Shown here one piece after another: positions 1-64,000 of a DNA stretch of 64,000 nt (within the stretch, counting starts at the first letter, position 1; each line of letters begins with the position of its first letter). The position numbers were made by a program, and so were the translations under genes. The DNA is from a virus, in the IMG/VR virus record IMGVR_UViG_3300008120_010803, positions 1-64,000 of that record, one strand, 5' to 3'. The notes beneath the pieces were generated by a model. The model made no database searches and was not told the origin of the DNA. It saw only the letters and a list, made by a program, of their open reading frames with translations.

Positions 1-325
1 CACACCCACACCCACACCCACACCCACACCCACACCCACACCCACACCCACACCCACCCCAAGTCCTTTGCCTCCTATTCCTCCGTTTGCCCCACCAGCA
101 GCTTTCATGGAAAGAACAGTCGCAGAATCAGGATTGTTAAAAAATGATTTACAACAAGATAAGCTTCAGTTTACTTTTTATGTTGTTGAGGGAGCTAATA
201 ATCAACCTGAAATTGTATGTCTGGAAACTTCTCCTGAGATTAAATGTCTTGCAGGTCCATATGATTCTTATGATGTTGCTAAAAAAATACAAGAAAATTT
301 GACAAGTGTACCACCGACACCATAA
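1..325 (+). CDS. 3' part of a Pro/Thr-repeat protein, probably virion-associated (truncated by window edge)
   Basis: Frame of ORF 68..325 is open back to base 2 and reads (TP)10-SPLPPIPP... Confidence 0.7.
   Translation, partial: TPTPTPTPTPTPTPTPTPTPSPLPPIPPFAPPAAFMERTVAESGLLKNDLQQDKLQFTFYVVEGANNQPEIVCLETSPEIKCLAGPYDSYDVAKKIQENLTSVPPTP
2..60 (+). repeat. (ACACCC)n coding tandem repeat encoding Thr-Pro
   Basis: Nine perfect ACACCC units at 2-55 plus a partial unit. Confidence 0.95.
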
Positions 326-327
326 AA

Positions 328-969
328 TTGTTTATGATTACATTTGTAGAAAATTTTTATTCTAATGCAAATCAAATATACGATATTGTCTCTAAGCTAG
401 ATTACAAGCAAGAAACATTTGGAACACAAATAAAAGATTTTTATCTTGTTCCGCAAGGTATAGAACATGGATTTTCTCAAATACTAAATACAAGTATCAC
501 GCTTGGGAAACACTCTGGGTGTTTTCGTAAGCCATATGAATTTATTCATTTTGAAAATTTTGAACCTAAATCATTCTTTCTAGCAATAATTGCTTTAAGC
601 AAAACTAAATTCTACACTTACAGACATAAAGAAAAAAATTATTCGCAAGTAATACAAGTTCAAGAAAATATAGAAGAGTTTATAAGTAAAAATTGTAACA
701 ACAAATCGGCATGGGATGTCACATGTGAATTAAACATGTCTCCCGGAGACATGGTGCTCGTTAAGCCATGGTTCTGGCACTCAATTGATCCAAGTATTGT
801 AAATGTGTTTTATCTAGATATTCCAACAAATGATTCCACCCAAGAATCACAACAGGCAATAGAACAAGAACATGCTTCAGATAATCAGTTGAGTGCAAAG
901 TCTGATGCAATCGATGCAGAAAACATTTTGCCCACTCCAGATTCATGTTCAACTGATGGAACTTGCTAA
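328..969 (+). CDS. putative 2OG-Fe(II) oxygenase-like (DUF6445-like) protein
   Basis: N-terminal FVENFY, central FIHFE, C-terminal PWFWHS resemble double-stranded beta-helix oxygenase motifs. Confidence 0.45.
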   Translation: MFMITFVENFYSNANQIYDIVSKLDYKQETFGTQIKDFYLVPQGIEHGFSQILNTSITLGKHSGCFRKPYEFIHFENFEPKSFFLAIIALSKTKFYTYRHKEKNYSQVIQVQENIEEFISKNCNNKSAWDVTCELNMSPGDMVLVKPWFWHSIDPSIVNVFYLDIPTNDSTQESQQAIEQEHASDNQLSAKSDAIDAENILPTPDSCSTDGTC

Positions 970-980
970 GAAAGGCTCAA

Positions 981-2207
981 ATGCTAAAGATTTCTATATT
1001 CACTCCTACACATAATCCAATTCATTTACAAAGGCTATATGATAGCATAAAAACCCAAACCTACCAAAATTGGGAATGGGTTATTGTGCCAAATAATGGT
1101 GTAGAAATATCGTTAAGTCCTCCAGATGATAGAATAAAAATTTATCCTTGTGATCAATCTGGTAATATTGGGCTTTTGAAAAAATTTGCCTGCGAAAAGG
1201 CGACTGGTGATATTTTGGCAGAGGTTGATCATGATGACGAATTATTCTCAGATTGCTTGGAAGAAGTCGCAAAAGCTTTTCAAGACCCAACTATTGATTT
1301 TGCCTACTCAAACTGCGTTGATGTAGATAAAAACTGGAATTCACGCACATTTGGTCCAGACTTCGGCTGGAAGACCCGTCCATGCAACTACAAAGGCCGA
1401 CAACTCATACAAAATGTATCATTTCCTCCTGATGCAACTTCCATAAGCAAGATATGGTTTGCACCCAATCACATTCGTGCTTGGAGAGCAAATTTTTATC
1501 ATGGCATAGGAGGACACGACACATCTCTAGATGTTTGTGATGATCATGATATTGTTTGCAGAACATATATTCATGGAAAAATGTATCATATCAATAAGTG
1601 CCTATACTTATATCATCTACATGATGAAAACACATGCTATGGTGAAAAAAATGCTAAGATTCAAGAGATGACTCTTGACCTACATGATAAATACATCTAT
1701 CAAATAGTTGAAAAATGGTGTGACGAAAAAGGTCTCAAGAAAGTAGACTTATGTGGTGGTCATAGCAAGCCTTTGGGCTATACCAGCGTTGATATGCTGA
1801 ATGGTGATATCATAGCTGATTTAAACGAACGATGGCCGTTTGAAGATGGTGAAGTAGGTTTGTTCAGAGCACATGACGCACTAGAACACCTTAAAAATCC
1901 TATTCATACCATGAAAGAAGCATATCGTTGCTTGGCAGATAATGGTTGGTTTCTAACTATGACTCCATCAACAGACGGAAGAGGAGCATTCCAAGACCCA
2001 ACTCATGTTTCATTTTGGAATAGCAACAGTTTTTGGTACTATTGCAAATCCGATCAGGCAAGATACATAAACACTCCAGTTAGATTCCAGTTAAATAGAA
2101 TCAAAAACTTTTATCCAAATGATTTCTGCAAATTCCATGAGATCGTTTATGTTAAGGCCGATTTAGTTAAATTCACTTCAGATACCCCCGGACTCAAGGA
2201 AATCTAA
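981..2207 (+). CDS. GT2 glycosyltransferase fused to C-terminal SAM methyltransferase-like domain
   Basis: ISIFTPTHN, EVDHDD (DxD), CDDHD; C-terminal DLCGG, WPFEDG, HDALEH, AFQDPTH; ATG 981 follows AAGG. Confidence 0.85.
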   Translation: MLKISIFTPTHNPIHLQRLYDSIKTQTYQNWEWVIVPNNGVEISLSPPDDRIKIYPCDQSGNIGLLKKFACEKATGDILAEVDHDDELFSDCLEEVAKAFQDPTIDFAYSNCVDVDKNWNSRTFGPDFGWKTRPCNYKGRQLIQNVSFPPDATSISKIWFAPNHIRAWRANFYHGIGGHDTSLDVCDDHDIVCRTYIHGKMYHINKCLYLYHLHDENTCYGEKNAKIQEMTLDLHDKYIYQIVEKWCDEKGLKKVDLCGGHSKPLGYTSVDMLNGDIIADLNERWPFEDGEVGLFRAHDALEHLKNPIHTMKEAYRCLADNGWFLTMTPSTDGRGAFQDPTHVSFWNSNSFWYYCKSDQARYINTPVRFQLNRIKNFYPNDFCKFHEIVYVKADLVKFTSDTPGLKEI

Positions 2208-2581
2208 TGGATGTCAAAACACTAGAAGAACTACCTAAGACAGTAGTTTGCGATATTGATGGATGCATTTTTAAACATATGGGCAATCTACCAAATATGA
2301 TTTTGGGAACGCCTGAGATTTGTCCTAATGTAAAAGAACAATTCGATTTGTGGGACAAAAAGGCTTATAAAATTATCCTCCTTACTGGCAGAAGAGAAAG
2401 TATGAGAGATGTAACTGAAAGGCAACTACGGTCATTCGGGCTTTTCTGGGATGTTCTGGTTATGAATGCCACCAGAGGACAAAGAATTTTGGTGAATGAC
2501 ATCAAACCCGGAATAGACGGAAAGACAGCGGTGGCTCACAATTTAGAAAGAAATCAAGGGTTTGTCGAACTTATTGCTTGA
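2207..2581 (+). CDS. HAD-superfamily phosphatase
   Basis: CDIDG motif I, LLTGR motif II, LVND motif IV. Confidence 0.8.
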   Translation: MDVKTLEELPKTVVCDIDGCIFKHMGNLPNMILGTPEICPNVKEQFDLWDKKAYKIILLTGRRESMRDVTERQLRSFGLFWDVLVMNATRGQRILVNDIKPGIDGKTAVAHNLERNQGFVELIA

Positions 2582-3551
2582 AAATAATCTCACTTCCCGT
2601 ATGTGAAAATCTAACCGGCAAGACTTTGAATGCATTCATATTGTTTAAAAATCTTTCCTGTTCAGACTCGCTAACATAAAAAAGAATAAAACCCCCACCA
2701 CCAGCACCCAACAACTTACCACCTGAAGCACCGTTCTTTTTTCCAAACAGATACAAATCATCAATTTTTGGATTTGATATATTCTCAGCATATTTCTTCT
2801 TCAGTTTCCAAGCTTCGTCTAATAGTGCGCCAAAGTTACTTAAATTATCCTCCAGTATATCTTTTTCAAGCAATTTTGCCATATCAACAATTTTGCCTAT
2901 TGCCTCTTTCGTTTGAGCGTTAGTGCGTGTATTTTTTTCTTGCACAGATAAAATATCATCAGCTGATCTGTTGATCCCCGTATAAACTAAAAACAAATTT
3001 TTTTGTAAGGCATCGTATGTTTTTGTTTTGCAATTGATTCTCTTGACCGATATTTCCTTTTTACTGAACCTTATAGAAATTAAACCACCGTAAACAGCAA
3101 AATACTGATCTTGTTTTCCGATGGGCTTACCAAGTTTTTCGATTTCTAATTGACAAGTTTTTTCTGCTAATATTTTATCTTCTAAAATTTTACCAGTCTT
3201 GTAGTAATGAACTGCTTTTAACAGCCCAGCACAGTAACTTGAGCTTGAACCCATGCCTGTTCCATTACTAGGGACATCTGACATACTTGAAATTTCAAAA
3301 TGATTTTGAATGTCATAATCTAATAAAACTTGCCTAGCAATATCGTGTTTTATCAACTTACTATTTTCAACTATTTCTGCTTTCGAATAGCTAACCCGAA
3401 CATCTTGATCAAATTTTTCATTTACATTTATGTAAATATACTTTTGGATTGTAGCACCAAGGACCAAGCCTTCTTGCTCTTCGTAAAATGCTGGAAAGTC
3501 GCTGCCTCCACCTAAAAAACTAATTCGTAGAGGAGTTCTGGTTATAATCAT
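2571..3551 (-). CDS. hddA: GHMP sugar kinase, D-glycero-D-manno-heptose-7-phosphate kinase-like
   Basis: TPLRISFLGGGSD, PSNGTGMGSSS, GKQDQY, GGKLLGAGGGG. Confidence 0.85.
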   Translation of the reverse strand: MIITRTPLRISFLGGGSDFPAFYEEQEGLVLGATIQKYIYINVNEKFDQDVRVSYSKAEIVENSKLIKHDIARQVLLDYDIQNHFEISSMSDVPSNGTGMGSSSSYCAGLLKAVHYYKTGKILEDKILAEKTCQLEIEKLGKPIGKQDQYFAVYGGLISIRFSKKEISVKRINCKTKTYDALQKNLFLVYTGINRSADDILSVQEKNTRTNAQTKEAIGKIVDMAKLLEKDILEDNLSNFGALLDEAWKLKKKYAENISNPKIDDLYLFGKKNGASGGKLLGAGGGGFILFYVSESEQERFLNNMNAFKVLPVRFSHTGSEIIFKQ

Positions 3552-4251
3552 AAAATAATTTTTTCAATTTTTCGTAGTTTACAAAAGTCCCCATATCAAT
3601 AAAATAATCATCATCTCCAATCTCTTGATGATAAACTTTTATTTTATCTTCGATACATCTTGGTAAAAAATCTTTTGCTATATCAAATAGATTATCGTTC
3701 TTATATTTTTCTATAACATTTTTATTGATAATAATAATTCCAGCATTTATTAAGTTAGATGTACATTCTTCTTTACTTGGCTTTTCAATTATTTTTTGGA
3801 CTCTATTTTTATTGTCACAAAATAAAACTCCTCCCGTCCAAGGAGTTTCACTTTTGCCGGATAAAATTGTGATGTCAGCTTTTGTATTTTCGTGTTGTTC
3901 AAATAGCTGTTTTAAATTTGCATTTGTTACGACATCTCCATAAACAACGCAAATTTGGTCATCTAAGAAATCAATAGCGTTTACGATTCCACCAAATGTA
4001 CCAAGTATATCTTCTTCTTCAGACACCAATATATTTTTTGTTGAATTTTTAACAAATTCCACAATTAATTCTTTTTTCCAAAAAGCATTGCAAATATGTT
4101 TTTTTATCTCATGTTTTTCTAACCAATCAATTATCAAATCTAAAACAGTATTTTTGTCATCTACCAATAATAAACACTTTGGAGAATTAAGTGTTATTGG
4201 ATATAACCTAGTAGCTTTGCCAGCACAAAGAATAAAAGATTGATTAATCAA
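3520..4251 (-). CDS. sugar-phosphate nucleotidyltransferase (HddC/mannose-1-P guanylyltransferase-like)
   Basis: ILCAGKATRLYP..PK, LGTFG, YGD, IIEKP, INAG, IDMGT. Confidence 0.85.
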   Translation of the reverse strand: MINQSFILCAGKATRLYPITLNSPKCLLLVDDKNTVLDLIIDWLEKHEIKKHICNAFWKKELIVEFVKNSTKNILVSEEEDILGTFGGIVNAIDFLDDQICVVYGDVVTNANLKQLFEQHENTKADITILSGKSETPWTGGVLFCDNKNRVQKIIEKPSKEECTSNLINAGIIIINKNVIEKYKNDNLFDIAKDFLPRCIEDKIKVYHQEIGDDDYFIDMGTFVNYEKLKKLFYDYNQNSSTN

Positions 4252-5459
4252 TCAACAACCTCTACACAAGGGAAATATTTGATAAATTTATGCGATATAT
4301 CTGTATTTTTCAATACATTATTGTGTATCTCATCATAAAAATTCCACGCTAGACACACAATTGCAACGGGATTTTTTTCTTGATACAGCTGTGTTGGGCT
4401 AGAAATAGGAATATCCATGCCGGGGGTGAGATAGCCCCATTTCAAACTATTATCGTCAACGATGTAGTCCAATTTTTTATTCAACCAGTTCAGTAGAGTA
4501 TTGCCTTTTGCAGATGCCCCATAACCAATCACCTTCATATTTTGTGATTTGAAGTATGCAATCTGGTTGAGGAGGTCTTCTTTAATTTTATTTGCGTTCT
4601 TTGCAAACCCTAAATAAGAATCAAAACTATTCCTGTTAAGTTGAATTTCTTCTAGGATCATAGCCTTGTACTCATCACAATCTTCACCTTCTATAGATAA
4701 TTCAAATACGAAACACATGGAGTGAATAGGAGCTTTCCAAGCACCCGTAATTTGAAAACCAAGAGTTTTGGCCATGCGTCCAAAAGACAAAGCAGTAAAA
4801 TAAGAAACATGTTCGTGATAAATTGCATCAAATTCATTATTCAAGAACATGTTACATTGTGATGTTTGAATATATATTTTTCCGTCCGGTTTCAGAACTT
4901 TTTTACACCAAGCCAAGAAAGAAACAGGGTCTGGCACATGTGGTAATACATGAATTGCCATCACGATGTCAAATGAATTGGCTTCAGCAACTTCCGCTGC
5001 GGTTTTTTCATTCCAAAAATCAACTATAACATCTAGCTTTCTTTTTCTGGATAATTCTCTCAGATTTGCAGCTGGATCAATTCCAAGACAATTAGCACCT
5101 TTTTGAGCAAACATTTCTAGAAACAAACCAGAATTACAAGCAATTTCAAATACACTCAGTTGCTTATTTTGATTTCTATTCAATATTTTTTCACACATTG
5201 ATTCAAAATATTCTGTTAGTGTTTGACTAGTATCGCTGATATACAAATAATGCTCGAACATTTCTTTCGGATCGACGGAAGCTGTAAGCTGACTGTGTGA
5301 ACAATTGCTACAATATTGAACAGCTAATGGATAGTGTGGCAACCGTACTCCATGATGATAAGAGTTTGCTAAAGGCTGCAATCCAAAATCTAAATACTCT
5401 CTAAGATAATTGCTTTCCTTACAAGCAACGCATTCCTTCAATAAATCATATTTTCCCAT
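4248..5459 (-). CDS. NDP-hexose C-methyltransferase
   Basis: Zn-binding CVAC...CSNC, LDFGLQPLANS, EIACNSG, IYHEH, GYGASAKGNTLL. Confidence 0.85.
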   Translation of the reverse strand: MGKYDLLKECVACKESNYLREYLDFGLQPLANSYHHGVRLPHYPLAVQYCSNCSHSQLTASVDPKEMFEHYLYISDTSQTLTEYFESMCEKILNRNQNKQLSVFEIACNSGLFLEMFAQKGANCLGIDPAANLRELSRKRKLDVIVDFWNEKTAAEVAEANSFDIVMAIHVLPHVPDPVSFLAWCKKVLKPDGKIYIQTSQCNMFLNNEFDAIYHEHVSYFTALSFGRMAKTLGFQITGAWKAPIHSMCFVFELSIEGEDCDEYKAMILEEIQLNRNSFDSYLGFAKNANKIKEDLLNQIAYFKSQNMKVIGYGASAKGNTLLNWLNKKLDYIVDDNSLKWGYLTPGMDIPISSPTQLYQEKNPVAIVCLAWNFYDEIHNNVLKNTDISHKFIKYFPCVEVVD

Positions 5460-6354
5460 GGATTACCGATGCCTTTCTTGCAGGAAAATCTTTATGATAA
5501 ATAATTTCTTGATGGTCTTTTATCGATGTGACAATAGATTCGACTGTGTCAAAAAACTCAAAGTCATATGCTTTTTTGAATTTATCACTATTGATGCAAA
5601 AATCATATGATCCCAATCCGGGAGTTTCATTCACTTTACATTCTAAGATATCAGAAACAGCTTCTCCTACTTTTCTAATATTGACATTAAAACTTGCCAA
5701 GTTATAGATTCCTCTCTTATCTTCTTGGCATTCAACTATTTTATTAACAGCATTAAGCAAGTCACGCATACCCAAAATTGGCCTATAATTGGCACCATTT
5801 GACACATGCAATTCTCTTTGCTTCAAACCATTTACTGTCATTGAATTTATCATCAAATCAGACCTGAAATTTTCTGACCATCCATTAACACTACCAAATC
5901 TTAAACCATAATACTCACAGGGATTAAATGTCTGCATATATTGGTCAATAGTAGCTTTGCTATATGAAAGCATATCATTTGGATTTAAAGAATCGGTCTC
6001 GACTGCACCGACTAAATCAGTTTTGACATAAACACAAGAAGAACTTGCATAAATTAATTTTTGATTTTTATTTAATTTTTGTACAAAATTTATAAAATTA
6101 TATACATTATTTTGCAAAGCACCAGCATGATCTTCATTACAAAGCGGGACGGAAGAGTGTGCTGCTGTCAAAATAAATATATCGAACTTCTCTAGATCGT
6201 TTTTTTCTAACTTATTGTAGTTACAACACCAATTCATAGAGTTGTTGCAACCAAAAAGGTTTAGATCACAACTCCAAACATTGTGTTTATCACGAAATCG
6301 ATCAAACAAAGCGCTGCCAATATATCCACATCCACCAACAAGTAATATATTCAT
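5446..6354 (-). CDS. NAD-dependent epimerase/dehydratase (extended SDR)
   Basis: GGCGYIG, YASSSCVY, LRFGSVNG. Confidence 0.85.
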   Translation of the reverse strand: MNILLVGGCGYIGSALFDRFRDKHNVWSCDLNLFGCNNSMNWCCNYNKLEKNDLEKFDIFILTAAHSSVPLCNEDHAGALQNNVYNFINFVQKLNKNQKLIYASSSCVYVKTDLVGAVETDSLNPNDMLSYSKATIDQYMQTFNPCEYYGLRFGSVNGWSENFRSDLMINSMTVNGLKQRELHVSNGANYRPILGMRDLLNAVNKIVECQEDKRGIYNLASFNVNIRKVGEAVSDILECKVNETPGLGSYDFCINSDKFKKAYDFEFFDTVESIVTSIKDHQEIIYHKDFPARKASVIHGKI

Positions 6355-6363
6355 AGGTGTCTC

Positions 6364-7797
6364 CTAGTATTTGATTCCATACTGCGAAAGTATAGGTCTC
6401 AAATCCTCTGTTTTTGAAACACAATCCATGTAGGCATTTTTCTCTTCTTCAGGTGTCCATCGATGTTGAACGCCATTGATAATAGATTCTCTGCTAGAAG
6501 GGTCTATTGATGGCATCTTGTTCCTGATTTGTCTTCTACGAGCTAAAAGCTTTTCTGTGTATGGTGACCAACCATACCAAACGACAGCCAATCGTTCTTC
6601 CGGGTGAGATACCCAATAATGCCTGCCTGCCTCATATGGCTCTGGACTGTTATGCAACAGTCGTGTGTACCGCAAATTAAAACTGTTTTCGAAATTCAAA
6701 CCATGATATTTCTGTTCTAGCAAAGGAATATCGTAGTTTGCTATCTTTTCTGACTCTCCGGGTGGATCAACCATGGCCAAACAACGCATATAAACCTTGG
6801 AAGGAGCATTTGGCTGATCTAAGAAACCAAGATCACCGATCAAAAATTCTGTAGTATTCAAAGCCATTTTATATCCATCGATATAAGCCATGATGTCCAT
6901 GACTTCTTCGTCTACTTGCAAGGCTAAAAACTCTTTGTTTCTGGACGGCACAATAGTCCATGTTGGGCATAGTTCTCTTATGATTTCAACTGAACGGTCT
7001 GTTGATGCATAATCAATCATAATTCCATGGTCGAAAATTTCCCGATGATGCTTGCACCACCAAGGTAAAAGATATTCTTCGTTGTAAAAATGACTTATTA
7101 CTGTTTTTCTTAATTTCTTTTCTGGATACTTTGAGCCAGCAAAAACATAATGGCCACCACCGCTTGGACGATTGTGCTCAAAAACTGGATACTTAATGAT
7201 AGAAAAATATTTACTTATTTTTTCTGCCCACCACTCTCTTGGAAACACACTTTGATGGTACTCTATTTCGGGAGTGTTGCCATGACCCAAACTACTGAAG
7301 AGTGCAACATTTCCAAGGAAAATACCCCCTTCCTCCAAATGATTGGCAACCATTTGTAATGCTAAATCAACACTATCAGGATGAATATGTTCAAGAACAT
7401 CCCAAGTACTAATAACATCAAACTTTAGAGGTTTGCCATTTTCTTGAATTTGATATGGTTTTGAAAGGTCGCAAGTGAACAAGACCTCATTATAATGCTT
7501 TTGCCAGTTCTCATGTCCAGCTGGCAAAAAGCCTCGTTGTTGTACGATCTCAGGCTTTGGATTCAAGCATTGATCAGACCCATCTACACCTACAGCTAGA
7601 TGACCTCTTCGATGAAACTCAAGAGCCAAATTGCCACCAGCACAGCCAATATCTAAGAACTTTATTGGCCTTCGAAAAAGGTGTTCTATTTGAGCTACAA
7701 ATTTATGATTAACACGGTTATCAAAATATACGCCTTCTGGATAAATGAAGTCGTTACTGTAGTCTGCTAAAGGGTATTCAGTTTTGATTGAAATCAT
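6364..7797 (-). CDS. SAM methyltransferase fused to GT2-like glycosyltransferase domain
   Basis: LDIGCAGG, WDVLEH; C-terminal HFYNEEYLLPWW...IDYASTDRS. Confidence 0.8.
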   Translation of the reverse strand: MISIKTEYPLADYSNDFIYPEGVYFDNRVNHKFVAQIEHLFRRPIKFLDIGCAGGNLALEFHRRGHLAVGVDGSDQCLNPKPEIVQQRGFLPAGHENWQKHYNEVLFTCDLSKPYQIQENGKPLKFDVISTWDVLEHIHPDSVDLALQMVANHLEEGGIFLGNVALFSSLGHGNTPEIEYHQSVFPREWWAEKISKYFSIIKYPVFEHNRPSGGGHYVFAGSKYPEKKLRKTVISHFYNEEYLLPWWCKHHREIFDHGIMIDYASTDRSVEIIRELCPTWTIVPSRNKEFLALQVDEEVMDIMAYIDGYKMALNTTEFLIGDLGFLDQPNAPSKVYMRCLAMVDPPGESEKIANYDIPLLEQKYHGLNFENSFNLRYTRLLHNSPEPYEAGRHYWVSHPEERLAVVWYGWSPYTEKLLARRRQIRNKMPSIDPSSRESIINGVQHRWTPEEEKNAYMDCVSKTEDLRPILSQYGIKY

Positions 7798-7906
7798 AAT
7801 TACCTCTATAAATTATAGAGAATTATGTTCAATAAACAAAACAAGGCAGATCATTTATTTTTTATAAAATATTTACTCAAAATTTATGATTAGTCTACCG
7901 TTATAA

Positions 7907-8791
7907 CTAGTCAAGAGTAATTGGTAGGATGTCACCATATCTTGTTATCAACTGTTCTTTCCAATCCTTCAAGTCTTGATTTCCTTCTGTCAATAATGTA
8001 TCCCCGTCTAATTGAACTCCACCACCGGGACCGGGAGGATTTTTAATTTTACTGCGGATTCTTCCGAGCATGATCTTTGCATAAGCCAACGCTCCTTCTT
8101 GCATCACAGATTGTACTCTTGGCCAGTCCATATTTTTTTGCAGGTAGTGTACAACAACTCTGTGGTTTCTATATGGAATTGGATAAAGCTTGATATGTTG
8201 ATATCCACCGTACCATTCCCATCCACCTAAATTGGAAGCCAATCTACTATAAGTTTGCTCGTACCCCTTGTAAAGGCTCCACTCACCCATTCTGCCCCAT
8301 ATTGGTTGTACTGGGTCAATAAGGCCACCCTGAATTGAAGCATATGCACCACCGGGATAAAAATACTCAACAGGCAATGCACCACCTAAGTCACTTGACT
8401 GAAAAGCAAAAGTTCCTGTTTCTTTGTAGAAAACATTTCTGATGTAACCAACATCCGCTGGCATTTCATAAATACTTTGCCCCGGAATAGTATTGAAAAC
8501 ATAATATCTGAAGAATTCTCTAGGAGCCCATTCTTCAAGAACTTGAAGTGCCAAATCTACTGCTGCATCTAATTGTTGTTCATCAAGCTCGATTGTTACT
8601 ACTGGTGCGCCAAGCATCAACAAAATGAAATCTTTTAATTGCGACTTTACTTTTGATCGATTTGGTCTTGAACTTAATTTTGCAACATCTAGCGGATCAG
8701 AAACGCCTAAATTATAGTTTTTCTGATTGCAATTTGCGTTTTGACTAGGCTTTTTGATATAAAGCGTATTTGGATTTGTGTAGGTGCTCAT
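7907..8791 (-). CDS. neck protein, T4 gp13-like
   Basis: LKDFILLMLGAPVVTIELDEQQLD resembles gp13 N-terminus; C-terminal LGRIRSK..PGPGGGVQLDG. Confidence 0.85.
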   Translation of the reverse strand: MSTYTNPNTLYIKKPSQNANCNQKNYNLGVSDPLDVAKLSSRPNRSKVKSQLKDFILLMLGAPVVTIELDEQQLDAAVDLALQVLEEWAPREFFRYYVFNTIPGQSIYEMPADVGYIRNVFYKETGTFAFQSSDLGGALPVEYFYPGGAYASIQGGLIDPVQPIWGRMGEWSLYKGYEQTYSRLASNLGGWEWYGGYQHIKLYPIPYRNHRVVVHYLQKNMDWPRVQSVMQEGALAYAKIMLGRIRSKIKNPPGPGGGVQLDGDTLLTEGNQDLKDWKEQLITRYGDILPITLD

Positions 8792-8855
8792 ACAAATATG
8801 TATCAAATTTTCCTAAAAAGTTGATAACTACATTATAAAGAAAAAGGAATCTAAC

Positions 8856-11800
8856 ATGCAAAAGAATACAAAGCTTTATGAAGCATACCTGCGTTCAAGA
8901 ATTTCGACATCCAAATGTATGTTGGAGCAAGTAATTTTACACGCTCATCGACTAGATGAAGCCGTATTAGGTAGCCACTACAAAGCTAGTCTGTTTTTTG
9001 GTCCAGACGATGTCAAGTTTCTACAGCAATTTCCAAGAAAGCATTGGATAGATGCGTTGAACCAAAGATATAATAGTGAAGTGCCGGGATTTAATAGTTT
9101 ATATAATTACTTATCTTCTCTACAAGAAAAGAGAGACCCAGCTTTTAAGGAAAGATTTGATGATTATCATCAACAAGAGTTGGAACACTTCAACAGCAAT
9201 CCTGTCTACTCCAACTTGCAGCCCTCGGTCAAGGCACATCTGGCGCACGATCATGCAAGGAATGCTGCCAAGCATTATGCATACAACACCGTGAAGCCGG
9301 AAGATCATCCCGCTCCAGATAAACCTGAGATATTTGAGTTCAGGAAAGGCAAAGGCGTTGAGCGCATTAAAGCAAATCCATATATCAACGAACTTGTGAA
9401 AAAGCTTGAAGGCAACTTCGGGCAAGAAGACGGATACGATTTGATGCATCCTGAAAAGGTTGTAACCAAAAGATATAACGAAAGAACTGGGAAAACTACT
9501 TATGGTTCATTCCTGAAAACAGATGGATTCAGACTTCCCACTAAAGAAACAATTCGTAGAACAATTCAAAACTATTTGAAGTTTATTGGGCAAGGTATTC
9601 TAAAGCTTGATTCCCAAGACTTAGAAGATTCTGTTGATTTGGCAGACAAAGATAAAAATAGAAATCCTGAAGGTCTCAGGGACAACATGACCAGAGACAT
9701 CTTGATAAAAGACCTAGAAAAAAGATATTCTCATTTGCCTAAATCGGAAGCAAAAAGTAACGCAGAAGCAGATTTTAATGAGTTGCTGAAATCAGGCAAA
9801 CTTTCTGGTCCAAAGGGACAAGCCGTTGATTCCGAAGGCATACATGACTTAATCATTCCACATAAGGAAGTAACAATTACTGAAGTGGATAAGAATGGAA
9901 ATGAGATTACAAAAAAAGTAATGAATCCAGTAATTGGTGGTGGACACTTCTTCAGAAGAATCACACAAAAAGAAGCTGATGCTGTTGATGCCGTTTTAGC
10001 TTACGAGCAAAATCCTCAAGCAAATCCGGCCCCTACTGATGATCAAAAAATGATATTCAATGGTATCAAAGACAAACTTCGTGGCTCTCACTACGATATT
10101 CATTCAGAATTGATTGATCCTAATGGAAAGAGAATTGCTGGTTCTGGCAAGATTCGTGCAATCCACATTGATTCATCTCATGAGGGAGGCCTAAGCAGAC
10201 AAGGAGATGCACACGGTTTGGCTGGTGGAATGAATCCTAACCATGATACTGATGCCAAAAAGTTCTTGGGAAGACACAAGGAAAGCCAAGATACATACGA
10301 GAAAAAAATCAATACTTTGTTCAAGCTTTTCAAAATGGATAAAAATGGAAATTATATGCTGGATGAATCTGGAAATAAAATCCCAAATCCAGACGCTGAT
10401 AAAGACGGATCGAAATTAAAAGACGAAATCAGAGCAAACATCAACAGGCAACTAGCTTTCGGTGCAAGCAAAAAAGGTGAAACAGCAATCTATAAGGGAA
10501 CCCTTCCAGAGAGAATGGTTCTTCGTAGTGCCAAGAAACAACTTGTGAACTTGGTTTTCAAAAGAATTTTGGAGAGGCTTGGCGTTGATGGCATGGAACT
10601 TCATGACGCAACCGGCAGGTATTTACGCAAAGAACAAAGTGCTGCTGAAATTAATGACTTATTGCAACAAAATATTGCCGGTCGTGGTAGCCGTAGAACC
10701 AGAAGAGATGCTCCTGTTGATGTAGAGTTAAGTGAAATTGAAGATATTCAAAAATATGCTGCATCTGTTACATGCCCTCCAGAAAAAGATTTTAGAAGAC
10801 TTACGAGCAGCCGATGCGGATTCGCATACAGCTTGGACTCTCTTCTTAAAAGGGCACAAGCTGCTGTTGCACAGGTTGTTGCTACAGCTAATTCATTGAG
10901 CGGTAGCGCAGACATGAGCCATAAAGACATGGCATCTGAACTTCAATCAATTCAAGAGATGTTTGAGGAAGCCTTAGCTTACCTACACTTCTCTTTCTTC
11001 GAGCTTATCAAATGTACTAATTTCTTAGATACATCTAAAAAGATCGATCATTCAACCATTCAAAAAATTGCTGGTAAGCTCTATGGCAAATCTGGCAATG
11101 GATCAGACGGTGATTTCTCTGGTTTCCCGGAGCCTGATAAGGCAAAACAATTCTTCATGCAGAATTTTGCTGGCAAACCTTTCAACAACGATCAATTCCA
11201 TGATTTTGTTAAAGACTTTATGCATGATGATGTGACTATGGCAGATGATCTACAAGCCAACATTAAAGCTAAAGAAGAAACAGATGCTTTCTTGGCCACT
11301 ATTGGCGAAAAATATATGTCTGCTTCTCCCGAAAATGATGAAGATGATTTAAGCAAGAGCCTGATTGGTCACATAAATGAGAAAATCAAGGAGAATGTTG
11401 AAAAGGCTGCTGGTATGATGCAGAAAATTGTTGGAAACACACCCGATGTGACTGTGACAACGGCAGCAACCACACCTTCACCATCTGATATTGTCAAACC
11501 TGCTGGACCTGCTGCTCCGGTTGGACTTGGTGTCATGCAAGAACTGAAACAGCAATTAGATGCCAATCCTTTAAATTATGAAGCGATTGCAAAATCAGTT
11601 GTTGAAAAACTAGGAAAGAAATATCCAGAAGAAACACCTGATGAGATCAAAAATCAAATCGATAATTTGGTAAAAGAAATAACTGCCGAAAATAAAAAGG
11701 CAGATGCAATCATGACTACTAGAACATATACATCTGTTGGAAACCTTAACAAAAAATTGCTTTCCAAACAAAAATTGGAGCAATTACTCAATTCTATTAA

Positions 11801-11888
11801 GACATATTTCAAAGATAATCCCGGATTTATAATTTTGAAGCCAATTATTGACAAGCTAGAAGCCGAGGTAAACGCAAGGACTTCGTGA
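8856..11888 (+). CDS. large hypothetical protein (1010 aa), possible internal virion protein
   Basis: Long ORF with RBS, located among neck genes; no recognisable motif. Confidence 0.6.
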   Translation: MQKNTKLYEAYLRSRISTSKCMLEQVILHAHRLDEAVLGSHYKASLFFGPDDVKFLQQFPRKHWIDALNQRYNSEVPGFNSLYNYLSSLQEKRDPAFKERFDDYHQQELEHFNSNPVYSNLQPSVKAHLAHDHARNAAKHYAYNTVKPEDHPAPDKPEIFEFRKGKGVERIKANPYINELVKKLEGNFGQEDGYDLMHPEKVVTKRYNERTGKTTYGSFLKTDGFRLPTKETIRRTIQNYLKFIGQGILKLDSQDLEDSVDLADKDKNRNPEGLRDNMTRDILIKDLEKRYSHLPKSEAKSNAEADFNELLKSGKLSGPKGQAVDSEGIHDLIIPHKEVTITEVDKNGNEITKKVMNPVIGGGHFFRRITQKEADAVDAVLAYEQNPQANPAPTDDQKMIFNGIKDKLRGSHYDIHSELIDPNGKRIAGSGKIRAIHIDSSHEGGLSRQGDAHGLAGGMNPNHDTDAKKFLGRHKESQDTYEKKINTLFKLFKMDKNGNYMLDESGNKIPNPDADKDGSKLKDEIRANINRQLAFGASKKGETAIYKGTLPERMVLRSAKKQLVNLVFKRILERLGVDGMELHDATGRYLRKEQSAAEINDLLQQNIAGRGSRRTRRDAPVDVELSEIEDIQKYAASVTCPPEKDFRRLTSSRCGFAYSLDSLLKRAQAAVAQVVATANSLSGSADMSHKDMASELQSIQEMFEEALAYLHFSFFELIKCTNFLDTSKKIDHSTIQKIAGKLYGKSGNGSDGDFSGFPEPDKAKQFFMQNFAGKPFNNDQFHDFVKDFMHDDVTMADDLQANIKAKEETDAFLATIGEKYMSASPENDEDDLSKSLIGHINEKIKENVEKAAGMMQKIVGNTPDVTVTTAATTPSPSDIVKPAGPAAPVGLGVMQELKQQLDANPLNYEAIAKSVVEKLGKKYPEETPDEIKNQIDNLVKEITAENKKADAIMTTRTYTSVGNLNKKLLSKQKLEQLLNSIKTYFKDNPGFIILKPIIDKLEAEVNARTS

Positions 11889-12196
11889 TGGAAAATCAGC
11901 AAACAAATCAGTATGTTCATTTTATGATAACTCAAGCTTTAGTTGAATCTCTCAAAGGACTTTTGGGAGATTCAGCTAAAAACTACATGGCGGTCGTTTA
12001 TAAAATATGCTTAGGAGTCAGCACTCAACAAGAGCTTGAAGCAGTTACTCATTTCCTTGGCAAAATTTATGAGGCTGGATATATGAAATCTGTTGACAAT
12101 CACAGACAGGCTTTAGAGCAAATGGGATTTCAATCTGTTGTTGTTCCAAATGTCAATCAAAATTCGGATGGTACTCAGATGGAATGCAGTATATAA
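11885..12196 (+). CDS. hypothetical protein
   Basis: Overlaps upstream stop codon (translational coupling). Confidence 0.65.
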   Translation: MMENQQTNQYVHFMITQALVESLKGLLGDSAKNYMAVVYKICLGVSTQQELEAVTHFLGKIYEAGYMKSVDNHRQALEQMGFQSVVVPNVNQNSDGTQMECSI

Positions 12197-12821
12197 AAAA
12201 TCCTTCTGGGGCATTTTTAACCTGATTAATCTTCCACCATCTTTTTTCTTTGTTTTGTGGGTAAATTATTGAATGTTTTGTGACCTTATCCAGATGTGTC
12301 CAAAATACTAAATTAAAGTCATCTTCATTTATCAAAATAGACTCAAAAGTGAATTTACCAATATATTTTATTTTGGTGCTTCTTTCACCATAAAGGTCAT
12401 CTATTCTCGTTTTAGATTCAGCTTGCATGCAATGCATAATAGTTTTTTTGTAATTTGCTAAGCTAGCATTGACACTTGGAGGCCTTTCTACTGCAAAGTC
12501 TTCAGCAGATTTTTGTGGTTCTGGTTCTTTTATAACAATTGGTTGAGAAACAGTTTCCTTTGGCAGAGCTTCAAGTACAATTGGCTTTGATTGTACTGAT
12601 ATGACTTCTCTATTTTCTTGGTTTAAATTACTGTCCACAACAGTTTTGCCAAGATTTATCTTTTTTTTATTTTTGATAGTTTCTTTATTAGAATTAGCGA
12701 CTGTTTCTTCTTGAAACTGCATGTTGTGTGTTTCAAAATCAGTCCATATATCTTGTTGTACCATAATAGGATTAGGTCTTCTAAGTTGGTATGTAGTCCC
12801 ATCTTTATTTTTTATGACCAT
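12153..12821 (-). CDS. hypothetical protein, C-terminus weakly gp14/head-closure-like
   Basis: RIDDLYGE...KFTFE...WWKI. Confidence 0.45.
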   Translation of the reverse strand: MVIKNKDGTTYQLRRPNPIMVQQDIWTDFETHNMQFQEETVANSNKETIKNKKKINLGKTVVDSNLNQENREVISVQSKPIVLEALPKETVSQPIVIKEPEPQKSAEDFAVERPPSVNASLANYKKTIMHCMQAESKTRIDDLYGERSTKIKYIGKFTFESILINEDDFNLVFWTHLDKVTKHSIIYPQNKEKRWWKINQVKNAPEGFFIYCIPSEYHPNFD

Positions 12822-12863
12822 AATTCTTATATAGTACATAAATAAAGTAGAATCGGAGGAATT

Positions 12864-13283
12864 ATGGCATTAGTTGTACCAGACGAAGCTGAAGTGCAAA
12901 TGTTGATTAGATTAGTGGGTGATATTACATCCTTACCTAGCAGAAATCAAGTGATGAAACTATACACCAGCCCTGCTGGAGATATTCTCGAAAACTTTAC
13001 TGCTGCTTCTTTCACAGAAGCTACTGCTGCTGGTTATGCAGCAGCAACTATGGTCCCTGCCGGTTGGACTGCTGCTACAGTTTCTGGCACTAGCACAGCA
13101 ACATATTCTCCTGATGTAACATTTTCATTTACCGCTGCCGAAACTGTTATGGGATATTATGTTGTGGACACAACTTCCCCCACAGCTGTTCTTTTATGGG
13201 CAGAATCCTTCTCTGGTGGCCCATTTGTTCTTCCTTCAAGCGGTGGACAAATTCAAATCACACCAACTTTATCGCTTGCTTAA
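12864..13283 (+). CDS. small virion structural protein (tail/baseplate-associated)
   Basis: Ala/Thr-rich beta-type composition; RBS GGAG; CATAAATA upstream. Confidence 0.6.
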   Translation: MALVVPDEAEVQMLIRLVGDITSLPSRNQVMKLYTSPAGDILENFTAASFTEATAAGYAAATMVPAGWTAATVSGTSTATYSPDVTFSFTAAETVMGYYVVDTTSPTAVLLWAESFSGGPFVLPSSGGQIQITPTLSLA

Positions 13284-13314
13284 TAAATATAATATTCGAT
13301 ATACAGAGGTAAAC

Positions 13315-15003
13315 ATGAGTATTCAAAGTGGGTTAGGCTTCAAAGAATGGATTGCTGTAATTTCAGAGAGCAGCGATAAATTTGAAGTTTTATTATCTTG
13401 GTACGATTCGGAATTGAAAAAAATGGCTACTGCTATTTTGAATCACAACACACAGCTTGGAAACAATTTTGTAAAATCGTCTCAAGATTTAGCCATAATA
13501 CAAGAATTTAAAGATAAGGGCATTGACGCATTATCTGATAAATTTGATGAAACAAAAGGAAAGTTGGCTGTTGAACTTGGAATTAAAAATATTATAACCA
13601 GAATTAACAAAATAATTAATGAAGACCTTCCGCAATCAACAGACTTAAATGAATTGCTCAACAAAACAAAATTAGCAAATAACGCCCAAAATTTAAAGCA
13701 ATCTTTGTTTGCAAAAGTATTGGCTTACGGTGGAAAATCTGCCTCAAAGCAAGACATCCAAGCAGCACAACAATTAGGTGGAGAAAAAGTTCAATCTCTT
13801 GATGCTACTGGCGGTGACGGTGGACAGGGGCGAGCAGCTGCTGTCGCTTCAAAAGATGGTGATGTTCTGAGTGCCATTATTACAAGAGATGAAAATGCAG
13901 CAAAACAAAAATTAATGGATACGCTTGGACCTATATTTGTAGAGAAAAGCAAGGTTTGTTTTGACCATCTTTACAAACAAACGCAATCTAAGTTAAAAGG
14001 ATTTGATATTAATAATGTCTTTAAAAAACCAGAAGAAGCTGCAAAATATAGAGATTATTCTTATGCGTTTTATTTTTCCGAATACATCAAGGATATGATT
14101 CAAACTCAACCAGATTTATACAAACAAATTATCTGGACTCTTTTGCAAGTTAAACCAGCCCTTCGTGGTGTCGAAGACGAGTCTTTGCAAGCCAAAAAAG
14201 AAAAACAAGAAAAAGGGGCCAGATTTGGAAAACACCAAGTTGGTATCGGTGGTGTAAAGAAAGCTTTCGAGGTACAAAGGGCATCAACTGAAAGACGGGC
14301 AAGAGAAGAGATTATTTCCAAATTCGAAGAATACTGCTATGACGAAGTAGTTACCGATGATAATTTACTAAAAGCAATATCTGCAAGATGTCTTTTCGGA
14401 TTGGTAAAAGGCAAGACTTGCATGACCCCAGTACAAGCTGTTTGTATGTTGCCATCTGATTTCCGTGATGAAATCAATGAAAAGATGAAGCTTGGAGTTG
14501 ATGTCGCAAACCTAGACTGCTCTGCAAAAAATGACTCTGCCAGCATCGTAGCTGCTGCCAACTTGCAACAAAAAAAGGTTGGCATGCTTGGAAAAGTTCC
14601 ATCTATGGAAAAAATAAAAACTCCTGAAGGAACACTTAAAGCCAAGGCTGTTGTTACTTGCGATCAAATTTTAGCGATTACTGGAAATACTGATGATGAG
14701 AAAAAACATAGCTTAGCAGAAAAATTTTTCAGGCCAGATTTTCCAAGCAAAGACTTCATCCAAAAAGTTATTACAAACTTGTTTGATACATGGATTTTTG
14801 GAACAATACTTTCTTCTTTGAAAACAGGTTCTAGAGTTCAATCTTGTGCAGATGCTCCAGAAAGCTGGGAAAAGGCATATACATTAGGCAGAAGATATGA
14901 TGTCCAAACTCATGCAGTTTCCGAATCAACTGGATTTGATAATATAGAAATATTCTATATAGTTCGTGAATTTGTGAGGACATTAGGCAATGATATATCG
15001 TAA
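13315..15003 (+). CDS. hypothetical protein with capsid-targeting-like N-terminus
   Basis: GAGGT RBS before ATG 13315; starts MSIQSGLGFKEWIAVISE. Confidence 0.6.
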   Translation: MSIQSGLGFKEWIAVISESSDKFEVLLSWYDSELKKMATAILNHNTQLGNNFVKSSQDLAIIQEFKDKGIDALSDKFDETKGKLAVELGIKNIITRINKIINEDLPQSTDLNELLNKTKLANNAQNLKQSLFAKVLAYGGKSASKQDIQAAQQLGGEKVQSLDATGGDGGQGRAAAVASKDGDVLSAIITRDENAAKQKLMDTLGPIFVEKSKVCFDHLYKQTQSKLKGFDINNVFKKPEEAAKYRDYSYAFYFSEYIKDMIQTQPDLYKQIIWTLLQVKPALRGVEDESLQAKKEKQEKGARFGKHQVGIGGVKKAFEVQRASTERRAREEIISKFEEYCYDEVVTDDNLLKAISARCLFGLVKGKTCMTPVQAVCMLPSDFRDEINEKMKLGVDVANLDCSAKNDSASIVAAANLQQKKVGMLGKVPSMEKIKTPEGTLKAKAVVTCDQILAITGNTDDEKKHSLAEKFFRPDFPSKDFIQKVITNLFDTWIFGTILSSLKTGSRVQSCADAPESWEKAYTLGRRYDVQTHAVSESTGFDNIEIFYIVREFVRTLGNDIS

Positions 15004-15523
15004 TGACGGTCTGCCTTATTCTCCAACAGGTTCAAGGCAGCAATTTGATGATGGACTACCCGAACACGATTTATTCAATACTTGGGACGAAGAATCGATA
15101 AAGATAGGTGGAACTCCACTTTTCTATCACGAACTTTATATTGATACAAATAATGTTGACCCTATTTATCTTGAAAGTAGGGTCAAGATGTTTAATCCAC
15201 ATCCGGTTCAACTTTATGCGACCTATGAACCAGTTCCAAGTCAAAATATGCAAACAGCATTCGGAATTGATTCTCCAGACGAGATGATTTTCGACCTCAA
15301 TTATAGAGCAGTACTTAGAGATTTAGGCCATGTGCCAAAAATTGGCTCAAGACTTTTCACTCCTTTTTTGAAGGAAAATTGGGTAATTATAGAAAGAAAA
15401 ACAGGTGAATTCAAAATGTATGGAGTTGTTAGGCTTCAACTCATATGTCAGAGATTCCAAGAAGATGATGTTAGTGGCACTTCGGTGAATAAAAGTCCCG
15501 ATGTCGATTTTAAAATTGTTTAA
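14990..15523 (+). CDS. neck protein, T4 gp14-like
   Basis: EESIKIGG..LFYH, DPIYLE, FGIDSPDE. Confidence 0.75.
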   Translation: MIYRNDGLPYSPTGSRQQFDDGLPEHDLFNTWDEESIKIGGTPLFYHELYIDTNNVDPIYLESRVKMFNPHPVQLYATYEPVPSQNMQTAFGIDSPDEMIFDLNYRAVLRDLGHVPKIGSRLFTPFLKENWVIIERKTGEFKMYGVVRLQLICQRFQEDDVSGTSVNKSPDVDFKIV

Positions 15524-15537
15524 GAAAGGTAAACCAA

Positions 15538-16164
15538 ATGAAAAGTTTTTATGAGTTTTATAGAGTTCTACAAGCTAAAAACCTATTTGAACAAGAGATG
15601 GCAGACCCAATGGCAGCTGCATCTGCTGCGCCCCCCGCTCAAGGTGGAGTTCCAGCAGGCGCTGGCATGCCCAACGCTGCTGCTGGAGATATGGCTCCAT
15701 CTGGTGCTCAACAAGCTGCCCCCGCTCAAGGTCAAGAGCAACCAGAAGAAGGTTCAGAAGAAGATCAAAGCAATGTGTCTCCTAGCGAAGGAGAACTCGA
15801 TATGACTTCAGTTGACCAAGCACTTGAGTCTCTTCAAGGAATGGTTGACAACTTCAAGAGCATGGATGAGGAAAAAGGCAACCAAGTTGAAGAACTTGTG
15901 TCTCAATTAAGCAGCCTAATCAAGAGCATGACAGGCGGGGAAGAAGAAGAGCAAGGAGATGAACAAGAGGGAGAAGAACAACCAGAAGATGCTGGCAACG
16001 GTATGTCTCCTGTTCCTCCCGGTGGTGCCGGAATGGAGTCTCCAGAGGGAGCAGGTGATTTAGGTGGTCAAGGTGGCATGCCTGCATCTCCCGGTGAAGG
16101 TACTGCACAGATGGCTACTGGTGGAATGGCTGGTGGTGCAGCAGGTGCTCCTCCCATGGCCTAA
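15538..16164 (+). CDS. acidic Gly/Pro/Ala/Met-rich protein, putative internal head protein
   Basis: MKSFYEFY N-terminus; low complexity. Confidence 0.6.
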   Translation: MKSFYEFYRVLQAKNLFEQEMADPMAAASAAPPAQGGVPAGAGMPNAAAGDMAPSGAQQAAPAQGQEQPEEGSEEDQSNVSPSEGELDMTSVDQALESLQGMVDNFKSMDEEKGNQVEELVSQLSSLIKSMTGGEEEEQGDEQEGEEQPEDAGNGMSPVPPGGAGMESPEGAGDLGGQGGMPASPGEGTAQMATGGMAGGAAGAPPMA

Positions 16165-17051
16165 TAATTGGTGATGATCAATTCTTTGCCAACTTTTTTG
16201 CCAACTTTCTCGTTGTTATCATCCATGTAAATATGGTTCTCTATGGATTTGGCACTTGAGGTTCCACCATAGAACCATGATTCACGATAAAAATTGAATC
16301 TTTTATCTGAAAACAGTTCCCATATCTCTGGTCGGTCATCATAGCTGACACAGATTTTATGGGGACTGTTTTTGCATACATCTGCAAATTTTGCATGATC
16401 TTCAAACTTGAAGTTATTGTCATACAGTTTTAACTTTTCAGGTAATTCAGAATTGACATAATAAGGTGGGTCACAATATATCCAACAGTTTTTATCTGAT
16501 GGCTGCAACAAAAGCTCTTCATAATTTGTACTTGTTATTTTTACATTTTGTAGATGCACAGCTGCTTTTTCTAATAAATCTTTTTTAATTATATTCCAAC
16601 CCTCTGGCTTACTGTAATACATCTGGCATTTGACACCATATCTTACTCTGCCATACCAAACCGTTCTATTCACAAAAAAGTATCTCAATGCCTGATCACA
16701 TGTTTCGTTTTCAGCAAAATATTCAAAAACTTCTTTAAGCCTTTTATTGTAAAGAGCTTTTCCTCCCGGTTTCGTAGCGACTTTTTCTTCATCTGGTTTT
16801 TGTGGTTCTATTTGTCTGCATTTGTTTATGAAATCATCAGGTCTGTCTCTTAGTGCCAAATAAACGGTCATCAAATTTTTATCGATATCATTAATCCATC
16901 TGTTTTCAATTTTATCCATAGCAAAAAAAATTCCACCACCGCCAACAAAAGGCTCACGATATTCATTTATATCATTAGGTTTATATTTAAGAATTCTTTT
17001 TTGTACTGTGGAAACACTTTTTCCACCCGGATATCTAAAAATACTTTTCAT
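16161..17051 (-). CDS. dam: DNA adenine methyltransferase (Dam/D12 class)
   Basis: FRYPGGKS, EPFVGGG, INDID, YCDPPY, ELIITNY. Confidence 0.9.
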   Translation of the reverse strand: MKSIFRYPGGKSVSTVQKRILKYKPNDINEYREPFVGGGGIFFAMDKIENRWINDIDKNLMTVYLALRDRPDDFINKCRQIEPQKPDEEKVATKPGGKALYNKRLKEVFEYFAENETCDQALRYFFVNRTVWYGRVRYGVKCQMYYSKPEGWNIIKKDLLEKAAVHLQNVKITSTNYEELLLQPSDKNCWIYCDPPYYVNSELPEKLKLYDNNFKFEDHAKFADVCKNSPHKICVSYDDRPEIWELFSDKRFNFYRESWFYGGTSSAKSIENHIYMDDNNEKVGKKVGKELIITNY

Positions 17052-17084
17052 TATAATATAAATAAATAAAAGACAGGAATTTTT

Positions 17085-18077
17085 ATGAAGCCAATCGGAC
17101 CAAATGTAAACAGTTATGGAAAATCTTTGAATGATATCAAAGAACAGTCCTTCCAATGGCGTTCAGAAAATATAGACCCACCTCCGGGATATACGAAGAA
17201 ACCACCGGACAATCAAAATAACATGGGGATTCCAGTACCTGAAGACTGGACCACAGATGTATTCACACAAAAAATAGGATTGGGAACAGAAAACAATTGC
17301 GACCCTATGCAAACCGGAGCAATTGTAAATGACTTGAATACACCTAATAGAAACACAATTTATCGATATGCAAAATCTGTCCGTGCTTGTGATGAAGCAG
17401 TAATGGACCTTTTTAGAAATCTTGTGATATTGGATGAGGATGGTAAAGCGCATCCAGTCCCAATCATATGGGCAACTCAAGAAAGAGCGGTTGCTGCTGT
17501 TGTCCAAGAGAATGTTCGTAAAGATGAGACTTTGGTAGTTGACAGAATAAAGCTTCCTATGCTTGCAATCAGCAGCACCGGATATGCAATTGCACCTGCT
17601 AGGTACACATATCATCAGGCGATTAACTGGCTTAATGGTCCTGATGGAAAACCAAATTTTACAGCTTCAGAAAAGTACGAAAGAGATACTGTTTTTGGTG
17701 TCGCTAGAGGAATTCCGTTAGACATCGAATACACCTTGCTTGCTTGGACCATGCACTTAGAAGATATGAATCAGATATTGGAACAAATTGTTACCAAATT
17801 CAGCCCTGTGGCATACATAAAAGTAAGAGGCGTTTTGTGGGAAGTTTCCGTAAAAATAAGTTCGATTGCGAACAACCTGCAAACAGAACCGGGAGATCAA
17901 GCTTTGAGAGTCGTAAAATTTCAATTTGGTTTGACAGCAGAAACATATGTTGCCCAACCGATCAAGAGAGAAAAAGCGGTTCTCAAAACAAGGGTTGATA
18001 TAGTAAATGCTTTGAATGAAGACCAAATCAGTCAAGTTTTACACAGGCTGGAAGATGCGGTTGAGGAACTGAAATGA
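17085..18077 (+). CDS. tail sheath stabiliser/terminator, T4 gp15-like
   Basis: VPIIWATQER, KLPMLAIS, PLDIEYTL..W..LEDMNQILEQI..KFSP; upstream of sheath. Confidence 0.8.
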   Translation: MKPIGPNVNSYGKSLNDIKEQSFQWRSENIDPPPGYTKKPPDNQNNMGIPVPEDWTTDVFTQKIGLGTENNCDPMQTGAIVNDLNTPNRNTIYRYAKSVRACDEAVMDLFRNLVILDEDGKAHPVPIIWATQERAVAAVVQENVRKDETLVVDRIKLPMLAISSTGYAIAPARYTYHQAINWLNGPDGKPNFTASEKYERDTVFGVARGIPLDIEYTLLAWTMHLEDMNQILEQIVTKFSPVAYIKVRGVLWEVSVKISSIANNLQTEPGDQALRVVKFQFGLTAETYVAQPIKREKAVLKTRVDIVNALNEDQISQVLHRLEDAVEELK

Positions 18078-18298
18078 TAGAAATAAAAAACAACAAAAGA
18101 CATCCGATACAACTAATAATCAAGTCTCGACTTGCTCCAAAAAGCTTCACAGTTTTGAACATTCCGGGGATAGGAAACGGAAAAAATATTTTTCATTTAG
18201 AAGAAGAGAGATCAACTGAATATATAGATAGAGCAGAAAAGGCTGGTCTTATATCAACCAGACATTTAAGTATAGGAGACAAACATGGCAATACTTAA
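18074..18298 (+). CDS. small hypothetical protein
   Basis: Overlaps both gp15-like and sheath genes. Confidence 0.65.
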   Translation: MIEIKNNKRHPIQLIIKSRLAPKSFTVLNIPGIGNGKNIFHLEEERSTEYIDRAEKAGLISTRHLSIGDKHGNT

Positions 18299-20651
18299 GG
18301 GATTTCCTCCCTCCAACACAATCAGTCCTTCGGTAAGAATTACCGAAAAAGATTTAAGCTTCGTGCCAACCACACCAAGTTTGAACCGTATAGGTTTAGT
18401 TGGGTTTGCCTCGAAGGGGCCAATCAATACACCAACAACCATTACCACACTAACACAACTCGCAAACATATTTGGCAACCCACACCCAGAGTCTGGCGAT
18501 CCCTATCTTGTTTACGCTGCCCAACTTGCCTTGCAAGTAAGCAACGAGGTAGTGATTGTTCGTGTTGCTGATACCAATATTGCAAGTCCAACCTATGCCG
18601 AGACTGCCAGCGCTCCTATTCTGCCAGCAGGCCAAGTTATTAGCGTCTATTCCGCAACCTCTCCAGTTGGCAACTCAATCACTTTTGCTGACGATGCTTT
18701 CTTCCGCTGGAAGCTGAATGGTGTCCTAGCTGCAAAAACCTTGGTTGTTTTGGCTGGAACCTATTCAACAAGCACTTTGGTTGACGAACTTAATAGTCAG
18801 CTAGACTATGCTGTCGATGGAATCGAGTTCTTCGTACAAGGTACCGGATACCCAACTGTTGGAATTAAAACTACTTGGGCTTATGGTCCTAGCGCAGTTC
18901 TAGAGTTTGTCAGCGTACAAAACATGCTTGTTGGTCCCGGTAGTCCTGTCTACTTGGGTGAGGACATGGAGCCTGCCGTTCTTACCGGCACAGCCGTCCA
19001 ATTCCCTGATGATGGTTCTTCCACATCCCCAGACACTTGGGACTTCAGCACACTTACCAGCTTGACACTACAGGTTGTTGTTCAAGGCACAGACAATGTG
19101 AACATCGATGATGTTGTTCAAGTTGTTGACCTAGCAACCCTCTTGTCAGGTGGCCCTTACACCACCCAAGATGTAGTTGATGAAATTAACAACTACATCA
19201 CAGCTGAACTCCCCGGAGGATTTGAAGCTGTTACAGAAGGTGGCTACAACATAATACTAAAAACTCTAACTTTCGGTAGAGATGCCAAGATTAGCGTTAA
19301 GCCTGCCAGCACCGGAGATGTAGTCTTTGGTATGTCAAATAACATTCAGTCTGGTGTTTCTCCCAGCACAAGTTCCGATGCAGTCGGCGCTTATACAGCT
19401 GGCATCTTCACCGGCCCAACAGCTGCCGGAACTACTCCAACATTCACAGTTCTAGCTGATTCCCCCGGTCAAGATGGCAACAGCACTAGCGTAGTCATCA
19501 CCAACGAAACTGGTGGAACTTTCAATATTCAGGTCTACAACAACTCAAATCCTGTTGAGGCTTGGGGCAACCTAACTAAGAATGAGATGTCCCAATACTA
19601 TGTTGGAACCTACTTGGCATTAGTGAGCGATTACATCAAAGTCACAGACAACACTACCATCTCTGCCCCTCCAGTAAACAGCCCAGCAACTGGTGTTGCT
19701 TTGTCTGGTGGAACCGATGGTATTCCAACTGATCCAGATGCTCAAGATGCTCTCTTGATAGGAAGCCCTGTTGCATACACAGGATTATATTCCTTGTCTG
19801 AGCCAGAGCAAATTGATATTGATCTAGTTGCAGTCCCCGGACACTCCTCAACAAGTGTTGTAGTGGCTCTACTGAATCTCTGCCAAAATCTCAGACAGGA
19901 TTGCTTGGCAATCGTTGATCCTCCTCTTGGTCTCACACCACAGGAAATCATAGACTGGCAAAATGGTGTTCATCCACTTAACACCGTCCGATTTGACTCT
20001 GACTTTGGCGCACTTTACTGGCCTTGGGTCAAGATTCGTGACACTTACAACAATCTAGATGTTTGGGTTCCACCTAGTGGTGCCGTATTAGCAACAATCG
20101 CCAGAAGTGACAGCTTGTCATTCCCATGGTTTGCACCAGCCGGTGTAAACAGAGGTGTTGTTCCCGGCATCACAGATGTCTACTCTCAACCAACTCTAAC
20201 AGAGAGAGACTTGATGTATGGCAACAGAAATGCAATCAACCCAATTATCACCTATCCCGACATCGATGGATTCTTAGTGTGGGGCCAAAAGACTCTACAA
20301 CGCAGACCCACCGCTCTTGATAGAGTGAATGTAAGAAGATTGATGTTTTATCTTGAAAAGAACATCAGAATTCAAAGTCGTTCCTTGCTGTTCGACCCAC
20401 ACACCGAGCAGTTGAGAGAGCGCTTTGTCGATCTTTGCAAGGGTATTCTTCAAAATGTAGTTACAAACCAAGGCATTTATGACTATGTCGTGAAATGTGA
20501 TGCAGAATTGAATACTGCTGATGTAATCGACAGAAACGAAATGAGAGCCAGAATTGGCGTACAGCCTGTAAAAGCAGCAGAGTTCATCTTCATCGAGTTC
20601 TCTTTGCACAGAACTGGCAGCTTTACTGAAAATACTGAGGTAGTTGTTTAA
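18285..20651 (+). CDS. contractile tail sheath protein, T4 gp18-like
   Basis: SPSVRITEKD, GFASKGP, YWPW, PWFAPAG..RG, WGQKTL, RVNVRRL. Confidence 0.97.
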   Translation: MAILKGFPPSNTISPSVRITEKDLSFVPTTPSLNRIGLVGFASKGPINTPTTITTLTQLANIFGNPHPESGDPYLVYAAQLALQVSNEVVIVRVADTNIASPTYAETASAPILPAGQVISVYSATSPVGNSITFADDAFFRWKLNGVLAAKTLVVLAGTYSTSTLVDELNSQLDYAVDGIEFFVQGTGYPTVGIKTTWAYGPSAVLEFVSVQNMLVGPGSPVYLGEDMEPAVLTGTAVQFPDDGSSTSPDTWDFSTLTSLTLQVVVQGTDNVNIDDVVQVVDLATLLSGGPYTTQDVVDEINNYITAELPGGFEAVTEGGYNIILKTLTFGRDAKISVKPASTGDVVFGMSNNIQSGVSPSTSSDAVGAYTAGIFTGPTAAGTTPTFTVLADSPGQDGNSTSVVITNETGGTFNIQVYNNSNPVEAWGNLTKNEMSQYYVGTYLALVSDYIKVTDNTTISAPPVNSPATGVALSGGTDGIPTDPDAQDALLIGSPVAYTGLYSLSEPEQIDIDLVAVPGHSSTSVVVALLNLCQNLRQDCLAIVDPPLGLTPQEIIDWQNGVHPLNTVRFDSDFGALYWPWVKIRDTYNNLDVWVPPSGAVLATIARSDSLSFPWFAPAGVNRGVVPGITDVYSQPTLTERDLMYGNRNAINPIITYPDIDGFLVWGQKTLQRRPTALDRVNVRRLMFYLEKNIRIQSRSLLFDPHTEQLRERFVDLCKGILQNVVTNQGIYDYVVKCDAELNTADVIDRNEMRARIGVQPVKAAEFIFIEFSLHRTGSFTENTEVVV

Positions 20652-20671
20652 TAACTAGATAGGAGATTTTT

Positions 20672-21253
20672 ATGGCCTACAATATGGGTATTGGCAAAAT
20701 TGCCGATCAAAATGTTACATTCAAAAGGAAGTTTAGATGGGTTTTCAGAGTCGATGGCATCGGTGGCAACGCTAGTGCCTTCATTCCTGATCACTTTGTG
20801 AAAACCACAAAGAGGCCCAGCGTTGATATGCAGGAAGTTACCGTGCATCACTTGCATGGCTATATGCCAATGCCGGGAAAACCAACCTTTGGTGATGCCG
20901 AAGTTGTTTACTATGATATCGTTGATAGCGATAACAGCATGTTATCTCTTTACAACTGGATTGGTGGAGTCTATGACTTCTTATCCCCCAGCAGCAGCCC
21001 AATCAACCCAAGAATGGCAGTAAGGGCAACTGGTCCCGGTGGTTACACCGCAACAGCTAAGCTCGTCATGCTTGATGGTTGCGGTAATGGACTAGAGCAA
21101 TTCACGATGTACCTATGCTGGCCCAAGAGTGTTGATTTTGGTGATTTGGGTTATGATCAAAACGACCAATGCGATATCACCGTGAGCATGAAATACCAGT
21201 TCATGAACAGAACAAACTTGGCTGGAGCACAGCCAGTATTCAATGGTTGCTGA
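20672..21253 (+). CDS. tail tube protein, T4 gp19-like
   Basis: Follows sheath; KRKFRW, PGKPTF, LDGCG...WP..VDFGDLGY. Confidence 0.85.
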   Translation: MAYNMGIGKIADQNVTFKRKFRWVFRVDGIGGNASAFIPDHFVKTTKRPSVDMQEVTVHHLHGYMPMPGKPTFGDAEVVYYDIVDSDNSMLSLYNWIGGVYDFLSPSSSPINPRMAVRATGPGGYTATAKLVMLDGCGNGLEQFTMYLCWPKSVDFGDLGYDQNDQCDITVSMKYQFMNRTNLAGAQPVFNGC

Positions 21254-21276
21254 TTCTGAATATTAAACAATACCTC

Positions 21277-21306
21277 AAAGGCATCAGTTTTACTGATGCC
21301 TTTTTT
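21277..21306 (+). terminator. Rho-independent terminator after tail tube gene
   Basis: AAAGGCATCAGT-TTT-ACTGATGCCTTTTTT. Confidence 0.85.
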
Positions 21307-21340
21307 CATATCAAAACATAAATAATCTTGGAGGATTATA

Positions 21341-21826
21341 GTGGCGCAATTACTTGGAATATCTTGGGCTTGGCAAACAGTTTTCAAGAGGAAATTTCGT
21401 TATTTATTTACGATTCCAGATGTTTGTGATGATGGCATATTTTCATGGCCGTCATTAACAGCTGGAAGACCGTCTATAAAATTTGACTCAATAACAGTAC
21501 CACACTTGCAAGAAACCATTAGTTTTCCATCAAGGCCGAATTTTGATCCGATTAACATAACTTTATATGACATTTCATCAAATAATCCGGTATGGAATTG
21601 GATATTACAGATTTACAACCCTAATTTTGGACTTTACACAAAGAGTAGCCCACATAAAAAGTTGTGTCGGATTTTTACCTTAGATGGTTGTGGAAATCCC
21701 TTAGATGTTTGGATTTTAGAAGGCGCTTATTGTGAAAGTGCCAATTTTGGCTCTCTAGATATGTCTAATGGAGATGTTGTTACTGTAGACATATCAATTA
21801 AATATGACAGAGCATATAAAAACTAG
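21341..21826 (+). CDS. second tail-tube-fold protein
   Basis: Paralog of 20672: FKRKFRY, LDGCGN, NFGSLD. Confidence 0.75.
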   Translation: MAQLLGISWAWQTVFKRKFRYLFTIPDVCDDGIFSWPSLTAGRPSIKFDSITVPHLQETISFPSRPNFDPINITLYDISSNNPVWNWILQIYNPNFGLYTKSSPHKKLCRIFTLDGCGNPLDVWILEGAYCESANFGSLDMSNGDVVTVDISIKYDRAYKN

Positions 21827-22059
21827 TCTAAAAACTGATCTGCCTTAATTGTTTCTCTGCATTTACTCAAAAAATCTTCAAGCTCTTTAGGCTTCATTCC
21901 AAGAATCCGACATGCTCCGCTTTTATTAAGCCTGCCTTTTTTGGTATACACTTTGCTTTCATTGAGAAGAAGAGCTTCAATCTTATCTTTGAAACCATTG
22001 TTTTCTAAAATTTGAAGAATTTCTTGTTTTTCGAGTACTTCTAAAAAATTTTTTCGCAT
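21823..22059 (-). CDS. small HTH-like protein
   Basis: LNKSGACRILGMKPKEL. Confidence 0.55.
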   Translation of the reverse strand: MRKNFLEVLEKQEILQILENNGFKDKIEALLLNESKVYTKKGRLNKSGACRILGMKPKELEDFLSKCRETIKADQFLD

Positions 22060-22141
22060 GATATTAAGACAGCATATAAGCAGTCATTCCTTTCCTTATA
22101 AAAGAAATACAAACTATTATATGAATCATTGAATGATAAAA

Positions 22142-22678
22142 CTATCTTCTTTCATAATACTTATCAAAATTTTTACTATTTATTTTGTCTTTTCTTTTAT
22201 TCATCAAATCAATTCCAAGTCTTATTTGTTGTATGTCATTGTATCTCTTTTTCAATTCTTGGTAATTTCTAGCTGATCTCCATAACTGTCTAAAATGGTT
22301 TAGGATACATGTTGTCATGTAATTGAATGCTTTTCCTTTTGCCGGATCGAATTTTTCTGCTCTTTCAAAGCATATCAATACGCCTTCTTGTACAGCGTCA
22401 TCTTCATCTATATGGCTAAACTTAGCATATCTAACTATGTTTTGTGACAGGGTGTAAAACGCAGTTGCCAAAATTCGTTGTGCTTCTGCATAGTCTAATT
22501 CGGCATTTCTTATTTCAGATTCATCAACTATCAAAGGCGATTTAAGATTTTTAGCTATTCGTTTTTGCATTTCCATATCTTTTTGCAAAAAGCTTAACCT
22601 CTGCTTGGCTCTTTGTGCTTTTTGATACTTTATTATTATTATCTCAAATGATTTATTGTTTAGATATTCAGTAGACAT
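22142..22678 (-). CDS. late-transcription sigma factor, T4 gp55-like
   Basis: YLNNK N-terminus; DDAVQEG...KFDPAKGKAFNYMT..ILNHF (sigma region 2). Confidence 0.8.
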   Translation of the reverse strand: MSTEYLNNKSFEIIIIKYQKAQRAKQRLSFLQKDMEMQKRIAKNLKSPLIVDESEIRNAELDYAEAQRILATAFYTLSQNIVRYAKFSHIDEDDAVQEGVLICFERAEKFDPAKGKAFNYMTTCILNHFRQLWRSARNYQELKKRYNDIQQIRLGIDLMNKRKDKINSKNFDKYYERR

Positions 22679-22699
22679 TTTTCTCCTTTGGTAATATAA

Positions 22700-22867
22700 A
22701 TGAAAAACATACTTGAAATTTTTTACGACTATTTATGGAATCCGCAAAAAAAACATCTTTTAATTCACATTATAGAAATTTTAGATAATAATAAAACATT
22801 AGTCAAGAACAAAGATATATTTAAATCTATTTTTGAGGAAAAAATAAATGATAGCAATATTAATTGA
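22700..22867 (+). CDS. small hypothetical protein (55 aa, not in ORF track)
   Basis: MKNILEIFYDYLW... fills the gap and overlaps the next gene. Confidence 0.45.
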   Translation: MKNILEIFYDYLWNPQKKHLLIHIIEILDNNKTLVKNKDIFKSIFEEKINDSNIN

Positions 22868-23696
22868 TCATTTAAAAGACCCATCTCAAGAGGTTTATTT
22901 TAAAAAATTTTCTGATTTAATATTAACGACAAATCAAGACTTCAAATATTTCGATTCAAAGATACTTAATGATAAAAATTCATTAGAAAAGTTTTGTTAT
23001 CAAAATAAAATTGATGGCATACTTAAAGTAAATGCTAGTGAAAGTATCAAACATTTTAGTTTGGATGATTTCGAAGTTAAAACAAACTTTGTTTGTGTGA
23101 GTGATGGAAAATGGATTAAAAAACAAAAACGATTTTTTTCTAATAAATTATTATATAAAAACCAATCTTCTCAACAAATAATTTTACAAGACACATCAGT
23201 AAAATTTAAAAGTCCTATATTAGATGACGATTGTAAGGATTTAGTTTCGATTTATGAAAAAAAAGACTACAAAAAATTCTTACTAGAGTCTGAAAAATGG
23301 ATATTCCACAATTCTAAAGAAATTCAAAATCAAGTCATGATTCGTTATTACTGTGGTTTAGTTTATAACTTTAAGATGCAAAATTTAAAAAAATCATTGG
23401 AGCATTTAGGAGTAGCTATTTTTCTGGCTCCCTCTATGGTCGAATTGTGGTGTGCATGGGCAGATATTTTACTTGACAACAAATTTTATGAAAAGTCTTT
23501 AGCCATTTACAAGAACGCAATGATCGTTAAACAAAAAAGAGATATATTCGATACACAACCAATATGGATTGACAGAAATGAAGACTATGCTAAGAAAATG
23601 TATGACTCAGTAAAAAAAACAATATCGAATATAAAAATTGTAATAAGCACAGATCAAAACAATTCTTCAAGTTCATTTACAACTACAGTAACTTGA
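22848..23696 (+). CDS. TPR-containing protein, possibly a degenerate glycosyltransferase-TPR
   Basis: C-terminal TPR-like helices (YYCG.VY, P.MVELWC, AIYKNA). Confidence 0.5.
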   Translation: MIAILIDHLKDPSQEVYFKKFSDLILTTNQDFKYFDSKILNDKNSLEKFCYQNKIDGILKVNASESIKHFSLDDFEVKTNFVCVSDGKWIKKQKRFFSNKLLYKNQSSQQIILQDTSVKFKSPILDDDCKDLVSIYEKKDYKKFLLESEKWIFHNSKEIQNQVMIRYYCGLVYNFKMQNLKKSLEHLGVAIFLAPSMVELWCAWADILLDNKFYEKSLAIYKNAMIVKQKRDIFDTQPIWIDRNEDYAKKMYDSVKKTISNIKIVISTDQNNSSSSFTTTVT

Positions 23697-24037
23697 TCTT
23701 CGTATCGTGTAACTGCTATTTGTTTTCTACCGGGGCGTAGCGACTTTAGTTTAGATTCTAGCTCACCTATAGAACAATTTATAACCATCCAGTTATTTCT
23801 CGAAAGCTTTTCTATTTTTTCATCTAATGACTTATAGTTTTTATCTGGGAAATATTCTTCCAAAGCTTTTTTTGCTTCACGCATTATTTTTTCATAAATT
23901 GGAAAATTGCATGTGCAATTTGGATTATTAAGAAACTTTTGCACATCTGGATGAACAGATTCTGGTAGTTTTTCTCTGAATTTTTTATCTCTTAAAGCTG
24001 TTTTTATATCAAGTAGTGTTATATCACCGCTTTTCAT
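23654..24037 (-). CDS. hypothetical protein
   Basis: Part of overlapping minus-strand run. Confidence 0.65.
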   Translation of the reverse strand: MKSGDITLLDIKTALRDKKFREKLPESVHPDVQKFLNNPNCTCNFPIYEKIMREAKKALEEYFPDKNYKSLDEKIEKLSRNNWMVINCSIGELESKLKSLRPGRKQIAVTRYEDQVTVVVNELEELF

Positions 24038-24254
24038 TTTTGACTTCCTTCAACAAAAATCCACAAGTCATACATTTTTTAAAACTTTTTCTTTCTACAT
24101 ATTCCGCTTTAGTTTTTTTACTAGTTTCTGGCTCAATGTGAGGAATCTTCTTTTGCAAGTTTGCTCGTTGAATTTCAACTAAATGAGTTTCAGAAGTATC
24201 ATAATAATACTTCTTTGCACACTTTTCACACCAAAATGTTGATTTATTATTCAT
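24024..24254 (-). CDS. zinc-ribbon protein
   Basis: CEKC...CMTCG. Confidence 0.6.
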   Translation of the reverse strand: MNNKSTFWCEKCAKKYYYDTSETHLVEIQRANLQKKIPHIEPETSKKTKAEYVERKSFKKCMTCGFLLKEVKNEKR

Positions 24255-24573
24255 GAACTTTAATTTGTGTATTAGCCTCAATATACATAAGAAGCATAGC
24301 ATAAAAATAAGAAAGACAAGAACCAGCACATCCTACAGCGAATACTTTACCGACATCAAAAAAAGATAATTGTGGTGGAAAAAAGAAAATTAGTCCCATG
24401 AAAATTCCTGACCAAAATCCAGAGCATTGATAACAATTAAGCATCTTCATCAAAAAAACCGGGACAATTTTTTCTATAAGAGATTTAAATTTGCTAGATA
24501 TTTCACTTTCAACAATAATTTGTGTCATGCCTACTGTTCCTATGAGACACAACAAAAGACTCACTACTTCCAT
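24247..24573 (-). CDS. membrane protein, DUF1360-like
   Basis: Three hydrophobic segments; LNCYQCSGFW. Confidence 0.6.
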   Translation of the reverse strand: MEVVSLLLCLIGTVGMTQIIVESEISSKFKSLIEKIVPVFLMKMLNCYQCSGFWSGIFMGLIFFFPPQLSFFDVGKVFAVGCAGSCLSYFYAMLLMYIEANTQIKVHE

Positions 24574-24932
24574 AATGTTACTCCTATAAAATTATTTTTA
24601 CGATACAAGCAAAAGTCTATACAATTAAAGTCTTCTGGCATTTGAAATTCAAGATTTTCTATAGTTTCGTCTACATTATGGACTAATGATGAATCGTCTC
24701 TAAGAAGAATAACATCATCTTGTAATATATATTTTAAGATATTAATGTCATCCGAATCTATGTTTTTCAATAATTTTGAAATACTTTCTGATCTGATAAA
24801 CTTCAAAGCTGGAATTACTTGAGACATATTCCAATTATCAAAAATATGTTTATGCCTTGTTAGTTTTGATGTTATTTTTTTGTTCTTAAATATAATATCT
24901 TCTATATTTTTCGAAGTTAAAATAATTGGCAT
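24564..24932 (-). CDS. hypothetical protein
   Basis: First gene of minus-strand run. Confidence 0.6.
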   Translation of the reverse strand: MPIILTSKNIEDIIFKNKKITSKLTRHKHIFDNWNMSQVIPALKFIRSESISKLLKNIDSDDINILKYILQDDVILLRDDSSLVHNVDETIENLEFQMPEDFNCIDFCLYRKNNFIGVTLWK

Positions 24933-24971
24933 AAACTATTATAATCTTAAATTGTGAAATTAGGAGAAAAA

Positions 24972-26066
24972 ATGACTGATGAGATTTATCGCCCACAAAG
25001 ACCCAATCAAAACCCACAGCAATCTAATCCAATGCAGAACCTCCCGCATCAGCATCCGGCTTTTAACCCAGCCATGCAGCCCGAACCCGTTCCCCCACAC
25101 ATTGCCCAAAGAATGGAAGTTGAAGACGAATCAAAAGTAAAAATTTCTGGCAACATTCCCCCCAAGCTTTTAGAACGCCTACAAAAGACTGGTGGTGTTC
25201 CTGAACAACAAGCGCCTGTTTTTACTAATGCACCTTCAATAAATACATTTTCGCAAAACTTTAGTGGCAATTTACAAAGTATTCTCGAAAGCTTGAAATC
25301 ACATTCGAGCCACTATGAGCAAGTTACTTTGCCATCTATGGGGCGCTTTTATGACGGCACAGATGGCCCTACTAATGGGGTGCTACATATTCGACCTATG
25401 ACAGGGGAAGAAGAGCAAATCTTAGCCACACCACGATTTGTGAAAAAGGGTACTGCAATAAATATGATTTTCTCAAGGTGCATTCAAGAAAACATAAAGC
25501 CGGAAAATCTTTTATCTGTTGATAGAACATTTATCTTGATTTACTTGCGTGGCATTTCTTACGGTACAGAGTATGAAGTTGAAATCAAAGACCCAGAAAG
25601 TGATCGTAAGTTTACTACTGTTATTGACCTTGATACTTTAGAAGTCGAAAACTGCCCTGTTGATTATGGCCCTACTTTGATGGATGTTCTTCCGAAGAGC
25701 AACCTTTCAGTCACATATCGTTTGAGTAGAGGAAGAGATGAGATTGCGCTACAAGAATACAGAGAGAAGAAACTAAAAAACATCGGTGAAAATGGTTCTG
25801 ATGATAGTTTGATTTACAGAACTGCTCAGCTTATCGAAGAAATTCAGGGAGTAACAGATAAACATGAACTTCAGATATTGATCAAGAATCTACCGATTCA
25901 AGATGTTTCTTATTTGCGTAATTTGGTCACAGAACCTCCTTTTGGTATCGATACCAAAGTTACAGTTATTTCTCCTCTCACATCTGATGAATTCACTATC
26001 GAACTACCACTTGAAGCAAATTTTTTCTTCCCAAGGGGCAAGAAGAAGGAGAAAACCCAAGCATAA
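24972..26066 (+). CDS. baseplate hub/tail assembly protein, T4 gp26-like
   Basis: VTLPS.G, IRPMTGEEEQIL, DR.FILIYLRGISYG..Y, C-terminal NFFF; AGGAG RBS. Confidence 0.75.
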   Translation: MTDEIYRPQRPNQNPQQSNPMQNLPHQHPAFNPAMQPEPVPPHIAQRMEVEDESKVKISGNIPPKLLERLQKTGGVPEQQAPVFTNAPSINTFSQNFSGNLQSILESLKSHSSHYEQVTLPSMGRFYDGTDGPTNGVLHIRPMTGEEEQILATPRFVKKGTAINMIFSRCIQENIKPENLLSVDRTFILIYLRGISYGTEYEVEIKDPESDRKFTTVIDLDTLEVENCPVDYGPTLMDVLPKSNLSVTYRLSRGRDEIALQEYREKKLKNIGENGSDDSLIYRTAQLIEEIQGVTDKHELQILIKNLPIQDVSYLRNLVTEPPFGIDTKVTVISPLTSDEFTIELPLEANFFFPRGKKKEKTQA

Positions 26067-26083
26067 TTTTATGGAAAAACCTC

Positions 26084-26233
26084 ATGGAAGAAATATTTTT
26101 CTTTAGATATCATTTAAGTACGAGTCGTGAGGAATGGGGCAGAATGCAAGTTGCAGAAAGACGATTCCTCATGGAAAGATTTATCGAACAGAAAAACATG
26201 GAACAAGAAGAGCTAGAAAAAAATAAAAAATGA
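26084..26233 (+). CDS. 49-aa ORF in the -1 frame, T4 gp51-like or frameshift extension
   Basis: MEEIFFFRYHL...MQVAERRFLMERF; frame open from at least 26021. Confidence 0.6.
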   Translation: MEEIFFFRYHLSTSREEWGRMQVAERRFLMERFIEQKNMEQEELEKNKK

Positions 26234-26255
26234 TTTCCAATGAGGTAAATAAAGG

Positions 26256-26999
26256 ATGGCAGCAGTAAAAGAGAGATACCAAAATCCAGTCGTTGGTGAC
26301 ACAGTCATCCTTAGATTGTTTTTTTACAATAGCAATAATTTTGCAAATGTTGAAGGCATAGTAAAAATAGATATTTACAAATTGGCTGATGGAGCCGGGA
26401 TTAACGACCCTGCTGCAAGAACACTTGTTCAAACAATTGAACCTGTTGATATATTACAAACAGATACTGGTCAATACTATACCGAAATATTAGTTGAAGA
26501 AAACCAGTACACTATTGGTAATTATGTTGATGTTTGGACTGTAAATTTCAATAACAACTACGAAGAAGTTTCTGAAGTTACAAACCCATTCACTATCTAT
26601 CCTAATCTTTGGTATACAACTCCAATTCCAGTTGTTTACGATTTCAATTTTGCATTTAGACCATCAAGACTAAGACAGGGTTCAAAGCGTTACATAATTA
26701 TTGAAGTAACTCCTAATGTGCCAAAAGGAACAGATTTACAAAGATACTATGAAAATTTAGCAATCGTCGGACAGATGAAAGTATCTATCGAGCAAAGATC
26801 AGGTGCTTGCTTGCCACAAGAGCAAGATTTAAGGATGATCGTTGAGGGAGAGCCTGTAACTTTTAGAGAAAAACGATTTGGATATTATATGATAGATACT
26901 AGTGATATGGAAGTTGGAATTTATGATATATGGTTTGAACTTGATCTTGGAGATAACATTTATATTTCTGAAAGAAACCAACTGCAAATTTTCAATTAG
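26256..26999 (+). CDS. putative virion structural protein (beta-rich)
   Basis: Two similar halves (TGQYY..GNYVDVW / GYYMID..GIYDIWF); late-type motif upstream. Confidence 0.55.
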   Translation: MAAVKERYQNPVVGDTVILRLFFYNSNNFANVEGIVKIDIYKLADGAGINDPAARTLVQTIEPVDILQTDTGQYYTEILVEENQYTIGNYVDVWTVNFNNNYEEVSEVTNPFTIYPNLWYTTPIPVVYDFNFAFRPSRLRQGSKRYIIIEVTPNVPKGTDLQRYYENLAIVGQMKVSIEQRSGACLPQEQDLRMIVEGEPVTFREKRFGYYMIDTSDMEVGIYDIWFELDLGDNIYISERNQLQIFN

Positions 27000-27112
27000 T
27001 AGTCAAAAATAATTCAGCTTAGTAATATGTCATCAGTCTGGCGAAACTATTTTTGGTTTCTCCTAATGATGTTCTGAAAGATTCAATATCAATACTTATG
27101 GAGGATTTTTAA

Positions 27113-28597
27113 ATGGCTACTTTTACTGATGAGCGTCTGGATCATTGGTTCAATACAAATCAAAATGTTCTGCTTTCTGGCAAGCACGGCGTTGGTAAAA
27201 CCGCTAGGATTCAGGCCTGCTTCGAGCGCCATGGTCTGGTACAAAACGATACCTATCTCTACTTTAGTGCAAGCACACTTGACCCTTGGGTTGATCTCAT
27301 CGGTGTGCCCAAGGAACAACTGGATCAGAATGGAGAGAAATATCTTGGCATCATCCGTCCGCAGAATCTGTATAAAGGCAATGTTGTTGCTATCTTTTTC
27401 GATGAGTATAATCGGTCTCCCAAAAAGGTTCGTAATGCCGTCATGGAGTTGATTCAAAAGAAATCAATCAACGGACTTGTTTTCCCTAACTTGAAGTGTG
27501 TTTGGGCTGCTGTAAACCCTGCTACTGAAGACGATGTCTATGATGTCGAAAAGATCGATCCCGCACAGGAAGATCGTTTTCAAGTTCAAGTAGCGCTTCC
27601 TTATGCTTGCGATCAAGATTTCTTCGTGAAGCGTTATGGAGATGCTGCTGCCTCTGCTGCTATCGAGTGGTGGAACGAACTTCCTGAACCCGAAAAGAAC
27701 AAGGTGTCGCCTCGTCGCCTTCAGTACGCTTTAGATGATTATGTGAATGGCGGGGATATGGAGTTCGTTCTACCTATCAGCGCAAATATAACCAAACTTA
27801 GGCTTTCACTTAAGAATGGTTCTGTTGAAAGTAAACTCAAGGAGTTTTTTTCCAAAAAAGAACCAAAGTCAACCAAAGCTTGGTTTTCTCTCGAAAATAA
27901 TTGCAATAGTGCGTTGAGATACATTCTCAACGATAAGGAGTATTTCAACTACTTTTTACCTTTTATCAACAAAGAAAAGCTGATGGCTTTGATGTCAACT
28001 AATGATAAAGTGCTTGAGTATATGGTTCGTAATCGTGAATCTCATGATTATCAAATCATTCTCCAGAATATCGTGACTGGCACAAATGCTGACCTGCAAG
28101 CGAAGGTGCGAAGGCTTATCAACAAGATCAAAGCTGAAATGCCTGATCTTCATCATGCGCCTTATCAACCATCACCAAAAGATGATGTTGAGCCTTTCAA
28201 ACCGACTCGTAAGTCTAGCCATTCTAACAGCGCAGGTATTGCAGCTGGAATTTCAGTAATGAATACTTTTTCAATAGACACAATCGAAAAGAAAGTTGAT
28301 CTTTATGAAAGAGTAGTAAATTACATTACAGAAGATATCAGCAGCGATACTGCTGTTGGTTTGCTCAAAATCATTCAGAAGATTGTTTGCTCATCCTCTG
28401 TTGCTACCTTGAAAAGCAGCGATTTTGCAAATTTGGCTTCAGTCGTGAAATTTCTTTTGAGCCGATGCGTAAACAATGATGTAGTCAGGATTGATTCTGA
28501 CTTGGCTGAGATGGCGAAACTTTTGAAGCAGTACGCTATTTATGATGTCACTACCAATAACCAAGGAGGATCAAATGTTACTCTCACAGCCTGCTAA
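27113..28597 (+). CDS. MoxR-like AAA+ ATPase
   Basis: GKHGVGKT, FFDEYNR, AAVNP, DPAQEDRF. Confidence 0.9.
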   Translation: MATFTDERLDHWFNTNQNVLLSGKHGVGKTARIQACFERHGLVQNDTYLYFSASTLDPWVDLIGVPKEQLDQNGEKYLGIIRPQNLYKGNVVAIFFDEYNRSPKKVRNAVMELIQKKSINGLVFPNLKCVWAAVNPATEDDVYDVEKIDPAQEDRFQVQVALPYACDQDFFVKRYGDAAASAAIEWWNELPEPEKNKVSPRRLQYALDDYVNGGDMEFVLPISANITKLRLSLKNGSVESKLKEFFSKKEPKSTKAWFSLENNCNSALRYILNDKEYFNYFLPFINKEKLMALMSTNDKVLEYMVRNRESHDYQIILQNIVTGTNADLQAKVRRLINKIKAEMPDLHHAPYQPSPKDDVEPFKPTRKSSHSNSAGIAAGISVMNTFSIDTIEKKVDLYERVVNYITEDISSDTAVGLLKIIQKIVCSSSVATLKSSDFANLASVVKFLLSRCVNNDVVRIDSDLAEMAKLLKQYAIYDVTTNNQGGSNVTLTAC

Positions 28598-29978
28598 TCA
28601 AGTTGAACAAATGTCTAAAAAGGAATGGCTTGAGATTTGCGAAGGGCTTGAGCCGTATCACGCTGTGTTCTATAAAATGTGGCATCTCGGCAAGCCGGTT
28701 TTTACCAACGAGATTCCGACTGCCTGTGTACAGTTTGATAAAGTTGGACAATGCATCACTTGGAAATTCAATCCAAATTTTTGGAATGACTGCTCTTTTT
28801 ATAAGAAAATGTTTGTGATTTGCCATGAAGCTTTGCATATCTTGCTGAACCATGGGCAACGCTTCAATAAGCCAGAGCTTGCAGAAATTGCGAATGTAGC
28901 TATGGATGTTGCAGTCAACCACTCTTTGGTTTCTAGGTTTGGTTTTGTTCGTGAGCAGATTTCAGAACATGAGCAACTTTGCTGGGTTGATACCGTATTT
29001 CCTAATGAAAAATACAAGGGATTTCCTGTTCCAGATGATCAATGCTCTGAATTCTATTTGAATTTACTCCGTAAGAAAAAACCGCAATCTAAAAACAACA
29101 ACGGTACACCTTCAAACAACAACGGCACACCTTCTCCTAGTCAAGGAAAAGGAACCCCTAGTCCTGAATCGAGTCAGGGTTCCAAACAAAAAGGGAAGTC
29201 TCAACCATATAAAACTTTAGATAGCCATACATTCTCCGATCAAGGTGATGATTTCTCGAATATTATCAAGAAGCTTGATCAGGAGCTAAGCAATGATGAA
29301 AAAAAAGAATTGCGGAATTTTCTCGACAAGCAGGTTGACGATGAGTATGGCAGAAAAGCTGGCACCTCTCCTTCTAGCCTAATATATGTAATCCCAGACG
29401 AAATCTTAAAGACGAAGAAAAAAGAGAAGTGGGAGACTGTCATTAAAAAATGGACAGTCAAGGCTTTATCTAATCTTGATTATGAAACCGAGCAATGGGC
29501 TAGAATTCATCGCAGAAACAGCGAGTTGGATCGCAATCTATTTCTTCCTAGTGAACTGGATGATGAAGATTGCAAGCTTGAAAAGAAAAAAATCAAGCTG
29601 CATTTCTATTTGGATGTTTCAGGAAGCTGCTATCATTTAAAAGATAGATTCTTCAAAGCAGCTATGAGTTTGAATCCTAAGTATTTTGACATTAATCTCA
29701 ATGTCTTTAATACTGATGTATTCCATGTTGATATCAAAAATCCTGAAGCTTGTCCGGTTGGAGGAGGGACTGCTTTCGATATTATAGAGGATGATATTCA
29801 AAGGCATATGCGAGAGACAGAAAGCAAATATCCTGATGCCGTTTGGATTGTTACTGATGGGGGAGGAACAGATGTTAATCCCGAAAAGCCAGAAAGATGG
29901 TATTGGTTTCTATCGGAAGACTATACTCATCATATTCCAAAAAAATCTCCCAAGTTTATGCTTGAGGATTATGAGTAA
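28575..29978 (+). CDS. HExxH metallopeptidase-like plus vWA domain protein (DUF2201-like)
   Basis: CHEALH, LDVSGS, GGGT, VTDG; GGAGG RBS. Confidence 0.85.
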   Translation: MLLSQPANQVEQMSKKEWLEICEGLEPYHAVFYKMWHLGKPVFTNEIPTACVQFDKVGQCITWKFNPNFWNDCSFYKKMFVICHEALHILLNHGQRFNKPELAEIANVAMDVAVNHSLVSRFGFVREQISEHEQLCWVDTVFPNEKYKGFPVPDDQCSEFYLNLLRKKKPQSKNNNGTPSNNNGTPSPSQGKGTPSPESSQGSKQKGKSQPYKTLDSHTFSDQGDDFSNIIKKLDQELSNDEKKELRNFLDKQVDDEYGRKAGTSPSSLIYVIPDEILKTKKKEKWETVIKKWTVKALSNLDYETEQWARIHRRNSELDRNLFLPSELDDEDCKLEKKKIKLHFYLDVSGSCYHLKDRFFKAAMSLNPKYFDINLNVFNTDVFHVDIKNPEACPVGGGTAFDIIEDDIQRHMRETESKYPDAVWIVTDGGGTDVNPEKPERWYWFLSEDYTHHIPKKSPKFMLEDYE

Positions 29979-30513
29979 AAAAAAATTCGTCAGAGAGCTT
30001 TAAAAGTTCCTTGACTGGAACACAAGTCCACTCTCTATAGTTTATTTTATACTCATATTCACCTTTGATATCTTCGGTGCGGAGAAATGCCAGCCAAGGT
30101 CTTCTATCTTTTTTCCAGAATAGAAGAGGCATTTTTCCGCATCTTTTGCTATCATCAGATACTTGTTTTAAGAAATTATCTAGCTCTGTGTTTCCGCTTT
30201 CAAAAATCGAGTTTAAATCGATTTTGTTGTAACCGCCTTTAGACTCAATTACGAAATTAAAACCCTCTGGGCAGCAAATATCGCCTGTTAGCGTGTCTTT
30301 GGCATGCTTGGGTAGGTTTTTGACTTGAGCCCATCTATTTCCTGAACCTACAGACCTACTGAATGTTTTTTCTTTTAAGTGTGAGAAACGATTATTCAAA
30401 ATACCTACGATTTCTCTCTCGACCCTTTTTCCCTTTTTACCACCATCAACTTTTTTTGTTTTATTTTTTAGTTTTTCAACATGGTAAGCATCATCTAGAT
30501 CATCAAAATTCAT
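29956..30513 (-). CDS. Holliday junction resolvase-like PD-(D/E)xK nuclease
   Basis: KGKRVERE, GDI, IESK. Confidence 0.8.
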   Translation of the reverse strand: MNFDDLDDAYHVEKLKNKTKKVDGGKKGKRVEREIVGILNNRFSHLKEKTFSRSVGSGNRWAQVKNLPKHAKDTLTGDICCPEGFNFVIESKGGYNKIDLNSIFESGNTELDNFLKQVSDDSKRCGKMPLLFWKKDRRPWLAFLRTEDIKGEYEYKINYREWTCVPVKELLKLSDEFFFTHNPQA

Positions 30514-30522
30514 ATTTATTTC

Positions 30523-31572
30523 CTATAGTCTTAAATTAAGAGAGTTAAGTTTTTTATTTATTTCTATTATTGTTGAAACAGCATCTTCATATTGTTTGCA
30601 ATCTACATTTTTATAATGTATAAAAGATGCTATTTTAGTTAAAAGCTTAGTTTGTTGGTTTTGTAGTTCAAAAATACAGTCAATTAAATCTTCCTCAAGA
30701 TTGTTTTGCTTATAATTGTTTTTATCAGATTCAAACTTTTTACTAACACTATCATTTATAAAATAATAATCTTTTGGAGTGTCTATGTATTTATTTTCTT
30801 GATTCAATACATGCATATATTTTTCTATGTTGCAATTTTTTTTATAAACGAATTCAAATATCTCATATGGATTTATTTCTGTAATTTTAAATTGACCTAG
30901 GCTCAAACCTTTGTTTTTCAAATCATCAATTGAGCTTAGAAATATTTCTTCTGTGCTGAAAAAAAATATTTGTCCTAGTTCTTCCAACAAGTCTGCATAA
31001 AACAACGGTCTTTGTTTGTTTCTGAACAAGACAAGCTTTCGTTCATTCTGTCTGTTCTGTGTAAAAGCTACTGAGAAATGTGATTCGTGTGCATAATTCA
31101 AAAAAAATGATAAGTTATCAAGATAACTTTTGTCTTCTTGCTCTAAAATTCTAAGTATTATTTCTGAATCACATGTAGATTTTGTCTGGTAAAAATTTTT
31201 AAGGAAACCAAGTTCATTTTTTATGACTATTCCATTATGGATTACTGCTTTGGATAAGTCTTCGCTAACAAATGGATGATTGTTTATGTTATCGGATGGA
31301 AGTCCCACACCAGTAGAAGCTGCTCGGCAATGAAATAAACCAAGATTAGTTCTTTTATCCCATAGATTTTTGAATACCGTCTTTTTGATCAAATCAATAG
31401 ATGGTCCGGGCTGCTTGTGGTAATAAATTTTGTTTTCTTCAAATTCTGAAACACAATAAAATCCAGCTGCATCAATGCCTCTGGCTTGAGTTTTATCAAA
31501 TAGCGTTGTAACTAGCTCTTCAGTTTTTTTTGGATTTTTGCTAGTTCCAATGTATCCTAATAGCCCACACAT
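30523..31572 (-). CDS. class II glutamine amidotransferase
   Basis: MCGLLG, RGIDAAG, HCRAAS, NNHPF, HNG, CDSE. Confidence 0.9.
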   Translation of the reverse strand: MCGLLGYIGTSKNPKKTEELVTTLFDKTQARGIDAAGFYCVSEFEENKIYYHKQPGPSIDLIKKTVFKNLWDKRTNLGLFHCRAASTGVGLPSDNINNHPFVSEDLSKAVIHNGIVIKNELGFLKNFYQTKSTCDSEIILRILEQEDKSYLDNLSFFLNYAHESHFSVAFTQNRQNERKLVLFRNKQRPLFYADLLEELGQIFFFSTEEIFLSSIDDLKNKGLSLGQFKITEINPYEIFEFVYKKNCNIEKYMHVLNQENKYIDTPKDYYFINDSVSKKFESDKNNYKQNNLEEDLIDCIFELQNQQTKLLTKIASFIHYKNVDCKQYEDAVSTIIEINKKLNSLNLRL

Positions 31573-32096
31573 TATTGTATAGGTGGTTCTCCTAGTGGTG
31601 CCTGTGGTTTTTGGGGAGGATTAGTTGTAAAGCCTGACATGCCTTCTGGACCTGTTTCTGGGGCTGCTGGAGGCAAAGTATTAGCTGGTTCTATTTGTGG
31701 TGATGGGCCTGCTTCTTTTGGAGTGACAGCCAAGTTGTTTACAGGAACATTCATTTTCTTCAAAGTAGCTTCTATTTCGGAAATACAGCTACCTATTGTT
31801 TGCTCCAAGTTATCATTTTCTTCGAGCGCTTTGGCAAGAGCAACTCCAACTTTTTGCATGGATTTTAAAAACTTAATATCATCACCAGACCAATGACCAC
31901 CAAGCAAGCTTCTAACTTGACAGACAATTTTATCGGTGAACCTAACTAAATTTTTTGTCCCTATTTTACTGGCTTCTTCTTGTATCTCTTGCAGAGATGT
32001 AAGAATATTGCCGATTTCTTTCCCAAGGAAAGCTCTATTTTCATTTAATACGAAAGACCTGAAATCTAGGTCATCGTGTTTATATTCGTTTATCAT
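31572..32096 (-). CDS. hypothetical protein with Pro-rich tail
   Basis: LDFRSFVLNE near N-terminus; CATAAATA 4 nt upstream of ATG. Confidence 0.6.
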   Translation of the reverse strand: MINEYKHDDLDFRSFVLNENRAFLGKEIGNILTSLQEIQEEASKIGTKNLVRFTDKIVCQVRSLLGGHWSGDDIKFLKSMQKVGVALAKALEENDNLEQTIGSCISEIEATLKKMNVPVNNLAVTPKEAGPSPQIEPANTLPPAAPETGPEGMSGFTTNPPQKPQAPLGEPPIQ

Positions 32097-33730
32097 GCTG
32101 TATTTATGCTCTCAGCCTTTCTCTTTGCTGCACTTTCCATCAATCCAATAAATAATGGAGAGGCACTTTGAAGCCTTGATTTGAATTCAGGATGGGCTTG
32201 TGTTCCTATGAAAAATGGATGAATTTCCTGATTTAACTCCATGATTTCAATTAGATTAGTTTCTGGGTTTCTTCCCGTCACTTTCATGCCCTTTTTTTCA
32301 AAACCTTGAACATTGATAATTTCATCGTTAACTTCATAACGATGCCGATGTCTTTCGTGTATTGTCTTCTTTTTATATAAATCATATGCCAATGAATCTT
32401 TTGATAGCTCACAGGCATATGAGCCAAGTCTCATAGTCCCTGACTTCTTCGTGATTTTTTCTTGTCCCGGAATGTAATGAACGACAGGATGCTTTGTGTT
32501 CGGATCAAATTCCTCACTAGTAGCTTCATCCAATCCTAAGTGCCTAGCAAACTCAATAACAGCACATTGAAGACCTAAACAGATTCCTAAAAATGGTATC
32601 TTCTTTTCCCGTACATATTTAATCCCTTTTATCTTTCCCTCTACGCCACGAACATCAAATCCACCGGGAACAATTAGTCCGTCTATGTTTTCGAATAGCT
32701 TATTTAAGCACTTGGCATCTTTGCATGCCTCTGCTTCATCGGCATTTATCCATACTATTTCAGCTTTAACATTTTTGGCTACTGCTGCATGAAAAATGGC
32801 CTCTTTAAGGCTTAAATATGCCTCATCACAGTTATCGTATTTGTTCAGAACGGCAATTCTGACAGTCGTTAATTCTTCATTACCGATATACTTTTCTACC
32901 AAGTCACGATATTTATGAATTCTGACTCCGTTTCGGGTAAGATGAAACTTGTCTATAATTAGATCATCAACATGTCGATTATAAAATTCTATTGGAACTT
33001 GATAAACAGATTTGACATCAGGAGCCTCGAATACTGCGGACCTTGGAACATTAGTTAAGTTTGAAATCTTGTCCATAATAGACTTTGGTATTTCACGGTC
33101 TGTTCTACAGAATAATATTTCTGGCTGTAGGCCAGAGCTTTGCATTTGTTGAACCGCTTGTTGAAATGGTTTGGTCTTGAACTCTTTAATAGTTGGAACC
33201 CACAAAACTGGTGCCACTAAAGAAATGATTACATCATTCCAATTTCTTTGTTTAAATTGCCTAATTGCCTCAAGGAACGGATATGATTCCGAATCGCCCA
33301 CAGTCCCACCAATTTCGATTAAAACAATATCTGCATCTTTACCTAAGTCTAGCAATCTATTAATAATTTTATCAGTAACATGTGGAACTATTTGAACTGT
33401 TTGACCCAAGTATTTACCATTATCTTGTTCGTCTAGTATCTCTTTATATACAGTACCAGAAGTAAGTATGTTTTTTGAACTTACTTGGCAATTGATAATT
33501 CTTTCGTAGGTTCCAAGATCAAGGTCTGTTTCAGACCCATCGTCGCACAGAAACACCTCTCCGTGCTCTCTTGGAGCCAAAACACCAGCATTCGTGTTTA
33601 GATAGGGGTCGAACTTAATAGGGACTATTTTAAGGCCTCTTAATGACAATAAAAGTCCAAGGCTAGCTATTGAAACTCCCTTGCCAGTACCGCTAATAAC
33701 ACCACCGCAAACAACAATGTACTTGGCCAT
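32093..33730 (-). CDS. pyrG: CTP synthase
   Basis: GGVISGTGKG, KFDPYLN, GICLG, RHRHRYE, QAHPE. Confidence 0.97.
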   Translation of the reverse strand: MAKYIVVCGGVISGTGKGVSIASLGLLLSLRGLKIVPIKFDPYLNTNAGVLAPREHGEVFLCDDGSETDLDLGTYERIINCQVSSKNILTSGTVYKEILDEQDNGKYLGQTVQIVPHVTDKIINRLLDLGKDADIVLIEIGGTVGDSESYPFLEAIRQFKQRNWNDVIISLVAPVLWVPTIKEFKTKPFQQAVQQMQSSGLQPEILFCRTDREIPKSIMDKISNLTNVPRSAVFEAPDVKSVYQVPIEFYNRHVDDLIIDKFHLTRNGVRIHKYRDLVEKYIGNEELTTVRIAVLNKYDNCDEAYLSLKEAIFHAAVAKNVKAEIVWINADEAEACKDAKCLNKLFENIDGLIVPGGFDVRGVEGKIKGIKYVREKKIPFLGICLGLQCAVIEFARHLGLDEATSEEFDPNTKHPVVHYIPGQEKITKKSGTMRLGSYACELSKDSLAYDLYKKKTIHERHRHRYEVNDEIINVQGFEKKGMKVTGRNPETNLIEIMELNQEIHPFFIGTQAHPEFKSRLQSASPLFIGLMESAAKRKAESINTA

Positions 33731-33822
33731 ATTTTTTCCCTGTGACTGGTTTTTTCAATTGTACAGAAAGTACAAAGTGAATCAACATTTTTATTATTTC
33801 ATTTAATTGAGTGTATTAAATT

Positions 33823-34053
33823 TTATTCTTCAAAAAAAGAACATCCCTGATGCTCAAAAGTCAAAAGTCCCTTTCTAGGACTTTTAGGATTGCAACAAAC
33901 ACCCCAATCCGATCCTAATTTTCCTTCTAATTTAATAAAGTTTTTGCATCCACAACTACAATCTGGTCCCCAATCATCTGACCTAGACCTCGAACCATAT
34001 GGCTCGAAGTCCGAGTCAAGATTGATTAGGACCATTTGTAGTTTATTGTGCAT
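33823..34053 (-). CDS. Cys-rich DUF3027-like protein
   Basis: C..C..F..L.G....WGVC.N..SP..G.....HQGC; TGATG overlap with nrdA. Confidence 0.6.
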   Translation of the reverse strand: MHNKLQMVLINLDSDFEPYGSRSRSDDWGPDCSCGCKNFIKLEGKLGSDWGVCCNPKSPRKGLLTFEHQGCSFFEE

Positions 34054-35699
34054 CAGCTTTCGCAAGAGGTACAGGTTAGAATTGATCTTGCAAAGTTTTG
34101 TGCTGCGTTGATTGATATTTGATAGTAAAAACCTTTTACACCCATCTTCCAAGCGTCAACTAATAAGGCATTTACATCCTTGGTAGGTATGGATGGATGA
34201 ATCATAAGATTCAACGATTGTCCTTGGTCAATATATTTTTGGCGCTGTGCTGCTTGAATCACAATTTCTTTCGGACTAATTTCTGCAAATGTTTTGAAAA
34301 CATTTTTTTCATGTTCCGTCAAGAACTCAAGATGTTGAACGCTACCAGCATTCATAAGAATGCTTTTCCAAACCTCATCAGTATTCTTGCCCTTTGATTC
34401 TAAAAGGCTTTCAAGCTCATGATTCTTTACCGTGAACTTACCCTTTTGCAAGTCCTTGATATAGTAATTAGTTCTGTGAGGCTCAATACCTTCTGAAACT
34501 TGACCAAGTATGAAGGCTGATGATTTTGTTGGAGCAATAGCTAGAAGCGTGGTATTTCTTCTGCCATATCCTTGGCAAACTTCAGGCTCACCATATTCTT
34601 GAGCTAACTTAGCACTTGCCTTATATGCAGATTCTTTTATATTTTTGGCAATAGTGGTGTTATGGAATTTGGCTTCCATGCTTTCCCAAGCAATCATTTT
34701 GCTTTGGAGGTAGCTGTGCCAGCCTAGCCAGCCGATGCCCAGCGCACGATGCCTTTCGGCAAACCGGACAGACCTCTCCATGAATTTTATTTTCTTAGCC
34801 TTGTCAATAAATTCTGTCATTACTGCATCAAGCAAATATACTAAAAGCTCTACAGCATCAGTATCTTTCCATTCATCATAATAAAGAATATTCATACTAC
34901 TCAAATCACATACGAAAGACTCTTCTTCGTTGTCTGGAAGATATATTTCGTTACAAAGGTTTGAGTGAGTAATTTTCAAACCTTGTTGTTTGTAGCAATC
35001 AGCAGTATTATTGTTAGCATTATCAATAAAAGAAATATAAGGATATCCAAAGTTCGACCTCATTTCGAGTACTTTGGCCCATACTTTTCGCTTTTCGGTA
35101 TCTCCGTCGATCATTTCTTGCATCCAGTAGTCTGGAACACAGACTCCAAATGACAAATCCTGTATCGGAAAACCTTCAGTCCTTATTTGTAAAAACTCCA
35201 TGATATCGCCATGATCTATGGGCAGGTAGGCTGCGAAATTACCTCTTCTGGTAGAGCCTTGGCTGACTATTTGAATCAGGTTTTCAAAAGCCTGCATAAA
35301 ATGGACTGAACCAGAGCTAGTCCCATTTTTACGAATTGACGATCCTCTTGGTCTTAAATTACCAAATGTGGCAGAAGTACCTCCACCATATTTGGTCATC
35401 ATAGCGACTTCTGCCCATGTGAAAGCAATTGATTCCATGGAATCGCCTAGTGTCGATCCAAAGCAAGATATTGGAAGACCTCTGTCGTTTCCAAAATTAG
35501 TCCATATTGGGGTAGAAAGGCTGTACCAGCCTTTCTTGAAATTCTCCTTGAATCTTGCTGCAAATCCCGGTTTATTCAGTATTTTTTCTGCACAATTGCA
35601 GATTTCATCTACTCTGTTATCAACTGTTTGCCCGTCTACCAAATAGTCTCTTTCCAAGAAAATACGGGAAAGTTCTGTGAGCCATCTGTAATCTGACAT
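34053..35699 (-). CDS. nrdA: ribonucleotide reductase class I alpha subunit, no ATP cone
   Basis: PISCF, GGGT, NLCNEI, IAPT.SS, C-terminal YY and CTSCES. Confidence 0.95.
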   Translation of the reverse strand: MSDYRWLTELSRIFLERDYLVDGQTVDNRVDEICNCAEKILNKPGFAARFKENFKKGWYSLSTPIWTNFGNDRGLPISCFGSTLGDSMESIAFTWAEVAMMTKYGGGTSATFGNLRPRGSSIRKNGTSSGSVHFMQAFENLIQIVSQGSTRRGNFAAYLPIDHGDIMEFLQIRTEGFPIQDLSFGVCVPDYWMQEMIDGDTEKRKVWAKVLEMRSNFGYPYISFIDNANNNTADCYKQQGLKITHSNLCNEIYLPDNEEESFVCDLSSMNILYYDEWKDTDAVELLVYLLDAVMTEFIDKAKKIKFMERSVRFAERHRALGIGWLGWHSYLQSKMIAWESMEAKFHNTTIAKNIKESAYKASAKLAQEYGEPEVCQGYGRRNTTLLAIAPTKSSAFILGQVSEGIEPHRTNYYIKDLQKGKFTVKNHELESLLESKGKNTDEVWKSILMNAGSVQHLEFLTEHEKNVFKTFAEISPKEIVIQAAQRQKYIDQGQSLNLMIHPSIPTKDVNALLVDAWKMGVKGFYYQISINAAQNFARSILTCTSCES

Positions 35700-36685
35700 T
35701 AGAATAAGTCCTCCGCTGTGCATGATTTTGAAAACTTGCTGTAAGTGACTGGTTTCTTGTGAAAGAAGTCTGTGTTGACTTCTGCATGAATTTCGTCTTC
35801 AAACCATTTTAGCTCTGCTACTGCCTTTGGGTCAGCATCAAATACTTTATTTCCACCAATCATTTGAAGACTTTCATTGAACCTATGCTTGATATATTCT
35901 TTAACGACCGACTTTTTGAGAAATGAAAGTTCTCCCGCTTCAAAAATCCAATCGATAATTTTTGCCTCTGCCTCGTATGCTTTTTTACAAGCACGGTAGA
36001 GCTTTTCATAAAATTCTTCGTTGAACCACTCTGGGAATTCTTTTTGTATTTGTTTTATTATATAAACACCAAGAAGAGCATGTAATGTTTCTTCTTTTTG
36101 TGTTGCTTGCACAACATTATCAATATCTTTAAGACAGTTCATATATTTGTTGAAAGATTTTATCACAACAAACTGTGAGAATAAACTAACATTTTCTATA
36201 AAGATAGAGAATAAAGTTAATGTCAAAGTATAGTTTTCGTCGCTGTTGTCTGAAGCGCCTTTCAAATATTTTGTTAAATAATCAACTCTTCCTTGAATTA
36301 CTGGATTTTGTAACAACTGATCGAATTCATTATTCATGCCAAGGATTTCTAGTAAATGCGAATACGCATCACTATGTCTTACTTCTGACTCCCCAAATGT
36401 CACACCAACTTGATCGAACTCTGCTTTTGGAAATCTTTCTCCAAGCTTCGTCCAAAACTTTTTGACAGATATTTCTATTTGTGAAATAGCAAGCATGGCA
36501 TTCTTAAGAACGCTTTTTTCTATGTCAGAAAGCTTAACATTAAAATCTTGTATATCTCCTATGAAATTCCATTCACTTACTAGCCAATAACTATGATTTA
36601 TTGCGTTTTTATACTCGCTAACTTCCGGGTATTCAAATGGTTTAAATGCGACTCTTTTTTCAAAAATATTTCTTTTACTAGACAT
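35699..36685 (-). CDS. nrdB: ribonucleotide reductase class I beta subunit (class Id-like)
   Basis: KPFEYP, QIEISVK, ESEVRH..AY, IENVSLF, EETLH, DFF. Confidence 0.95.
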   Translation of the reverse strand: MSSKRNIFEKRVAFKPFEYPEVSEYKNAINHSYWLVSEWNFIGDIQDFNVKLSDIEKSVLKNAMLAISQIEISVKKFWTKLGERFPKAEFDQVGVTFGESEVRHSDAYSHLLEILGMNNEFDQLLQNPVIQGRVDYLTKYLKGASDNSDENYTLTLTLFSIFIENVSLFSQFVVIKSFNKYMNCLKDIDNVVQATQKEETLHALLGVYIIKQIQKEFPEWFNEEFYEKLYRACKKAYEAEAKIIDWIFEAGELSFLKKSVVKEYIKHRFNESLQMIGGNKVFDADPKAVAELKWFEDEIHAEVNTDFFHKKPVTYSKFSKSCTAEDLF

Positions 36686-36753
36686 GCTGTTTGCCTCATT
36701 TAAATTGTTGGGAAGTTATTTATAACTTGGTTCGTTATTTTATTCAATTAAAT

Positions 36754-38769
36754 TTATTTTTCGATTTTTGTCAAACCTTTTTCCATAACCAAATCCAAAG
36801 TGTCACAACCATTGAGATAATCAATCAAATCATGATCATGAGTAGTGATGAAAACCTGTTTTTCTTTGTTCAATTCACAAATCATGTTGTAAATCCCACT
36901 TACTCCTTGAGGATCAACATTTGATGTAACTTCGTCAAGAAATACAATATTTGGAGTTTTACCAGAATTCAAAGACATAACATGTGCAAAAGCCTGACTA
37001 ACAGCTAAATTTATTCTTCTTCTTTGTCCATTGCTCATGGTTTCATAATTGTAAATTTTTTCATCGGTTGGATACTTTTCAATTGTCTCTTCAAATTCAT
37101 TATTGAATTTGAGAGTTATTTTATTCTCTATCAAAAATTGCATCCAATAGTCTATGTTCGCATTTAAAGCCGGAACGATCTCGTCAATAACATACTTGCG
37201 AATTCCCGAATCACCAAATGCTGTAATCCAATAGTCGAAGTATTTGGTAGTTTCAGAAAGATTATTATATTCCCTATCTTTAATATCTTTGTTAGCTGAA
37301 ATATCTTTTATATTGTTTTCAGAAACTTCGATTAGATTTGAATACGGACTCCCTGCCGAAGCTTCCTTAATTTTCTCAGTAATTTGCGATTTTATTATTT
37401 CTATCTTTTGCTCGATAGCTTTTACTTTTTGATTTTCTTCAGGTTTTTTTATCTTCAAAAGTTCGTTTAACTCTTTCGAAAAAGTAGATTTGTCTTGATT
37501 GCATTTTTTGATTGCATCTTTTATAGAATTTAACTTTTGATTACAAACTTTATAATTTTGATCTATTTTATCTAATTTCTCTTTTTCTGATGCAAGCTTT
37601 TCAGTCTTTGATTGTTTTTCTTGTGTGTAATTTGCAGCTTCATTTTTATAGTTTTGCAAAACTAAATCGTGGGATTCTTTGTTCACGACAGAAAGACAAT
37701 GGGAGCATTGAACTCCATCTTCCAGATTTTCAATTTTTGTTATATTTGAATTAGCTTTAAATATGCTTGAATCTAAATCCCTGATTTCAGTACGAATGTC
37801 CGAACAAACTATTGTTTGTGAATCAAATGCAGACTTCATTTTAGAAGCTAATTCAGAAAAAGTTGTTTCGTTTTTTTCATGAGATTGTAGACTATCATCC
37901 AAATCAGCTATATTTTTTTCCAGTATCGTAATTTTTTCTACTACTTGTTCATACTTTTTATGTTCAGAATCGTCAGCTAATGCTTTTTCTTTTTCATCAG
38001 ATAAAATTTCGATAGCTAGTTTTAACTTTTGTAGCTCTGATTTTTTATTTTCTTTCCAATCTTCTTGTGACTTCTTCAATCTAGTCAAATTCAATTCTTC
38101 GTCAGAAAGACTTTTTTGACAGAATGAAATATCTTTTTCTAAATTTTTTATAGTTTCCTTATGTGCTTTTTGCAAAACCTTGGCATTTTCATGATACTTT
38201 CTGTATTTCTCTAACGAAAGCAAATTTTCAACTATTTCTCTTTTGTCCGCTGCATCACATTCTAGAAACGAACTTGATGAATCATCTGTAAACACAGCGA
38301 CATTTATAAATGTTTCATAAGACATACCGATAATATCTTCAATAAATGCTTGTGTAGCAGGCATGCCACCAAGTGTTATTTCTGAGGATTCGTCCCACTT
38401 GTCTTCAGAACTTTTCCAAAGACGAAGGCTGTCTGGCTTTCTGGTTCTTTGTAACTTGTAGTCATCCCAATAAATTTCAACTTTAAGCTTCTTGCCAACT
38501 GATTGATTGATTATGTCTTTGTGGTTGATTTTATTGGGTTTCCGAATAGTTTTACCATATAACCCGTAGACAAGAATCGCTGGAATAGATGATTTTCCAG
38601 CACCATTACTTGAATGCTTTTCAGTAATTGATGTGTTTTCAACTGTGTCTAGATTTTTTCCACGAATCAAAACTATGTTGTTGAAATTTGAAAAGTCTAT
38701 AGAAACTCCATCGGAGCCAAAACACATAAAATTTTCAGCATACATCTTTTTGAAGTTGATCTTTTTCAT
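36754..38769 (-). CDS. SbcC/Rad50-like ATPase, T4 gp46-like
   Basis: NGAGKS, CSHC hook, MSNGQ signature, FLDE. Confidence 0.92.
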   Translation of the reverse strand: MKKINFKKMYAENFMCFGSDGVSIDFSNFNNIVLIRGKNLDTVENTSITEKHSSNGAGKSSIPAILVYGLYGKTIRKPNKINHKDIINQSVGKKLKVEIYWDDYKLQRTRKPDSLRLWKSSEDKWDESSEITLGGMPATQAFIEDIIGMSYETFINVAVFTDDSSSSFLECDAADKREIVENLLSLEKYRKYHENAKVLQKAHKETIKNLEKDISFCQKSLSDEELNLTRLKKSQEDWKENKKSELQKLKLAIEILSDEKEKALADDSEHKKYEQVVEKITILEKNIADLDDSLQSHEKNETTFSELASKMKSAFDSQTIVCSDIRTEIRDLDSSIFKANSNITKIENLEDGVQCSHCLSVVNKESHDLVLQNYKNEAANYTQEKQSKTEKLASEKEKLDKIDQNYKVCNQKLNSIKDAIKKCNQDKSTFSKELNELLKIKKPEENQKVKAIEQKIEIIKSQITEKIKEASAGSPYSNLIEVSENNIKDISANKDIKDREYNNLSETTKYFDYWITAFGDSGIRKYVIDEIVPALNANIDYWMQFLIENKITLKFNNEFEETIEKYPTDEKIYNYETMSNGQRRRINLAVSQAFAHVMSLNSGKTPNIVFLDEVTSNVDPQGVSGIYNMICELNKEKQVFITTHDHDLIDYLNGCDTLDLVMEKGLTKIEK

Positions 38770-38771
38770 GG

Positions 38772-39848
38772 TTATTCTCCGTCTTTATCTTGGTGATGAA
38801 TGATGCTCATGCCAATTTTTACCAGAAGCTCTTCTTCTAGTTTATTGGGGTTCACCTGCATCACATATTTTTCAACCAATTTGTTTTCATCAGCAAGAAT
38901 GCTTTTTGCATCATGCAAAACATGTTCTTCAAGCTTTTTCGCATTTTGTCGAATTTGCACAGATGCAAGATTCAAACTCTCTATTTTTTTTTCGATTTGT
39001 TTTTTTGCCTTACTGTCAATCGTTTCATCGGAAATAATTGTGACAAACGATTGGTTTAACACATCTTTATCATAATTGTCTATCTGGTCTTCTCTGATAT
39101 AAAAGTGCTTAGGGCTAAAATTATTATCAATATACTTCATCTTATTTGTTTTAGTATCCAACAAGATTATGTGTTTAGACTCATGCGCCTCACCGAAAGA
39201 AAGTTGCAGAGGACTACCTATGTACTCTATTGTTTTAGATAGCTTTTGTGCGCTATGGTAGTGTCCTAAGTAAACATGGACATAATTGGAAAAAATCTTC
39301 CTGTCTACCTTGGTCATGTCTCCATCATGCTCGATGACAACATCAGAAACTGATCCAGCTGAATTCAACTTTGAGCCATCAACAGCTATATGAGCAAGTA
39401 AATAACTTGATGATACTTCATTCGAAGGTAATTTCTCTAGTTCTTTGATTGGATCATGAGTGTAAGGTATGAAGTGCCAATTCGCATCCATGATTTTTAT
39501 ACTTTTGGTTTCACAAACAGTCTCAAAATTTTTAAGTGCGCCAAAAGGGTAAATGCTATTCACATTCCAATTACTTGAAAACCACATATCGTGATTGCCA
39601 AGCAACAAATATGTTTTAAAATTGTAATTTTGATATTTTTCAAGTATTTTAAAAACTTCTGTAAAAGTCAAAGAGTCAATTTTCTGTCGTTCATGCAATA
39701 GGTCACCACCAAACAATACTGCATCAACATTATTTTCAACAGCTTGCTCAAAACACCAATTCAAACACTTAAGACAATCGTTTAAACGATTGTGACTCTT
39801 TTTATGTGGGTGAACATGAATGTCAGAGAAAAGAAGTATTTTTGCCAT
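38772..39848 (-). CDS. SbcD/Mre11-like nuclease, T4 gp47-like
   Basis: SDIH, GGD, GNHD, GHYH. Confidence 0.92.
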   Translation of the reverse strand: MAKILLFSDIHVHPHKKSHNRLNDCLKCLNWCFEQAVENNVDAVLFGGDLLHERQKIDSLTFTEVFKILEKYQNYNFKTYLLLGNHDMWFSSNWNVNSIYPFGALKNFETVCETKSIKIMDANWHFIPYTHDPIKELEKLPSNEVSSSYLLAHIAVDGSKLNSAGSVSDVVIEHDGDMTKVDRKIFSNYVHVYLGHYHSAQKLSKTIEYIGSPLQLSFGEAHESKHIILLDTKTNKMKYIDNNFSPKHFYIREDQIDNYDKDVLNQSFVTIISDETIDSKAKKQIEKKIESLNLASVQIRQNAKKLEEHVLHDAKSILADENKLVEKYVMQVNPNKLEEELLVKIGMSIIHHQDKDGE

Positions 39849-39889
39849 GAAGGCATCATACCAACAATCCGAATAAATTCAAATACAAA

Positions 39890-40168
39890 TCACTTCGACT
39901 TATTAGTGTCTTGTGGAAATTTTTCTTTGATATAGTCAGATAAATCTTTCCAAACTTCGTACACATCCATTTTAGTTTTGGGTGCTCCCCCAGCCGGTGC
40001 TGCACCTCCACCCATATCTGGTGGTGGTCCTCCCGGTGGCAGTCCTCCTCCCATGTCAGGAGGCCCTCCAGCCGGTGGCCCTCCGGGGGGTGGTGCTGCC
40101 CCTAAATCTGGAGGCGGTGCATCTTCTTCTTTGAAAAGATACTGTATATATTCCCTGAAAGTTTTCAT
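39890..40168 (-). CDS. Pro/Gly-rich small protein with capsid-targeting-like N-terminus
   Basis: MKTFREYI; TATAAATA 6 nt upstream. Confidence 0.7.
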   Translation of the reverse strand: MKTFREYIQYLFKEEDAPPPDLGAAPPPGGPPAGGPPDMGGGLPPGGPPPDMGGGAAPAGGAPKTKMDVYEVWKDLSDYIKEKFPQDTNKSK

Positions 40169-40223
40169 CGATAGTATTTATAGCAAATCAAATCAAATTT
40201 GATCCATAAACAATAAATATAAT

Positions 40224-40649
40224 ATGATCAAATTTGACAGATGGAGAGGTTTGAACGAGGATGTTGAAAATCCCGTGCCCCAACCTAGACCAGCACCTGC
40301 TGCTACTACGGTTGCTCCTGCGACACCTGCTGTAAAAATAAAGCCTTGGAAAGCGGGTAAAGATGAGATTATGAATTTTTGGAAGGGTGTACAAACCAAT
40401 ATGCCTTTTGCTTTGAAGCCCATTTCATATGACCATAAAGGATCAACAATTCAGGAAGATGGTTTGCGTATTACAGGCTCTAAAGAATTTATTCAAAGTG
40501 TTTTATCTAGATTGAAAGATTTCATGATTTATGAAAATCCTGATACCAAGCTAATGGTTTCTTATAGGCAATCTCCAAAAAGCCTAACACCGGGGAATAG
40601 AAATAGCTATACATTTTATTTGCAAGTAAAACAAAGAGGAAAGAAATAA
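40224..40649 (+). CDS. hypothetical protein, putative virion internal protein
   Basis: MIKFDRWRGLNED; AATAAATA 4 nt upstream. Confidence 0.65.
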   Translation: MIKFDRWRGLNEDVENPVPQPRPAPAATTVAPATPAVKIKPWKAGKDEIMNFWKGVQTNMPFALKPISYDHKGSTIQEDGLRITGSKEFIQSVLSRLKDFMIYENPDTKLMVSYRQSPKSLTPGNRNSYTFYLQVKQRGKK

Positions 40650-40653
40650 ATTA

Positions 40654-40833
40654 TTATTTGTGGCTTTTCTTTTTTTTATGTTTCTTTACCGTCATTTTGT
40701 CTAAAAAGTTTTGCGAATTTTTAATTGATCCGTCTACCTTCTTGCCAAGGTTTGCTTGATTTTCAACCATTCTTTCCGCTTTTTTTTCTAAGCTATTGAA
40801 AATTCGGACAACATTATCTAATTCTTCATACAT
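40654..40833 (-). CDS. small basic hypothetical protein (59 aa, not in ORF track)
   Basis: MYEELDNVV...KKKKSHK; AAAGGG upstream. Confidence 0.45.
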   Translation of the reverse strand: MYEELDNVVRIFNSLEKKAERMVENQANLGKKVDGSIKNSQNFLDKMTVKKHKKKKSHK

Positions 40834-40908
40834 TTGAGTGCCCTTTCATTCGGTAGCTTATTTACACTCTTTAAATTAAATATAAAAGTACATTTGGTTT
40901 TAATGTAA

Positions 40909-41670
40909 TCAATAATTGAAACTTGCAATCCATTCAACATCCTCCCTTACATTCCGTATTTCATCTCTTTGAAATAAGATCAATCTCCAATACAATTCAT
41001 CCCAATCGACATTGTTTGGATGATTGACTGTTTTTTCTTTTTCTTGGTTAGACATCTTGTTTTGAATCTGTAGTTTTCTCATTTGCATTTCTGGACCCAT
41101 AGAACAAAATCCGTAATAAAATATCCATAAATCATAAAATGAGGGCTGATTAGGATAATGCCTTCCACCTTCAATCGGATATTCTATATTTTTATTGTGT
41201 ATGCTTCTGCTAGAACGAAAGCACATACTCAACATGTTGGTTCTATCCATCCAGTCTTTATATCCTGTGAAACATTGCTCATGTAAAGGCTTATTCTTGT
41301 CCAGTACAAAATTTCCGTTTACATCTATGAACACATAATTTCCTAGGTACTTTTGTTCTGGATCGGTTATGTTTAAAAGCTGTTTTGTATTGCCATACAG
41401 GAACTCAGTTGTATTCAAAGCCAGTTTCCATCCAGACACAGTTCTTTCATAGTACTCGACCTCTCTGTCTACTGATGCTGCATCAAAGTGCTTGTTTGTA
41501 GTTTTTACGATAGTCCATTCAGGGCATATTTCTTTTATGACTTCAACACTTCGATCTGTGCTGCCGTAATCTATTAGTATGGCATCGTCACAAATTCGCT
41601 TATGATGTTTACACCACCACGGGAGCAAATACTCTTCGTTGTAGAAATGACTTATTATTGTGAGTCCCAT
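40909..41670 (-). CDS. GT2-like glycosyltransferase, paralog of the 6364 C-terminal domain
   Basis: HFYNEEYLLPWWCKHH, IDYGSTDRS, LNTTEFL. Confidence 0.8.
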   Translation of the reverse strand: MGLTIISHFYNEEYLLPWWCKHHKRICDDAILIDYGSTDRSVEVIKEICPEWTIVKTTNKHFDAASVDREVEYYERTVSGWKLALNTTEFLYGNTKQLLNITDPEQKYLGNYVFIDVNGNFVLDKNKPLHEQCFTGYKDWMDRTNMLSMCFRSSRSIHNKNIEYPIEGGRHYPNQPSFYDLWIFYYGFCSMGPEMQMRKLQIQNKMSNQEKEKTVNHPNNVDWDELYWRLILFQRDEIRNVREDVEWIASFNY

Positions 41671-41732
41671 GATTGCCTCTTGAAATCCTCAAGAATTAAA
41701 TTATTATTGGATTTTTACCACAGGAAAAAAAC

Positions 41733-42779
41733 ATGTACAACTTCACGGATGAACAAAAAAATCTTATAGACTTTGTTTTAAAGGAATATAAACAACAACC
41801 ATATTTGACGCTTGGAGGCGTTGCTGGTTCGGGTAAATCAACTTGCCTTGCACACCTTCATAATAAACTTGCAAACTTTAAGGTGTGCGCTTACACCGGC
41901 AAAGCTGCAAATGTACTTAGAAAGAAAGGAATAGCAAACGCTGCCACAATACATTCCACTATATATGAGTATTACGATAATGAGGGAGAACTTGAATTTA
42001 GAAGAAAATTTAAAAATGAAATTGATTTTTCAGGACTGTTTGTTGATGAAGCCAGTATGGTAAGTGAAGATATATTTGATGATCTTTTAAGTTTTGGTGT
42101 TCCTATTATTTTTTTTGGTGATCATGGGCAGCTAGAGCCTGTGCAATCTAAATTTAATTTGATGAAAAGTCCCCAAGTTGTTCTTGAAACAATTCACCGT
42201 AATGCAAACACGATTGCTAAATTTGCTGATTTCCTTAGAAAAGGAAACGATGCCAAATCTTTTAAGGAATTTGATGACACCGTACAGTTATTGCCAAAGA
42301 GACTTGTAAAAACAGAAGATTTTACAAAAACTGATCAGGTCATATGTGCTTTTAATAAAACAAGAAATCTGATTAATAGAAAAGTCAGGGAGTTTCTCGG
42401 ATATGAAAAGACTGTGGTTAAGAATGAAAAGATTATATGCTTGAAAAATAATAAAAAACTTGGTATATTTAACGGGATGCAAGGAACAGTATTAAATACG
42501 GCTAGAAACATAATTACATTCAAGGATGATACCAACAATATCATATCTGTAAAAGCATTTATGCCTCAATTTGGGGTAGATAAGTTGCATGAATCTGCTA
42601 ATAACGAAAAGGATAAAGGTTATTTTGATTATGGATATTGTATCACTTGTCATAAGGCACAAGGTGATGAATGGAATAGAATCATCGTGATTGAGGAAAA
42701 GTGTGATCTTTGGGATCACAGAAGATGGGCATACACAGCTGCTTCAAGAGCTAAAACAAACATCGTATGGGCAATTTAA
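41733..42779 (+). CDS. SF1B helicase, Dda/RecD-like
   Basis: GVAGSGKS, VDEASM, GDHGQL.PV, TCHKAQG.E, YTAASRA. Confidence 0.9.
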   Translation: MYNFTDEQKNLIDFVLKEYKQQPYLTLGGVAGSGKSTCLAHLHNKLANFKVCAYTGKAANVLRKKGIANAATIHSTIYEYYDNEGELEFRRKFKNEIDFSGLFVDEASMVSEDIFDDLLSFGVPIIFFGDHGQLEPVQSKFNLMKSPQVVLETIHRNANTIAKFADFLRKGNDAKSFKEFDDTVQLLPKRLVKTEDFTKTDQVICAFNKTRNLINRKVREFLGYEKTVVKNEKIICLKNNKKLGIFNGMQGTVLNTARNIITFKDDTNNIISVKAFMPQFGVDKLHESANNEKDKGYFDYGYCITCHKAQGDEWNRIIVIEEKCDLWDHRRWAYTAASRAKTNIVWAI

Positions 42780-42786
42780 GGAAAAC

Positions 42787-44205
42787 ATGAGCACTAAAAT
42801 AATAGTCAACAACGACATTAGCGTATTGTCATCAAACAATAACGAATTACTCAAATTTCTATTTGATAATTTGAGATTTAGAGATAGATCATATTTTCAC
42901 AATGCTAGATTCAGACAGCGCCTGTGGGATGGGTATACTAATTTTTTTAATCAAACTAATGGTAAATTCCTTACTGGACTGCTTCCAGAAGTTTATGGTG
43001 CATGTAAACACTTTAATGAAAAAGTAGAATTTGTTGATAATAGGACAAAATGTGATTTTGCAATTAGTAAAATTACACCTGATTTCATGAATCAATGGCT
43101 TCCTGAAGGTATGAGTCCAATCACTCTCGAAGATTATCAATGTGAATTAGCAAATCAAGCTATAAAAAATAAGCGTGGTATTATATTTGCTCCAACTAGC
43201 GCTGGCAAGTCATTAATTATGTTATCTATTTTAAAGTCTTTGCCTCCTGAAACCAATACTCTTATTTTGCAAAATAGAAAGACCCTTGCTGCCCAAAACT
43301 ACGATGAGTATGTAAAGTGGGGCCTACCCAATGTAGGTAGAATCTGGCAAGGATATAACGAGCCGAATACATTTACTGTAGCAACAGTTCAATCCATGGA
43401 AAAAGCTTTGGATATATTACCAAAAACTCAAGTTTTACTTGTTGACGAAATACATGACATGATGTCAGCTGCACCTAAAAAGGTTTATAGGTTACTCAAA
43501 AATTGCTCTGTAAGAATAGCGGTTAGTGCAACACCATTTAAATATGGAGAAAAAGATAAGATACAGAAATATTATGTTAAAGGATTTTTTGGCCCATTAT
43601 TTAAAATTCAATCTACTGAAACAGGTTTAATCACTACAAAAGAATTACAGGAACGAGGAAGGCTATCAAAAAGCAAATGCACATTTTATAAGATTAAAGA
43701 ACCTCAATTAGATTATGAAATTTATATAGACGCTGTTACAAAAGGCCTAGTGGAAAATACTGCTTTTCATCAAAAAGTCGTTGGCCTTACCATGGATATG
43801 AAAGGTCGAACCCTCATTCTTGTTGAAAGACTTGCCCATGGGGATGCCCTGAAACAATTAATTCCGCATGCCTTGTGGGTACAAGGAAAAGATGATAATG
43901 AAACCAGACAGGAAGTTATAAAAAAGCTACAAAAATCTAAAAATTGCATTGCTATTGCTACACAAGGAATCTTTAATACTGGAATTAATGTTTTTGTGCA
44001 TAACCTTGTAAATGCTGCTGGGGGTCAGGCAGATCACTTGATTATCCAAAGAATGGGCAGAGGATTAAGAACAGCCAAGGATAAAGACGACTTAAATTAT
44101 ATTGATTTTGTTTTTGATATTAATCCATATTTGCACAAGCATAGCATGAAAAGAATTAAGATACTAAAAGAACAAGGGCATGAGGTACAAGTATTAGATT
44201 TTTAA
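42787..44205 (+). CDS. uvsW: SF2 helicase, UvsW-like
   Basis: DYQ, APTSAGKS, DEIH, SAT, QRMGRGLR. Confidence 0.85.
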   Translation: MSTKIIVNNDISVLSSNNNELLKFLFDNLRFRDRSYFHNARFRQRLWDGYTNFFNQTNGKFLTGLLPEVYGACKHFNEKVEFVDNRTKCDFAISKITPDFMNQWLPEGMSPITLEDYQCELANQAIKNKRGIIFAPTSAGKSLIMLSILKSLPPETNTLILQNRKTLAAQNYDEYVKWGLPNVGRIWQGYNEPNTFTVATVQSMEKALDILPKTQVLLVDEIHDMMSAAPKKVYRLLKNCSVRIAVSATPFKYGEKDKIQKYYVKGFFGPLFKIQSTETGLITTKELQERGRLSKSKCTFYKIKEPQLDYEIYIDAVTKGLVENTAFHQKVVGLTMDMKGRTLILVERLAHGDALKQLIPHALWVQGKDDNETRQEVIKKLQKSKNCIAIATQGIFNTGINVFVHNLVNAAGGQADHLIIQRMGRGLRTAKDKDDLNYIDFVFDINPYLHKHSMKRIKILKEQGHEVQVLDF

Positions 44206-44492
44206 TCTCCAAGAATTGTTTTAACCAATTCTGCTAAAGTTGCGTTTCCAGTTTCTACCATTTTAAGTATTTCTTGTTTGGTAAAGTCGGATAAATCTTC
44301 AAACATCTTCCAATTCATTATTTTTGCTTTCAACAAATCAAGATCGTACTCTTTCATTCGCTTTTGATTAAGCTCTTTGTTGTCTTTAACTTTTATAGGA
44401 TGTATTTGAATAAGAAGTGCGTCTTTGATATTATCAAATGTATTTCTTGATTCAGATTCTATCCAAATTTTAAAATTTGAAAAAGTATTCAT
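44202..44492 (-). CDS. hypothetical protein with capsid-targeting-like N-terminus
   Basis: MNTFSNFKIWIESE; TATAAATA 4 nt upstream. Confidence 0.6.
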   Translation of the reverse strand: MNTFSNFKIWIESESRNTFDNIKDALLIQIHPIKVKDNKELNQKRMKEYDLDLLKAKIMNWKMFEDLSDFTKQEILKMVETGNATLAELVKTILGD

Positions 44493-44512
44493 GTTTTATT
44501 TATACATAATAT

Positions 44513-45337
44513 ATGCAAGAAAATATGACATTTATGGAATGGCTTGGTGTCCCCCCGGAACAAATGTTCGGTTTTGTGGGAAATTTCGGACCAAAAGCAA
44601 CTGAAAAAACAAAAGTTTATTCCGAAGAGCCTTTGGAACCGCTACAAGTGTCTCTCATTTTAGACGAATTAGGATGGCTCGGATCAATTAATAATAAAAA
44701 GCCTCAAAGATTGTTCGAAAATGTTATGAGCTACGGAGATGTTGCAGACAGAATGCAAGTTGTTGTATCTCCATATGGCTCTCTTAAAATTATATTAAGA
44801 AAAGTCGCAACCACTTTGGAGGGAAGCTACATACCACTTTGTTATTCAATATATCCACTTATTAATGATTATAATCATAATGGAGAAAATGATGATCATA
44901 TTGAAAATATGATAGCAAATAAAATTGCAGATAAGCTTAATGAAATGGATAAAAGAATGATGTTAGGTGGAGAACGAAATTTTGAAGGCACCAGAGAATT
45001 GGTTTTAGAAATGGCTCAACATGTGAGAGCAAATCATCCTAGGTGTATGCACTTTGAGGGTGTAATTCAAAATGGAGAAAATGATTACACAATATACTTG
45101 CAATATAATGGACAAGGTGTTGAGGCCCCATCTGCCAAAAGAGTTGAGCAGTTTGATATACATCTGAATTACGATAAGGATACTGGATTGATTCGTTGCT
45201 GGGCTAATGAAATTACTAGTCCTACAAGACAACATCTTTGGCAAGTCCAACCTAGTGAATGGGATGAATACTTTTCTCCTAAACAAAAAAATAGTGAGAT
45301 TGTTGAGTGTATAATGAACGCTCTATATACCTATTAA
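44513..45337 (+). CDS. hypothetical protein
   Basis: 274-aa ORF, starts MQENMTFMEWLG. Confidence 0.65.
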   Translation: MQENMTFMEWLGVPPEQMFGFVGNFGPKATEKTKVYSEEPLEPLQVSLILDELGWLGSINNKKPQRLFENVMSYGDVADRMQVVVSPYGSLKIILRKVATTLEGSYIPLCYSIYPLINDYNHNGENDDHIENMIANKIADKLNEMDKRMMLGGERNFEGTRELVLEMAQHVRANHPRCMHFEGVIQNGENDYTIYLQYNGQGVEAPSAKRVEQFDIHLNYDKDTGLIRCWANEITSPTRQHLWQVQPSEWDEYFSPKQKNSEIVECIMNALYTY

Positions 45338-46017
45338 AATTCAAAACCAAAATACTTATTGTACATATCTGATAATTCTTTGATGTCAAAGTCTTTTAGG
45401 TTTTCTATGTTCGATAGGTCTATTATATCAGTTCTTATTTGATCAGGTAATTTCTGAATCCATTTCGAGCAAAAAACATATAATGGACTTATTTTTTTAA
45501 GTATGACAAACCTCAAAATATTTGGAGATTCTTTAATATAATTTTCTAAAGAAACATCTTCTTTTAATAAATCTTTTATTGTACGCAGAGTAAGTTCAAA
45601 TTCACTAACCACATTGGCTTCGAGATGAGCATAAGCTACTTTTGTAGTTTGCCTTTTTTCCTTAATTAATTTTTTCCACACAGCCCATCGGGCCTTTGCT
45701 TTATCTCCATGCAACAATGAGGGATCAACAAGTATACGATGGCCTTCTTTTTGGAGTTTGTGTGCTATTTCTAGTTGTGCTCTCATATACAGAACAAATT
45801 GAAAACCACTCAATGTTTCTTTGTTTGCTTTGACAAACTTCAACATATGTTTGAAAACAATACTTTTTCGAATATCTCCTTTTTTTGCTACCCTTGGGTG
45901 GCAATAATTTGGTAAAATCTTTCTTGTTAATTCAATCCATTGACAACAAAGTTGGTAGGCAAGAATCTCATCTTGATTGAGTCCTAGTTCCAGAGCCATA
46001 TGTGGGTCGTATTTCAT
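45334..46017 (-). CDS. putative helicase loader, T4 gp59-like
   Basis: Size and pattern (AYQL..., AKARWAVWKK, ILRFVILKKISP) recall gp59; near DnaB gene. Confidence 0.5.
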   Translation of the reverse strand: MKYDPHMALELGLNQDEILAYQLCCQWIELTRKILPNYCHPRVAKKGDIRKSIVFKHMLKFVKANKETLSGFQFVLYMRAQLEIAHKLQKEGHRILVDPSLLHGDKAKARWAVWKKLIKEKRQTTKVAYAHLEANVVSEFELTLRTIKDLLKEDVSLENYIKESPNILRFVILKKISPLYVFCSKWIQKLPDQIRTDIIDLSNIENLKDFDIKELSDMYNKYFGFEF

Positions 46018-46024
46018 ACTTCCA

Positions 46025-46063
46025 AGTTTACACTTTACAAAATGTTTGGCAATAGACTATAAT
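46025..46063. promoter_or_regulatory. overlapping divergent sigma70-type promoters
   Basis: + strand TTTACA(46034)-18-TATAAT(46058); - strand TTGCCA-16-TAAACT (46052-46025). Confidence 0.65.
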
Positions 46064-46079
46064 GCATTTGTGATTCAAG

Positions 46080-46460
46080 TAGGGTGAAGTGTCAACCCAA
46101 ACGATGATCATTTTAAAAATTGAAAGAAGTGAATTTGTTAAAAATTCTATTCAATTGATTTTTAAAATCAAAACCTGTCGGAGCGGTACTCCCTGCTAAG
46201 CCCATTAGGTAATACGGGAACCTAATGACCGACTTGAAGACAAGGTGAGCCTGTGCTTCGCCAAAAACGGCAGGCAGTAATTAGTCTAACTAATTACAGG
46301 GGTGCAGGTTAAGCGTCTTAAAATCGACACATTAAACCAAGACTAAGTTTATATACTTAGCAATAAGGTTTAAGTAGCTGTGAGAAAACTTATTTAAGTT
46401 TTTTTTCTCACACCTCCTTAAGCCTGCCCCCCGGTTTGGTTTTATTTTTAAATGATTTAT
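46080..46460 (+). ncRNA. unannotated structured ncRNA or origin element upstream of PolA-like gene
   Basis: At least 9 complementary helix pairs, some nested and long-range, with G-U pairs; ORF-free; GC-enriched core. Confidence 0.7.
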
Positions 46461-46537
46461 AATAAGCCAAATTTTAGTTTGTTTTATTGTGCCGTTTTTG
46501 TATGCTTATTGGATTCCCTTCTTTATAGGAATATTCC

Positions 46538-47866
46538 ATGATTGACTTGGAAGCCTTATGCGCTGAGTTTTTAAGTGTTGGTTCCAAAGAGCCTATTTTA
46601 TTTTTAGACTGGTCCCCTTCTGATCCTGATTCAACTACCTTGGTTAATTTGGCCCTTAAAATTCGTTTACAGAGCATTTCTGGCTATAGTCGTACTCTGG
46701 ACCTGAATTCGGAAAATTCCTTTTCTATTCTGCGTTTAATCGAGTCTGTTTTTTCTTCTAAGAAAATTTTTATACTTGGATATAATTTTAAATCTTTATT
46801 TTCTTATTATCGTCGTGTCTGTCGATCTGAACTGGTTTTGACTAATGTAATTGATCTTTTTTGGTACGAGTCTTATAGGTCAATTGAATCTAGTAAGGGT
46901 AATATGAATTTGGGCTTATCTAATTTTAAATCTCTGATAAAAGATGCAGAAACATACAAGCTATATTCAAGTTACTATCGTGATTTAATAAGCAAAGTTG
47001 TTCCATTCATGGAATCTTTTCCTATATTGAATGATGATACTGGAACTATAGTCTATAGTAATTATAACATTGAGGGGCAAGAGAATGGGAGGCTCTCATG
47101 TTCTTGCAATAAGAAGAATGTTTTCAATCCACATTCTTTAGGAGAAGAGAAGAAAAATCTTTTATTTTATAGTTCGAATTACAAGTATTTTATGCAATTC
47201 GACTATCGGAACATGGAAGTTGCGGTTTTGGCTGAATTGTCTGAAGACTCCGAGCTTCTTGATATTGTAAAGTCTCCTGATAATAATGTATATTCAAAGA
47301 TATTTGAAAAGGTTACTGGGGTAAAGAATCACGAAGATGCAAAAAATTTGGGTAAAAAAATATTTCTCCCGCTTATATATGGGCAGACCAAGAATGGCCT
47401 ATCTAAGTCATTAGACATATCAATAGATCAGGCAGAAATATATTTTAATAACGCCAAAAAATACTTCAAGAAAAGTTTTGATTATGTTGAAGCTGCACAA
47501 AATGAGGCTTCTTCTAAGGGTTATCTTGAAGACTGTTTCAGGAGAAAAAGATATTTCATAGATGGGGAATCATATAAGGCAAGGAATTTTATAATACAAT
47601 CTCCTTCTGCTTTAATTTGTTTGGAATCGTTGTTAAAATTGTATAGAGAAGCTCAAGATATTTTCGCTGTTGCGTTTCATGTGCATGACGGATATTTCTT
47701 GGCAATTAAGAAAGACAGCATACAAGAAGCTTTTTATAGTGCAAAAAAGGCTCTTGAAGGTAAGTTGAACCTGATGCCAAATTTACAGTTAAAAACAACT
47801 GCAAAGTTGGGAAAAACGCTGGATAAAATGGTTTTACTTGAGAAAAGAAAAGAAGGTGTAATTTGA
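46538..47866 (+). CDS. family A DNA polymerase, thumb-less with degenerate 3'-5' exonuclease domain
   Basis: NGRLS, motif A FDYRNME, motif B K...K....IYG, NFIIQS, motif C HVHDG. Confidence 0.85.
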   Translation: MIDLEALCAEFLSVGSKEPILFLDWSPSDPDSTTLVNLALKIRLQSISGYSRTLDLNSENSFSILRLIESVFSSKKIFILGYNFKSLFSYYRRVCRSELVLTNVIDLFWYESYRSIESSKGNMNLGLSNFKSLIKDAETYKLYSSYYRDLISKVVPFMESFPILNDDTGTIVYSNYNIEGQENGRLSCSCNKKNVFNPHSLGEEKKNLLFYSSNYKYFMQFDYRNMEVAVLAELSEDSELLDIVKSPDNNVYSKIFEKVTGVKNHEDAKNLGKKIFLPLIYGQTKNGLSKSLDISIDQAEIYFNNAKKYFKKSFDYVEAAQNEASSKGYLEDCFRRKRYFIDGESYKARNFIIQSPSALICLESLLKLYREAQDIFAVAFHVHDGYFLAIKKDSIQEAFYSAKKALEGKLNLMPNLQLKTTAKLGKTLDKMVLLEKRKEGVI

Positions 47867-48420
47867 GTTCAATATATTTAAATTTTCCGATCACATCTGA
47901 AGAGTATAAAAGTCTCGAAAAGAAATTTGGCCAGTTGTGTTATTATGCTGCATGGCAGTTAACCCGCAAGAACTCCAATAATAATCATCAATGTGATCTG
48001 GATGATTTTCAACAGGAACTAATGCTTGCGGTACTTCGTGCTGGTTCATATTACAAGAGACAAGTTTATATTGATAGTAGTTTTTCTGCTTTATTTGATA
48101 GCAAGATGGATAAAATTGCCAGAATGGTTTTGGAAGAATTGTTTGATTTATGGAAGAATCGTACTCGTCACGGCGCTAATCGGCAAAAATTTGGAGATCA
48201 TCAAGAGAAAATTTTGGACAATTTGTGCGAATGCTATTTACGAGACTTCAGAATTCCTGATAAAAAAAGAGAATTGATTTTTGATGCCAAGTTTTTTACC
48301 TATTGCAAACAAATAGTATGGAATGCACAGAGAAACCTTGGTAAAAAGATTACTAGGGAAAAGCCGATCCGAAGTGGTCAAGTAAGTTTGTCCGATCATG
48401 ATTATCTTGTTTATGGGTGA
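47863..48420 (+). CDS. sigma70 region-2-like protein
   Basis: DLDDFQQELMLAVLRA and AKFFTYCKQIVWNA separated by an insert. Confidence 0.55.
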   Translation: MSSIYLNFPITSEEYKSLEKKFGQLCYYAAWQLTRKNSNNNHQCDLDDFQQELMLAVLRAGSYYKRQVYIDSSFSALFDSKMDKIARMVLEELFDLWKNRTRHGANRQKFGDHQEKILDNLCECYLRDFRIPDKKRELIFDAKFFTYCKQIVWNAQRNLGKKITREKPIRSGQVSLSDHDYLVYG

Positions 48421-49931
48421 GTATGAGTGATTTAAGTGAATCTGAAAAACAAACTCTTACTTCACTTATAGCAAGTGCTCCTAAACCATCTAAATTCAAA
48501 TGGGACGATAATTTTCAGCGAAGAATATTAGGTCTGATTCTCACAGATAGTTTTTTTCTGGTTCAAAGTAAATCATTGATTCAGGCAGAATATTTTACAA
48601 ATGAAGCGCATGTTCAAATTTGCAGTACAATTTATGATTACCATGAAAAATACAAGTCCATGCCTGAGAAGTTTGTTGTCAAACAACTTTTGTTGGAAAA
48701 AATAAAACAAAAACAAGAATCTGTAATACTTTACTATCAAAACGAATTAGAAAATATATATGAAGCTTTTGTTCCCTCGACAGCATCTAGGGAAATACTG
48801 CTTGACAAGATATTGGTATTTGCGAAAACCCAAGCTCTGCGAATAGCCATGGATGTTTCGCAAAAGGATTTGAAGAAAGACCCAGAAAGCGAAGAAGTAT
48901 GGACTAAAATATACGAGCGTTTTAGAGACGCTATGAATATAAATAAGAATTTTGAAATAGGATTTGAATATTTCAAGGATATAGAATTATTCTTTGCTGA
49001 TTTAGGTAAAGATACATGTGTCGAAGATACATTTACAAGTGGTTTTTCGAAGATAGACACCGCTCTTGCTGGCGGGGGCTGTAAGCGTGGAGAGATATTT
49101 GCGTGGATTGGTATGCCCGGAAAGGGCAAATCGTTGAGTCTTGTTAAGGCTGCTGTAGACAATGTGAAGCGTGGCAAGAAGGTTATGTATCTGTCTGTAG
49201 AAATGGATTGTTATAGTATCGCCAAACGATTCACAAGTCAGTTCACATTCTTGCCCCATGTCAATCTTCTCAAGCATCGTGAAGAGATTGTCAATCTTTT
49301 GTCGATGGAAACAAGGAATTATACAGACAAGAATCGATTTCTAATCAAGCAGTTCCCATCTGGTCAGATAGATGTTAACGATATTGTTGCCTACTTGAAT
49401 CAATTAGAGCTTTATGGATTCAGGCCAGACCTTCTCATAGTGGATTACCCCGGTGAAATGAAAGATGCTCCGGGTATTCCACAATGGGAAAGCAAATACA
49501 GAATCATGCGTGATTTGCGTGGCCTTGCAATTCAAAATAAAATGTGTGTTTTCACCGCAATGCAGCCAAATAAAAATGCTGCAAATTTAGCAGAATCAGA
49601 GTTTATTGATGAAGGTACGATTGGTGGAAGCTTTGATCAATTCAAGCCTTTGGATGGTTTGTGGTCAATTAATCAGACGAATGATGAAACTTCTGCTGGA
49701 TTCGGAAGAGTGTTTGTGGTAAAACACAGGAATGGAAGAAGTAGGTTTAGCTTTACTGTCAAATACAACAAAGAGAACTTGGATATATCAGAGTGCTCCG
49801 AAGGTTTGTATCGCATTGGAATGCACAATTACCAACAGGCTAAGTCTGGTGAAGTTAATTTAGACGGTGCGGTTGAAAACAAAAATTACGAACCCAAGAG
49901 TGAAGAAGAGGAGATAGATTATGCCGAGTGA
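48417..49931 (+). CDS. replicative helicase, DnaB/T4 gp41-like
   Basis: GMPGKGKS, YLSVEM, LIVDY, TAMQ, KHRNG. Confidence 0.92.
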   Translation: MSMSDLSESEKQTLTSLIASAPKPSKFKWDDNFQRRILGLILTDSFFLVQSKSLIQAEYFTNEAHVQICSTIYDYHEKYKSMPEKFVVKQLLLEKIKQKQESVILYYQNELENIYEAFVPSTASREILLDKILVFAKTQALRIAMDVSQKDLKKDPESEEVWTKIYERFRDAMNINKNFEIGFEYFKDIELFFADLGKDTCVEDTFTSGFSKIDTALAGGGCKRGEIFAWIGMPGKGKSLSLVKAAVDNVKRGKKVMYLSVEMDCYSIAKRFTSQFTFLPHVNLLKHREEIVNLLSMETRNYTDKNRFLIKQFPSGQIDVNDIVAYLNQLELYGFRPDLLIVDYPGEMKDAPGIPQWESKYRIMRDLRGLAIQNKMCVFTAMQPNKNAANLAESEFIDEGTIGGSFDQFKPLDGLWSINQTNDETSAGFGRVFVVKHRNGRSRFSFTVKYNKENLDISECSEGLYRIGMHNYQQAKSGEVNLDGAVENKNYEPKSEEEEIDYAE

Positions 49932-50361
49932 AAATTTCAGAATTGGTGAGCAAACTTTTGAAATTAATGCTGAAAACCTCAAGTTTTCAGATGCGACCCT
50001 GAATACTTTTTTTGAAAAGATTTCAGGAATTACTGATTATGTTGGTGCTGCTTTGTCTGAAGCCACAAGACAGCACTCTTTGCTGGAAGCAAAATATAAA
50101 CAAGATTACATAGGCAAGTTCAAGTTTTACAAGGAAGAGGGCAAGAGCGATAAAACCTCTGAGTTATATGCAGAGGGAGACCCTGATGTAGCTTTGGTAA
50201 AAGAAGCAGTCATAAATGCAAAATATATCAAAGATCGTCTGTATGCTCATTTAAATGCTCTTAACAATGCCAGAGATGATGCTCATAATCGTGGTCATAT
50301 GTTGAGAAAAGAAATGGATAAATTGGATATGGACATAAAGATGGGTGTCGCTGGACTTTAA
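49921..50361 (+). CDS. uvsY: recombination mediator, UvsY-like
   Basis: Size, helical composition, position after helicase. Confidence 0.6.
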   Translation: MPSENFRIGEQTFEINAENLKFSDATLNTFFEKISGITDYVGAALSEATRQHSLLEAKYKQDYIGKFKFYKEEGKSDKTSELYAEGDPDVALVKEAVINAKYIKDRLYAHLNALNNARDDAHNRGHMLRKEMDKLDMDIKMGVAGL

Positions 50362-50370
50362 AAGGATTTA

Positions 50371-51171
50371 GTGATGCAAATTAAAAGGAAAACTGTAAGA
50401 CAAGATGGAAAAATGTTTTGGGCTTACAGGTATAAACAAGGTCAGAAAAAGGAAGTATGGTTATCCCCAGATGTTTTTAAAAAATGGGATGAGACCAGAA
50501 GAAAATATGCAAGGAAGCAATACGATGAGTTCTTGAAAAAATATAAAAATGGTTCTCAAGATAAAAAATATTGTAGAGGAGAACATGATCCAGAAACGGG
50601 ATTGTATTTTATCCGTGTTTCAACTTGTGGCAAACCTGTATGGGGGTCCATTGAAGAGCTTCAAAAATACATAGGTCAAAATAGAAAAGCTAAAAGAAAA
50701 TATTATTCACGATGCTCTAGTTTAAATCCTCCTTCCGTCTGCGTTGGTGATCCCCACCCAACAACAGCAGGGCTTGTTGTTAAAAGAATTTATGGACATA
50801 AAGTTTATTATGGAACGATTGAAGAGGCAAAAAAGCATACAGATAGCAGAAAAGAAAGTTATAAGAAATACAAGCAAAAAAATAAAGAGGCTATAAAACA
50901 AAGAAGTAAAAATATAAGAAATGCTAGAATGGAAAAAATTAAAATGAACCCTATTTTAAAAAGAAGGCGTGGAGATATCGATCCGGTCTTAGGAAAAATT
51001 TTTTGGGAATATAACTATCTCGGTAACGAAATTTGGCTACATAAAGATGATTTTGAAAAAAAACATGCCAAGATTAAACAAGATAGAAAAAAATATCATT
51101 TGAAGAGAAAAGAGGCAGGCAATGACAGAGGGAGCGTTTCAAACAAAAATAATCAGACCATCATTTGTTGA
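50371..51171 (+). CDS. highly basic repeat protein, putative nucleic-acid binding
   Basis: Four degenerate modules of type RG(D/E).DP..G..F. Confidence 0.6.
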   Translation: MMQIKRKTVRQDGKMFWAYRYKQGQKKEVWLSPDVFKKWDETRRKYARKQYDEFLKKYKNGSQDKKYCRGEHDPETGLYFIRVSTCGKPVWGSIEELQKYIGQNRKAKRKYYSRCSSLNPPSVCVGDPHPTTAGLVVKRIYGHKVYYGTIEEAKKHTDSRKESYKKYKQKNKEAIKQRSKNIRNARMEKIKMNPILKRRRGDIDPVLGKIFWEYNYLGNEIWLHKDDFEKKHAKIKQDRKKYHLKRKEAGNDRGSVSNKNNQTIIC

Positions 51172-51625
51172 TTACTTTATGGCTATTGCAACGATTGCCA
51201 GCAAAAGAAGTCATGATATGCAGACGCAGCATGGATGTGTCATAACCGATGATAAAAACAGAATTTTGAGCATCGGTTATAATGGATTTGCAAGGGGTAT
51301 GAAGGACGATGAGTTGCCAAACTTAAGGCCAAAAAAGTACACATGGATGCTTCATGCAGAAAGAAATGCTTTAGCAAATTGTATGGTTAGGCCTGATGGT
51401 GGTATTGCATATGTTACTGGACAATGCTGCCTTGATTGTGGAATGGCTCTCTGGGAACATGGTATAAAAAAAATTTATATGATAGATGGGCATGGCACAG
51501 TTTTGTATGATGATGAAATGAAAGCTAATTGGAATACATTTATAGAACACACAGGTATTGATGTACACAAAATCAAGCCAGATTTAGATTGGGCAAAATC
51601 AGTTTTTGATAAGTTTTGTAATTAG
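51122..51625 (+). CDS. dCMP deaminase
   Basis: GYNG, HAERNA, QCCLDC. Confidence 0.9.
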   Translation: MTEGAFQTKIIRPSFVDYFMAIATIASKRSHDMQTQHGCVITDDKNRILSIGYNGFARGMKDDELPNLRPKKYTWMLHAERNALANCMVRPDGGIAYVTGQCCLDCGMALWEHGIKKIYMIDGHGTVLYDDEMKANWNTFIEHTGIDVHKIKPDLDWAKSVFDKFCN

Positions 51626-51687
51626 TTTGTATTCTCTATTTGGATTTTTTCCAGCAATAGAATAGAATTATTGGAGCGGAGCAAAAG

Positions 51688-52464
51688 ATGGGTTACGAAA
51701 TACATTTTAAATATTACAATAAAAAGGAAAACTCCTTTGACTATGACTGTGATAATCCACAAATACTCAAAAAAGTATATGGGAAAATTGATGAGGATTA
51801 TCCTATAGAAAAATTGATGTCTCATGTAAATACGCAATATGCAAGAAGAGACATTTTAGTTTTTGATGCTGATATCTACGAATTTGTAAGAAAAAAGATT
51901 ACTTTCAAACAAACAAAAAATGGTTTTAACTTAAAGAACAAAAAATTTACGATTAAAAATGACCCAATTTTTGATTACGAAGATGAAGATACAGATGCAG
52001 CGCCTGATGTTCCAGAATTAGGGCACAAACATTTACCAGAGCACCATCCTGTCGCACCGCCACAGCCTGACTTGGTTCCAAGGCCTGCGCCTGTTGTGCA
52101 ACAAACCAACATCAATCTAGCATCTGCACCGCCTCCTCCAAAACAAAAAAGAGTTATAAAAACAGTTGTTTTTGCCCCGCTGACAGCAGAGGCAAGACAA
52201 AAGTTTCCTTATAAGTTCACTATTGACAAAAGGTATCCGGTATTTTCAGAAAAACTAATTATGAATGGAGTTGGATTAATTATCGAGACTGTTGATGATC
52301 TTGGAAATACAGTACATGTAAATGATGAACTTTTTGTATCAGATGATATTAATTTAATTGGAGATAGTGAAGTTGATTTTTCGTCAAGATCAAAATCTAG
52401 TGTTGACAATAGATTGAACTGGAGTGGTGTTGTTAAAGACGGTAGTGTTCCAAAATTGAGGTGA
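51688..52464 (+). CDS. hypothetical protein with Pro-rich linker
   Basis: GGAG RBS; two-domain layout. Confidence 0.65.
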   Translation: MGYEIHFKYYNKKENSFDYDCDNPQILKKVYGKIDEDYPIEKLMSHVNTQYARRDILVFDADIYEFVRKKITFKQTKNGFNLKNKKFTIKNDPIFDYEDEDTDAAPDVPELGHKHLPEHHPVAPPQPDLVPRPAPVVQQTNINLASAPPPPKQKRVIKTVVFAPLTAEARQKFPYKFTIDKRYPVFSEKLIMNGVGLIIETVDDLGNTVHVNDELFVSDDINLIGDSEVDFSSRSKSSVDNRLNWSGVVKDGSVPKLR

Positions 52465-52468
52465 TGCC

Positions 52469-52831
52469 ATGAGCAAAGAAAGAAAAAAGTTACAGAAGAA
52501 GAAGGCTCGTCAAAAAGCTGTTAAGAAAAAAATTATTGAGAAGAGGCTCGAAGCCCGAAGAGAGGCAAAGCTCGTCCGTGAAAGAGATGAAGCTTATGAA
52601 AGAGCTTTTGCAAAAAAACAAAATTTGAATCTTTCCGCTGAAGAGATAAAGGAAAGACTTGAAAATAACATGAAAATTCTTGAAGCTTTGGAAGAAGAAT
52701 ATTTGAAAGAAAACCCAGACAACAAGAAGAATGTTGAAAGCGTAAAAGAACAACTTGAACTTCAAAAGGAAATGCTTGCTGCTGTAAAGGAAAAAGAAGA
52801 ATCTTTACAAAATCAGAAAAATTCTGATTGA
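52469..52831 (+). CDS. charged coiled-coil hypothetical protein
   Basis: GAGG RBS; Lys/Glu-rich. Confidence 0.65.
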   Translation: MSKERKKLQKKKARQKAVKKKIIEKRLEARREAKLVRERDEAYERAFAKKQNLNLSAEEIKERLENNMKILEALEEEYLKENPDNKKNVESVKEQLELQKEMLAAVKEKEESLQNQKNSD

Positions 52832-52946
52832 AAATTGGCGTGATAATAATACAATAATTTAAGTTGTTTGTTTTAATGCATTCGTTGAATGCAGGCAATC
52901 AACTTGACAAATTTTACTTTTTTTACTTTTTTTACGAGGTTTACAC

Positions 52947-53924
52947 ATGAGTTACGAAATTGAAGATATTAACATGGAGCAAATGGGCCTAGAGGCTGCT
53001 GCCCTTAACAAAGAAACCACAGCGATGGATAACTTTGTTAAGATGCCCGAAAAAGAAGGATATGTCCTTCTTCGGTTGCTCCCAGCCCTAAAAGGCAAGT
53101 GGCATTTCTGCGCCACAAGAATTCACCGTCTTGGTGAATACCCCAATTCAAAAACTTTTCATTGCCTTCGCCAAAGAGTCAAGACTCCAAAAGGTTTTAT
53201 GTGGTTGAATCCCACAAACAACCCGAAGGATGACTGCCCAATTTGCCAAAAATATGGTGAATTGTGGAAGATTGCCAACAACCAACATGGTGATGAGCAA
53301 ATCCGTACCCAGAATACCGCCCGTGGCATCAAGCCAATCGAGCGATTTTACTGGAACACGATTGTGCGCCAACAGCTGAATCCAAAAACCAATTCCATGG
53401 ACACCAATGTTGGCCCCAAGGTATTTTCTTGCGGGAAGACCTTGCAGACCATCATAATTGATTCCATCAATGGAAATCAAATAACCGGCTTGAAGAAGCT
53501 TGGCAATGTTCTCCATCCATCTGAAGGCAGAGACTTCCGATTGGTGAAGAAAATCAAGAAAGGCAACGGTGGGTTTGAATACCCTGACTATGCTCAAAGT
53601 AGCTTTGAGGACATTTCTCCTCTTGGCACAGATTCCGAAATCAAATCATGGCTTGCAAATCTCCATGATCTTGACAGTTTCAGGGTGTTGTTGCCTAGGG
53701 AAGAAATCATTGCTGCAATGGCTGAATTCTTCAACGGTGGCAATGAAAAGGCTGACTGGGAAGATGATTCCCCCAAGTCAGCTAAACCACAACCCGCAGC
53801 TGTAAAAGCAGCAACGCCAGCAGCTAAACCTGTTGCCAAAGCTGCTCCCAAGTCCGAGATCGAGGATTTAATCAATCTTGGAATGGATGACGAACTGCAA
53901 GCTGCCCTCGATAAGCTAGGCTGA
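52947..53924 (+). CDS. single-stranded DNA-binding protein, T4 gp32-like
   Basis: LRLLP, CPIC, GRDFRL, YPDYAQSSF, acidic C-terminal tail. Confidence 0.88.
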   Translation: MSYEIEDINMEQMGLEAAALNKETTAMDNFVKMPEKEGYVLLRLLPALKGKWHFCATRIHRLGEYPNSKTFHCLRQRVKTPKGFMWLNPTNNPKDDCPICQKYGELWKIANNQHGDEQIRTQNTARGIKPIERFYWNTIVRQQLNPKTNSMDTNVGPKVFSCGKTLQTIIIDSINGNQITGLKKLGNVLHPSEGRDFRLVKKIKKGNGGFEYPDYAQSSFEDISPLGTDSEIKSWLANLHDLDSFRVLLPREEIIAAMAEFFNGGNEKADWEDDSPKSAKPQPAAVKAATPAAKPVAKAAPKSEIEDLINLGMDDELQAALDKLG

Positions 53925-53936
53925 TATTAATTTACC

Positions 53937-53990
53937 CGCACCAAGGAGTTGTTTGGCTCCTTGGTGCGTCCTTTCGTATTCTTTTTTTTA
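53937..53990 (+). terminator. hairpin terminator after gp32-like gene
   Basis: CGCACCAAGGAG...CTCCTTGGTGCG then T-rich tract. Confidence 0.7.
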
Positions 53991-54009
53991 AAAATTTAGG
54001 AGATTTGAG

Positions 54010-55233
54010 ATGGCAAGAGCAAAAAAAGCTGATGCTGGCGATGACGATATTTTTGCAAGCCTCGCAAGCAATACTGGCGGTGAGGTAGTAGGGGAATCTG
54101 AAAAAGCCTCCAACTATTATATCGATACTGGCAATTTAGCAATTAATTATTGTTGTTCAGGAAGGTTTATCAAAGGTGGCGTTCCCGGTGGTCGTTTAAC
54201 AGAGATATTCGGCCCCAGCGCTTCATCAAAGTCGTTATTGGGGACTAATTTACTCTTCGGTTGTCAGAAGCTTGGTGGCATACCGATATTGATTGATAGT
54301 GAAAACGCCATAAACAAGGATTTCATTAAGAAGGCCTCTCACGCTGACCTTAATAGAATTGTTAGATACACACCAGAAACGCTAGAAAAGTGTTTCCATG
54401 TCATGTATCTTGCAATTGAGCATATTCGTAGCAACAAGAAATATGCTGATAAGCCTATTGTAATAGTTTATGACTCTATTTCTGTTAGCCCTTGTGCCAG
54501 AGAATTCAGGGAGACTGATCTGCCTGAAGGATATACACAGGCTGATTTTAAACGCATAGTTGGCGGTAATGAGCAGCCGGGAGAACGGGCAAAGATTTGT
54601 AGCAAGGAGCTTAGAAAACTCAATACTATCATGGAAGAAAACAATGTTAGTGTTGTGATTATGAATCAGATTAGAGATAAAATTGGAGTTCTATACGGAA
54701 ATCCTGAAACAACCGCAGGCGGGGGCAACTCTTTGCCTTTTTATGCATCTTTGAGATTTCGCACTCAAACGCAGAAAAAGATTGAAGAAAAAGTGCCGGG
54801 ACTTGCGAAGAAAAAAAGTATCGGCATCAACATCAAAATTAGCAACAAGAAAAACAGGAGTGTTAGACCTTTTATTGAGGTTGAGAACATTCCTCTATTC
54901 TTCGAAAAAGGAATTAATCCTATTGGCGGGCTTCTGGGAGCCCTGCTAGATGCGGATAGAATAGTAGCTGGAGGTGCTGGCAACTTTACAGTCAGGCCGG
55001 AATATGCAAACGGAAAAGAAGGTTTTAAATTTAAATCAAGTATGGAAAGAAATGATGTTCCTATTGAAGTGCTAACAGAATGTCCGTCCTTGATCGATGC
55101 TAGCTCATCTGAGGAGGTTTTGGAATATCTTGAGCCATTCAAAGAGGCAATCAATGCTACTGACAATCCTGATGTTGAAGCATTTGATGCTGGCGATGGG
55201 GATGACGAAGAGATTGATAACATTCTAGGCTGA
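54010..55233 (+). CDS. uvsX: RecA/UvsX recombinase
   Basis: IDTG, GPSASSKS, IDSEN, YDS, NQIRDKIG, GG..L.FYAS.R. Confidence 0.93.
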   Translation: MARAKKADAGDDDIFASLASNTGGEVVGESEKASNYYIDTGNLAINYCCSGRFIKGGVPGGRLTEIFGPSASSKSLLGTNLLFGCQKLGGIPILIDSENAINKDFIKKASHADLNRIVRYTPETLEKCFHVMYLAIEHIRSNKKYADKPIVIVYDSISVSPCAREFRETDLPEGYTQADFKRIVGGNEQPGERAKICSKELRKLNTIMEENNVSVVIMNQIRDKIGVLYGNPETTAGGGNSLPFYASLRFRTQTQKKIEEKVPGLAKKKSIGINIKISNKKNRSVRPFIEVENIPLFFEKGINPIGGLLGALLDADRIVAGGAGNFTVRPEYANGKEGFKFKSSMERNDVPIEVLTECPSLIDASSSEEVLEYLEPFKEAINATDNPDVEAFDAGDGDDEEIDNILG

Positions 55234-55247
55234 ACCTTGATTGTTGC

Positions 55248-55293
55248 AAAAAACAAGGACTTCCGGTACAATGCCGGGAGTCCTTGTTTTTTT
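55248..55293. terminator. bidirectional-type hairpin terminator
   Basis: AAAAAACAAGGACTTCCGG...CCGGGAGTCCTTGTTTTTT. Confidence 0.8.
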
Positions 55294-55304
55294 GGGGGAA
55301 AGGT

Positions 55305-55547
55305 ATGCAAGCCCAGACTACTGTTCAAGACGGCATCAAAGAAGTTTATTTCGAAATATTCAACGAAAAATTGTGCCCTGAAGATTTCGACATCTGCTTA
55401 TCCAGCAAAGGAGTTGATAGTTTGGATATTGTTGATTTGATATATAATCTTGAAGATAAGTTCAATATTAAACTTGATATGAATAAAAAAGATTCTGCTA
55501 ATTTAACATTATCAAATGTTGCAGACATGATCAAGGAGAGGATTTGA
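55305..55547 (+). CDS. acpP: acyl carrier protein
   Basis: GVDSLD...LEDKFNI phosphopantetheine attachment motif. Confidence 0.85.
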   Translation: MQAQTTVQDGIKEVYFEIFNEKLCPEDFDICLSSKGVDSLDIVDLIYNLEDKFNIKLDMNKKDSANLTLSNVADMIKERI

Positions 55548-55998
55548 TCATATAAGTGCCTTTTTTGACCATTTCAATTTGAATTCCACGAATGCTCAAT
55601 TTTTTTCGCACTTCAGAAAAGTGTGTTGATAGGCTACTTGTAGAAATATTTTCTGCAAAAAAAAGTTTCTTGATTTCTTCAAGGCTAGTTTTTTGATTTT
55701 GCATGAATGTTTTTTCGATTGTATCTCTTATCTTTTTTGCTTTAGTATTTTGTCTTTTTTTTAATTGTAGATTTTTTTTCATAATTACATAACTTGAGTT
55801 ATTATCCGTATAGTTTTGATTGCAAAGTAATTTTATGAAATCTTGAATTGTCTTGATGTTTTTTGTATCAGTTTTGACAATAGAAATATTGCATCCAAAA
55901 TTTTCCGAAAAATCAATTAGTTGTTTGAGGTATTTTCTTGATATGAAAAATTTTCTATTTTCTTTCGTTGTGAGCATCAAACAAATTTTCTGTGACAT
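55531..55998 (-). CDS. hypothetical protein, possible C-terminal winged HTH
   Basis: ISTSSLSTHFSEVRKKL..GTY. Confidence 0.5.
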   Translation of the reverse strand: MSQKICLMLTTKENRKFFISRKYLKQLIDFSENFGCNISIVKTDTKNIKTIQDFIKLLCNQNYTDNNSSYVIMKKNLQLKKRQNTKAKKIRDTIEKTFMQNQKTSLEEIKKLFFAENISTSSLSTHFSEVRKKLSIRGIQIEMVKKGTYMIKSSP

Positions 55999-56049
55999 TA
56001 TATTGCCTTTCTTTATGGTTATAATATTATAAGTACAAATCTATAAGGT

Positions 56050-56979
56050 TTGCAAATGTTTAGTTTTTGTTCTAGAAGGATGGGAGTTGAATTAGAATAC
56101 AACTCATTTGATCGGCTCAGTCGTTCAAGCTCGGAAAATAATCTGCCTAATGGTATTTATGTTTTTGGAGACATAATCAAAAATACACTTGGAAAAAGTG
56201 TTGATATTAATAAATGGCATCAAACAAATAATAATGATCATTGGATTGTCAAACCAGACTCTAGTTGTGGTCTTGAAGTATGCAGCCCGCCGGATCAGCC
56301 TTACCATGCCTTGTTAGAAATTCGTAAAGTAATTGAGGGCTTGTTAAGCCACAAGTCTATTGCTGCCGACGATAGATGTAGCTTGCACTTACATGTAGAG
56401 GTTGAGGACTTTGATGAAAAAGATTTGTGCGCTTTAGTTGCGAGATGGATTCAATTTGAGCATTTTTTCTTTTTCTTGACTAAGAAAAACAGGTGGTTGA
56501 ACAGATACTGCAAACCGCTAGGATTTTACTATGAGTTTGATGGCTCATGTAGAGTCACAATAAAAAAATGCATGGAGATATTAAGTGAAAATAAATATTT
56601 TGCTATAAATTTTTTCCATTATAAAAAGGAAAAGAGGAAGACAGTTGAATTTAGGATTATGGGAAATGATGCTTGCATGGATGTAGATGATGCCATAAAT
56701 TGGTGTAAGTTAATTCTATGTTTTGTTGAAAGATGTAAAAAATTGAATTACGAATCAACATTTATAGGTGATATTAGTTATGCAAATATTGATCAAGTAA
56801 ACAAATTCCTCAACATTCATGATTTTTTTGATGAAGATGATGTTATTCTATGGGTAATATCTAGACTGAATGAAACATTGAATGAGCATTTACATGATGG
56901 GAATATTTGGAAGCAAATAATTCAATATTGTAAACCAAGTATCAGAAACCTCATAGAAGAGTTGCAAGGAAAAATATAA
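56050..56979 (+). CDS. putative amidoligase (COOH-NH2 ligase, Amidoligase_2-like)
   Basis: GVELE, KPDSS, EVCSP, CSLHLH, TVEFR. Confidence 0.85.
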   Translation: MQMFSFCSRRMGVELEYNSFDRLSRSSSENNLPNGIYVFGDIIKNTLGKSVDINKWHQTNNNDHWIVKPDSSCGLEVCSPPDQPYHALLEIRKVIEGLLSHKSIAADDRCSLHLHVEVEDFDEKDLCALVARWIQFEHFFFFLTKKNRWLNRYCKPLGFYYEFDGSCRVTIKKCMEILSENKYFAINFFHYKKEKRKTVEFRIMGNDACMDVDDAINWCKLILCFVERCKKLNYESTFIGDISYANIDQVNKFLNIHDFFDEDDVILWVISRLNETLNEHLHDGNIWKQIIQYCKPSIRNLIEELQGKI

Positions 56980-57425
56980 TGTTGAAATCAAAAAATTTTA
57001 TAGAGATGGTCGATCTTTGCAAACTCTGGGCTAAGGTCATGCGACCTTTTTCATCTTTTAAAATGAGCTATGAAGTAGAAAAAAGGTTCAATGCTTACAG
57101 ATTATGGAATGTTGATTTAGACGGATATAACATATGTGTGTTTTACACAGAGACAGAAATTGAGAAAAGTATAGTCAGAAGCATTCAGATTTTTAGTAAG
57201 AATCTTTTTACCTTGCCATTTCATATTGTGTTCAAGGTTGGAATATCTATTTTAGGGAATCAAGATTCAAATATCTTTTTTTCATTTGTAAGAGAAGGCA
57301 CTACAGTTTTTTGTTGGACCAAGGTAGAGGATGAAAATGGTGAGCCGTTGCCACTAGTTGAGGAGGAAGTTGAGTATAAATATTATATGGGAAGAAAATT
57401 TGCTTATATAAGTGATCAGCATTAA
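56979..57425 (+). CDS. hypothetical protein
   Basis: TAATG coupling to amidoligase. Confidence 0.6.
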   Translation: MLKSKNFIEMVDLCKLWAKVMRPFSSFKMSYEVEKRFNAYRLWNVDLDGYNICVFYTETEIEKSIVRSIQIFSKNLFTLPFHIVFKVGISILGNQDSNIFFSFVREGTTVFCWTKVEDENGEPLPLVEEEVEYKYYMGRKFAYISDQH

Positions 57426-57483
57426 TTTAGTTTTATGTCTGTATAGCATAAATATAGTAGTCTTTTTTATAAAGGACACTTCA

Positions 57484-57786
57484 ATGAAAAAAACAGACAA
57501 GATTCAGGCCTTGCTCATCAACCATCTTTTAAAACATGGGCACATTCAGTTAAGGCTACCAGATGGAGTTCTTCTAGAGATAGGGATCACGGAAGAAAGT
57601 GAAAACGGAAAAATTCTGAAGTCAGATGATTACTGTTGGGTTATTGCTAAAAAAGAGAACAGAGCAGCTGTTATCGATAGCTACAATCTTGGTATTCGAT
57701 TTGAAGACGAAGACAAAGCGATAGTTCTAGATGAAACATTTGTTGATTCTGATGGTATATCCATAAGACAAGTGAATGTAGTCTAA
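57484..57786 (+). CDS. hypothetical protein
   Basis: AAGGA RBS; CATAAATA at 57447. Confidence 0.6.
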   Translation: MKKTDKIQALLINHLLKHGHIQLRLPDGVLLEIGITEESENGKILKSDDYCWVIAKKENRAAVIDSYNLGIRFEDEDKAIVLDETFVDSDGISIRQVNVV

Positions 57787-58112
57787 GGACTATAAAATAA
57801 ATTACCAACTATTTGTTCTATACGGTAATTACCAGATAATTCTTGGCAGAATTGAATAGTGCCAATAGCTACTTTGTTTTCTATTGGCACTTCAAAGTCT
57901 ACCCAGAAAACTAAACCATGTTTTTCTATTATGGTTTTGCTGATCATTATTTTATTTCCTTGAATTTTTTTGTCATATTCTAACATCGACCAATTATTTG
58001 CATATAATTTTACAGAGTTTATTGCAAGGCTCATAAGGGTTCTGTAATCAATAAACTTTGTCCAATTGGCTGTTAGCAAATCTGCTAATTTTTCTTTTTT
58101 TAAAATTGACAT
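57783..58112 (-). CDS. hypothetical protein
   Basis: 109-aa ORF. Confidence 0.55.
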   Translation of the reverse strand: MSILKKEKLADLLTANWTKFIDYRTLMSLAINSVKLYANNWSMLEYDKKIQGNKIMISKTIIEKHGLVFWVDFEVPIENKVAIGTIQFCQELSGNYRIEQIVGNLFYSP

Positions 58113-58123
58113 GGAGAAATCTC

Positions 58124-58414
58124 ATGGCAAGTAAGAAACCAGAGTCTGTATTCAAAACTTTTGCACATACTCTGGGTGATGGTGATCTTAATTTCCTGTG
58201 TAGCAGACTACACTATAGGTATCAAGATGATTTTGCAGAAGCTTTGAATTATCTAGATACTTTGAAGCTTGATGAAAATGAACTTAACCCTGCATCCTAC
58301 TGCTTATCAAATGCAAAAAACAATGAGGAATTTGATAAGTTGACAGATATGCTTACATACTTCTTGCTGAAAGAGTATGATAAAAGAGGATTCAGGTCCG
58401 AACAACTCGTATAA
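58124..58414 (+). CDS. hypothetical protein
   Basis: GGAG RBS before ATG 58124. Confidence 0.6.
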   Translation: MASKKPESVFKTFAHTLGDGDLNFLCSRLHYRYQDDFAEALNYLDTLKLDENELNPASYCLSNAKNNEEFDKLTDMLTYFLLKEYDKRGFRSEQLV

Positions 58415-58463
58415 TTGAGTCGTTTCCCTTGAAAGGTGGTGATTTCCAACCCTGACTCAATTT

Positions 58464-58492
58464 GCCGGATTCCTTCGGGAATCCGGCTTTTC
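58464..58492 (+). terminator. Rho-independent terminator with UUCG loop
   Basis: GCCGGATTCC-TTCG-GGAATCCGGC-TTTT. Confidence 0.9.
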
Positions 58493-58528
58493 TATTGACA
58501 TTTTGCTGATTTGTTCGATAATTAATTC

Positions 58529-60535
58529 ATGAGCCAAACAATTGAACTAATAGAAGTAAACAATCTAGTTGCAACCTCAAATCATAAGTTTGCGAAATGG
58601 CCTTTTGAAAATTTCAATATAGTTCAATCTTCAATATTTGAAACTATTGAAAAAGACTGTAATTGTTTGATTGCAGCGTCTACAAGTGCTGGTAAGACAG
58701 TAATATCAGAAATGTATGGGTCTTATGAAATAAGAAAAAATAGAAAAAAGTTTTTATTTTTGTGTCCTCTTAGAGCCTTGGCTAATGAAAAATATTATGA
58801 CTGGACGCATGCTTCACATCATTTTTCAGACTTGAAAATCGGCATATTTACAGGTGATTATAAGAAAGATAACAAATTAAACGATTTTGATAGCTTTGAT
58901 GTCATAATAATGACTTCGGAAATGTTAAACCACAAGTTAAGGACTAGTAAGAAAAATCAAGATTGGGTTAAAAACATAGGGGTATGCGTTGTAGATGAAT
59001 CTCACCTGCTAACAGTAGAGGGTCGTGGAGATCATCTAGAAGCAGCGCTAATGAATTTTTCTACAATAAACCCACAATGTCGAATGGTATTCCTGTCAGC
59101 AACTTTGCCTAATGTGCATGAAATAGCTGAATGGATGTCAGTATCCTTGAATCAAAAACCAACATACATTATCAAAAGCAAGTATAGGCCTTGCGTTTTG
59201 AATATTCACACAAAAACATACGACGATCAATCAGGTGTCAGATCATCAATTTACGAAATGATTGATGAAGCCTGTGAATTAGTACTTAGGCATTTCAGCG
59301 ACAAGTTTCTTATTTTTGTTCATGCCAAGAAAATTGGAGAGACATTCGTTGAAGAACTCAAAAGAAAAAATATCAAGGCTGAATTTCATAACGCAAATTT
59401 AGATAAAGATCAGAGAGAAAAGCTGGAAACAAAATTCAAATCAGACAAAGAATTTAGAGTTTTGGTAGCAACTAGTACATTAGCGTGGGGCGTTAATTTA
59501 CCAGCAAGAAGAGTGATTATTGCAGGAGTTACTAGAGGAAATGAAGTAGTTCCGTCATATGATGTTTTGCAAATGATTGGAAGAGCAGGCCGCCCAGCAT
59601 TTGATCCCCAAGGGGACGCATATATTTTATTCCCTGCTAATAGAAGAACAGAGCTAGAAAAGGTTGTTTTGACACCACAAAATATAGAATCTCGTATGCT
59701 TGCGATAAGTGCTTTAACGACCTATGACACATTAGCATTTCATATAGTCTATGAAATTCATGTGGAAAATGTTAAAAATATTGACGATATAAAAACATGG
59801 TTTTCCAAGACTTTAGCATCATTTCAGAATAAAAAACTAAGTGACAGCATTTTAGAGAAAACAGTATCTCGTTTGGTTATGCTTGGAATAATAGGCATAG
59901 ATGATGCAACACAAAGTTTTTTCATTAAAGGACTCGGTAAGGTCTCCGCTTTGTTTTATGCTAACCCATATGATGTTGCAAACTGGTCTTCAAACTTCAA
60001 CAAACTATTTCAAAATCAACAAATTTATGATATTGATCTGTCTTTAGCTTTGGCAAATACATCATCAAATCTAGTTGGAAATTTATCTAAAGAAGATAAA
60101 AACGAAATGGAAAAATTTCTTAGTGCGATAAGCAAGAGGTCAACAAAACAATATCCAGAGAATGTTTTGAAAATTGCCTTTCTGTATTACAAAATTATGA
60201 ACGGTAGATATGAGGCCAGACATATTTCAGTATACAAAAACTTACAAAACGATTTCCCAAGAGTATCTGAAATTCTTAAGGGGATAGATTCAATAGCAAA
60301 AGGATGGAATCAAAAACAGTTTTTTGATGTTCTGCAAAAACGCATGCAACATGGCGTTCCAGCTAAGTTAGTTGATCTGATAGAAGTTAAGGGAATTGGT
60401 AAAATCAAAGCAGAAAAACTATATGAAAAGGGTTTCAAGAATAAAAAAGATGTATTACAAAAATTAGAAGAAGCATCTAAAGTATGTGGATTGAAGCCAG
60501 ATACACTAAAAAAGTATTTAGAAGGAAGTATTTAA
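58529..60535 (+). CDS. Ski2-like/Hel308-like SF2 helicase with C-terminal HhH
   Basis: TSAGKT, PLRALANEK, DESH, LSAT, TSTLAWGVNLPAR, QMIGRAGRP, VKGIGK. Confidence 0.9.
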   Translation: MSQTIELIEVNNLVATSNHKFAKWPFENFNIVQSSIFETIEKDCNCLIAASTSAGKTVISEMYGSYEIRKNRKKFLFLCPLRALANEKYYDWTHASHHFSDLKIGIFTGDYKKDNKLNDFDSFDVIIMTSEMLNHKLRTSKKNQDWVKNIGVCVVDESHLLTVEGRGDHLEAALMNFSTINPQCRMVFLSATLPNVHEIAEWMSVSLNQKPTYIIKSKYRPCVLNIHTKTYDDQSGVRSSIYEMIDEACELVLRHFSDKFLIFVHAKKIGETFVEELKRKNIKAEFHNANLDKDQREKLETKFKSDKEFRVLVATSTLAWGVNLPARRVIIAGVTRGNEVVPSYDVLQMIGRAGRPAFDPQGDAYILFPANRRTELEKVVLTPQNIESRMLAISALTTYDTLAFHIVYEIHVENVKNIDDIKTWFSKTLASFQNKKLSDSILEKTVSRLVMLGIIGIDDATQSFFIKGLGKVSALFYANPYDVANWSSNFNKLFQNQQIYDIDLSLALANTSSNLVGNLSKEDKNEMEKFLSAISKRSTKQYPENVLKIAFLYYKIMNGRYEARHISVYKNLQNDFPRVSEILKGIDSIAKGWNQKQFFDVLQKRMQHGVPAKLVDLIEVKGIGKIKAEKLYEKGFKNKKDVLQKLEEASKVCGLKPDTLKKYLEGSI

Positions 60536-60537
60536 AA

Positions 60538-60819
60538 TTACTTTGTGACCATATCTTCAGGTCCAAAAAAATCATTTGGATATTCAATTTTCACTTTTCC
60601 ATCACCATCAGTTGGATTTCCGTTTTCATCTTCTACCCACCACCTTACTTGTTTGATTTCGATTCCAAGTTCGTCCATATGGCAACTATCTCCCGGATCA
60701 ACTGGAAGGTGGTATTCATCACCTTCGATCAATACTGCAACTTTACATGTTGAATTTGCTCTATTGTAAAGCAAACAGTTATTGCATATTTTTTTTACTT
60801 TATTTGAAATCGAATCCAT
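60538..60819 (-). CDS. Cys-containing hypothetical protein
   Basis: C.NC......C...CH pattern. Confidence 0.55.
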   Translation of the reverse strand: MDSISNKVKKICNNCLLYNRANSTCKVAVLIEGDEYHLPVDPGDSCHMDELGIEIKQVRWWVEDENGNPTDGDGKVKIEYPNDFFGPEDMVTK

Positions 60820-61090
60820 TATGTACAACCTCAAGAATTTTTGGCTCTTTGCCTATAAAGTTATTATAGGTTTCCAAAGCTTCAAATTCATGGAGGGTAA
60901 ATGTATCCCCATATTTTAAAGGTCTAGGAACATAAGGTATCCATACAGTTTGAGCTTTAAGCTGTAATAAAATGTTTTCCATGTTGCCGTCTGGAGAAGA
61001 TTGAGAAAGTATTTTAGGAAAATCTATGTTTGATACTTTGAATGTGATTGATGGGAGACCAAATGTTTGATTGCTTATTTTTATTGACAC
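60800..61090 (-). CDS. hypothetical protein
   Basis: GAGG RBS; GTG start. Confidence 0.55.
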   Translation of the reverse strand: MSIKISNQTFGLPSITFKVSNIDFPKILSQSSPDGNMENILLQLKAQTVWIPYVPRPLKYGDTFTLHEFEALETYNNFIGKEPKILEVVHNGFDFK

Positions 61091-61147
61091 GACATTCCTC
61101 TCTATGTTAAAATTTCAATATAGTTATTTTAATTAAGAGAGAAAAAA

Positions 61148-61771
61148 ATGAAATTAATTGCTGTCTACGGTCAACTGGCAAACGGAAAAGATGCTTTATG
61201 TGATGATTTGGCATTAGCCTTGAATGAAAAATCCGAAAATAAATGGGAGCGTGGAGCATTTGCTAACGCCGTAAAAGATACTTTTTGCCGTTCCTTTGAT
61301 GTAGATCGTGAATTTATTGAAAAATGGAAAAGAATCGATGAGCCACCTCCGGGGTTTTTATTACCAATTCGGAAAGGTCTTCAAAATATAGGAGATGGCT
61401 TCAGGCAAATTGTCCCAGACATTTGGATAAAAATTGCTCTTAGAGAAGCGAGAAATAAGAATACTATTATTTCTGACGGAAGATATATTAATGAGGCAAA
61501 AAGTGTAAGAGAAAATAAAGGAATAAATGTTTTAATTTACAGAGATGGATTTTTGAATAACGATCCTAACCCTTCAGAGGCACAGTTAAAACCATTGATC
61601 ATTTATGCAAAGGATCATTTAATTGACGGTGTTATCAACAAGAATAATCTCATGGATGCCCCTGCTGGACTTGAGTATTTCGATGTTTTTATACGAAATG
61701 AATCAGATAAACTGACATTTCTCAAGAAGTCTAGAAGTATTTTGGTTCCTATTGCAAACAATCTTGCTTAG
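61148..61771 (+). CDS. deoxynucleoside monophosphate kinase (T4 gp1-like)
   Basis: GQLANGKD, FA..VK, R..LQ.IG, ISDGRY.NE. Confidence 0.85.
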   Translation: MKLIAVYGQLANGKDALCDDLALALNEKSENKWERGAFANAVKDTFCRSFDVDREFIEKWKRIDEPPPGFLLPIRKGLQNIGDGFRQIVPDIWIKIALREARNKNTIISDGRYINEAKSVRENKGINVLIYRDGFLNNDPNPSEAQLKPLIIYAKDHLIDGVINKNNLMDAPAGLEYFDVFIRNESDKLTFLKKSRSILVPIANNLA

Positions 61772-62394
61772 ACCGGATTTCTTCCTTTTTTGAACAGTCT
61801 CAGTCCTCGTTCGGTGAGGACGATAAATTCCCAGTTTCTGCGTTTGCAGTATTCGTTTGCTGCTTTCCATTTAGCTTGGTTTTTTGGCAGCTTTCTTTGA
61901 TGGAATGGTTTAATTTCCCACAATTGTTTTTTCCCATCGCTGTATTCAACTAGTATGTCTGGGATATATCGATGGGATGATCCTTCAAATATGTAGTCGA
62001 TTTCAATTGGCTCTACATTATATTTTGATACATCGGTTTTATCTTCTAGTATTTTATAAAATTCTAGTTCCATGCCTGATCTGAAAAATAAATCCTTGTT
62101 GTTTTTTTTACTAAAATAATTGCCTTGTTTGTAAGCTGGTTTTTTCTTTTTTTGCTTTTTAATATCACGAAGTATAATTGGCTTAGTTGGATAGTCTTTT
62201 GGTATTTGAAGTTCTGGGTGTTTCAAAGCCAGATGAGTTTTAAGCTCTCTTAGTGGAAATTTGCAATGTGGGCAGAATATAAAATCTGTGCCTTCTTCAT
62301 GGTTTGTGATTATATGATCTCTGAATGAATCGATATCCTCAAATCCTTCGAAGCAGACAAAGCAAACATAGTCTCTTGTGTTTTTGATGCTCAT
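61768..62394 (-). CDS. TnsA-like head-completion nuclease (T4 gp4-like) with N-terminal C2H2 fingers
   Basis: FRSGME, YIPD, EIKP, NQAKWKAA, F.VLTE; CFVC..H...H and CPHC..H...H. Confidence 0.85.
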   Translation of the reverse strand: MSIKNTRDYVCFVCFEGFEDIDSFRDHIITNHEEGTDFIFCPHCKFPLRELKTHLALKHPELQIPKDYPTKPIILRDIKKQKKKKPAYKQGNYFSKKNNKDLFFRSGMELEFYKILEDKTDVSKYNVEPIEIDYIFEGSSHRYIPDILVEYSDGKKQLWEIKPFHQRKLPKNQAKWKAANEYCKRRNWEFIVLTERGLRLFKKGRNPV

Positions 62395-62831
62395 AATCTG
62401 TCAGTAAGTGATGATCCGCTGTCCTCATAAGGAATATAAGTTTTAGCATCTTTTATCTTGGCAAGCTCTTTTGCCACATCTTTTTTATCCTCTATTATTG
62501 TGATGCTTGGAATATCACCTTTTGTAAAAGGTCTTTGTTGCATATTAGAAGGGTCTTTGACAGCAGCTTCTAAATCAACTCCACCAAAGTATTCGTATTT
62601 ATCAACAGGGTCTTCTTTGCGTGGGTTTTTCATGATTGAATACGCAATTCTGTCATCTTCGTTAGAGCCATATAAATGCTGCTTGCCTGTATTTTTATCT
62701 TTGAATTTGAAGAACATGGATAGGCCTTTGCCTGCCAAAAATCCAAGAATATCGTTTTCAGTTGCTTCTTTTTGTGATATTGCATCGAAAAAAGCTTTGA
62801 ATCCTATAGTGTTGCTATTTACTGTATTCAT
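62391..62831 (-). CDS. hypothetical protein
   Basis: Likely start MNTV...GFKAFFD. Confidence 0.55.
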   Translation of the reverse strand: MNTVNSNTIGFKAFFDAISQKEATENDILGFLAGKGLSMFFKFKDKNTGKQHLYGSNEDDRIAYSIMKNPRKEDPVDKYEYFGGVDLEAAVKDPSNMQQRPFTKGDIPSITIIEDKKDVAKELAKIKDAKTYIPYEDSGSSLTDRL

Positions 62832-62847
62832 AAGCATATATATTAAC

Positions 62848-63282
62848 ATGACAGTCTTAAATTTTAAGTCTTTTCTGGAAGCTGATGAAAACGACCCCAA
62901 CAAAGACAAAGGGCCTCCTTTTCAAGCATTGACAACAGTTGTTGGTATCGATCAAAAAGATATACCTGATGCTGTTAATACTGGCAGTTATTTGCTAGGG
63001 AAAGTGATTGGTAAAAATCAGTATTCCGCTGCTGTCGCTAAAATGAACCCTAAGCTTAAAGGAAAGCGTGTAGTTGGGGCTTCTTTTGAGGTTGATCCAA
63101 ACATACTGCAAAATAAAAATACAGCAGCGTATTATAAAAATTCACAAAACCCAAATGCTTTAAAAAAGAAGACTGGATGGATTGACACCGATACAGCAGC
63201 AGACTTAATGACTCTAGGATTTCCATCCACGGGTGCAGGTGGAGCAGGTGCAATGCCGGGAATTGGAGGGGCACCAGCATGA
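62848..63282 (+). CDS. hypothetical protein with capsid-targeting-like N-terminus
   Basis: MTVLNFKSFLEADE; Gly/Ala/Pro-rich tail. Confidence 0.6.
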   Translation: MTVLNFKSFLEADENDPNKDKGPPFQALTTVVGIDQKDIPDAVNTGSYLLGKVIGKNQYSAAVAKMNPKLKGKRVVGASFEVDPNILQNKNTAAYYKNSQNPNALKKKTGWIDTDTAADLMTLGFPSTGAGGAGAMPGIGGAPA

Positions 63283-63464
63283 AATTTTCGGAATGGCTTA
63301 AATTGAAAGAAGTTGGTACGAGTACAGCTAATGTCGCTCATGTTCCTATGAAACTTTTTGGTGGCGGTCAAATTTTTAGAAGAATATTTGCAAATATCAA
63401 AAAATTTGGATTGGCTGGACCAATACATACCATGCGGTTTAGTGAAAAAAAACAAAGAGGGTAA
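63279..63464 (+). CDS. small protein with capsid-targeting-like N-terminus
   Basis: MKFSEWLKLKE; ATGA overlap; GGAGG RBS. Confidence 0.65.
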   Translation: MKFSEWLKLKEVGTSTANVAHVPMKLFGGGQIFRRIFANIKKFGLAGPIHTMRFSEKKQRG

Positions 63465-63587
63465 CTATGTTATCTTCGGCCCCTTTTAATAGTTTTTTGT
63501 AATTATTATTATTGACTTTAACTGTTCGGTTTGATAATTTTTAATATAGGAAAATCAAGGGGTCAACACATATGTGTTAAAGGTTTG

Positions 63588-63615
63588 CGGGATTTCCTTA
63601 AAATCCCGTTTTTTT
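63588..63615 (+). terminator. terminator-like hairpin upstream of thyX
   Basis: CGGGATTT...AAATCCCG followed by a T run. Confidence 0.6.
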
Positions 63616-63634
63616 ATTTCATAGGGAAAAACAA

Positions 63635-64000
63635 ATGGATGCGCTCGATCTTCTGAAAACTAGAAGAATTGATTGTTTAGATAAGGGTTTTGTTGAGATT
63701 GTTGATGTTATGCCGAGGATTATTCCAGACGGGCAAACATGTGATTATGCAATAGCGCAGATGGCAAGAGTTTCTTATGGTGATGGTACAAAGAGTATTA
63801 ACGAGGACAGGGGATTAATACGATTCTTATTGAGACATGCTCATACAAGCCCGTTTGAAGGCATAGAATTTAAACTACACATGAAGATGCCTATATTCAT
63901 TGCTAGACAAGCAATTAGGCATAGAACAGTATCTTTGAATGAAATAAGTGGTCGTTACTCTGTCATGAAGGATGAATTCTATTTTCCCAAGGCAGAGGAA
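63635..64000 (+). CDS. thyX: flavin-dependent thymidylate synthase (truncated by window edge; not in ORF track)
   Basis: ARVSY, HTSPFE, ARQAIRHRTVSLNEISGRY. Confidence 0.95.
   Translation, partial: MDALDLLKTRRIDCLDKGFVEIVDVMPRIIPDGQTCDYAIAQMARVSYGDGTKSINEDRGLIRFLLRHAHTSPFEGIEFKLHMKMPIFIARQAIRHRTVSLNEISGRYSVMKDEFYFPKAEE

Follow-up and report, generated by a model that had tools for sequence, protein, structure and literature searches.

A covarying RNA with three pseudoknots upstream of a thumbless family A DNA polymerase in giant freshwater phages

Introduction

The replication locus described here raises a simple question: what is the structured element that precedes an unusually small family A DNA polymerase gene, and does it act on that gene, together with its product, or on its own? 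The sequence analysed, referred to below as the window, is a stretch of viral DNA 64,000 nt long, in which the element and its neighbors are arranged as follows.

45334-46017, - strand: p227, a conserved divergent gene, upstream in most related loci
46018-46537: gap of 520 nt free of open reading frames, upstream of the polymerase gene
46538-47866, + strand: family A DNA polymerase (PolA), 442 aa (Pfam DNA_pol_A, 1e-31)
47863-48420, + strand: p185, an all-helical protein of 185 aa directly after PolA (alignment A8)
48417-49931, + strand: DnaB-like replicative helicase (Pfam DnaB_C, 5e-9; phrog_19, 1e-52)
49921-50361, + strand: p146, a possible UvsY-like mediator, offered as a lead (Atlas score 0.95)

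The first-pass annotation of this DNA had described the four genes on the + strand as an overlap-coupled operon and the third of them as DnaB, and both descriptions agree with the coordinates and profile matches given above. It had also called the gap the largest in the window; the gap itself is present, but the superlative is doubtful, as 60536-61147 (612 nt) likewise holds no open reading frame of at least 100 aa.

A previously undescribed family of structured RNA

The multi-helix element reported within the gap proved to be real, with a fold z-score for the region of -5.5 on the + strand and -6.2 on the - strand and with a structure that is both conserved and covarying. The RNA was assigned to the + strand because its G-U pairs are conserved.

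46070-46441, + strand: the whole structured RNA, about 370 nt (fold z-score, nhmmer and covariance-model matches, covariation)

This RNA recurs in at least 30 related loci, where it lies 75-115 nt upstream of a PolA gene of about 440 aa and on the same strand. Sequence matches at the level of nhmmer were obtained in relatives whose PolA is 42-60% identical, and the RNA accompanies PolA homologs down to approximately 30% identity, the sensitivity in distant clades resting on a covariance model (R1), a hand-written descriptor, and reading by eye. The R1 model matched 24 loci, in every case 5' of PolA and on the + strand; switching the filters off added another four. The descriptor scan matched 24 of 55 distinct loci within 750 nt upstream, compared with five matches in about 450 kb elsewhere. 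Compensatory change was found at 24 of 28 pairs, and 93.9% of alignment cells pair as against at most 43% when slid. In a structure-blind MAFFT alignment with the pseudoknots included, 98.3% of cells pair (at most 44.5% in slid controls) and 16 of the 39 pairs covary. The first-pass annotation had made its proposal depend upon a conserved structure upstream of homologous thumbless PolA genes, and most of these homologs do carry a covarying one on the same strand.

As had been suggested, we compared the RNA with Rfam. No family of Rfam 15 reached the gathering threshold anywhere in the window, a search of 45950-46600 with E-values up to 10 returned just chance miRNA-like matches to one hairpin, and the RNA element in 12 related loci had no match. 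A pattern scan of 185,579 prokaryote genomes gave 50 matches, 49 of them due to chance; the sole true match is on a 271-kb, phage-like contig whose gene order is the same. A DNA search of isolated phages gave no match, and the RNA is carried by a group of giant freshwater phages (megaphages). Three small lake metatranscriptomes contained next to none of the sequence words of the locus, and our literature search found no report of this RNA. In a whole-record search of G003, whose loose first pass missed known instances, a weak second R1 match was seen at 189356-189468.

The RNA is single-copy in the records searched and was never found away from PolA in the R1, prokaryote-genome, and contig searches. 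It keeps its adjacency to PolA in six loci (L011, L021, L028, L030, L043, and L077) despite 0.7-1.7 kb of extra DNA between p227 and PolA. The exception is the L033/L045 subclade, in which the thumbless PolA and p185 are both present but no such RNA is found upstream or elsewhere in the 75 kb and 40 kb of their contigs that were searched; tandem repeats and hairpins occupy the same intergenic place. Taken together, we have here a genuine and previously undescribed RNA family, new in being large, in its three pseudoknots, in an architecture that covariation supports, and in having no Rfam match. Large ornate RNAs are rare, and RNase P, riboswitches, ROOL, and GOLLD each led to new biology.

Architecture of the RNA

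The body of the RNA is predicted from the aligned sequences to be closed and compact, consisting of H1, a three-way junction, H3, P5, P6, and three pseudoknots.

46082-46098, + strand: hairpin H1 (GGGU/ACCC), 100% paired in the MAFFT alignment
46089-46093 (GUGUC, H1 loop) with 46326-46330 (GACAC), + strand: pseudoknot PK-A, 100% paired
46177-46233, + strand: three-way junction, covarying, the core of model R1
46177-81 with 46229-33, + strand: junction helix P1, 99% paired, 5/5 pairs covarying
46182-86 with 46193-97, + strand: junction helix Pa
46203-10 with 46220-27, + strand: junction helix Pb, loop AAUACGGGA, 8/8 pairs covarying
46215-46218 (CGGG, Pb loop) with 46430-46433 (CCCG, 3' tail), + strand: pseudoknot PK-C
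46239-46317, + strand: helix H3 (GAC 46239-41 with GUC 46315-17; AGCCUGU 46248-54 with GCAGGUU 46304-10)
46269-46274 (GGCAGG) with 46423-46428 (CCUGCC), + strand: pseudoknot PK-B, 100% paired
46343-46360, + strand: hairpin P5, variable in sequence but kept as a hairpin (separate MFE folds of the 3' domain, 13 loci)
46366-46425, + strand: long hairpin P6, same architecture in 13/13 separate MFE folds

Compensatory change affects three of the five pairs of PK-A, which appears elsewhere as GCAUC/GAUGU (L099), UUGUC/GACAA (L004), and UUAAC/GUUAA (L007, L009), and in the distant loci as CGUACU/AGUACG (L030) and UGUACU/AGUACA (L021). Within H3, whose G-U pair 46249/46309 is invariant, lie the 5' strand of PK-B and a hairpin (46277-85/46289-97) that varies in both sequence and length. 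The centre position of PK-B occurs as A-U, G-C, and U-A, and distant loci use different complementary pairs altogether (UGCUGACU/GGUCAGCA, GCCGACUU/AAGUCGGC, and AGCAGACUG/UAGUCUGCU). PK-C pairs as CGGG/CCCG in 17 loci, as UGGG/CCCA in L005 and L099, and as CGAG/CUCG in eight loci, and its tail is always immediately 3' of the 3' strand of PK-B; both pseudoknots covary across clades. Since the 3' segment is paired in PK-B and PK-C, the 3' end of the RNA would not be free.

In P6, a purine-rich 5' strand faces a pyrimidine-rich 3' strand, with an inner A-run/U-run (46399-46406) below a variable tip; the U-run is inside the hairpin, and the most conserved block comes after it. The basal strands of P6 covary (UCAAAGAGG/CCUCCUUGA, UCUAGAGUGGU/ACCACCUUAGA, GGUUUGGA/UCCAAGCC). 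A long-range pairing of 46299-313 with 46417-31 that had been drawn earlier was abandoned, as these segments pair elsewhere, in H3, P6, and PK-B. RNAalifold applied to the raw alignment placed the 5' strand of P1 with the 3' tail, a solution that was rejected in view of the covariation of the local P1. Similarly, an anti-Shine-Dalgarno-like CACCUCCUUA in block 4 was considered coincidental, since compensatory changes link this strand to the 5' strand of P6. A closing helix P0 (AAACC/GGUUU) is plausible but weak.

Promoter and spacer

Both ends of the RNA are bordered by promoter-like sequence.

46034-46063, + strand: sigma-70-type promoter TTTACA-18-TATAAT, 11/12 consensus matches
46442-46537, + strand: T-rich spacer between the RNA and PolA, with TATAAT at 46458-63

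The promoter that had been noted in the gap is confirmed by its conservation: the -35/-10 pair lies about 15 nt before H1, at the same distance in 11 of 11 close relatives, and is also visible in the distant loci L030 and L021. Transcription of the RNA would be expected to start near 46070. The spacer measures about 95 nt in the window and 75-115 nt in all clades, and where the window has TATAAT the relatives have a TGTA(A/G)A-like motif, which may represent a second promoter. In the window, the interval between the RNA and PolA yielded no canonical terminator, and no pairing of the RNA with the PolA ribosome-binding site was seen. The T-skewed tract described earlier is present at 46400-46900 (AT skew -0.28 to -0.37), but it is not conserved, being strong just in the window and its nearest relative.

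A family A polymerase without a thumb

PolA consists of a palm, fingers, and a reduced exonuclease-like N domain, without a thumb. Motifs A (D..E), B (K...YG), and C (HD, extended to HDG) by which family A is recognized are all present, and PDB profile matches were obtained at 1e-24. We collected 84 homologs of about 440 aa, and the family is known from 84 protein clusters and more than 200 viral contigs; in the alignment A1, six residues (D222, E227, K273, G282, H383, and D384) do not vary and Y281 hardly does. Helices H-I, the thumb, would be expected to fill approximately 95 residues after the first palm helix and ahead of the TGRLSS motif, but are missing. In 22 of 22 homologs aligned in A1, about 4-10 residues separate MES..LND from VYSNY.IEGQENGRLS, and in the AlphaFold model (pLDDT 93.9) helix 137-159 leads directly into strands 163-174. 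The description of PolA as minimal and thumbless, made at first from the letters of the DNA, therefore stands on its Pfam match, on sequence alignment, and on the predicted model.

A Foldseek search with the model retrieved Klenow, Bst, and Pol nu at TMq 0.71-0.79. PolA thus has in common with Klenow-type family A enzymes, including CCPol-MP and the "broken thumb" subfamilies, the motifs A, B, and C, an exonuclease-like domain, and the whole-chain fold. It differs from them in the loss of the entire thumb of about 95 residues, in its motif C (HDG), in its length (442 aa as against 575-605 in Klenow-type fragments), and in exonuclease motifs that appear degenerate; by eye, Exo I reads D-S-T-T and Exo II N-F-K-S, lacking the usual acidic residues. 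Sequence and model alike describe a thumbless family A enzyme, one that is probably poor in proofreading. In the available portion of the 2023 reclassification of family A (PMC10201439), disrupted or extended thumbs are described and no thumbless class appears, and our literature search found no report of a thumbless family A polymerase.

A gene for Pol III alpha lies in the same record at 79663-79977, and relatives also encode one; no PolB was found. Given that the phages have a Pol III alpha of their own, we regard PolA as a probable accessory enzyme, and probably as a short-patch polymerase working beside the phage replicase. The "dedicated initiator" proposed in the first-pass annotation is a possible role, but one which Pol III alpha makes dispensable. 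The finding of a widespread family A polymerase that has lost its whole thumb and kept its catalytic motifs is new, and one may ask by what means such an enzyme grips DNA and what role it fills beside a Pol III-type replicase in megaphages.

The p185 protein

The gene for p185 is directly 3' of PolA in nearly every related locus, missing just in L044, and its product is more conserved than PolA (49-89% identity across related loci, compared with 29-80%). The likeness to sigma region 2 described earlier is weak. Among 18 homologs, seven gave a sub-threshold match to Sigma70_r2 (best E 0.007), and the predicted model (pLDDT 82) reaches Z 5.1-6.0 against at least 12 chains of sigma factors over some 75-80 residues, a range common for helical proteins; on the other side, both the Foldseek search with the model and the PDB sequence profile search were empty. 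The protein shares its size and an all-helical, weakly region-2-like fold with T4 gp55, the late sigma factor of 185 aa that has a region-2-like core, but hhalign of alignment A8 against gp55 gave a probability of 0.2%, which indicates no sequence relation. Ahead of structural genes, the window has T4-late-like ATAAATAA motifs; a part for p185 in late transcription is putative. We consider that p185 is probably a sigma-region-2-like transcription factor, and it has the look of one as opposed to that of a polymerase subunit. A complex prediction for PolA with p185 scored 0.02, a value that speaks neither for nor against a contact.

What the RNA may do

The strict placement of the RNA before one polymerase gene provides a concrete starting hypothesis. 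Our best guess, which we hold tentatively, is that it is linked to the PolA operon, as an early structured leader or as an RNA gene. Host RNA polymerase with sigma-70 would transcribe it early from the conserved promoter, as the structured 5' leader of a PolA-p185(-DnaB) transcript, and the leader might then set the output of PolA and p185 by binding a protein or small ligand, or via processing or stability. We infer both the read-through into PolA and the regulatory role, as we do the roles of PolA and p185. This assignment is favored because no terminator intervenes, because the RNA stands at a constant 75-115 nt upstream and on the same strand, and because it is retained as the neighborhood changes; a position consistently upstream of one gene family on one strand is the one expected of a cis-regulatory leader.

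The mRNA leaders of T4 genes 32 and 43 are autogenous translational operators, and that of gene 32 contains a pseudoknot. They resemble the present locus, itself part of a T4-like module, in placing a structured RNA just before a replication gene. The RNA described here exceeds these leaders several-fold in size, contains three pseudoknots, and stops about 95 nt short of the start codon; neither its sequence nor Rfam relates it to them, and protein binding by it is putative. Several observations weaken the case for a leader. A length of about 370 nt and three pseudoknots exceed what is known of protein-binding leaders and of most riboswitches, the distance from the 3' end to the start codon comes with no visible pairing to the ribosome-binding site, and the L033/L045 subclade gets by with no such RNA in this position. 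Furthermore, adjacency weighs less here than it would in bacteria, because gene order is conserved across the whole module, and the conserved -10-like motif in the spacer means that PolA may have its own promoter, in which case the RNA would be a separate gene.

That last consideration leads to the second explanation, which we hold to be rather unlikely, that the RNA is a stable noncoding RNA acting in trans (as a scaffold, a sponge, or a catalyst) which stands beside PolA through conserved gene order. It has its own conserved promoter and a self-contained closed fold with the 3' tail docked in the core, the motif right after it could drive PolA separately, and it occurs as a single copy in the records searched; in its size and pseudoknots it is what one expects of a stable RNA. 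In these respects it resembles GOLLD, ROOL, the raiA motif, and OLE, which are hundreds of nucleotides long with many helices and pseudoknots, are phage-associated, and were of unknown function at discovery. It differs from them in having no Rfam match and a single neighbor, PolA, in place of tRNA clusters or varied contexts. What speaks against a trans-acting gene is that distance and orientation to PolA are fixed even where the upstream DNA differs, that no terminator follows, and that the RNA never occurs apart from PolA. Should RNA and PolA prove independent, the RNA would still represent a new class, regulatory or stable, among the RNAs of giant phages.

The first-pass annotation proposed a third explanation, an ncRNA-polymerase module, of which the upstream linkage, the covarying structure, and the conserved promoter have held up, while the RNA-free L033/L045 loci and the paired 3' end tell against it. 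We think it improbable that the RNA partners the thumbless PolA, and perhaps p185, in a ribonucleoprotein, whether as primer, template, substitute for the grip on DNA, or recruiter. Its attraction is that PolA has been deprived of the subdomain that grips the primer-template duplex, and that the RNA, PolA, and p185 form an invariant trio, retained where the adjacency of DnaB is lost (DnaB is non-adjacent in L007-L009 and further away in several distant loci), with the RNA present beside PolA homologs of as little as about 30% identity. Set against this are a subclade that has the thumbless PolA and p185 and dispenses with the RNA, a 3' tail which is occupied in PK-B and PK-C and so unavailable for priming, and the sigma-like character of p185. 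A single machine made of all three components, in which the RNA replaces the thumb's grip or targets the polymerase to sites, appears to us slightly more doubtful still, and service of the RNA as primer, template, or thumb substitute is speculative. Retrons and DRT systems likewise encode a structured RNA just ahead of a polymerase gene and in the same orientation, but the enzyme in our locus is a family A DNA polymerase that matches no RT family, the setting is a phage replication operon and not a defence island, and no templated product of the RNA is known. If RNA and PolA do cooperate, the result would be the first RNA-dependent family A polymerase.

Least probable, and in our judgment very unlikely, is an RNA-primed origin of the ColE1 RNA II or T4 R-loop type, in which PolA would extend the transcript before DnaB and Pol III take over: a strong early promoter does face the replication genes, the family A polymerase, DnaB, and Pol III alpha make up the cast of a ColE1-type hand-off, and the tandem repeats and hairpins of L033/L045 resemble origin features, but an R-loop calls for the opposite of a compact RNA folded into pseudoknots, a search with PF02739 found neither RNase H nor FEN, and the idea gains nothing from the non-conserved T-rich tract or from the cumulative GC skew of a 595-kb relative, which is monotonic without a switch at the locus. 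The folded RNA II of several hundred nucleotides, with its promoter upstream of a possible site of family A action, is a likeness that extends to our locus; hybrid formation, RNase H processing, and an antisense regulator have no evidence here, and the paired 3' tail and the skew of the 595-kb relative, which bears no sign of an origin, are further differences.

Flanking genes

Two of the names proposed for neighboring genes fared less well than that of DnaB. The divergently transcribed p227 (227 aa) had been called gp59-like, a name that is unsupported: neither Pfam nor PHROG gave a match at E-values up to 10 for five homologs, and the Atlas offered no informative neighbor. Its likely promoter lies within the variable region of the RNA.

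46171-46144, - strand: promoter-like site, the likely promoter of p227

For p146, the designation UvsY survives as a lead, the Atlas linking it, at a score of 0.95, to clusters with PF11056 (UvsY) in 12-16% of their members, but p146 itself has no direct Pfam match. The locus belongs to a T4-like replication and recombination module in which gp32, UvsX/RecA, UvsW, Dda, and Rad50-like genes are present.

A structured RNA upstream of the polymerase gene

The interval 46018-46537, which precedes the gene for the 442-aa family A polymerase PolA (46538-47866, + strand), contains no ORF. The first-pass annotation had called it the largest intergenic gap in the window; the absence of ORFs was borne out, but its rank is doubtful, as 60536-61147 (612 nt) is longer and its short, overlapping ORFs reach no more than 98 aa, none attaining 100 aa. 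A multi-helix element had also been proposed in the gap, and this held, with 46150-46450 folding far better than shuffled sequences (z-scores: + strand, -5.5; - strand, -6.2) and the element being both conserved and covarying. No tRNA matched at the element, and no Rfam family was found in searches of the window at gathering thresholds, of the gap at E-values up to 10, and of 12 related loci. It is a genuine RNA, both structured and new. Several of its conserved G-U pairs would give C-A mismatches on the opposite strand, which places it on the strand of PolA. Its parts in the window are as follows.

Elements of the structured RNA (46070-46441, + strand)
46082-98 (+), hairpin H1
46089-93 with 46326-30 (+), pseudoknot PK-A, formed by the H1 loop
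46177-81/46229-33 (+), helix P1 of a three-way junction
46182-97 (+), helix Pa of the junction
46203-27 (+), helix Pb of the junction
46239-54/46304-17 (+), helix H3
46269-74 with 46423-28 (+), pseudoknot PK-B
46215-18 with 46430-33 (+), pseudoknot PK-C, Pb loop with the 3' tail
46343-60 (+), hairpin P5
46366-46425 (+), long hairpin P6

Paired cells made up 93.9% of the model-fitted alignment, compared with at most 43% in slid controls, and compensatory change was seen at 24 of the 28 pairs. A structure-blind MAFFT alignment, scored for H1, Pa, Pb, H3 and the three pseudoknots, gave 98.3% paired cells versus at most 44.5% when slid, with 16 of 39 pairs covarying. PK-A changes from GUGUC/GACAC to GCAUC/GAUGU, UUGUC/GACAA, UUAAC/GUUAA and (C/U)GUACU/AGUAC(G/A); PK-B is formed by wholly different complementary sequences from clade to clade; and PK-C, whose tail always lies directly 3' of the PK-B strand, occurs as CGGG/CCCG, UGGG/CCCA or CGAG/CUCG. 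The design of P6 was identical in all 13 separate folds, with covarying basal strands of purine versus pyrimidine and an inner A-run paired with a U-run.

Conservation of the RNA across related loci

Homologs of PolA (~435-455 aa) fell into 84 clusters, with more than 200 loci on viral contigs. Used as a query, the gap sequence retrieved the DNA upstream of PolA in relatives that share just 44-60% identity in that protein, in blocks of 77-86% nucleotide identity; a profile search added further regions, and the alignments show conserved blocks with length-variable hairpins between them. A covariance model of the RNA core (R1; 158 positions, 28 pairs) matched 24 loci, including ones with PolA 33-37% identical, and 25 of its 26 matches lay on the + strand a few hundred nt upstream of PolA. 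With filters off, 4 more distant loci matched at the expected position, and the RNA was confirmed by eye in L027, L030 and L021. A strict hand-written descriptor (a Pb hairpin with a CGRG loop, P1 around it and AAAC before it) matched within 750 nt upstream in 24 of 55 distinct loci; ~450 kb of other sequence gave 5 matches, and the reverse strands gave 6. One large relative also has a weak second R1 match (G003:189356-189468; 19 bits, E 0.002), ~40 kb away from its PolA gene; this match may have arisen by chance or represent a second copy that has diverged.

The expectation that homologous thumbless PolA genes carry a conserved upstream structure was borne out for most homologs; the L033/L045 subclade is an exception. 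There PolA and p185, the 185-aa protein encoded after it, are kept, and the gap before PolA holds ~10 tandem GGTTTAATT repeats and several CGAAG-loop hairpins (L045:3592-3690, L033:3740-3930), which look like the iterons or furniture of an origin, or like a regulatory region of another kind. Searches of these contigs, which are incomplete, did not find the RNA.

A thumbless polymerase

Residues 139-427 of PolA align to positions 85-378 of the Pfam DNA_pol_A family. In 22 of 22 aligned homologs no more than a few residues separate the end of a helix, MES..LND, from VYSNY.IEGQENGRLS, which we equate with the Klenow '...HTSYHQAVTATGRLSS' motif; Klenow has ~95 thumb residues between the two counterparts. 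With a pLDDT of 93.9 and a pTM of 0.91, the AlphaFold model is of high confidence; it passes from a small exonuclease-like domain through helix 137-159 to the palm strands, the thumb helices being absent, so that alignment and model both uphold the earlier description of a thumbless enzyme. Foldseek matched the model to whole Klenow, Bst, Pol nu and apicoplast Pol chains (TMq 0.71-0.79), all of which are 140-200 residues longer. Motif A (D222, E227), motif B (K273, Y281, G282) and motif C (H383, D384) are conserved, with Gly following D384. The excerpted text of a 2023 reclassification of family A polymerases (PMC10201439) describes broken or extended thumbs and no thumbless class. This polymerase is real and new.

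PolA is probably not the main replicase, since no PolB was found in the record or in 4 large relatives and Pol III alpha is present. The full record contains the N-terminal part of the Pol III alpha gene at 79663-79977, outside the window and ~32 kb 3' of PolA. In the large relatives G001 and G003, matches to the family fall in two distinct frames separated by 5-10 kb, suggesting that the gene is split or interrupted there, and in a 595-kb relative the gene is a single 1183-aa frame.

Transcription signals and the role of the RNA

The promoter proposed in the gap was recovered as TTTACA-18-TATAAT at 46034-63. All 11 close relatives have a comparable -35/-10 pair ~15 nt 5' of H1, despite differing sequences, and good promoters also precede the RNA in L030 and L021. 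No terminator-like site was found 3' of the RNA. The spacer to the PolA start measures 75-115 nt in every clade and contains a recurrent -10-like motif (TATAAT in the window, TGTA(A/G)A-like in other loci) that may be a second promoter, and mainly for this reason a leader and a separate RNA gene are not told apart.

Functional coupling of the RNA to PolA is plausible. In favour of their linkage, the RNA keeps its place beside PolA where extra DNA parts PolA from the divergent gene p227 (45334-46017, - strand), and the trio of RNA, PolA and p185 stays together in loci with a displaced DnaB. We tentatively place first the reading of the RNA as an early, structured operon leader; a separate stable RNA comes second and is the more doubtful of the two. 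Stronger readings have to contend with the L033/L045 subclade, where the RNA is absent from the gap, and with the 3' tail, which is base-paired rather than free, and a ribonucleoprotein of RNA and PolA is unlikely. Least probable by our ranking is an RNA-primed origin: the T-skewed tract noted earlier is real in the window but fades in relatives, and the cumulative GC skew of the 595-kb relative is monotonic, with no turn at the locus.

A promoter-like site for p227 (46144-46171, - strand) falls inside the variable region of the RNA; an mRNA leader started there would be antisense to the first ~100 nt of the RNA and to its promoter. In the L007-L009 lineage p185 is closely followed by a tRNA gene (L007:5948-6021, - strand), no DnaB gene comes after p185 within the locus, and gene order is broken right after the PolA-p185 pair.

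The phage and its relatives

The window is a phage fragment (GC ~35%) encoding a tail sheath, ribonucleotide reductase, CTP synthase, a Rad50/SbcC-like ATPase, a gp32-like SSB, a RecA/UvsX-like protein and Dda-like, UvsW-like, DnaB-like and Ski2-like helicases. Its record (IMGVR_UViG_3300008120_010803; 80,161 nt) is rated 15% complete. Because relatives reach 381 kb (79% complete) and a 595-kb GenBank 'uncultured phage' has the same locus, the source and its relatives are freshwater megaphages.

Among 185,579 prokaryote genomes, a pattern scan produced 50 matches, of which one was real, with identical gene order. This 271-kb contig (L154, CAYVOK010000001.1) carries the full RNA-PolA-p185-DnaB module in a MAG labelled Acidimicrobiaceae, and this placement reflects mis-binning of a megaphage or else hints at the host. 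Two contigs with chance short-pattern matches (L144, L183) come from MAGs of different phyla and are each exactly 374,492 nt, suggesting one large element binned twice.

The p185 protein

The p185 gene overlaps that of PolA in the window and is its immediate downstream neighbour in almost all related loci, L044 alone lacking it. Its identity is 49-89% where that of PolA is 29-80%. The structure model is all-helical. Support for the earlier label of a sigma-2-like protein is suggestive, weak but consistent: Sigma70_r2 matches were sub-threshold in 7 of 18 homologs, and at least 12 sigma factor chains scored Z 5.1-6.0. By hhalign p185 showed no relation to T4 gp55. T4-late-like (C/T)ATAAATAA motifs precede structural genes at 12864, 17085 and 21341; these (~12835-12850, 17055-17070, 21315-21330) and others lie 20-35 nt upstream of gene starts, which fits a phage-encoded late sigma factor.

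Follow-up and report, generated by a model that had tools for sequence, protein, structure and literature searches.

Large RNAs with a conserved tertiary structure are rare, and most of them have proved to be ribozymes, riboswitches or the cores of ribonucleoproteins (RNPs). In ColE1, a long structured RNA with its own promoter occurs together with a family A polymerase. The leader structures of T4 replication genes, namely the gene 43 hairpin and the gene 32 pseudoknot, are operators of tens of nucleotides that overlap the ribosome-binding site. Large ornate RNAs without an assigned function are known from phages and prophages (PMC12286853), and about ten thousand candidates for structured RNAs of viruses have been catalogued (PMC10690425). 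On the protein side, Yutin et al. (2024) reported divPolA1, thumb-truncated and exonuclease-dead second polymerases that head the replication blocks of Immutovirus-like phages (PMC11348598); that paper makes no mention of an RNA.

The stretch of DNA analysed here (the window) comprises 64,000 nucleotides of an IMG/VR virus record. A sequence-only reading of it had proposed a novel structured plus-strand RNA at 46080-46460, and every string quoted in that reading was found in the window at the positions given. As judged from ten homologous copies, the element is the gene for a large plus-strand RNA with two pseudoknots, belonging to a family not yet described; the RNA and its local hairpins stood, and the proposed long-range architecture did not. 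What is new, as far as sequence comparison goes, is an RNA sequence and structure family without a described relative, and not a demonstrated mechanism.

Genomic setting and transcription

The record from which the window is taken is 80 kb long, with a CheckV completeness of 15%, and hence represents a fragment of a very large phage. Nearly all of the sequencing runs in which the window sequence occurs are DNA metagenomes from freshwater and lakes, and the clade that carries the RNA consists of uncultivated freshwater phages, with genomes estimated at roughly 400-550 kb. The element belongs to a replication module; the main strand switch and the GC-skew minimum, at about 41.7 kb, lie 4.4 kb away from it. 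It occupies a gap without genes of 520 nt (46018-46537), between a 227-aa ORF on the minus strand (45334-46017) and the gene of a short family A DNA polymerase (PolA) on the plus strand (46538-47866). The ORF list of the window holds no ORF of at least 40 aa inside 46018-46473. Small ORFs inside the RNA were dismissed, none of them being conserved among the copies.

PolA has 442 aa and matches PF00476 (E = 8e-32). Its alignment with Klentaq is confined to Klentaq residues 242-526, and 145 residues are left at the N-terminus where Taq has an exonuclease-like domain plus the thumb. It is the first gene of an operon-like series, followed by a 185-aa ORF, a DnaB-like helicase and a UvsY-like protein (the last two identified by PHROG matches), and the genes after the RNA overlap by 4-11 nt. 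The divergent 227-aa ORF always adjoins the RNA and has no functional assignment: its family comprises at least 20 homologous clusters, none of which carries a functional name, and no Pfam, PHROG or PDB-sequence match was obtained for the protein. An AlphaFold (AF2) model of it is all-alpha (pLDDT 84.7) and gave no Foldseek match at E <= 0.001; the best VIA-align result (Z = 6.4), to AAA+ lid-like helical bundles, is within noise for helical proteins.

Copies of the RNA were found via the polymerase, via DNA patterns derived from the conserved blocks and via a profile of the 227-aa protein. There are ten of them, in the window and in L021, L003, L013, L022, L043, L025, L026, L004 and L042, and they come from IMG/VR, from JGI metagenomes and, in one case, from a contig filed under a metagenome-assembled genome of GTDB. 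In all ten contigs the order and orientation of the 227-aa ORF, the RNA and PolA are constant, the RNA lying on the PolA strand 60-130 nt upstream of PolA. Matches of two early DNA patterns in L006, L007, L009 and L010 were discarded as chance occurrences in coding DNA, and none of 50,697 phage records matched the gap in a blastn search. Other large phages encode distant relatives of the 227-aa protein, at 31-35% identity, and a covariance model of the 5' domain of the RNA (R1) detected no copy beside those in L028-L041. On the 381-kb contig L041, the corresponding position before a PolA-like gene is taken up by a structured gap of ~600 nt, which looks different and is at most a candidate homolog.

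Upstream of the RNA stands a sigma70-like promoter (TTTACA-18-TATAAT, 46034-46063, plus strand), which scored 11/12 in the promoter scan and has its -10 element at 46058-63. From it we infer a transcription start near 46070, in agreement with the start expected earlier. Five copies were scanned (the window, L021, L003, L004 and L026) for consensus promoters and simple hairpin terminators. Within these limits, the promoter was found at equal distance before the RNA in all five, a hairpin-plus-U terminator after the RNA in none, and no promoter recurred at one position between the RNA and PolA. The spacers behind the RNA contain weak -10-like sequences, and in the window's lineage a closing helix followed by UUUUAUUUUU (46440-49) is a possible terminator. 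Promoter-like sites on the minus strand (46171-46144 and 46052-46025) more plausibly serve the 227-aa gene.

The whole structured RNA is placed at 46070-46449 on the plus strand, its 5' end being set by the predicted promoter and its 3' end being uncertain. The conserved core extends over 46082-46435, from the hairpin H0 to CCCC-GGU, and the RNA would thus be about 365 nt long (46070 to 46435-46449). In the window, about 95 nt separate the end of the conserved RNA from the PolA start codon, and the ribosome-binding site is left untouched. When the window was compared with L021, its closest relative, it was found that the spacer before the start codon has diverged while the RNA core is almost identical, which marks the RNA as a discrete selected unit.

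Among the sequencing runs on record as RNA, none contained the window stretch. Run X20, which is labelled RNA-Seq but was rated as probably DNA, yielded two 151-nt contigs of a relative, covering 46134-46263 and 46279-46428, and a third piece covering 38 nt inside PolA. These pieces may reflect conservation rather than expression, and neither they nor the negative result for the RNA runs is taken as evidence on transcription.

The conserved position of the promoter, the lack of a canonical terminator after the RNA and the overlapping downstream genes suggest that the RNA is the structured, cis-acting 5' leader of a transcript comprising PolA, the 185-aa ORF and the DnaB-like and UvsY-like genes. 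This assignment is preferred tentatively, the balance being slightly against it; co-transcription with PolA, and any regulatory role, is something that we infer from the arrangement of the locus. Against it stand the fact that no expression platform is visible, the position of the PolA ribosome-binding site beyond the reach of the conserved RNA, and size, since an RNA of 365 nt with two pseudoknots exceeds most riboswitches and dwarfs the translational operators known from phages.

It is possible, though doubtful, that the RNA is instead a stand-alone or processed stable RNA which acts in trans with the short polymerase, as an RNP cofactor or as a scaffold for replication proteins. As a cofactor, it would make up for the DNA-gripping parts that the polymerase is missing, and being encoded beside PolA would aid assembly. 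The strict linkage and co-orientation with the short PolA in the ten contigs argue for such a role, as do the 145 N-terminal residues that remain outside the Klentaq alignment and a conservation of tertiary structure on the scale of ribozymes and RNP RNAs; a weak further point is that the pieces of run X20 (rated probably DNA) that fall on the RNA are confined to 46134-46428. However, the gene order could be plain inheritance, the binding of PolA is putative, and none of the five scanned copies has a terminator that would separate the RNA from what follows. In addition, the 595-kb phage LR756511, which has a more distant PolA homolog, carries a 387-aa ORF upstream of it and no RNA gap.

The conserved fold

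On the plus strand, the region 46150-46460 folds at -96.8 kcal/mol, compared with -67.5 +/- 4.9 for dinucleotide shuffles (z = -5.9), which bears out the earlier proposal of a structured element. The minus strand folds as well (z = -6.2). Such equal folding of both strands in silico would be expected of an element that acts as DNA, for example through origin hairpins or cruciforms. However, only the plus strand tolerates the G-U and U-G pairs of the fold, the G-U pair in P3 being invariant and U-G pairs being frequent in P6 and H0; read from the opposite strand, these would turn into A-C mismatches. With two covarying pseudoknots and a conserved promoter directly upstream in addition, a DNA-level element is considered very improbable. 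The wobble pairs and the direction of the promoter led to the conclusion that the RNA strand is the plus strand, as had been called before.

Covariation among homologs had been named in the sequence-only reading as a check, and it proved strong in the ten copies. The fold was tested by fixed offsets from invariant anchors and by pair counts on the unedited MAFFT alignment A4. On A4, 87.8% of the 523 cells are standard pairs, compared with 31-47% after sliding the 3' partners by 1-3 columns. Changes on both sides were seen in 23 of the 53 pairs, compared with 13.5 +/- 2.1 in shuffles (reached by 0/500), and the covariation score is 0.347, compared with 0.169 in shuffles. Compensatory changes across the ten copies occur in eight helices, and in the fixed-offset tables P2, P3, P6, PK1 and PK2 are essentially fully paired. 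The low A4 values of P2 and of the P9 base are alignment artefacts: the P2 cells all pair in the correct register, and in seven sequences folded independently, one at a time, the last hairpin is closed by the P9 base (UCAAG/CUUGA, CCAAG/CUUGG, UCUAG/UUAGA). The blocks AAACC and AGGU, the CCCC tail and the GGGA loop are invariant, so that covariation cannot decide their partners. On this comparative evidence, the fold is doubly pseudoknotted, with about twelve helices and without a conserved terminal closing stem.

The local helices GTCGG/CCGAC, AGCGG/CTGCT and CATTAGGT/ACCTAATG, which had been read from the window alone, were recovered on comparing the ten copies, as were the hairpins at 46277-97, 46343-60 and 46379-46412; TTAAACC/GGTTTAA holds in the window's own lineage, as a lineage-specific extension. 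Three proposed non-local pairings were not upheld, namely GCCTG/CAGGC, GGGGTGCAGGTTAAG/CTTAAGCCTGCCCCC (46299-313/46417-31) and the closing stem 46164-75/46433-43. They show no covariation: on A4 they are 72.4% paired, compared with 72.3% in shuffles, with a covariation score of 0.113 compared with 0.118, which 324 of 500 shuffles reach. The purely nested fold with a 12-bp closing stem and a 15-bp long-range helix gives way to the conserved fold with its two pseudoknots, and the bases of the rejected pairings belong to P6, PK2 and the P9 base (CTTAAG, 46417-22). For the suggested TCCC/GGGA loop contact, the bases are invariant and hence uninformative for covariation.

All parts of the fold are described here on the plus strand. 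The 5' hairpin H0 (46082-98), a part of the RNA missing from the sequence-only reading, has the stem GGGU/ACCC (46082-85/46095-98) and a loop of 9 nt, GAAGUGUCA, which is conserved. Pairing of the stem is 100%, with four pair types at the closing pair and three at the inner pair. Within the loop, GUGUC (46089-93) pairs with GACAC (46326-30) to form PK1, whose five pairs are 100% paired, three of them with changes on both sides; variants are UUGUC/GACAA in L013 and GCAUC/GAUGU in L025. H1 (46110-68) is a variable A/U-rich hairpin that is predicted in all ten copies despite their differing sequences. It is followed by the AAAACC block (46170-75), of which AAACC (46171-75) is present in 10/10, with the rows of L013, L004 and L042 shifted by 1-2 columns by MAFFT; no partner could be assigned to it, and the 3' partner proposed in the sequence-only reading is not conserved.

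The three-way junction P2-P3-P4 occupies 46177-46233, P2 (46177-81/46229-33) enclosing P3 (46182-86/46193-97), which has the loop UACUCC and the invariant G-U pair, and P4 (46203-10/46220-27), which has the loop AAUACGGGA. At fixed offsets all cells of P2 and P3 pair, and the P2 columns show 2-3 pair types each. P4 is fully paired in seven of the ten copies and has 1-2 inner mismatches in L022, L043 and L025. On the MAFFT alignment A4, P3 is 100% and P4 98.8% paired.

The arm that follows is closed by P5, in which AAGAC (46237-41) pairs with GUCUU (46315-19); the homologs have AAGAU/AUCUU, GAGA/UCUC, UAGAU/AUCUA and CAGA/UCUG, with four different closing pairs. Two conserved internal-loop strands separate P5 from P6: AAGGUGAG (46242-49), in which AGGU is invariant in A4 and A5, and UUAAGC (46309-14), where GGUU is invariant. 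In P6, CCUGUGCUUC (46250-59; DNA CCTGTGCTTC) pairs with GGGGUGCAGG (46299-308; DNA GGGGTGCAGG). The sequence of P6 differs in nearly every homolog and 8-10 bp are retained, with 3-4 pair types per column and changes on both sides in six of nine pairs. Beyond P6 lie the 5' strand of PK2 and P7 (46277-97), a variable hairpin that is present in all ten copies and has about 90 extra nt in L004 and L042. PK2 is formed by GGCAGG (46269-74) and CCUGCC (46423-28) and is 100% paired, with GGCGGG/CCCGCC in four homologs and GGCUGG/CCAGCC in L026.

It was also observed that GG-UUAAG (46307-13, the GG standing before UUAAGC) can pair with CUUAAGCC (46417-24, CUUAA-G-CC) in 10/10 copies. This pairing would come at the cost of the last pairs of P6, the first pairs of PK2 and the P9 base, and it shows one-sided, wobble-compatible changes only, not above shuffles. 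It could represent a second conformer, or simply a chance similarity between strands. One 3' strand (CUURRN-CC) thus has two possible 5' partners in every copy, an arrangement typical of switching leaders.

The 3' part contains two hairpins. P8 (46332-46373; stem 46343-48/46355-60) is present in 10/10, with the lineage-specific extension UUAAACC/GGUUUAA, of which GUUUU/GAAAC is the analog in L004, L042 and L026. P9 (46369-46422) is a long A/U-rich hairpin with an upper stem at 46379-88/46403-12, which covaries (UGGAAGAAA/UUUCUUCCA), and a base, UUUAAG/CUUAAG, which covaries as UUCAAG/CUUGAA, CCAAG/CUUGG and UCUAG/UUAGA. Its 3' strand contains CACCUCCUUA, which is identical to the 3' end of 16S rRNA and is paired to a Shine-Dalgarno-like strand. 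The tail CCCC-RGU (46429-46449) is conserved and followed by a U-rich run in the window's lineage; in 10/10 copies it reads CCCC or UCCC and then GGU, AGU or GCU (the last in L021), and the sequence beyond is not conserved.

This 3' end bears on a possible role as an origin primer or activator by analogy with ColE1 RNA II, a reading that we hold to be quite unlikely. The folded transcript would direct its C-rich 3' part (GCCUGCCCCCCGG) to hybridize stably with the template, and after processing this hybrid would be extended by PolA, with the origin placed in the A/T-rich stretch after 46435. As in ColE1, a strong promoter and a long structured RNA are found here along with a family A polymerase. 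The locus lies in a replication module with the strand switch and GC-skew minimum 4.4 kb away, and in the window's lineage an A/T-rich tract comes after the conserved 3' segment rich in G/C. However, the C-rich segment is tied up in a covarying RNA-RNA pseudoknot (PK2), the A/T- or U-rich tract is missing in L004, L042, L026 and L013, neither iterons nor an antisense regulator were seen, and the GC-skew minimum lies away from the element. A bolder proposal, to which a low probability is given, is that the RNA is a subunit of the replication machinery which binds the thumb-poor, exonuclease-less PolA and either supplies the grip on the primer-template or primes the adjacent origin with its own 3' end. 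If so, it would form an RNA-dependent initiation RNP for a DNA phage.

Relation to described RNA families

The whole window was searched against Rfam 15 and no match was obtained at the gathering thresholds. At E <= 10, chance miRNA-type matches appeared on the P9 hairpin alone, far below their thresholds; a match to a described Rfam family, which the sequence-only reading had named as a refutation, is absent even at this level. ARAGORN found no tRNA or tmRNA in the window, and no RNase P model matched at E <= 10, both in line with what had been read from the sequence at first. RNase P RNA was rejected as a candidate on this ground, and the conserved blocks of the RNA are presumably unlike CR-I and CR-V of RNase P. 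A group I intron was rejected as well: RF00028 gave no match at E <= 10, the RNA is preceded by a promoter of its own and flanked by two complete, divergent genes, which leaves no exons around it, and the order of its strands differs from the P3-P4-P6-P7-P3'-P8-P7' of such introns. The known riboswitch classes were set aside too, with no match to an Rfam riboswitch model and no terminator in the five copies scanned. The Rfam RNAI model gave no match.

GOLLD (RF01998), ROOL (RF03087) and other large RNAs were likewise rejected, no Rfam match being found at E <= 10. The RNA could still be an ornate phage RNA unrelated to the polymerase, such as a decoy or sponge directed against host defence or host factors, or a self-assembler of the GOLLD/ROOL kind, placed here merely because a gap was available. 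Such a role would be consistent with CACCUCCUUA in P9, which matches the 3' end of 16S rRNA and is held in pairing with the Shine-Dalgarno-like strand. Precedent exists in the large ornate RNAs of phages and prophages, which are likewise unassigned in function (PMC12286853). This explanation is nevertheless judged unlikely, given that position and orientation relative to PolA are constant in 10/10 and that the models of GOLLD, ROOL and other large RNAs fail to match.

The family can be defined by the P2-P3-P4 junction with its CGG-UAC-N-CCCUG and GGGA loops, by the strand AGA-NN-AGGU-NN-GCC, and by P6, PK1 and PK2. The window copy has all of these, with all helices present, and scores 112.6 bits (E = 2e-29) against model R1, the window being among the ten sequences behind the model. 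No description of this RNA was found in the full-text literature, in a comparison from which the catalogue of candidate viral structured RNAs was left out (PMC10690425).

Proposed leader role and known systems

On the preferred reading, that of a cis-acting leader, host RNA polymerase would start at the conserved early-type promoter. The transcript would fold into the 5' hairpin, the variable hairpin, the P2-P3-P4 junction, the P5-P6-P7 arm and the 3' hairpins P8 and P9, and the two pseudoknots, PK1 (H0 loop/GACAC) and PK2 (GGCAGG/CCUGCC), would lock this fold. A leader of about 470 nt would result on the mRNA of the replication operon, and it could serve as a platform for a putative factor, through which the expression, stability or processing of the transcript would be set in cis. 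As an operon regulator, the RNA would be a new and unusually elaborate kind of phage leader; as a polymerase partner, it would show DNA synthesis being started or supported in a new manner. The RNA is tied to a replication module and to an unusually reduced family A polymerase. Whichever role holds, a fold backed by covariation, together with ten natural variants, is now available for probing, binding assays and structure determination.

The divPolA1 module resembles this locus in that a family A polymerase of roughly 440 aa, with a reduced thumb and no exonuclease, heads a replication block. However, the divPolA1 of immuto_3-5A shares only 21% identity over 103 residues with the present PolA. 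The record of immuto_3-5A begins at the PolA gene, with 56 nt from the last annotated gene to the record end, and hence has no room for an upstream RNA. The divPolA1 phages were therefore not retained as close relatives, the similarity of PolA being remote and an upstream RNA being absent.

Like GOLLD and ROOL, this is a highly structured phage RNA of several hundred nucleotides that has conserved tertiary contacts but to which no biochemical function is assigned. It differs from them in being smaller (about 365 nt) and strictly linked to PolA, and in having no match to them in sequence or structure. With ColE1 RNA II it has in common a long folded RNA, a dedicated promoter, a functional or physical association with a family A polymerase and a G/C-rich segment near the 3' end. 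Here, in contrast, no equivalent of RNA I was seen, the C-rich 3' segment takes part in a covarying pseudoknot, and there is no homology between the two.

The leaders of T4 gene 43 and gene 32 are likewise structured RNAs of replication genes, and the UvsY-like and DnaB-like genes near the RNA recall a T4-like module. Unlike the short T4 operators, which cover the ribosome-binding site, this RNA has about 365 nt, comprises about twelve helices and stops some 95 nt short of the start codon. From riboswitch and T-box leaders it differs in matching no class, in being larger than known aptamers, and in that no terminator and no platform sequestering the ribosome-binding site was identified; with them it shares its place at the 5' side of an operon, the conservation of junctions and loops, and a strand for which two partners are possible.

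Hairpins P9 and P7 of the structured RNA

The 3′ strand of hairpin P9 in the plus-strand RNA that lies between the 227-aa ORF and the polymerase (PolA) gene carries CACCUCCUUA (window 46411-46420), which is identical to the anti-Shine-Dalgarno sequence at the 3′ end of 16S rRNA. Its partner strand in P9 is purine-rich and Shine-Dalgarno-like. The CCNCCUU of the 3′ strand is retained in 8 of the 10 homologs; at this site, L003, one of the contigs with a homologous copy, carries CACUCCUU. In two homologs, L004 (2660-2770) and L042, hairpin P7 is enlarged by some 90 nt of branched inserted sequence, which shows that expansion is tolerated at this site. In the wastewater sequencing run X20, which is labelled RNA-Seq yet rated as probably DNA, two 151-nt contigs of a relative lie on the RNA (window 46134-46428), and one 38-nt piece falls within PolA.

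Genomic setting and distant loci

The main switch in gene orientation and the minimum of the cumulative GC skew do not coincide with the RNA: both are located near 41.7 kb (window 41670-41733), some 4.4 kb upstream. The block composed of the 227-aa ORF, the RNA and PolA is also present on L042 (CAYVOK010000001.1, 271 kb), which is filed as part of an Acidimicrobiaceae metagenome-assembled genome; either a phage contig was mis-binned there or the assignment may be a clue to the host.

The 381-kb IMG/VR contig L041 has a comparable arrangement on its minus strand (about 1750-2500): after a gene distantly homologous to that of the 227-aa protein comes a hairpin-rich gap of about 600 nt, and then a PolA-like N-terminus. 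The covariance model of the 5′ domain of the RNA (R1, built from the ten copies) gave no match in this gap, which may hold a diverged RNA or an analogous one in the same position. An uncultured 595-kb phage (LR756511.1, 1091-4236) encodes a PolA homolog with 32.5% identity, preceded, instead of by an RNA gap, by a 387-aa ORF that terminates in an IHDS motif, polymerase-like in appearance; before this ORF stands a divergent 229-aa ORF.

The short family A polymerase

The family A polymerase gene of the window (46538-47866) encodes only 442 aa. The N-terminal segment of 145 residues is too short to accommodate both a thumb and an exonuclease-like domain of normal size, and the alignment with Klentaq is confined to Klentaq residues 242-526, which comprise the fingers and palm with motifs A-C.

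Follow-up and report, generated by a model that had tools for sequence, protein, structure and literature searches.

A Pol I-type DNA polymerase family without a thumb subdomain in huge phages

The window, a stretch of 64,000 nucleotides from a huge freshwater phage, covering positions 1 to 64,000 of the IMG/VR virus record IMGVR_UViG_3300008120_010803 (hereafter G000), carries a polA gene followed by genes for a 185-aa protein and a DnaB-like helicase (Table 1). The 442-aa open reading frame is a real family A DNA polymerase. Its product matched PF00476 (DNA_pol_A) with 111 bits (E 8e-32; cut-off 34.3 bits), residues 139-427 aligning with positions 85-378 of the 381-position profile and positions 1-84 remaining unmatched. 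The A1 profile matched Bst Pol I (E 8e-29), and the nearest solved relatives by sequence were Taq and Bst Pol I. The fold was examined on an AF2 model (pLDDT 95.2, pTM 0.92) of the cluster representative P0001, which differs from the window protein at L23F and S26P only. As a preliminary description of this DNA had suggested, the model was superposed on the Pol I fold. Using VIA-align, residues 9-433 were placed on KlenTaq 297-832 (Z 31.1, rmsd 2.9, 389 residues aligned for a 538-residue chain), and residues 1-433 on M. smegmatis Pol1 (415 aligned of 567). In both superpositions nearly all model residues had a partner, and about 150 target residues had none. In comparisons with the large fragments of bacterial Pol I (KlenTaq, Bst LF and Klenow), the fold of palm, fingers and exonuclease-like domain was the same, with Z scores of 29-31 and an rmsd of about 3 Å. 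Motifs 1, A, B and C follow one another as they do in those enzymes, and the two catalytic Asps, the Glu of the steric gate, and the Lys and Tyr of the O-helix are all there. The protein differs from the large fragments by the absence of the thumb (about 100 residues) and of the 5' nuclease domain, and by NGR for TGR, NPHS for (Q)NIP, Leu at B3 and HDG for HDE. No 5'-3' nuclease domain (PF02739/PF01367) was detected in the polymerase, whose N-terminus is the exonuclease-like domain.

Table 1. Features of the polA locus, in window coordinates
Feature	Position	Strand	Basis
SF2 (ResIII/DEAD) helicase, upstream in the replication module (context)	42691..44205	+	Pfam, PHROG
Thumbless family A DNA polymerase gene, 442 aa	46538..47866	+	ORF, PF00476, AF2 model, conserved family
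Vestigial 3'-5' exonuclease-like domain, residues 1-136; core 1-113, helix 123-135 equivalent to the ExoIII helix tail	46538..46945	+	model secondary structure, structural alignment, weak hhalign
ExoI equivalent ILFLDWS; D24 = E. coli D355, S26 = E357 (Glu lost)	46595..46615	+	hhalign register
ExoII equivalent GYNFKSLF; N83 = N420, K85 = K422, L87 = D424 (Asp lost)	46778..46801	+	hhalign register
Motif 1, helix 137-159 (...VVPFME) and strand ILND; last element before the missing thumb	46946..47035	+	hhalign, family consensus
Thumb-deletion junction NDDTGT, residues 165-170; replaces E. coli Pol I ~549-651	47030..47047	+	model strand gap, spacing
GQENGRLS, 'TGR' motif with Asn for Thr; R185 = E. 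coli R668	47075..47098	+	alignment to Taq and Bst GRLS
Motif A YFMQFDYRNMEVAVL; catalytic D222, steric-gate E227	47186..47230	+	aligned to Taq LLVALDYSQIELRVL
Motif B (O-helix) EDAKNLGKKIFLPLIYGQ; K269, K273, L277 at position B3, Y281	47333..47386	+	alignments
Motif C AFHVHDGYF; catalytic D384, Gly for the canonical Glu	47672..47698	+	aligned to Taq and Bst QVHDE
Downstream gene, 185 aa, sigma-70 region-2-like, translationally coupled to polA (context)	47863..48420	+	start overlap, weak profile and fold matches
DnaB-like replicative helicase, next gene in the run (context)	48417..49931	+	PF03796 E 5e-9; phrog_19 E 1e-52

The thumb grips the duplex of primer and template and determines processivity as well as frameshift fidelity; to our knowledge, it is regarded as common to all right-hand DNA polymerases. 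The preliminary description had claimed that it is deleted here, the 'ME..G' helix being joined directly to the strand that leads to TGRLS. We looked for a thumb in the AF2 model and found nothing thumb-like. The model consists, up to this point, of an alpha/beta domain (1-113), two helices (123-135 and 137-159) and two strands (163-165 and 170-173), and the strands are separated by four residues without secondary structure. Spacing tells the same story: 25 residues lie between the motif 1 Glu (E159) and the TGR Arg (R185), versus 126 in E. coli Pol I and 125 in P0084. This distance is also 25 in 191 of the 216 family members described below (range 21-30). Where exactly the deletion falls was defined by aligning residues 116-167 alone. 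By hhalign, they matched E. coli Pol I 506-545 (E 0.018) and P0086 465-502 (E 0.013), and the post-thumb helix was not matched with this segment. Furthermore, motif 1 of E. coli Pol I (PLVPVLSRIERNGVKID, residues 532-548) agrees with PLITxVLPxIETxGLLD, the consensus of the family at residues 149-165, P156 and E159 being near-invariant or invariant in the family. A different position for the junction was considered, as phmmer and Pfam put residues 146-165 on Taq 534-556 (query 146 = Taq 534). We read that placement as a probable ungapped run-on from the GRLS anchor, and it was ruled out by the anchor-free profile alignment together with the family consensus, in which residues 149-165 are motif 1. 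When the family and canonical PolA were aligned globally by hhalign, the exonuclease-like domain was pushed onto the thumb with zero confidence, an uninformative outcome. Finally, no second PolA fragment able to supply a thumb was found in G000, in its 595-kb relative LR756511 or in the records G001-G003. These results show that the whole thumb subdomain (about 100 residues; helices H, H1, H2 and I) is excised and that motif 1 runs directly into the strand with the TGR-motif Arg, just as had been claimed.

The region upstream of motif 1 is an exonuclease-like domain. From residues 1-14 onward, the model aligns with the corresponding domains of KlenTaq, Bst and Msm Pol1, and a weak hhalign match to the E. 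coli Pol I exonuclease domain (338-422; E 0.04) was obtained. The registers of the ExoI and ExoII motifs rest on such weak alignments (E 0.04-0.17), which are consistent with the strand order of the model. In these registers the Glu of ExoI and the Asp of ExoII are replaced by S26 and L87, as the preliminary description had stated; its wording that no exonuclease carboxylate is left was slightly too strong, since the ExoI Asp (D24) is kept in this protein. Of the 216 family members, only 11 have Asp at position 24, and 117 have Glu or Asp at position 26. The ExoIII helix is present without the part that carries its Tyr and Asp. With Ser in place of E357 and Leu in place of D424, the domain is predicted not to be an active DEDD-type 3'-5' exonuclease, a state that it would share with the inactive domains of Taq and Bst. 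The domain nevertheless retains near-invariant residues, namely K85 (214/216), D106, E111 and D31.

The polymerase motifs are kept to a far greater extent. Both catalytic Asps, D222 of motif A and D384 of motif C, were found in all 216 members, in line with the earlier claim, and so were R185, K273 and G282. The steric-gate E227 is present in 215 members, and position 281 is Tyr or Phe in every one. In the TGR equivalent, G184 was found in 214 and N183 in 191 members, and L277 of motif B in 206. The Lys for Arg noticed at the start of motif B is true of this sequence but is a minority variant, position 269 being Arg in 197 members and Lys in 18. The Gly noticed in place of the motif C Glu is, on the contrary, the rule: position 385 is Gly in 197 members, Ala in 12, Ser in 4 and Glu in 3, so that the second carboxylate (HDE) typical of family A is missing from the window protein (HDG). 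Mutation of this carboxylate in the Klenow fragment (E. coli E883) lowers kcat. Because of the Gly, activity could be low or dependent on a partner. The two catalytic Asps are separated by 161 residues, versus 176 in E. coli. Taken together, the conserved residues agree with the earlier proposal of an active enzyme, and the protein is predicted to be a catalytically competent, Pol I-type DNA-dependent DNA polymerase cut down to palm, fingers and a dead exonuclease-like domain.

We then looked at the family as a whole. The short form was common to all 216 members examined, which are 29-89% identical to the window protein; these members are clusters at 50% identity, and their number is a lower bound for the family. 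Among 83 homologs with identities down to 29%, lengths ranged from 387 to 484 aa, with about 420-455 aa as the general size. A search at E<=1e-30 gave 259 clusters, the best 150 of which were all short. No longer or fused form was found; the proteins retrieved in a search for longer ones were all canonical Pol I from bacteria, with 22-26% identity. The preliminary description had left room for full-length homologs and a local pseudogene, and this is not what the homologs show. In the BFVD viral structure library, only full-size PolAs and no relative of equal length were present. In total, 152 loci were found in IMG/VR, on contigs of up to 572 kb, while only three MAG contigs with the family were detected among 185,579 species genomes. 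This is a large, purely viral family of huge phages (up to 595 kb), mostly from freshwater. Contigs from four runs belonging to four different studies covered the stretch from end to end, differing by 4-7 substitutions and without an indel in the open reading frame; among the public runs with the sequence, no RNA dataset was listed. The loss of the thumb, of the second motif C carboxylate and of exonuclease residues could be taken as signs of an inactive relic, a protein with a structural function only, a pseudogene or a fault of assembly. We consider this exceedingly improbable, as the catalytic residues are invariant across such diverged members and the length is constant. In addition, the open reading frame is intact in four independent assemblies and is therefore not an artefact of assembly.

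The polymerase gene belongs to a conserved, translationally coupled run. The TTG start of the 185-aa gene overlaps the polA stop (TTTGA) and is preceded by GAAGGTG. This gene adjoins polA in 79 of 82 loci, and the DnaB-like helicase gene lies downstream of polA in 77 of 82. Weak matches to Sigma70_r2 were found in 13 of 46 members of the 185-aa family. The 185-aa protein is all-helical, and sigma domain-2 structures headed a wide VIA fold search (Z 7.7-6), each match being weak by itself (Z<8) and consistent with the others. A lead from the ESM Atlas adds to this, and Foldseek against the PDB gave nothing significant. The protein was tried as a thumb supplied in trans and as a partner of the MP type (see below); both were rejected, since its 46 homologs have no similarity to PF00476 (E<=1) and the fold is sigma-like, with no OB-fold. 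From its predicted fold, the neighbour looks like a sigma factor and not like an SSB-type partner. Other neighbours are conserved without an assigned function (g227 in 72, g146 in 68 and g274 in 61 of the 82 loci); the upstream ones had no match in Pfam or PHROG, and the upstream 227-aa protein gave no usable lead in the ESM Atlas. The module also encodes SF1 and SF2 helicases, a gp32-like SSB and a RecA/UvsX-like protein.

A search for a separate replicative polymerase, another of the checks proposed earlier, revealed, 33 kb downstream of polA on this contig (G000:79663-79977), a gene for a polymerase of the DnaE type (family C). LR756511 has DnaE too, as do 13 of the 19 related records searched, and no PolB was found in five records searched. 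In G001, rated 100% complete, neither DnaE nor PolB was found; however, its contig ends 19 kb away from polA, a shorter distance than that between polA and dnaE in G000. A DnaG-like Toprim primase is encoded by two complete relatives. The PF02739 5'-3' nuclease was found neither in G000 nor in LR756511, and hence no Pol I-style partner for primer removal was found there. The co-occurrence with DnaE fits the earlier suggestion that the thumbless enzyme is not the replicase.

The role that we favour, and hold to be probable if only just, is that of an auxiliary polymerase, active but distributive and unable to proofread, which would fill gaps, replace primers or carry out synthesis during recombination. 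Without a thumb, the enzyme would have little grip on the primer-template duplex and would add few dNTPs per binding event, so that DnaE would be the likely replicase; proofreading would be impossible. As a separate gene for a main replicase is present, the thumbless polymerase would probably be a helper for short-patch synthesis within the T4-like replication and recombination module of the phage. Its jobs could include filling gaps left after primer removal, brief extension of primers or of invading 3' ends, and repair synthesis. The engineered deletion at the thumb tip of Klenow is reportedly one of 24 residues. According to the account of Minnick et al. 1996 given in PMC10061031, E. coli Pol I with a truncated thumb is still active but has lower processivity and fidelity, and this is the basis on which we, like the preliminary description, would expect a non-processive enzyme. 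The mutant, active without part of its thumb, may serve as a model for the expected phenotype. Its loss is engineered and limited to the tip, whereas the phage family lost the entire thumb naturally, and selection has preserved this state.

That polA is so constantly and tightly coupled to the gene after it and to the DnaB-like helicase could indicate a role in the replisome rather than in repair. The polymerase would then work at the fork with its missing grip supplied in trans by a sliding clamp, the DnaB-like helicase, an SSB or one of the conserved neighbours, and would extend primers for DnaE or copy one strand. The coupled run and the conserved neighbours are in favour of this, and the near-invariance of certain residues in the 'dead' exonuclease-like domain suggests a retained interaction surface. 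We regard such a role as unlikely, since the coupled protein resembles sigma factor domain 2 and not a DNA clamp or an SSB, no conserved tail of the clamp-binding type was seen (both termini being variable), and no fusion with any partner was found. Stated more broadly, a new minimal replisome enzyme that works without holding the duplex, either as a PolA-based primase or primer-extender that begins or takes over very short primers or with its DNA grip coming from a separate conserved phage protein, is likewise a doubtful prospect. If true, a right-hand polymerase that is split by nature or free of a thumb would be at work at the replication fork beside DnaE.

Among known systems, CcPol (CcPol-MP-Cch2) of SCCmec and related Bacillota elements is likewise a small A-family polymerase from a mobile or viral genome with a reduced exonuclease domain and thumb, and its gene lies directly upstream of those for a small protein and a helicase (PMC7581432, PMC10061031). 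The order polymerase, small protein, helicase is thus the same. The phage protein, with no 5' nuclease, a vestigial exonuclease domain and no thumb, could be compared with the S. aureus CcPols, which have a partial exonuclease domain and a shortened thumb (PMC10061031), and the primase-polymerase PrimPol has no thumb and makes almost no contacts with the primer (PMC8241999). On these grounds the phage enzyme might be a primase-polymerase of the CcPol-MP type that starts DNA chains de novo with its small partner beside the helicase. We give this very little credence, and the resemblance is one of form only. While the CcPol thumb is shortened, that of the phage enzyme is absent. The segment reported to be shortened in CcPol is not shorter here, 36 residues separating R185 from D222 as in E. 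coli Pol I, and the exonuclease-like fold is nearly complete. MP is an OB-fold, SSB-like protein, whereas the phage neighbour is helical and sigma-like, and no OB-fold SSB-like partner was recognized next to polA, either in the 185-aa protein or among the upstream neighbours. The helicase is DnaB-like and belongs to a different family from Cch2, and complete relatives carry their own DnaG-like primase.

The open, thumbless cleft could also tolerate distorted or non-B duplexes, as would be expected of a specialised polymerase for lesion bypass, modified DNA or RNA templates. Like Pol theta and Pol nu, the enzyme would work without proofreading. A Hel308-like helicase is encoded 11 kb downstream, genes for nucleotide modification (a dCMP deaminase and an amidoligase) are nearby, and NGR, NPHS and HDG are altered at DNA- or metal-contacting positions. 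However, the enzyme has the canonical Glu at the steric gate and the canonical Lys and Tyr in the O-helix, and the thumbs of Pol theta and Pol nu are retained and even enlarged. Such a specialisation is, in our opinion, quite improbable.

Also among the closest known systems are the 'broken thumb' PolAs (SPO1-like, KPP25-like, APEX 1/2 and CHEAPs), which are phage or auxiliary enzymes with disrupted thumb helices, some of them with sealed, inactive exonuclease pockets (PMC10201439). By their descriptions, they keep a thumb, unlike the phage family. None of the 19 PolA clusters of Czernecki et al. 2023 (PMC10201439) is described as being without a thumb. In that work, Ala for the Thr of TGR is reported as unique to cluster 14, whereas the phage family has Asn at this position. 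In the literature on jumbo-phage polymerases and TV-Pol, we found no description of a thumbless PolA.

What is new here is a thumb-free A-family polymerase maintained by selection, with at least 216 clusters at 50% identity, 152 loci in IMG/VR and an active site predicted to be intact. NGR, NPHS, Leu at B3 and HDG mark a PolA subfamily missing from the 2023 reclassification. As a consequence of the conservation of the family, a core made of palm and fingers would be useful alone in vivo, and the family offers a natural test bed for the contribution of the thumb. It is also a candidate scaffold for enzymology or engineering, as a very small (about 50 kDa), exonuclease-free polymerase. For the huge phages themselves, the picture of replication would be that of a DnaE replicase with a Pol I-like helper, a combination like that of bacteria.

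The thumbless PolA, a protein of 442 aa, matched Pfam DNA_pol_A (PF00476; E 8e-32, 111 bits, cut-off 34.3), the match covering only profile positions 85-378 of 381, and PHROG DNA-polymerase families were matched as well. Its gene is carried by an 80,161-base IMG/VR virus record to which CheckV assigned a completeness of 15%, so that it represents part of a huge phage. Among deposited phage genomes, LR756511, a 595-kb uncultured phage, was the sole near-full-length match (32.5% identity). At window position 46525, 13 nt before polA starts, a one-base deletion polymorphism was seen in contigs of two of four independent runs.

We wanted to locate the deletion. For this, family columns 116-167 were aligned, without the strong GRLS anchor, to canonical PolA profiles. 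The sole notable match was to the end of the ExoIII helix and motif 1 (P0086, residues 465-502, E 0.013; E. coli Pol I, residues 506-545, E 0.018), and the post-thumb helix did not score in this alignment. The consensus of the 216 family members at residues 149-165, P-L-I-T-x-V-L-P-x-I-E-T-x-G-L-L-D, agrees with PLVPVLSRIERNGVKID (E. coli 532-548): Pro, Leu, Val-Leu, Ile-Glu, Gly and Asp are all in register; E159 is invariant and P156 near-invariant. From the motif-1 Glu to the TGR Arg, 25 residues are found in 191 of the 216 members (range 21-30), against 126 in E. coli Pol I (E541 to R668) and 125 in the canonical protein P0084. Together, the motif-1 match and the shortened span bear out the junction proposed in the preliminary description, in which motif 1 is fused directly to the strand before GRLS with about 100 residues gone. 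By the established anatomy of Klenow, these residues correspond to the helices of the thumb (E. coli 549-651, approximately). An ungapped phmmer/Pfam alignment had placed residues 146-165 on the post-thumb helix (Taq 534-556) and hence the deletion farther upstream, but was overruled by the anchor-free profile alignment and the family consensus.

The structure was predicted with AlphaFold2 from A1, a family alignment of 80 sequences. The modelled sequence was the cluster representative P0001, which differs from the window protein only by L23F and S26P, and the model was very confident (mean pLDDT 95.2, pTM 0.92). Foldseek and VIA-align placed the model squarely on Pol I large fragments: KlenTaq (3po4_A) aligned over 389 residues (Z 31.1, rmsd 2.9 Å; model 9-433 on Taq 297-832), and 415 of 433 model residues aligned to the 567-residue chain of M. 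smegmatis Pol1. Almost every model residue thus has a canonical counterpart, the canonical enzymes having about 150 extra residues. In the model, an alpha/beta domain (1-113) is followed by helices 123-135 and 137-159, strand 163-165, a four-residue turn and strand 170-173, after which come the elements typical of palm and fingers. Superposed on a Pol I large fragment, it lacks the thumb, as had been anticipated.

The short form is a conserved family and not a broken gene. Local pseudogenisation, with homologs of full length, had been the alternative considered beforehand. Homologs down to about 29% identity (83 in total) are 387-484 aa long, three fragments excepted, and a search limited to longer proteins returned canonical three-domain Pol I alone, at 22-26% identity. 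At E<=1e-30, 259 cluster representatives were recovered by an exhaustive profile search, and the best 150 of them are about 420-445 aa except for some fragments and five N-terminally extended proteins. The extension is about 85-120 aa in these five (P0093, P0096, P0130, P0142 and P0157; totals 507-545 aa). In IMG/VR, 152 loci were found on contigs of up to 572 kb, while the gene occurred on only three MAG contigs among 185,579 prokaryote species genomes; BFVD held no relative of the same length. Near-identical DNA was detected in freshwater and lake metagenomes of 14 studies, and contigs of four of them cover the entire stretch, differing by 4-7 substitutions and without any indel inside the ORF.

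Profile alignments of the exonuclease-like domain were weak (E 0.04-0.17), with motifs in canonical order and in agreement with the model strands. They place D24 and S26 on D355 and E357 of ExoI, and N83, K85 and L87 on N420, K422 and D424 of ExoII. Of the carboxylates reported lost in the preliminary description, the ExoI Glu and the ExoII Asp are therefore absent, but the ExoI Asp is retained in this register. No more than 11 of the 216 members have Asp at position 24. The FDTMLESY segment has its equivalent in the conserved D106-L-x-W-x-E-S-Y, and the portion of the ExoIII helix bearing Tyr497 and Asp501 is missing. Judged from these losses in sequence, the domain cannot act as a DEDD exonuclease, likewise to those of Taq and Bst. 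It nevertheless holds near-invariant residues: K85 (214/216), D106 (213/216), E111 and D31.

Among the same 216 members, no variation was seen at D222 (motif A), D384 (motif C), K273, R185 or G282; 215 of them have the steric-gate Glu E227, and Y281 is always Tyr or Phe. Motif C reads H-D-G, its third position being Gly in 197, Ala in 12, Ser in 4 and Glu in 3. Motif B starts with Arg in 197 and with Lys in 18, the window protein among the latter, and B3 is Leu in 206. The TGR motif became N-G-R (Asn in 191), whereas a 2023 PolA survey found its Thr substituted in one cluster only, by Ala (PMC10201439); (Q)NIP became N-P-H-S. From these features, the enzyme is predicted to be active and dNTP-selective, with DNA contacts specific to the family.

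The polA gene lies within a replication and recombination module, T4-like with DnaE in place of PolB. Three conserved neighbours, matched by neither Pfam nor PHROG, are candidates for accessory factors of replication; for the one of 227 aa, an ESM Atlas search gave no usable match.

Coordinates of polA, its neighbours and related features (window positions unless a record or locus is named)
Feature	Position	Strand	Remark
SF1 helicase (RecD/Dda-like)	41733-42779
SF2 helicase	42691-44205
Conserved gene, no assigned family	44513-45337	+	between SF2 helicase and polA; 61/82 loci
Conserved gene, no assigned family	45334-46017	-	between SF2 helicase and polA; 72/82 loci
Thumbless polA	46538-47866	+	442 aa
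185-aa protein	47863-48420
DnaB-like helicase	48417-49931
Conserved gene, no Pfam/PHROG match	49921-50361	+	68/82 loci
dCMP deaminase	51122-51625
gp32-like SSB	52947-53924
RecA/UvsX-like recombinase	54010-55233
Amidoligase-family protein	56050-56979
DEAD-box helicase	58529-60535		C-terminal HhH
DnaE-type polymerase	G000:79663-79977		window's own record, past the window
Split DnaE	G002:214221-214919 + 230217-230531		related record
Split DnaE	G003:178836-189008		related record
DnaG-like primase	L086:1012-2031		complete relative
DnaG-like primase	L088:1078-2217	-	complete relative
Extra DNA at polA junction	L061:11302-16841		related locus
Extra DNA at polA junction	L083:11002-14687		related locus
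Extra DNA at polA junction	L069:11053-11942		related locus

The likely candidate for a separate replicative polymerase elsewhere in the genome is a DnaE-type enzyme (PF07733), encoded on the window's own record, in LR756511 and in 13 of 19 related records, where it is frequently divided between two ORFs separated by 5-16 kb. Split forms, also seen in G004-G006, G010, G011, G014 and G015, combine an ORF of about 450-490 aa (Pfam positions 3-98) with one of about 830-1090 aa (positions 100-259), and unsplit DnaE of about 1185 aa occurs in LR756511 and G009. One 'complete' record lacks DnaE, which is weak evidence since polA lies there 19 kb from the contig end and dnaE is 33 kb downstream of polA in the window's record. 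PolB was absent from all five records searched for it. Each of three records rated complete has one PolA, of the short type. A 5'-3' nuclease domain (PF02739) was not found in the window's record or LR756511.

The start of the 185-aa gene and the polA stop overlap (TTTGA), GAAGGTG lying upstream, and the two genes adjoin in 79 of 82 related loci. In three others, the junction is broken by 0.9-5.5 kb of additional DNA that may be mobile elements. The 185-aa protein is all-helical and is conserved better across the lineage (46-89% identity) than the polymerase is (29-80%). Weak Sigma70_r2 matches were obtained in 13 of 46 family members, viral sigma region 2 proteins were the ESM-Atlas lead, and sigma domain-2 structures topped the fold search (Z 7.7-6). 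On these matches, we read it as a probable sigma-like transcription factor and not a polymerase subunit. It resembles sigma-70 region 2 with an insertion, has no region 4 and is translationally coupled to polA and the DnaB-like gene.

This bears on a rival reading, a primase role like that of CcPol-MP, a small A-family polymerase with an OB-fold SSB-like partner (PMC7581432, PMC10061031). Against it, the neighbour is sigma-like and not OB-fold, the R185-D222 spacing is unchanged, and a gene for a DnaG-like Toprim primase is carried by two of the complete relatives, divergent in both (339-379 aa, with Toprim_2 and a weak match to DNAG_N). The window's 80-kb record, a fragment, showed no such primase.

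Altogether, these results show an A-family polymerase that has no thumb, is exo-dead and keeps its active site intact; it is conserved in huge phages in which DnaE is present as well. Thumbs that are 'broken' or carry insertions are described in the PolA reclassification, which has no thumb-free subfamily (PMC10201439); a jumbo-phage overview makes no mention of a thumb-free PolA, and in CcPol the thumb is merely shortened (PMC10061031), whereas here it is absent. E. coli Pol I with a truncated thumb stays active but is less processive and of lower fidelity (Minnick 1996, as cited in PMC10061031), and in PrimPol primer contacts are missing because there is no thumb (PMC8241999). Further rival readings are a partner-dependent role in the replisome and a role in bypass or on modified templates. 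By analogy with Pol I and PrimPol, the thumbless PolA should be distributive and would serve, next to the DnaE replicase, as an auxiliary polymerase for short-patch synthesis.
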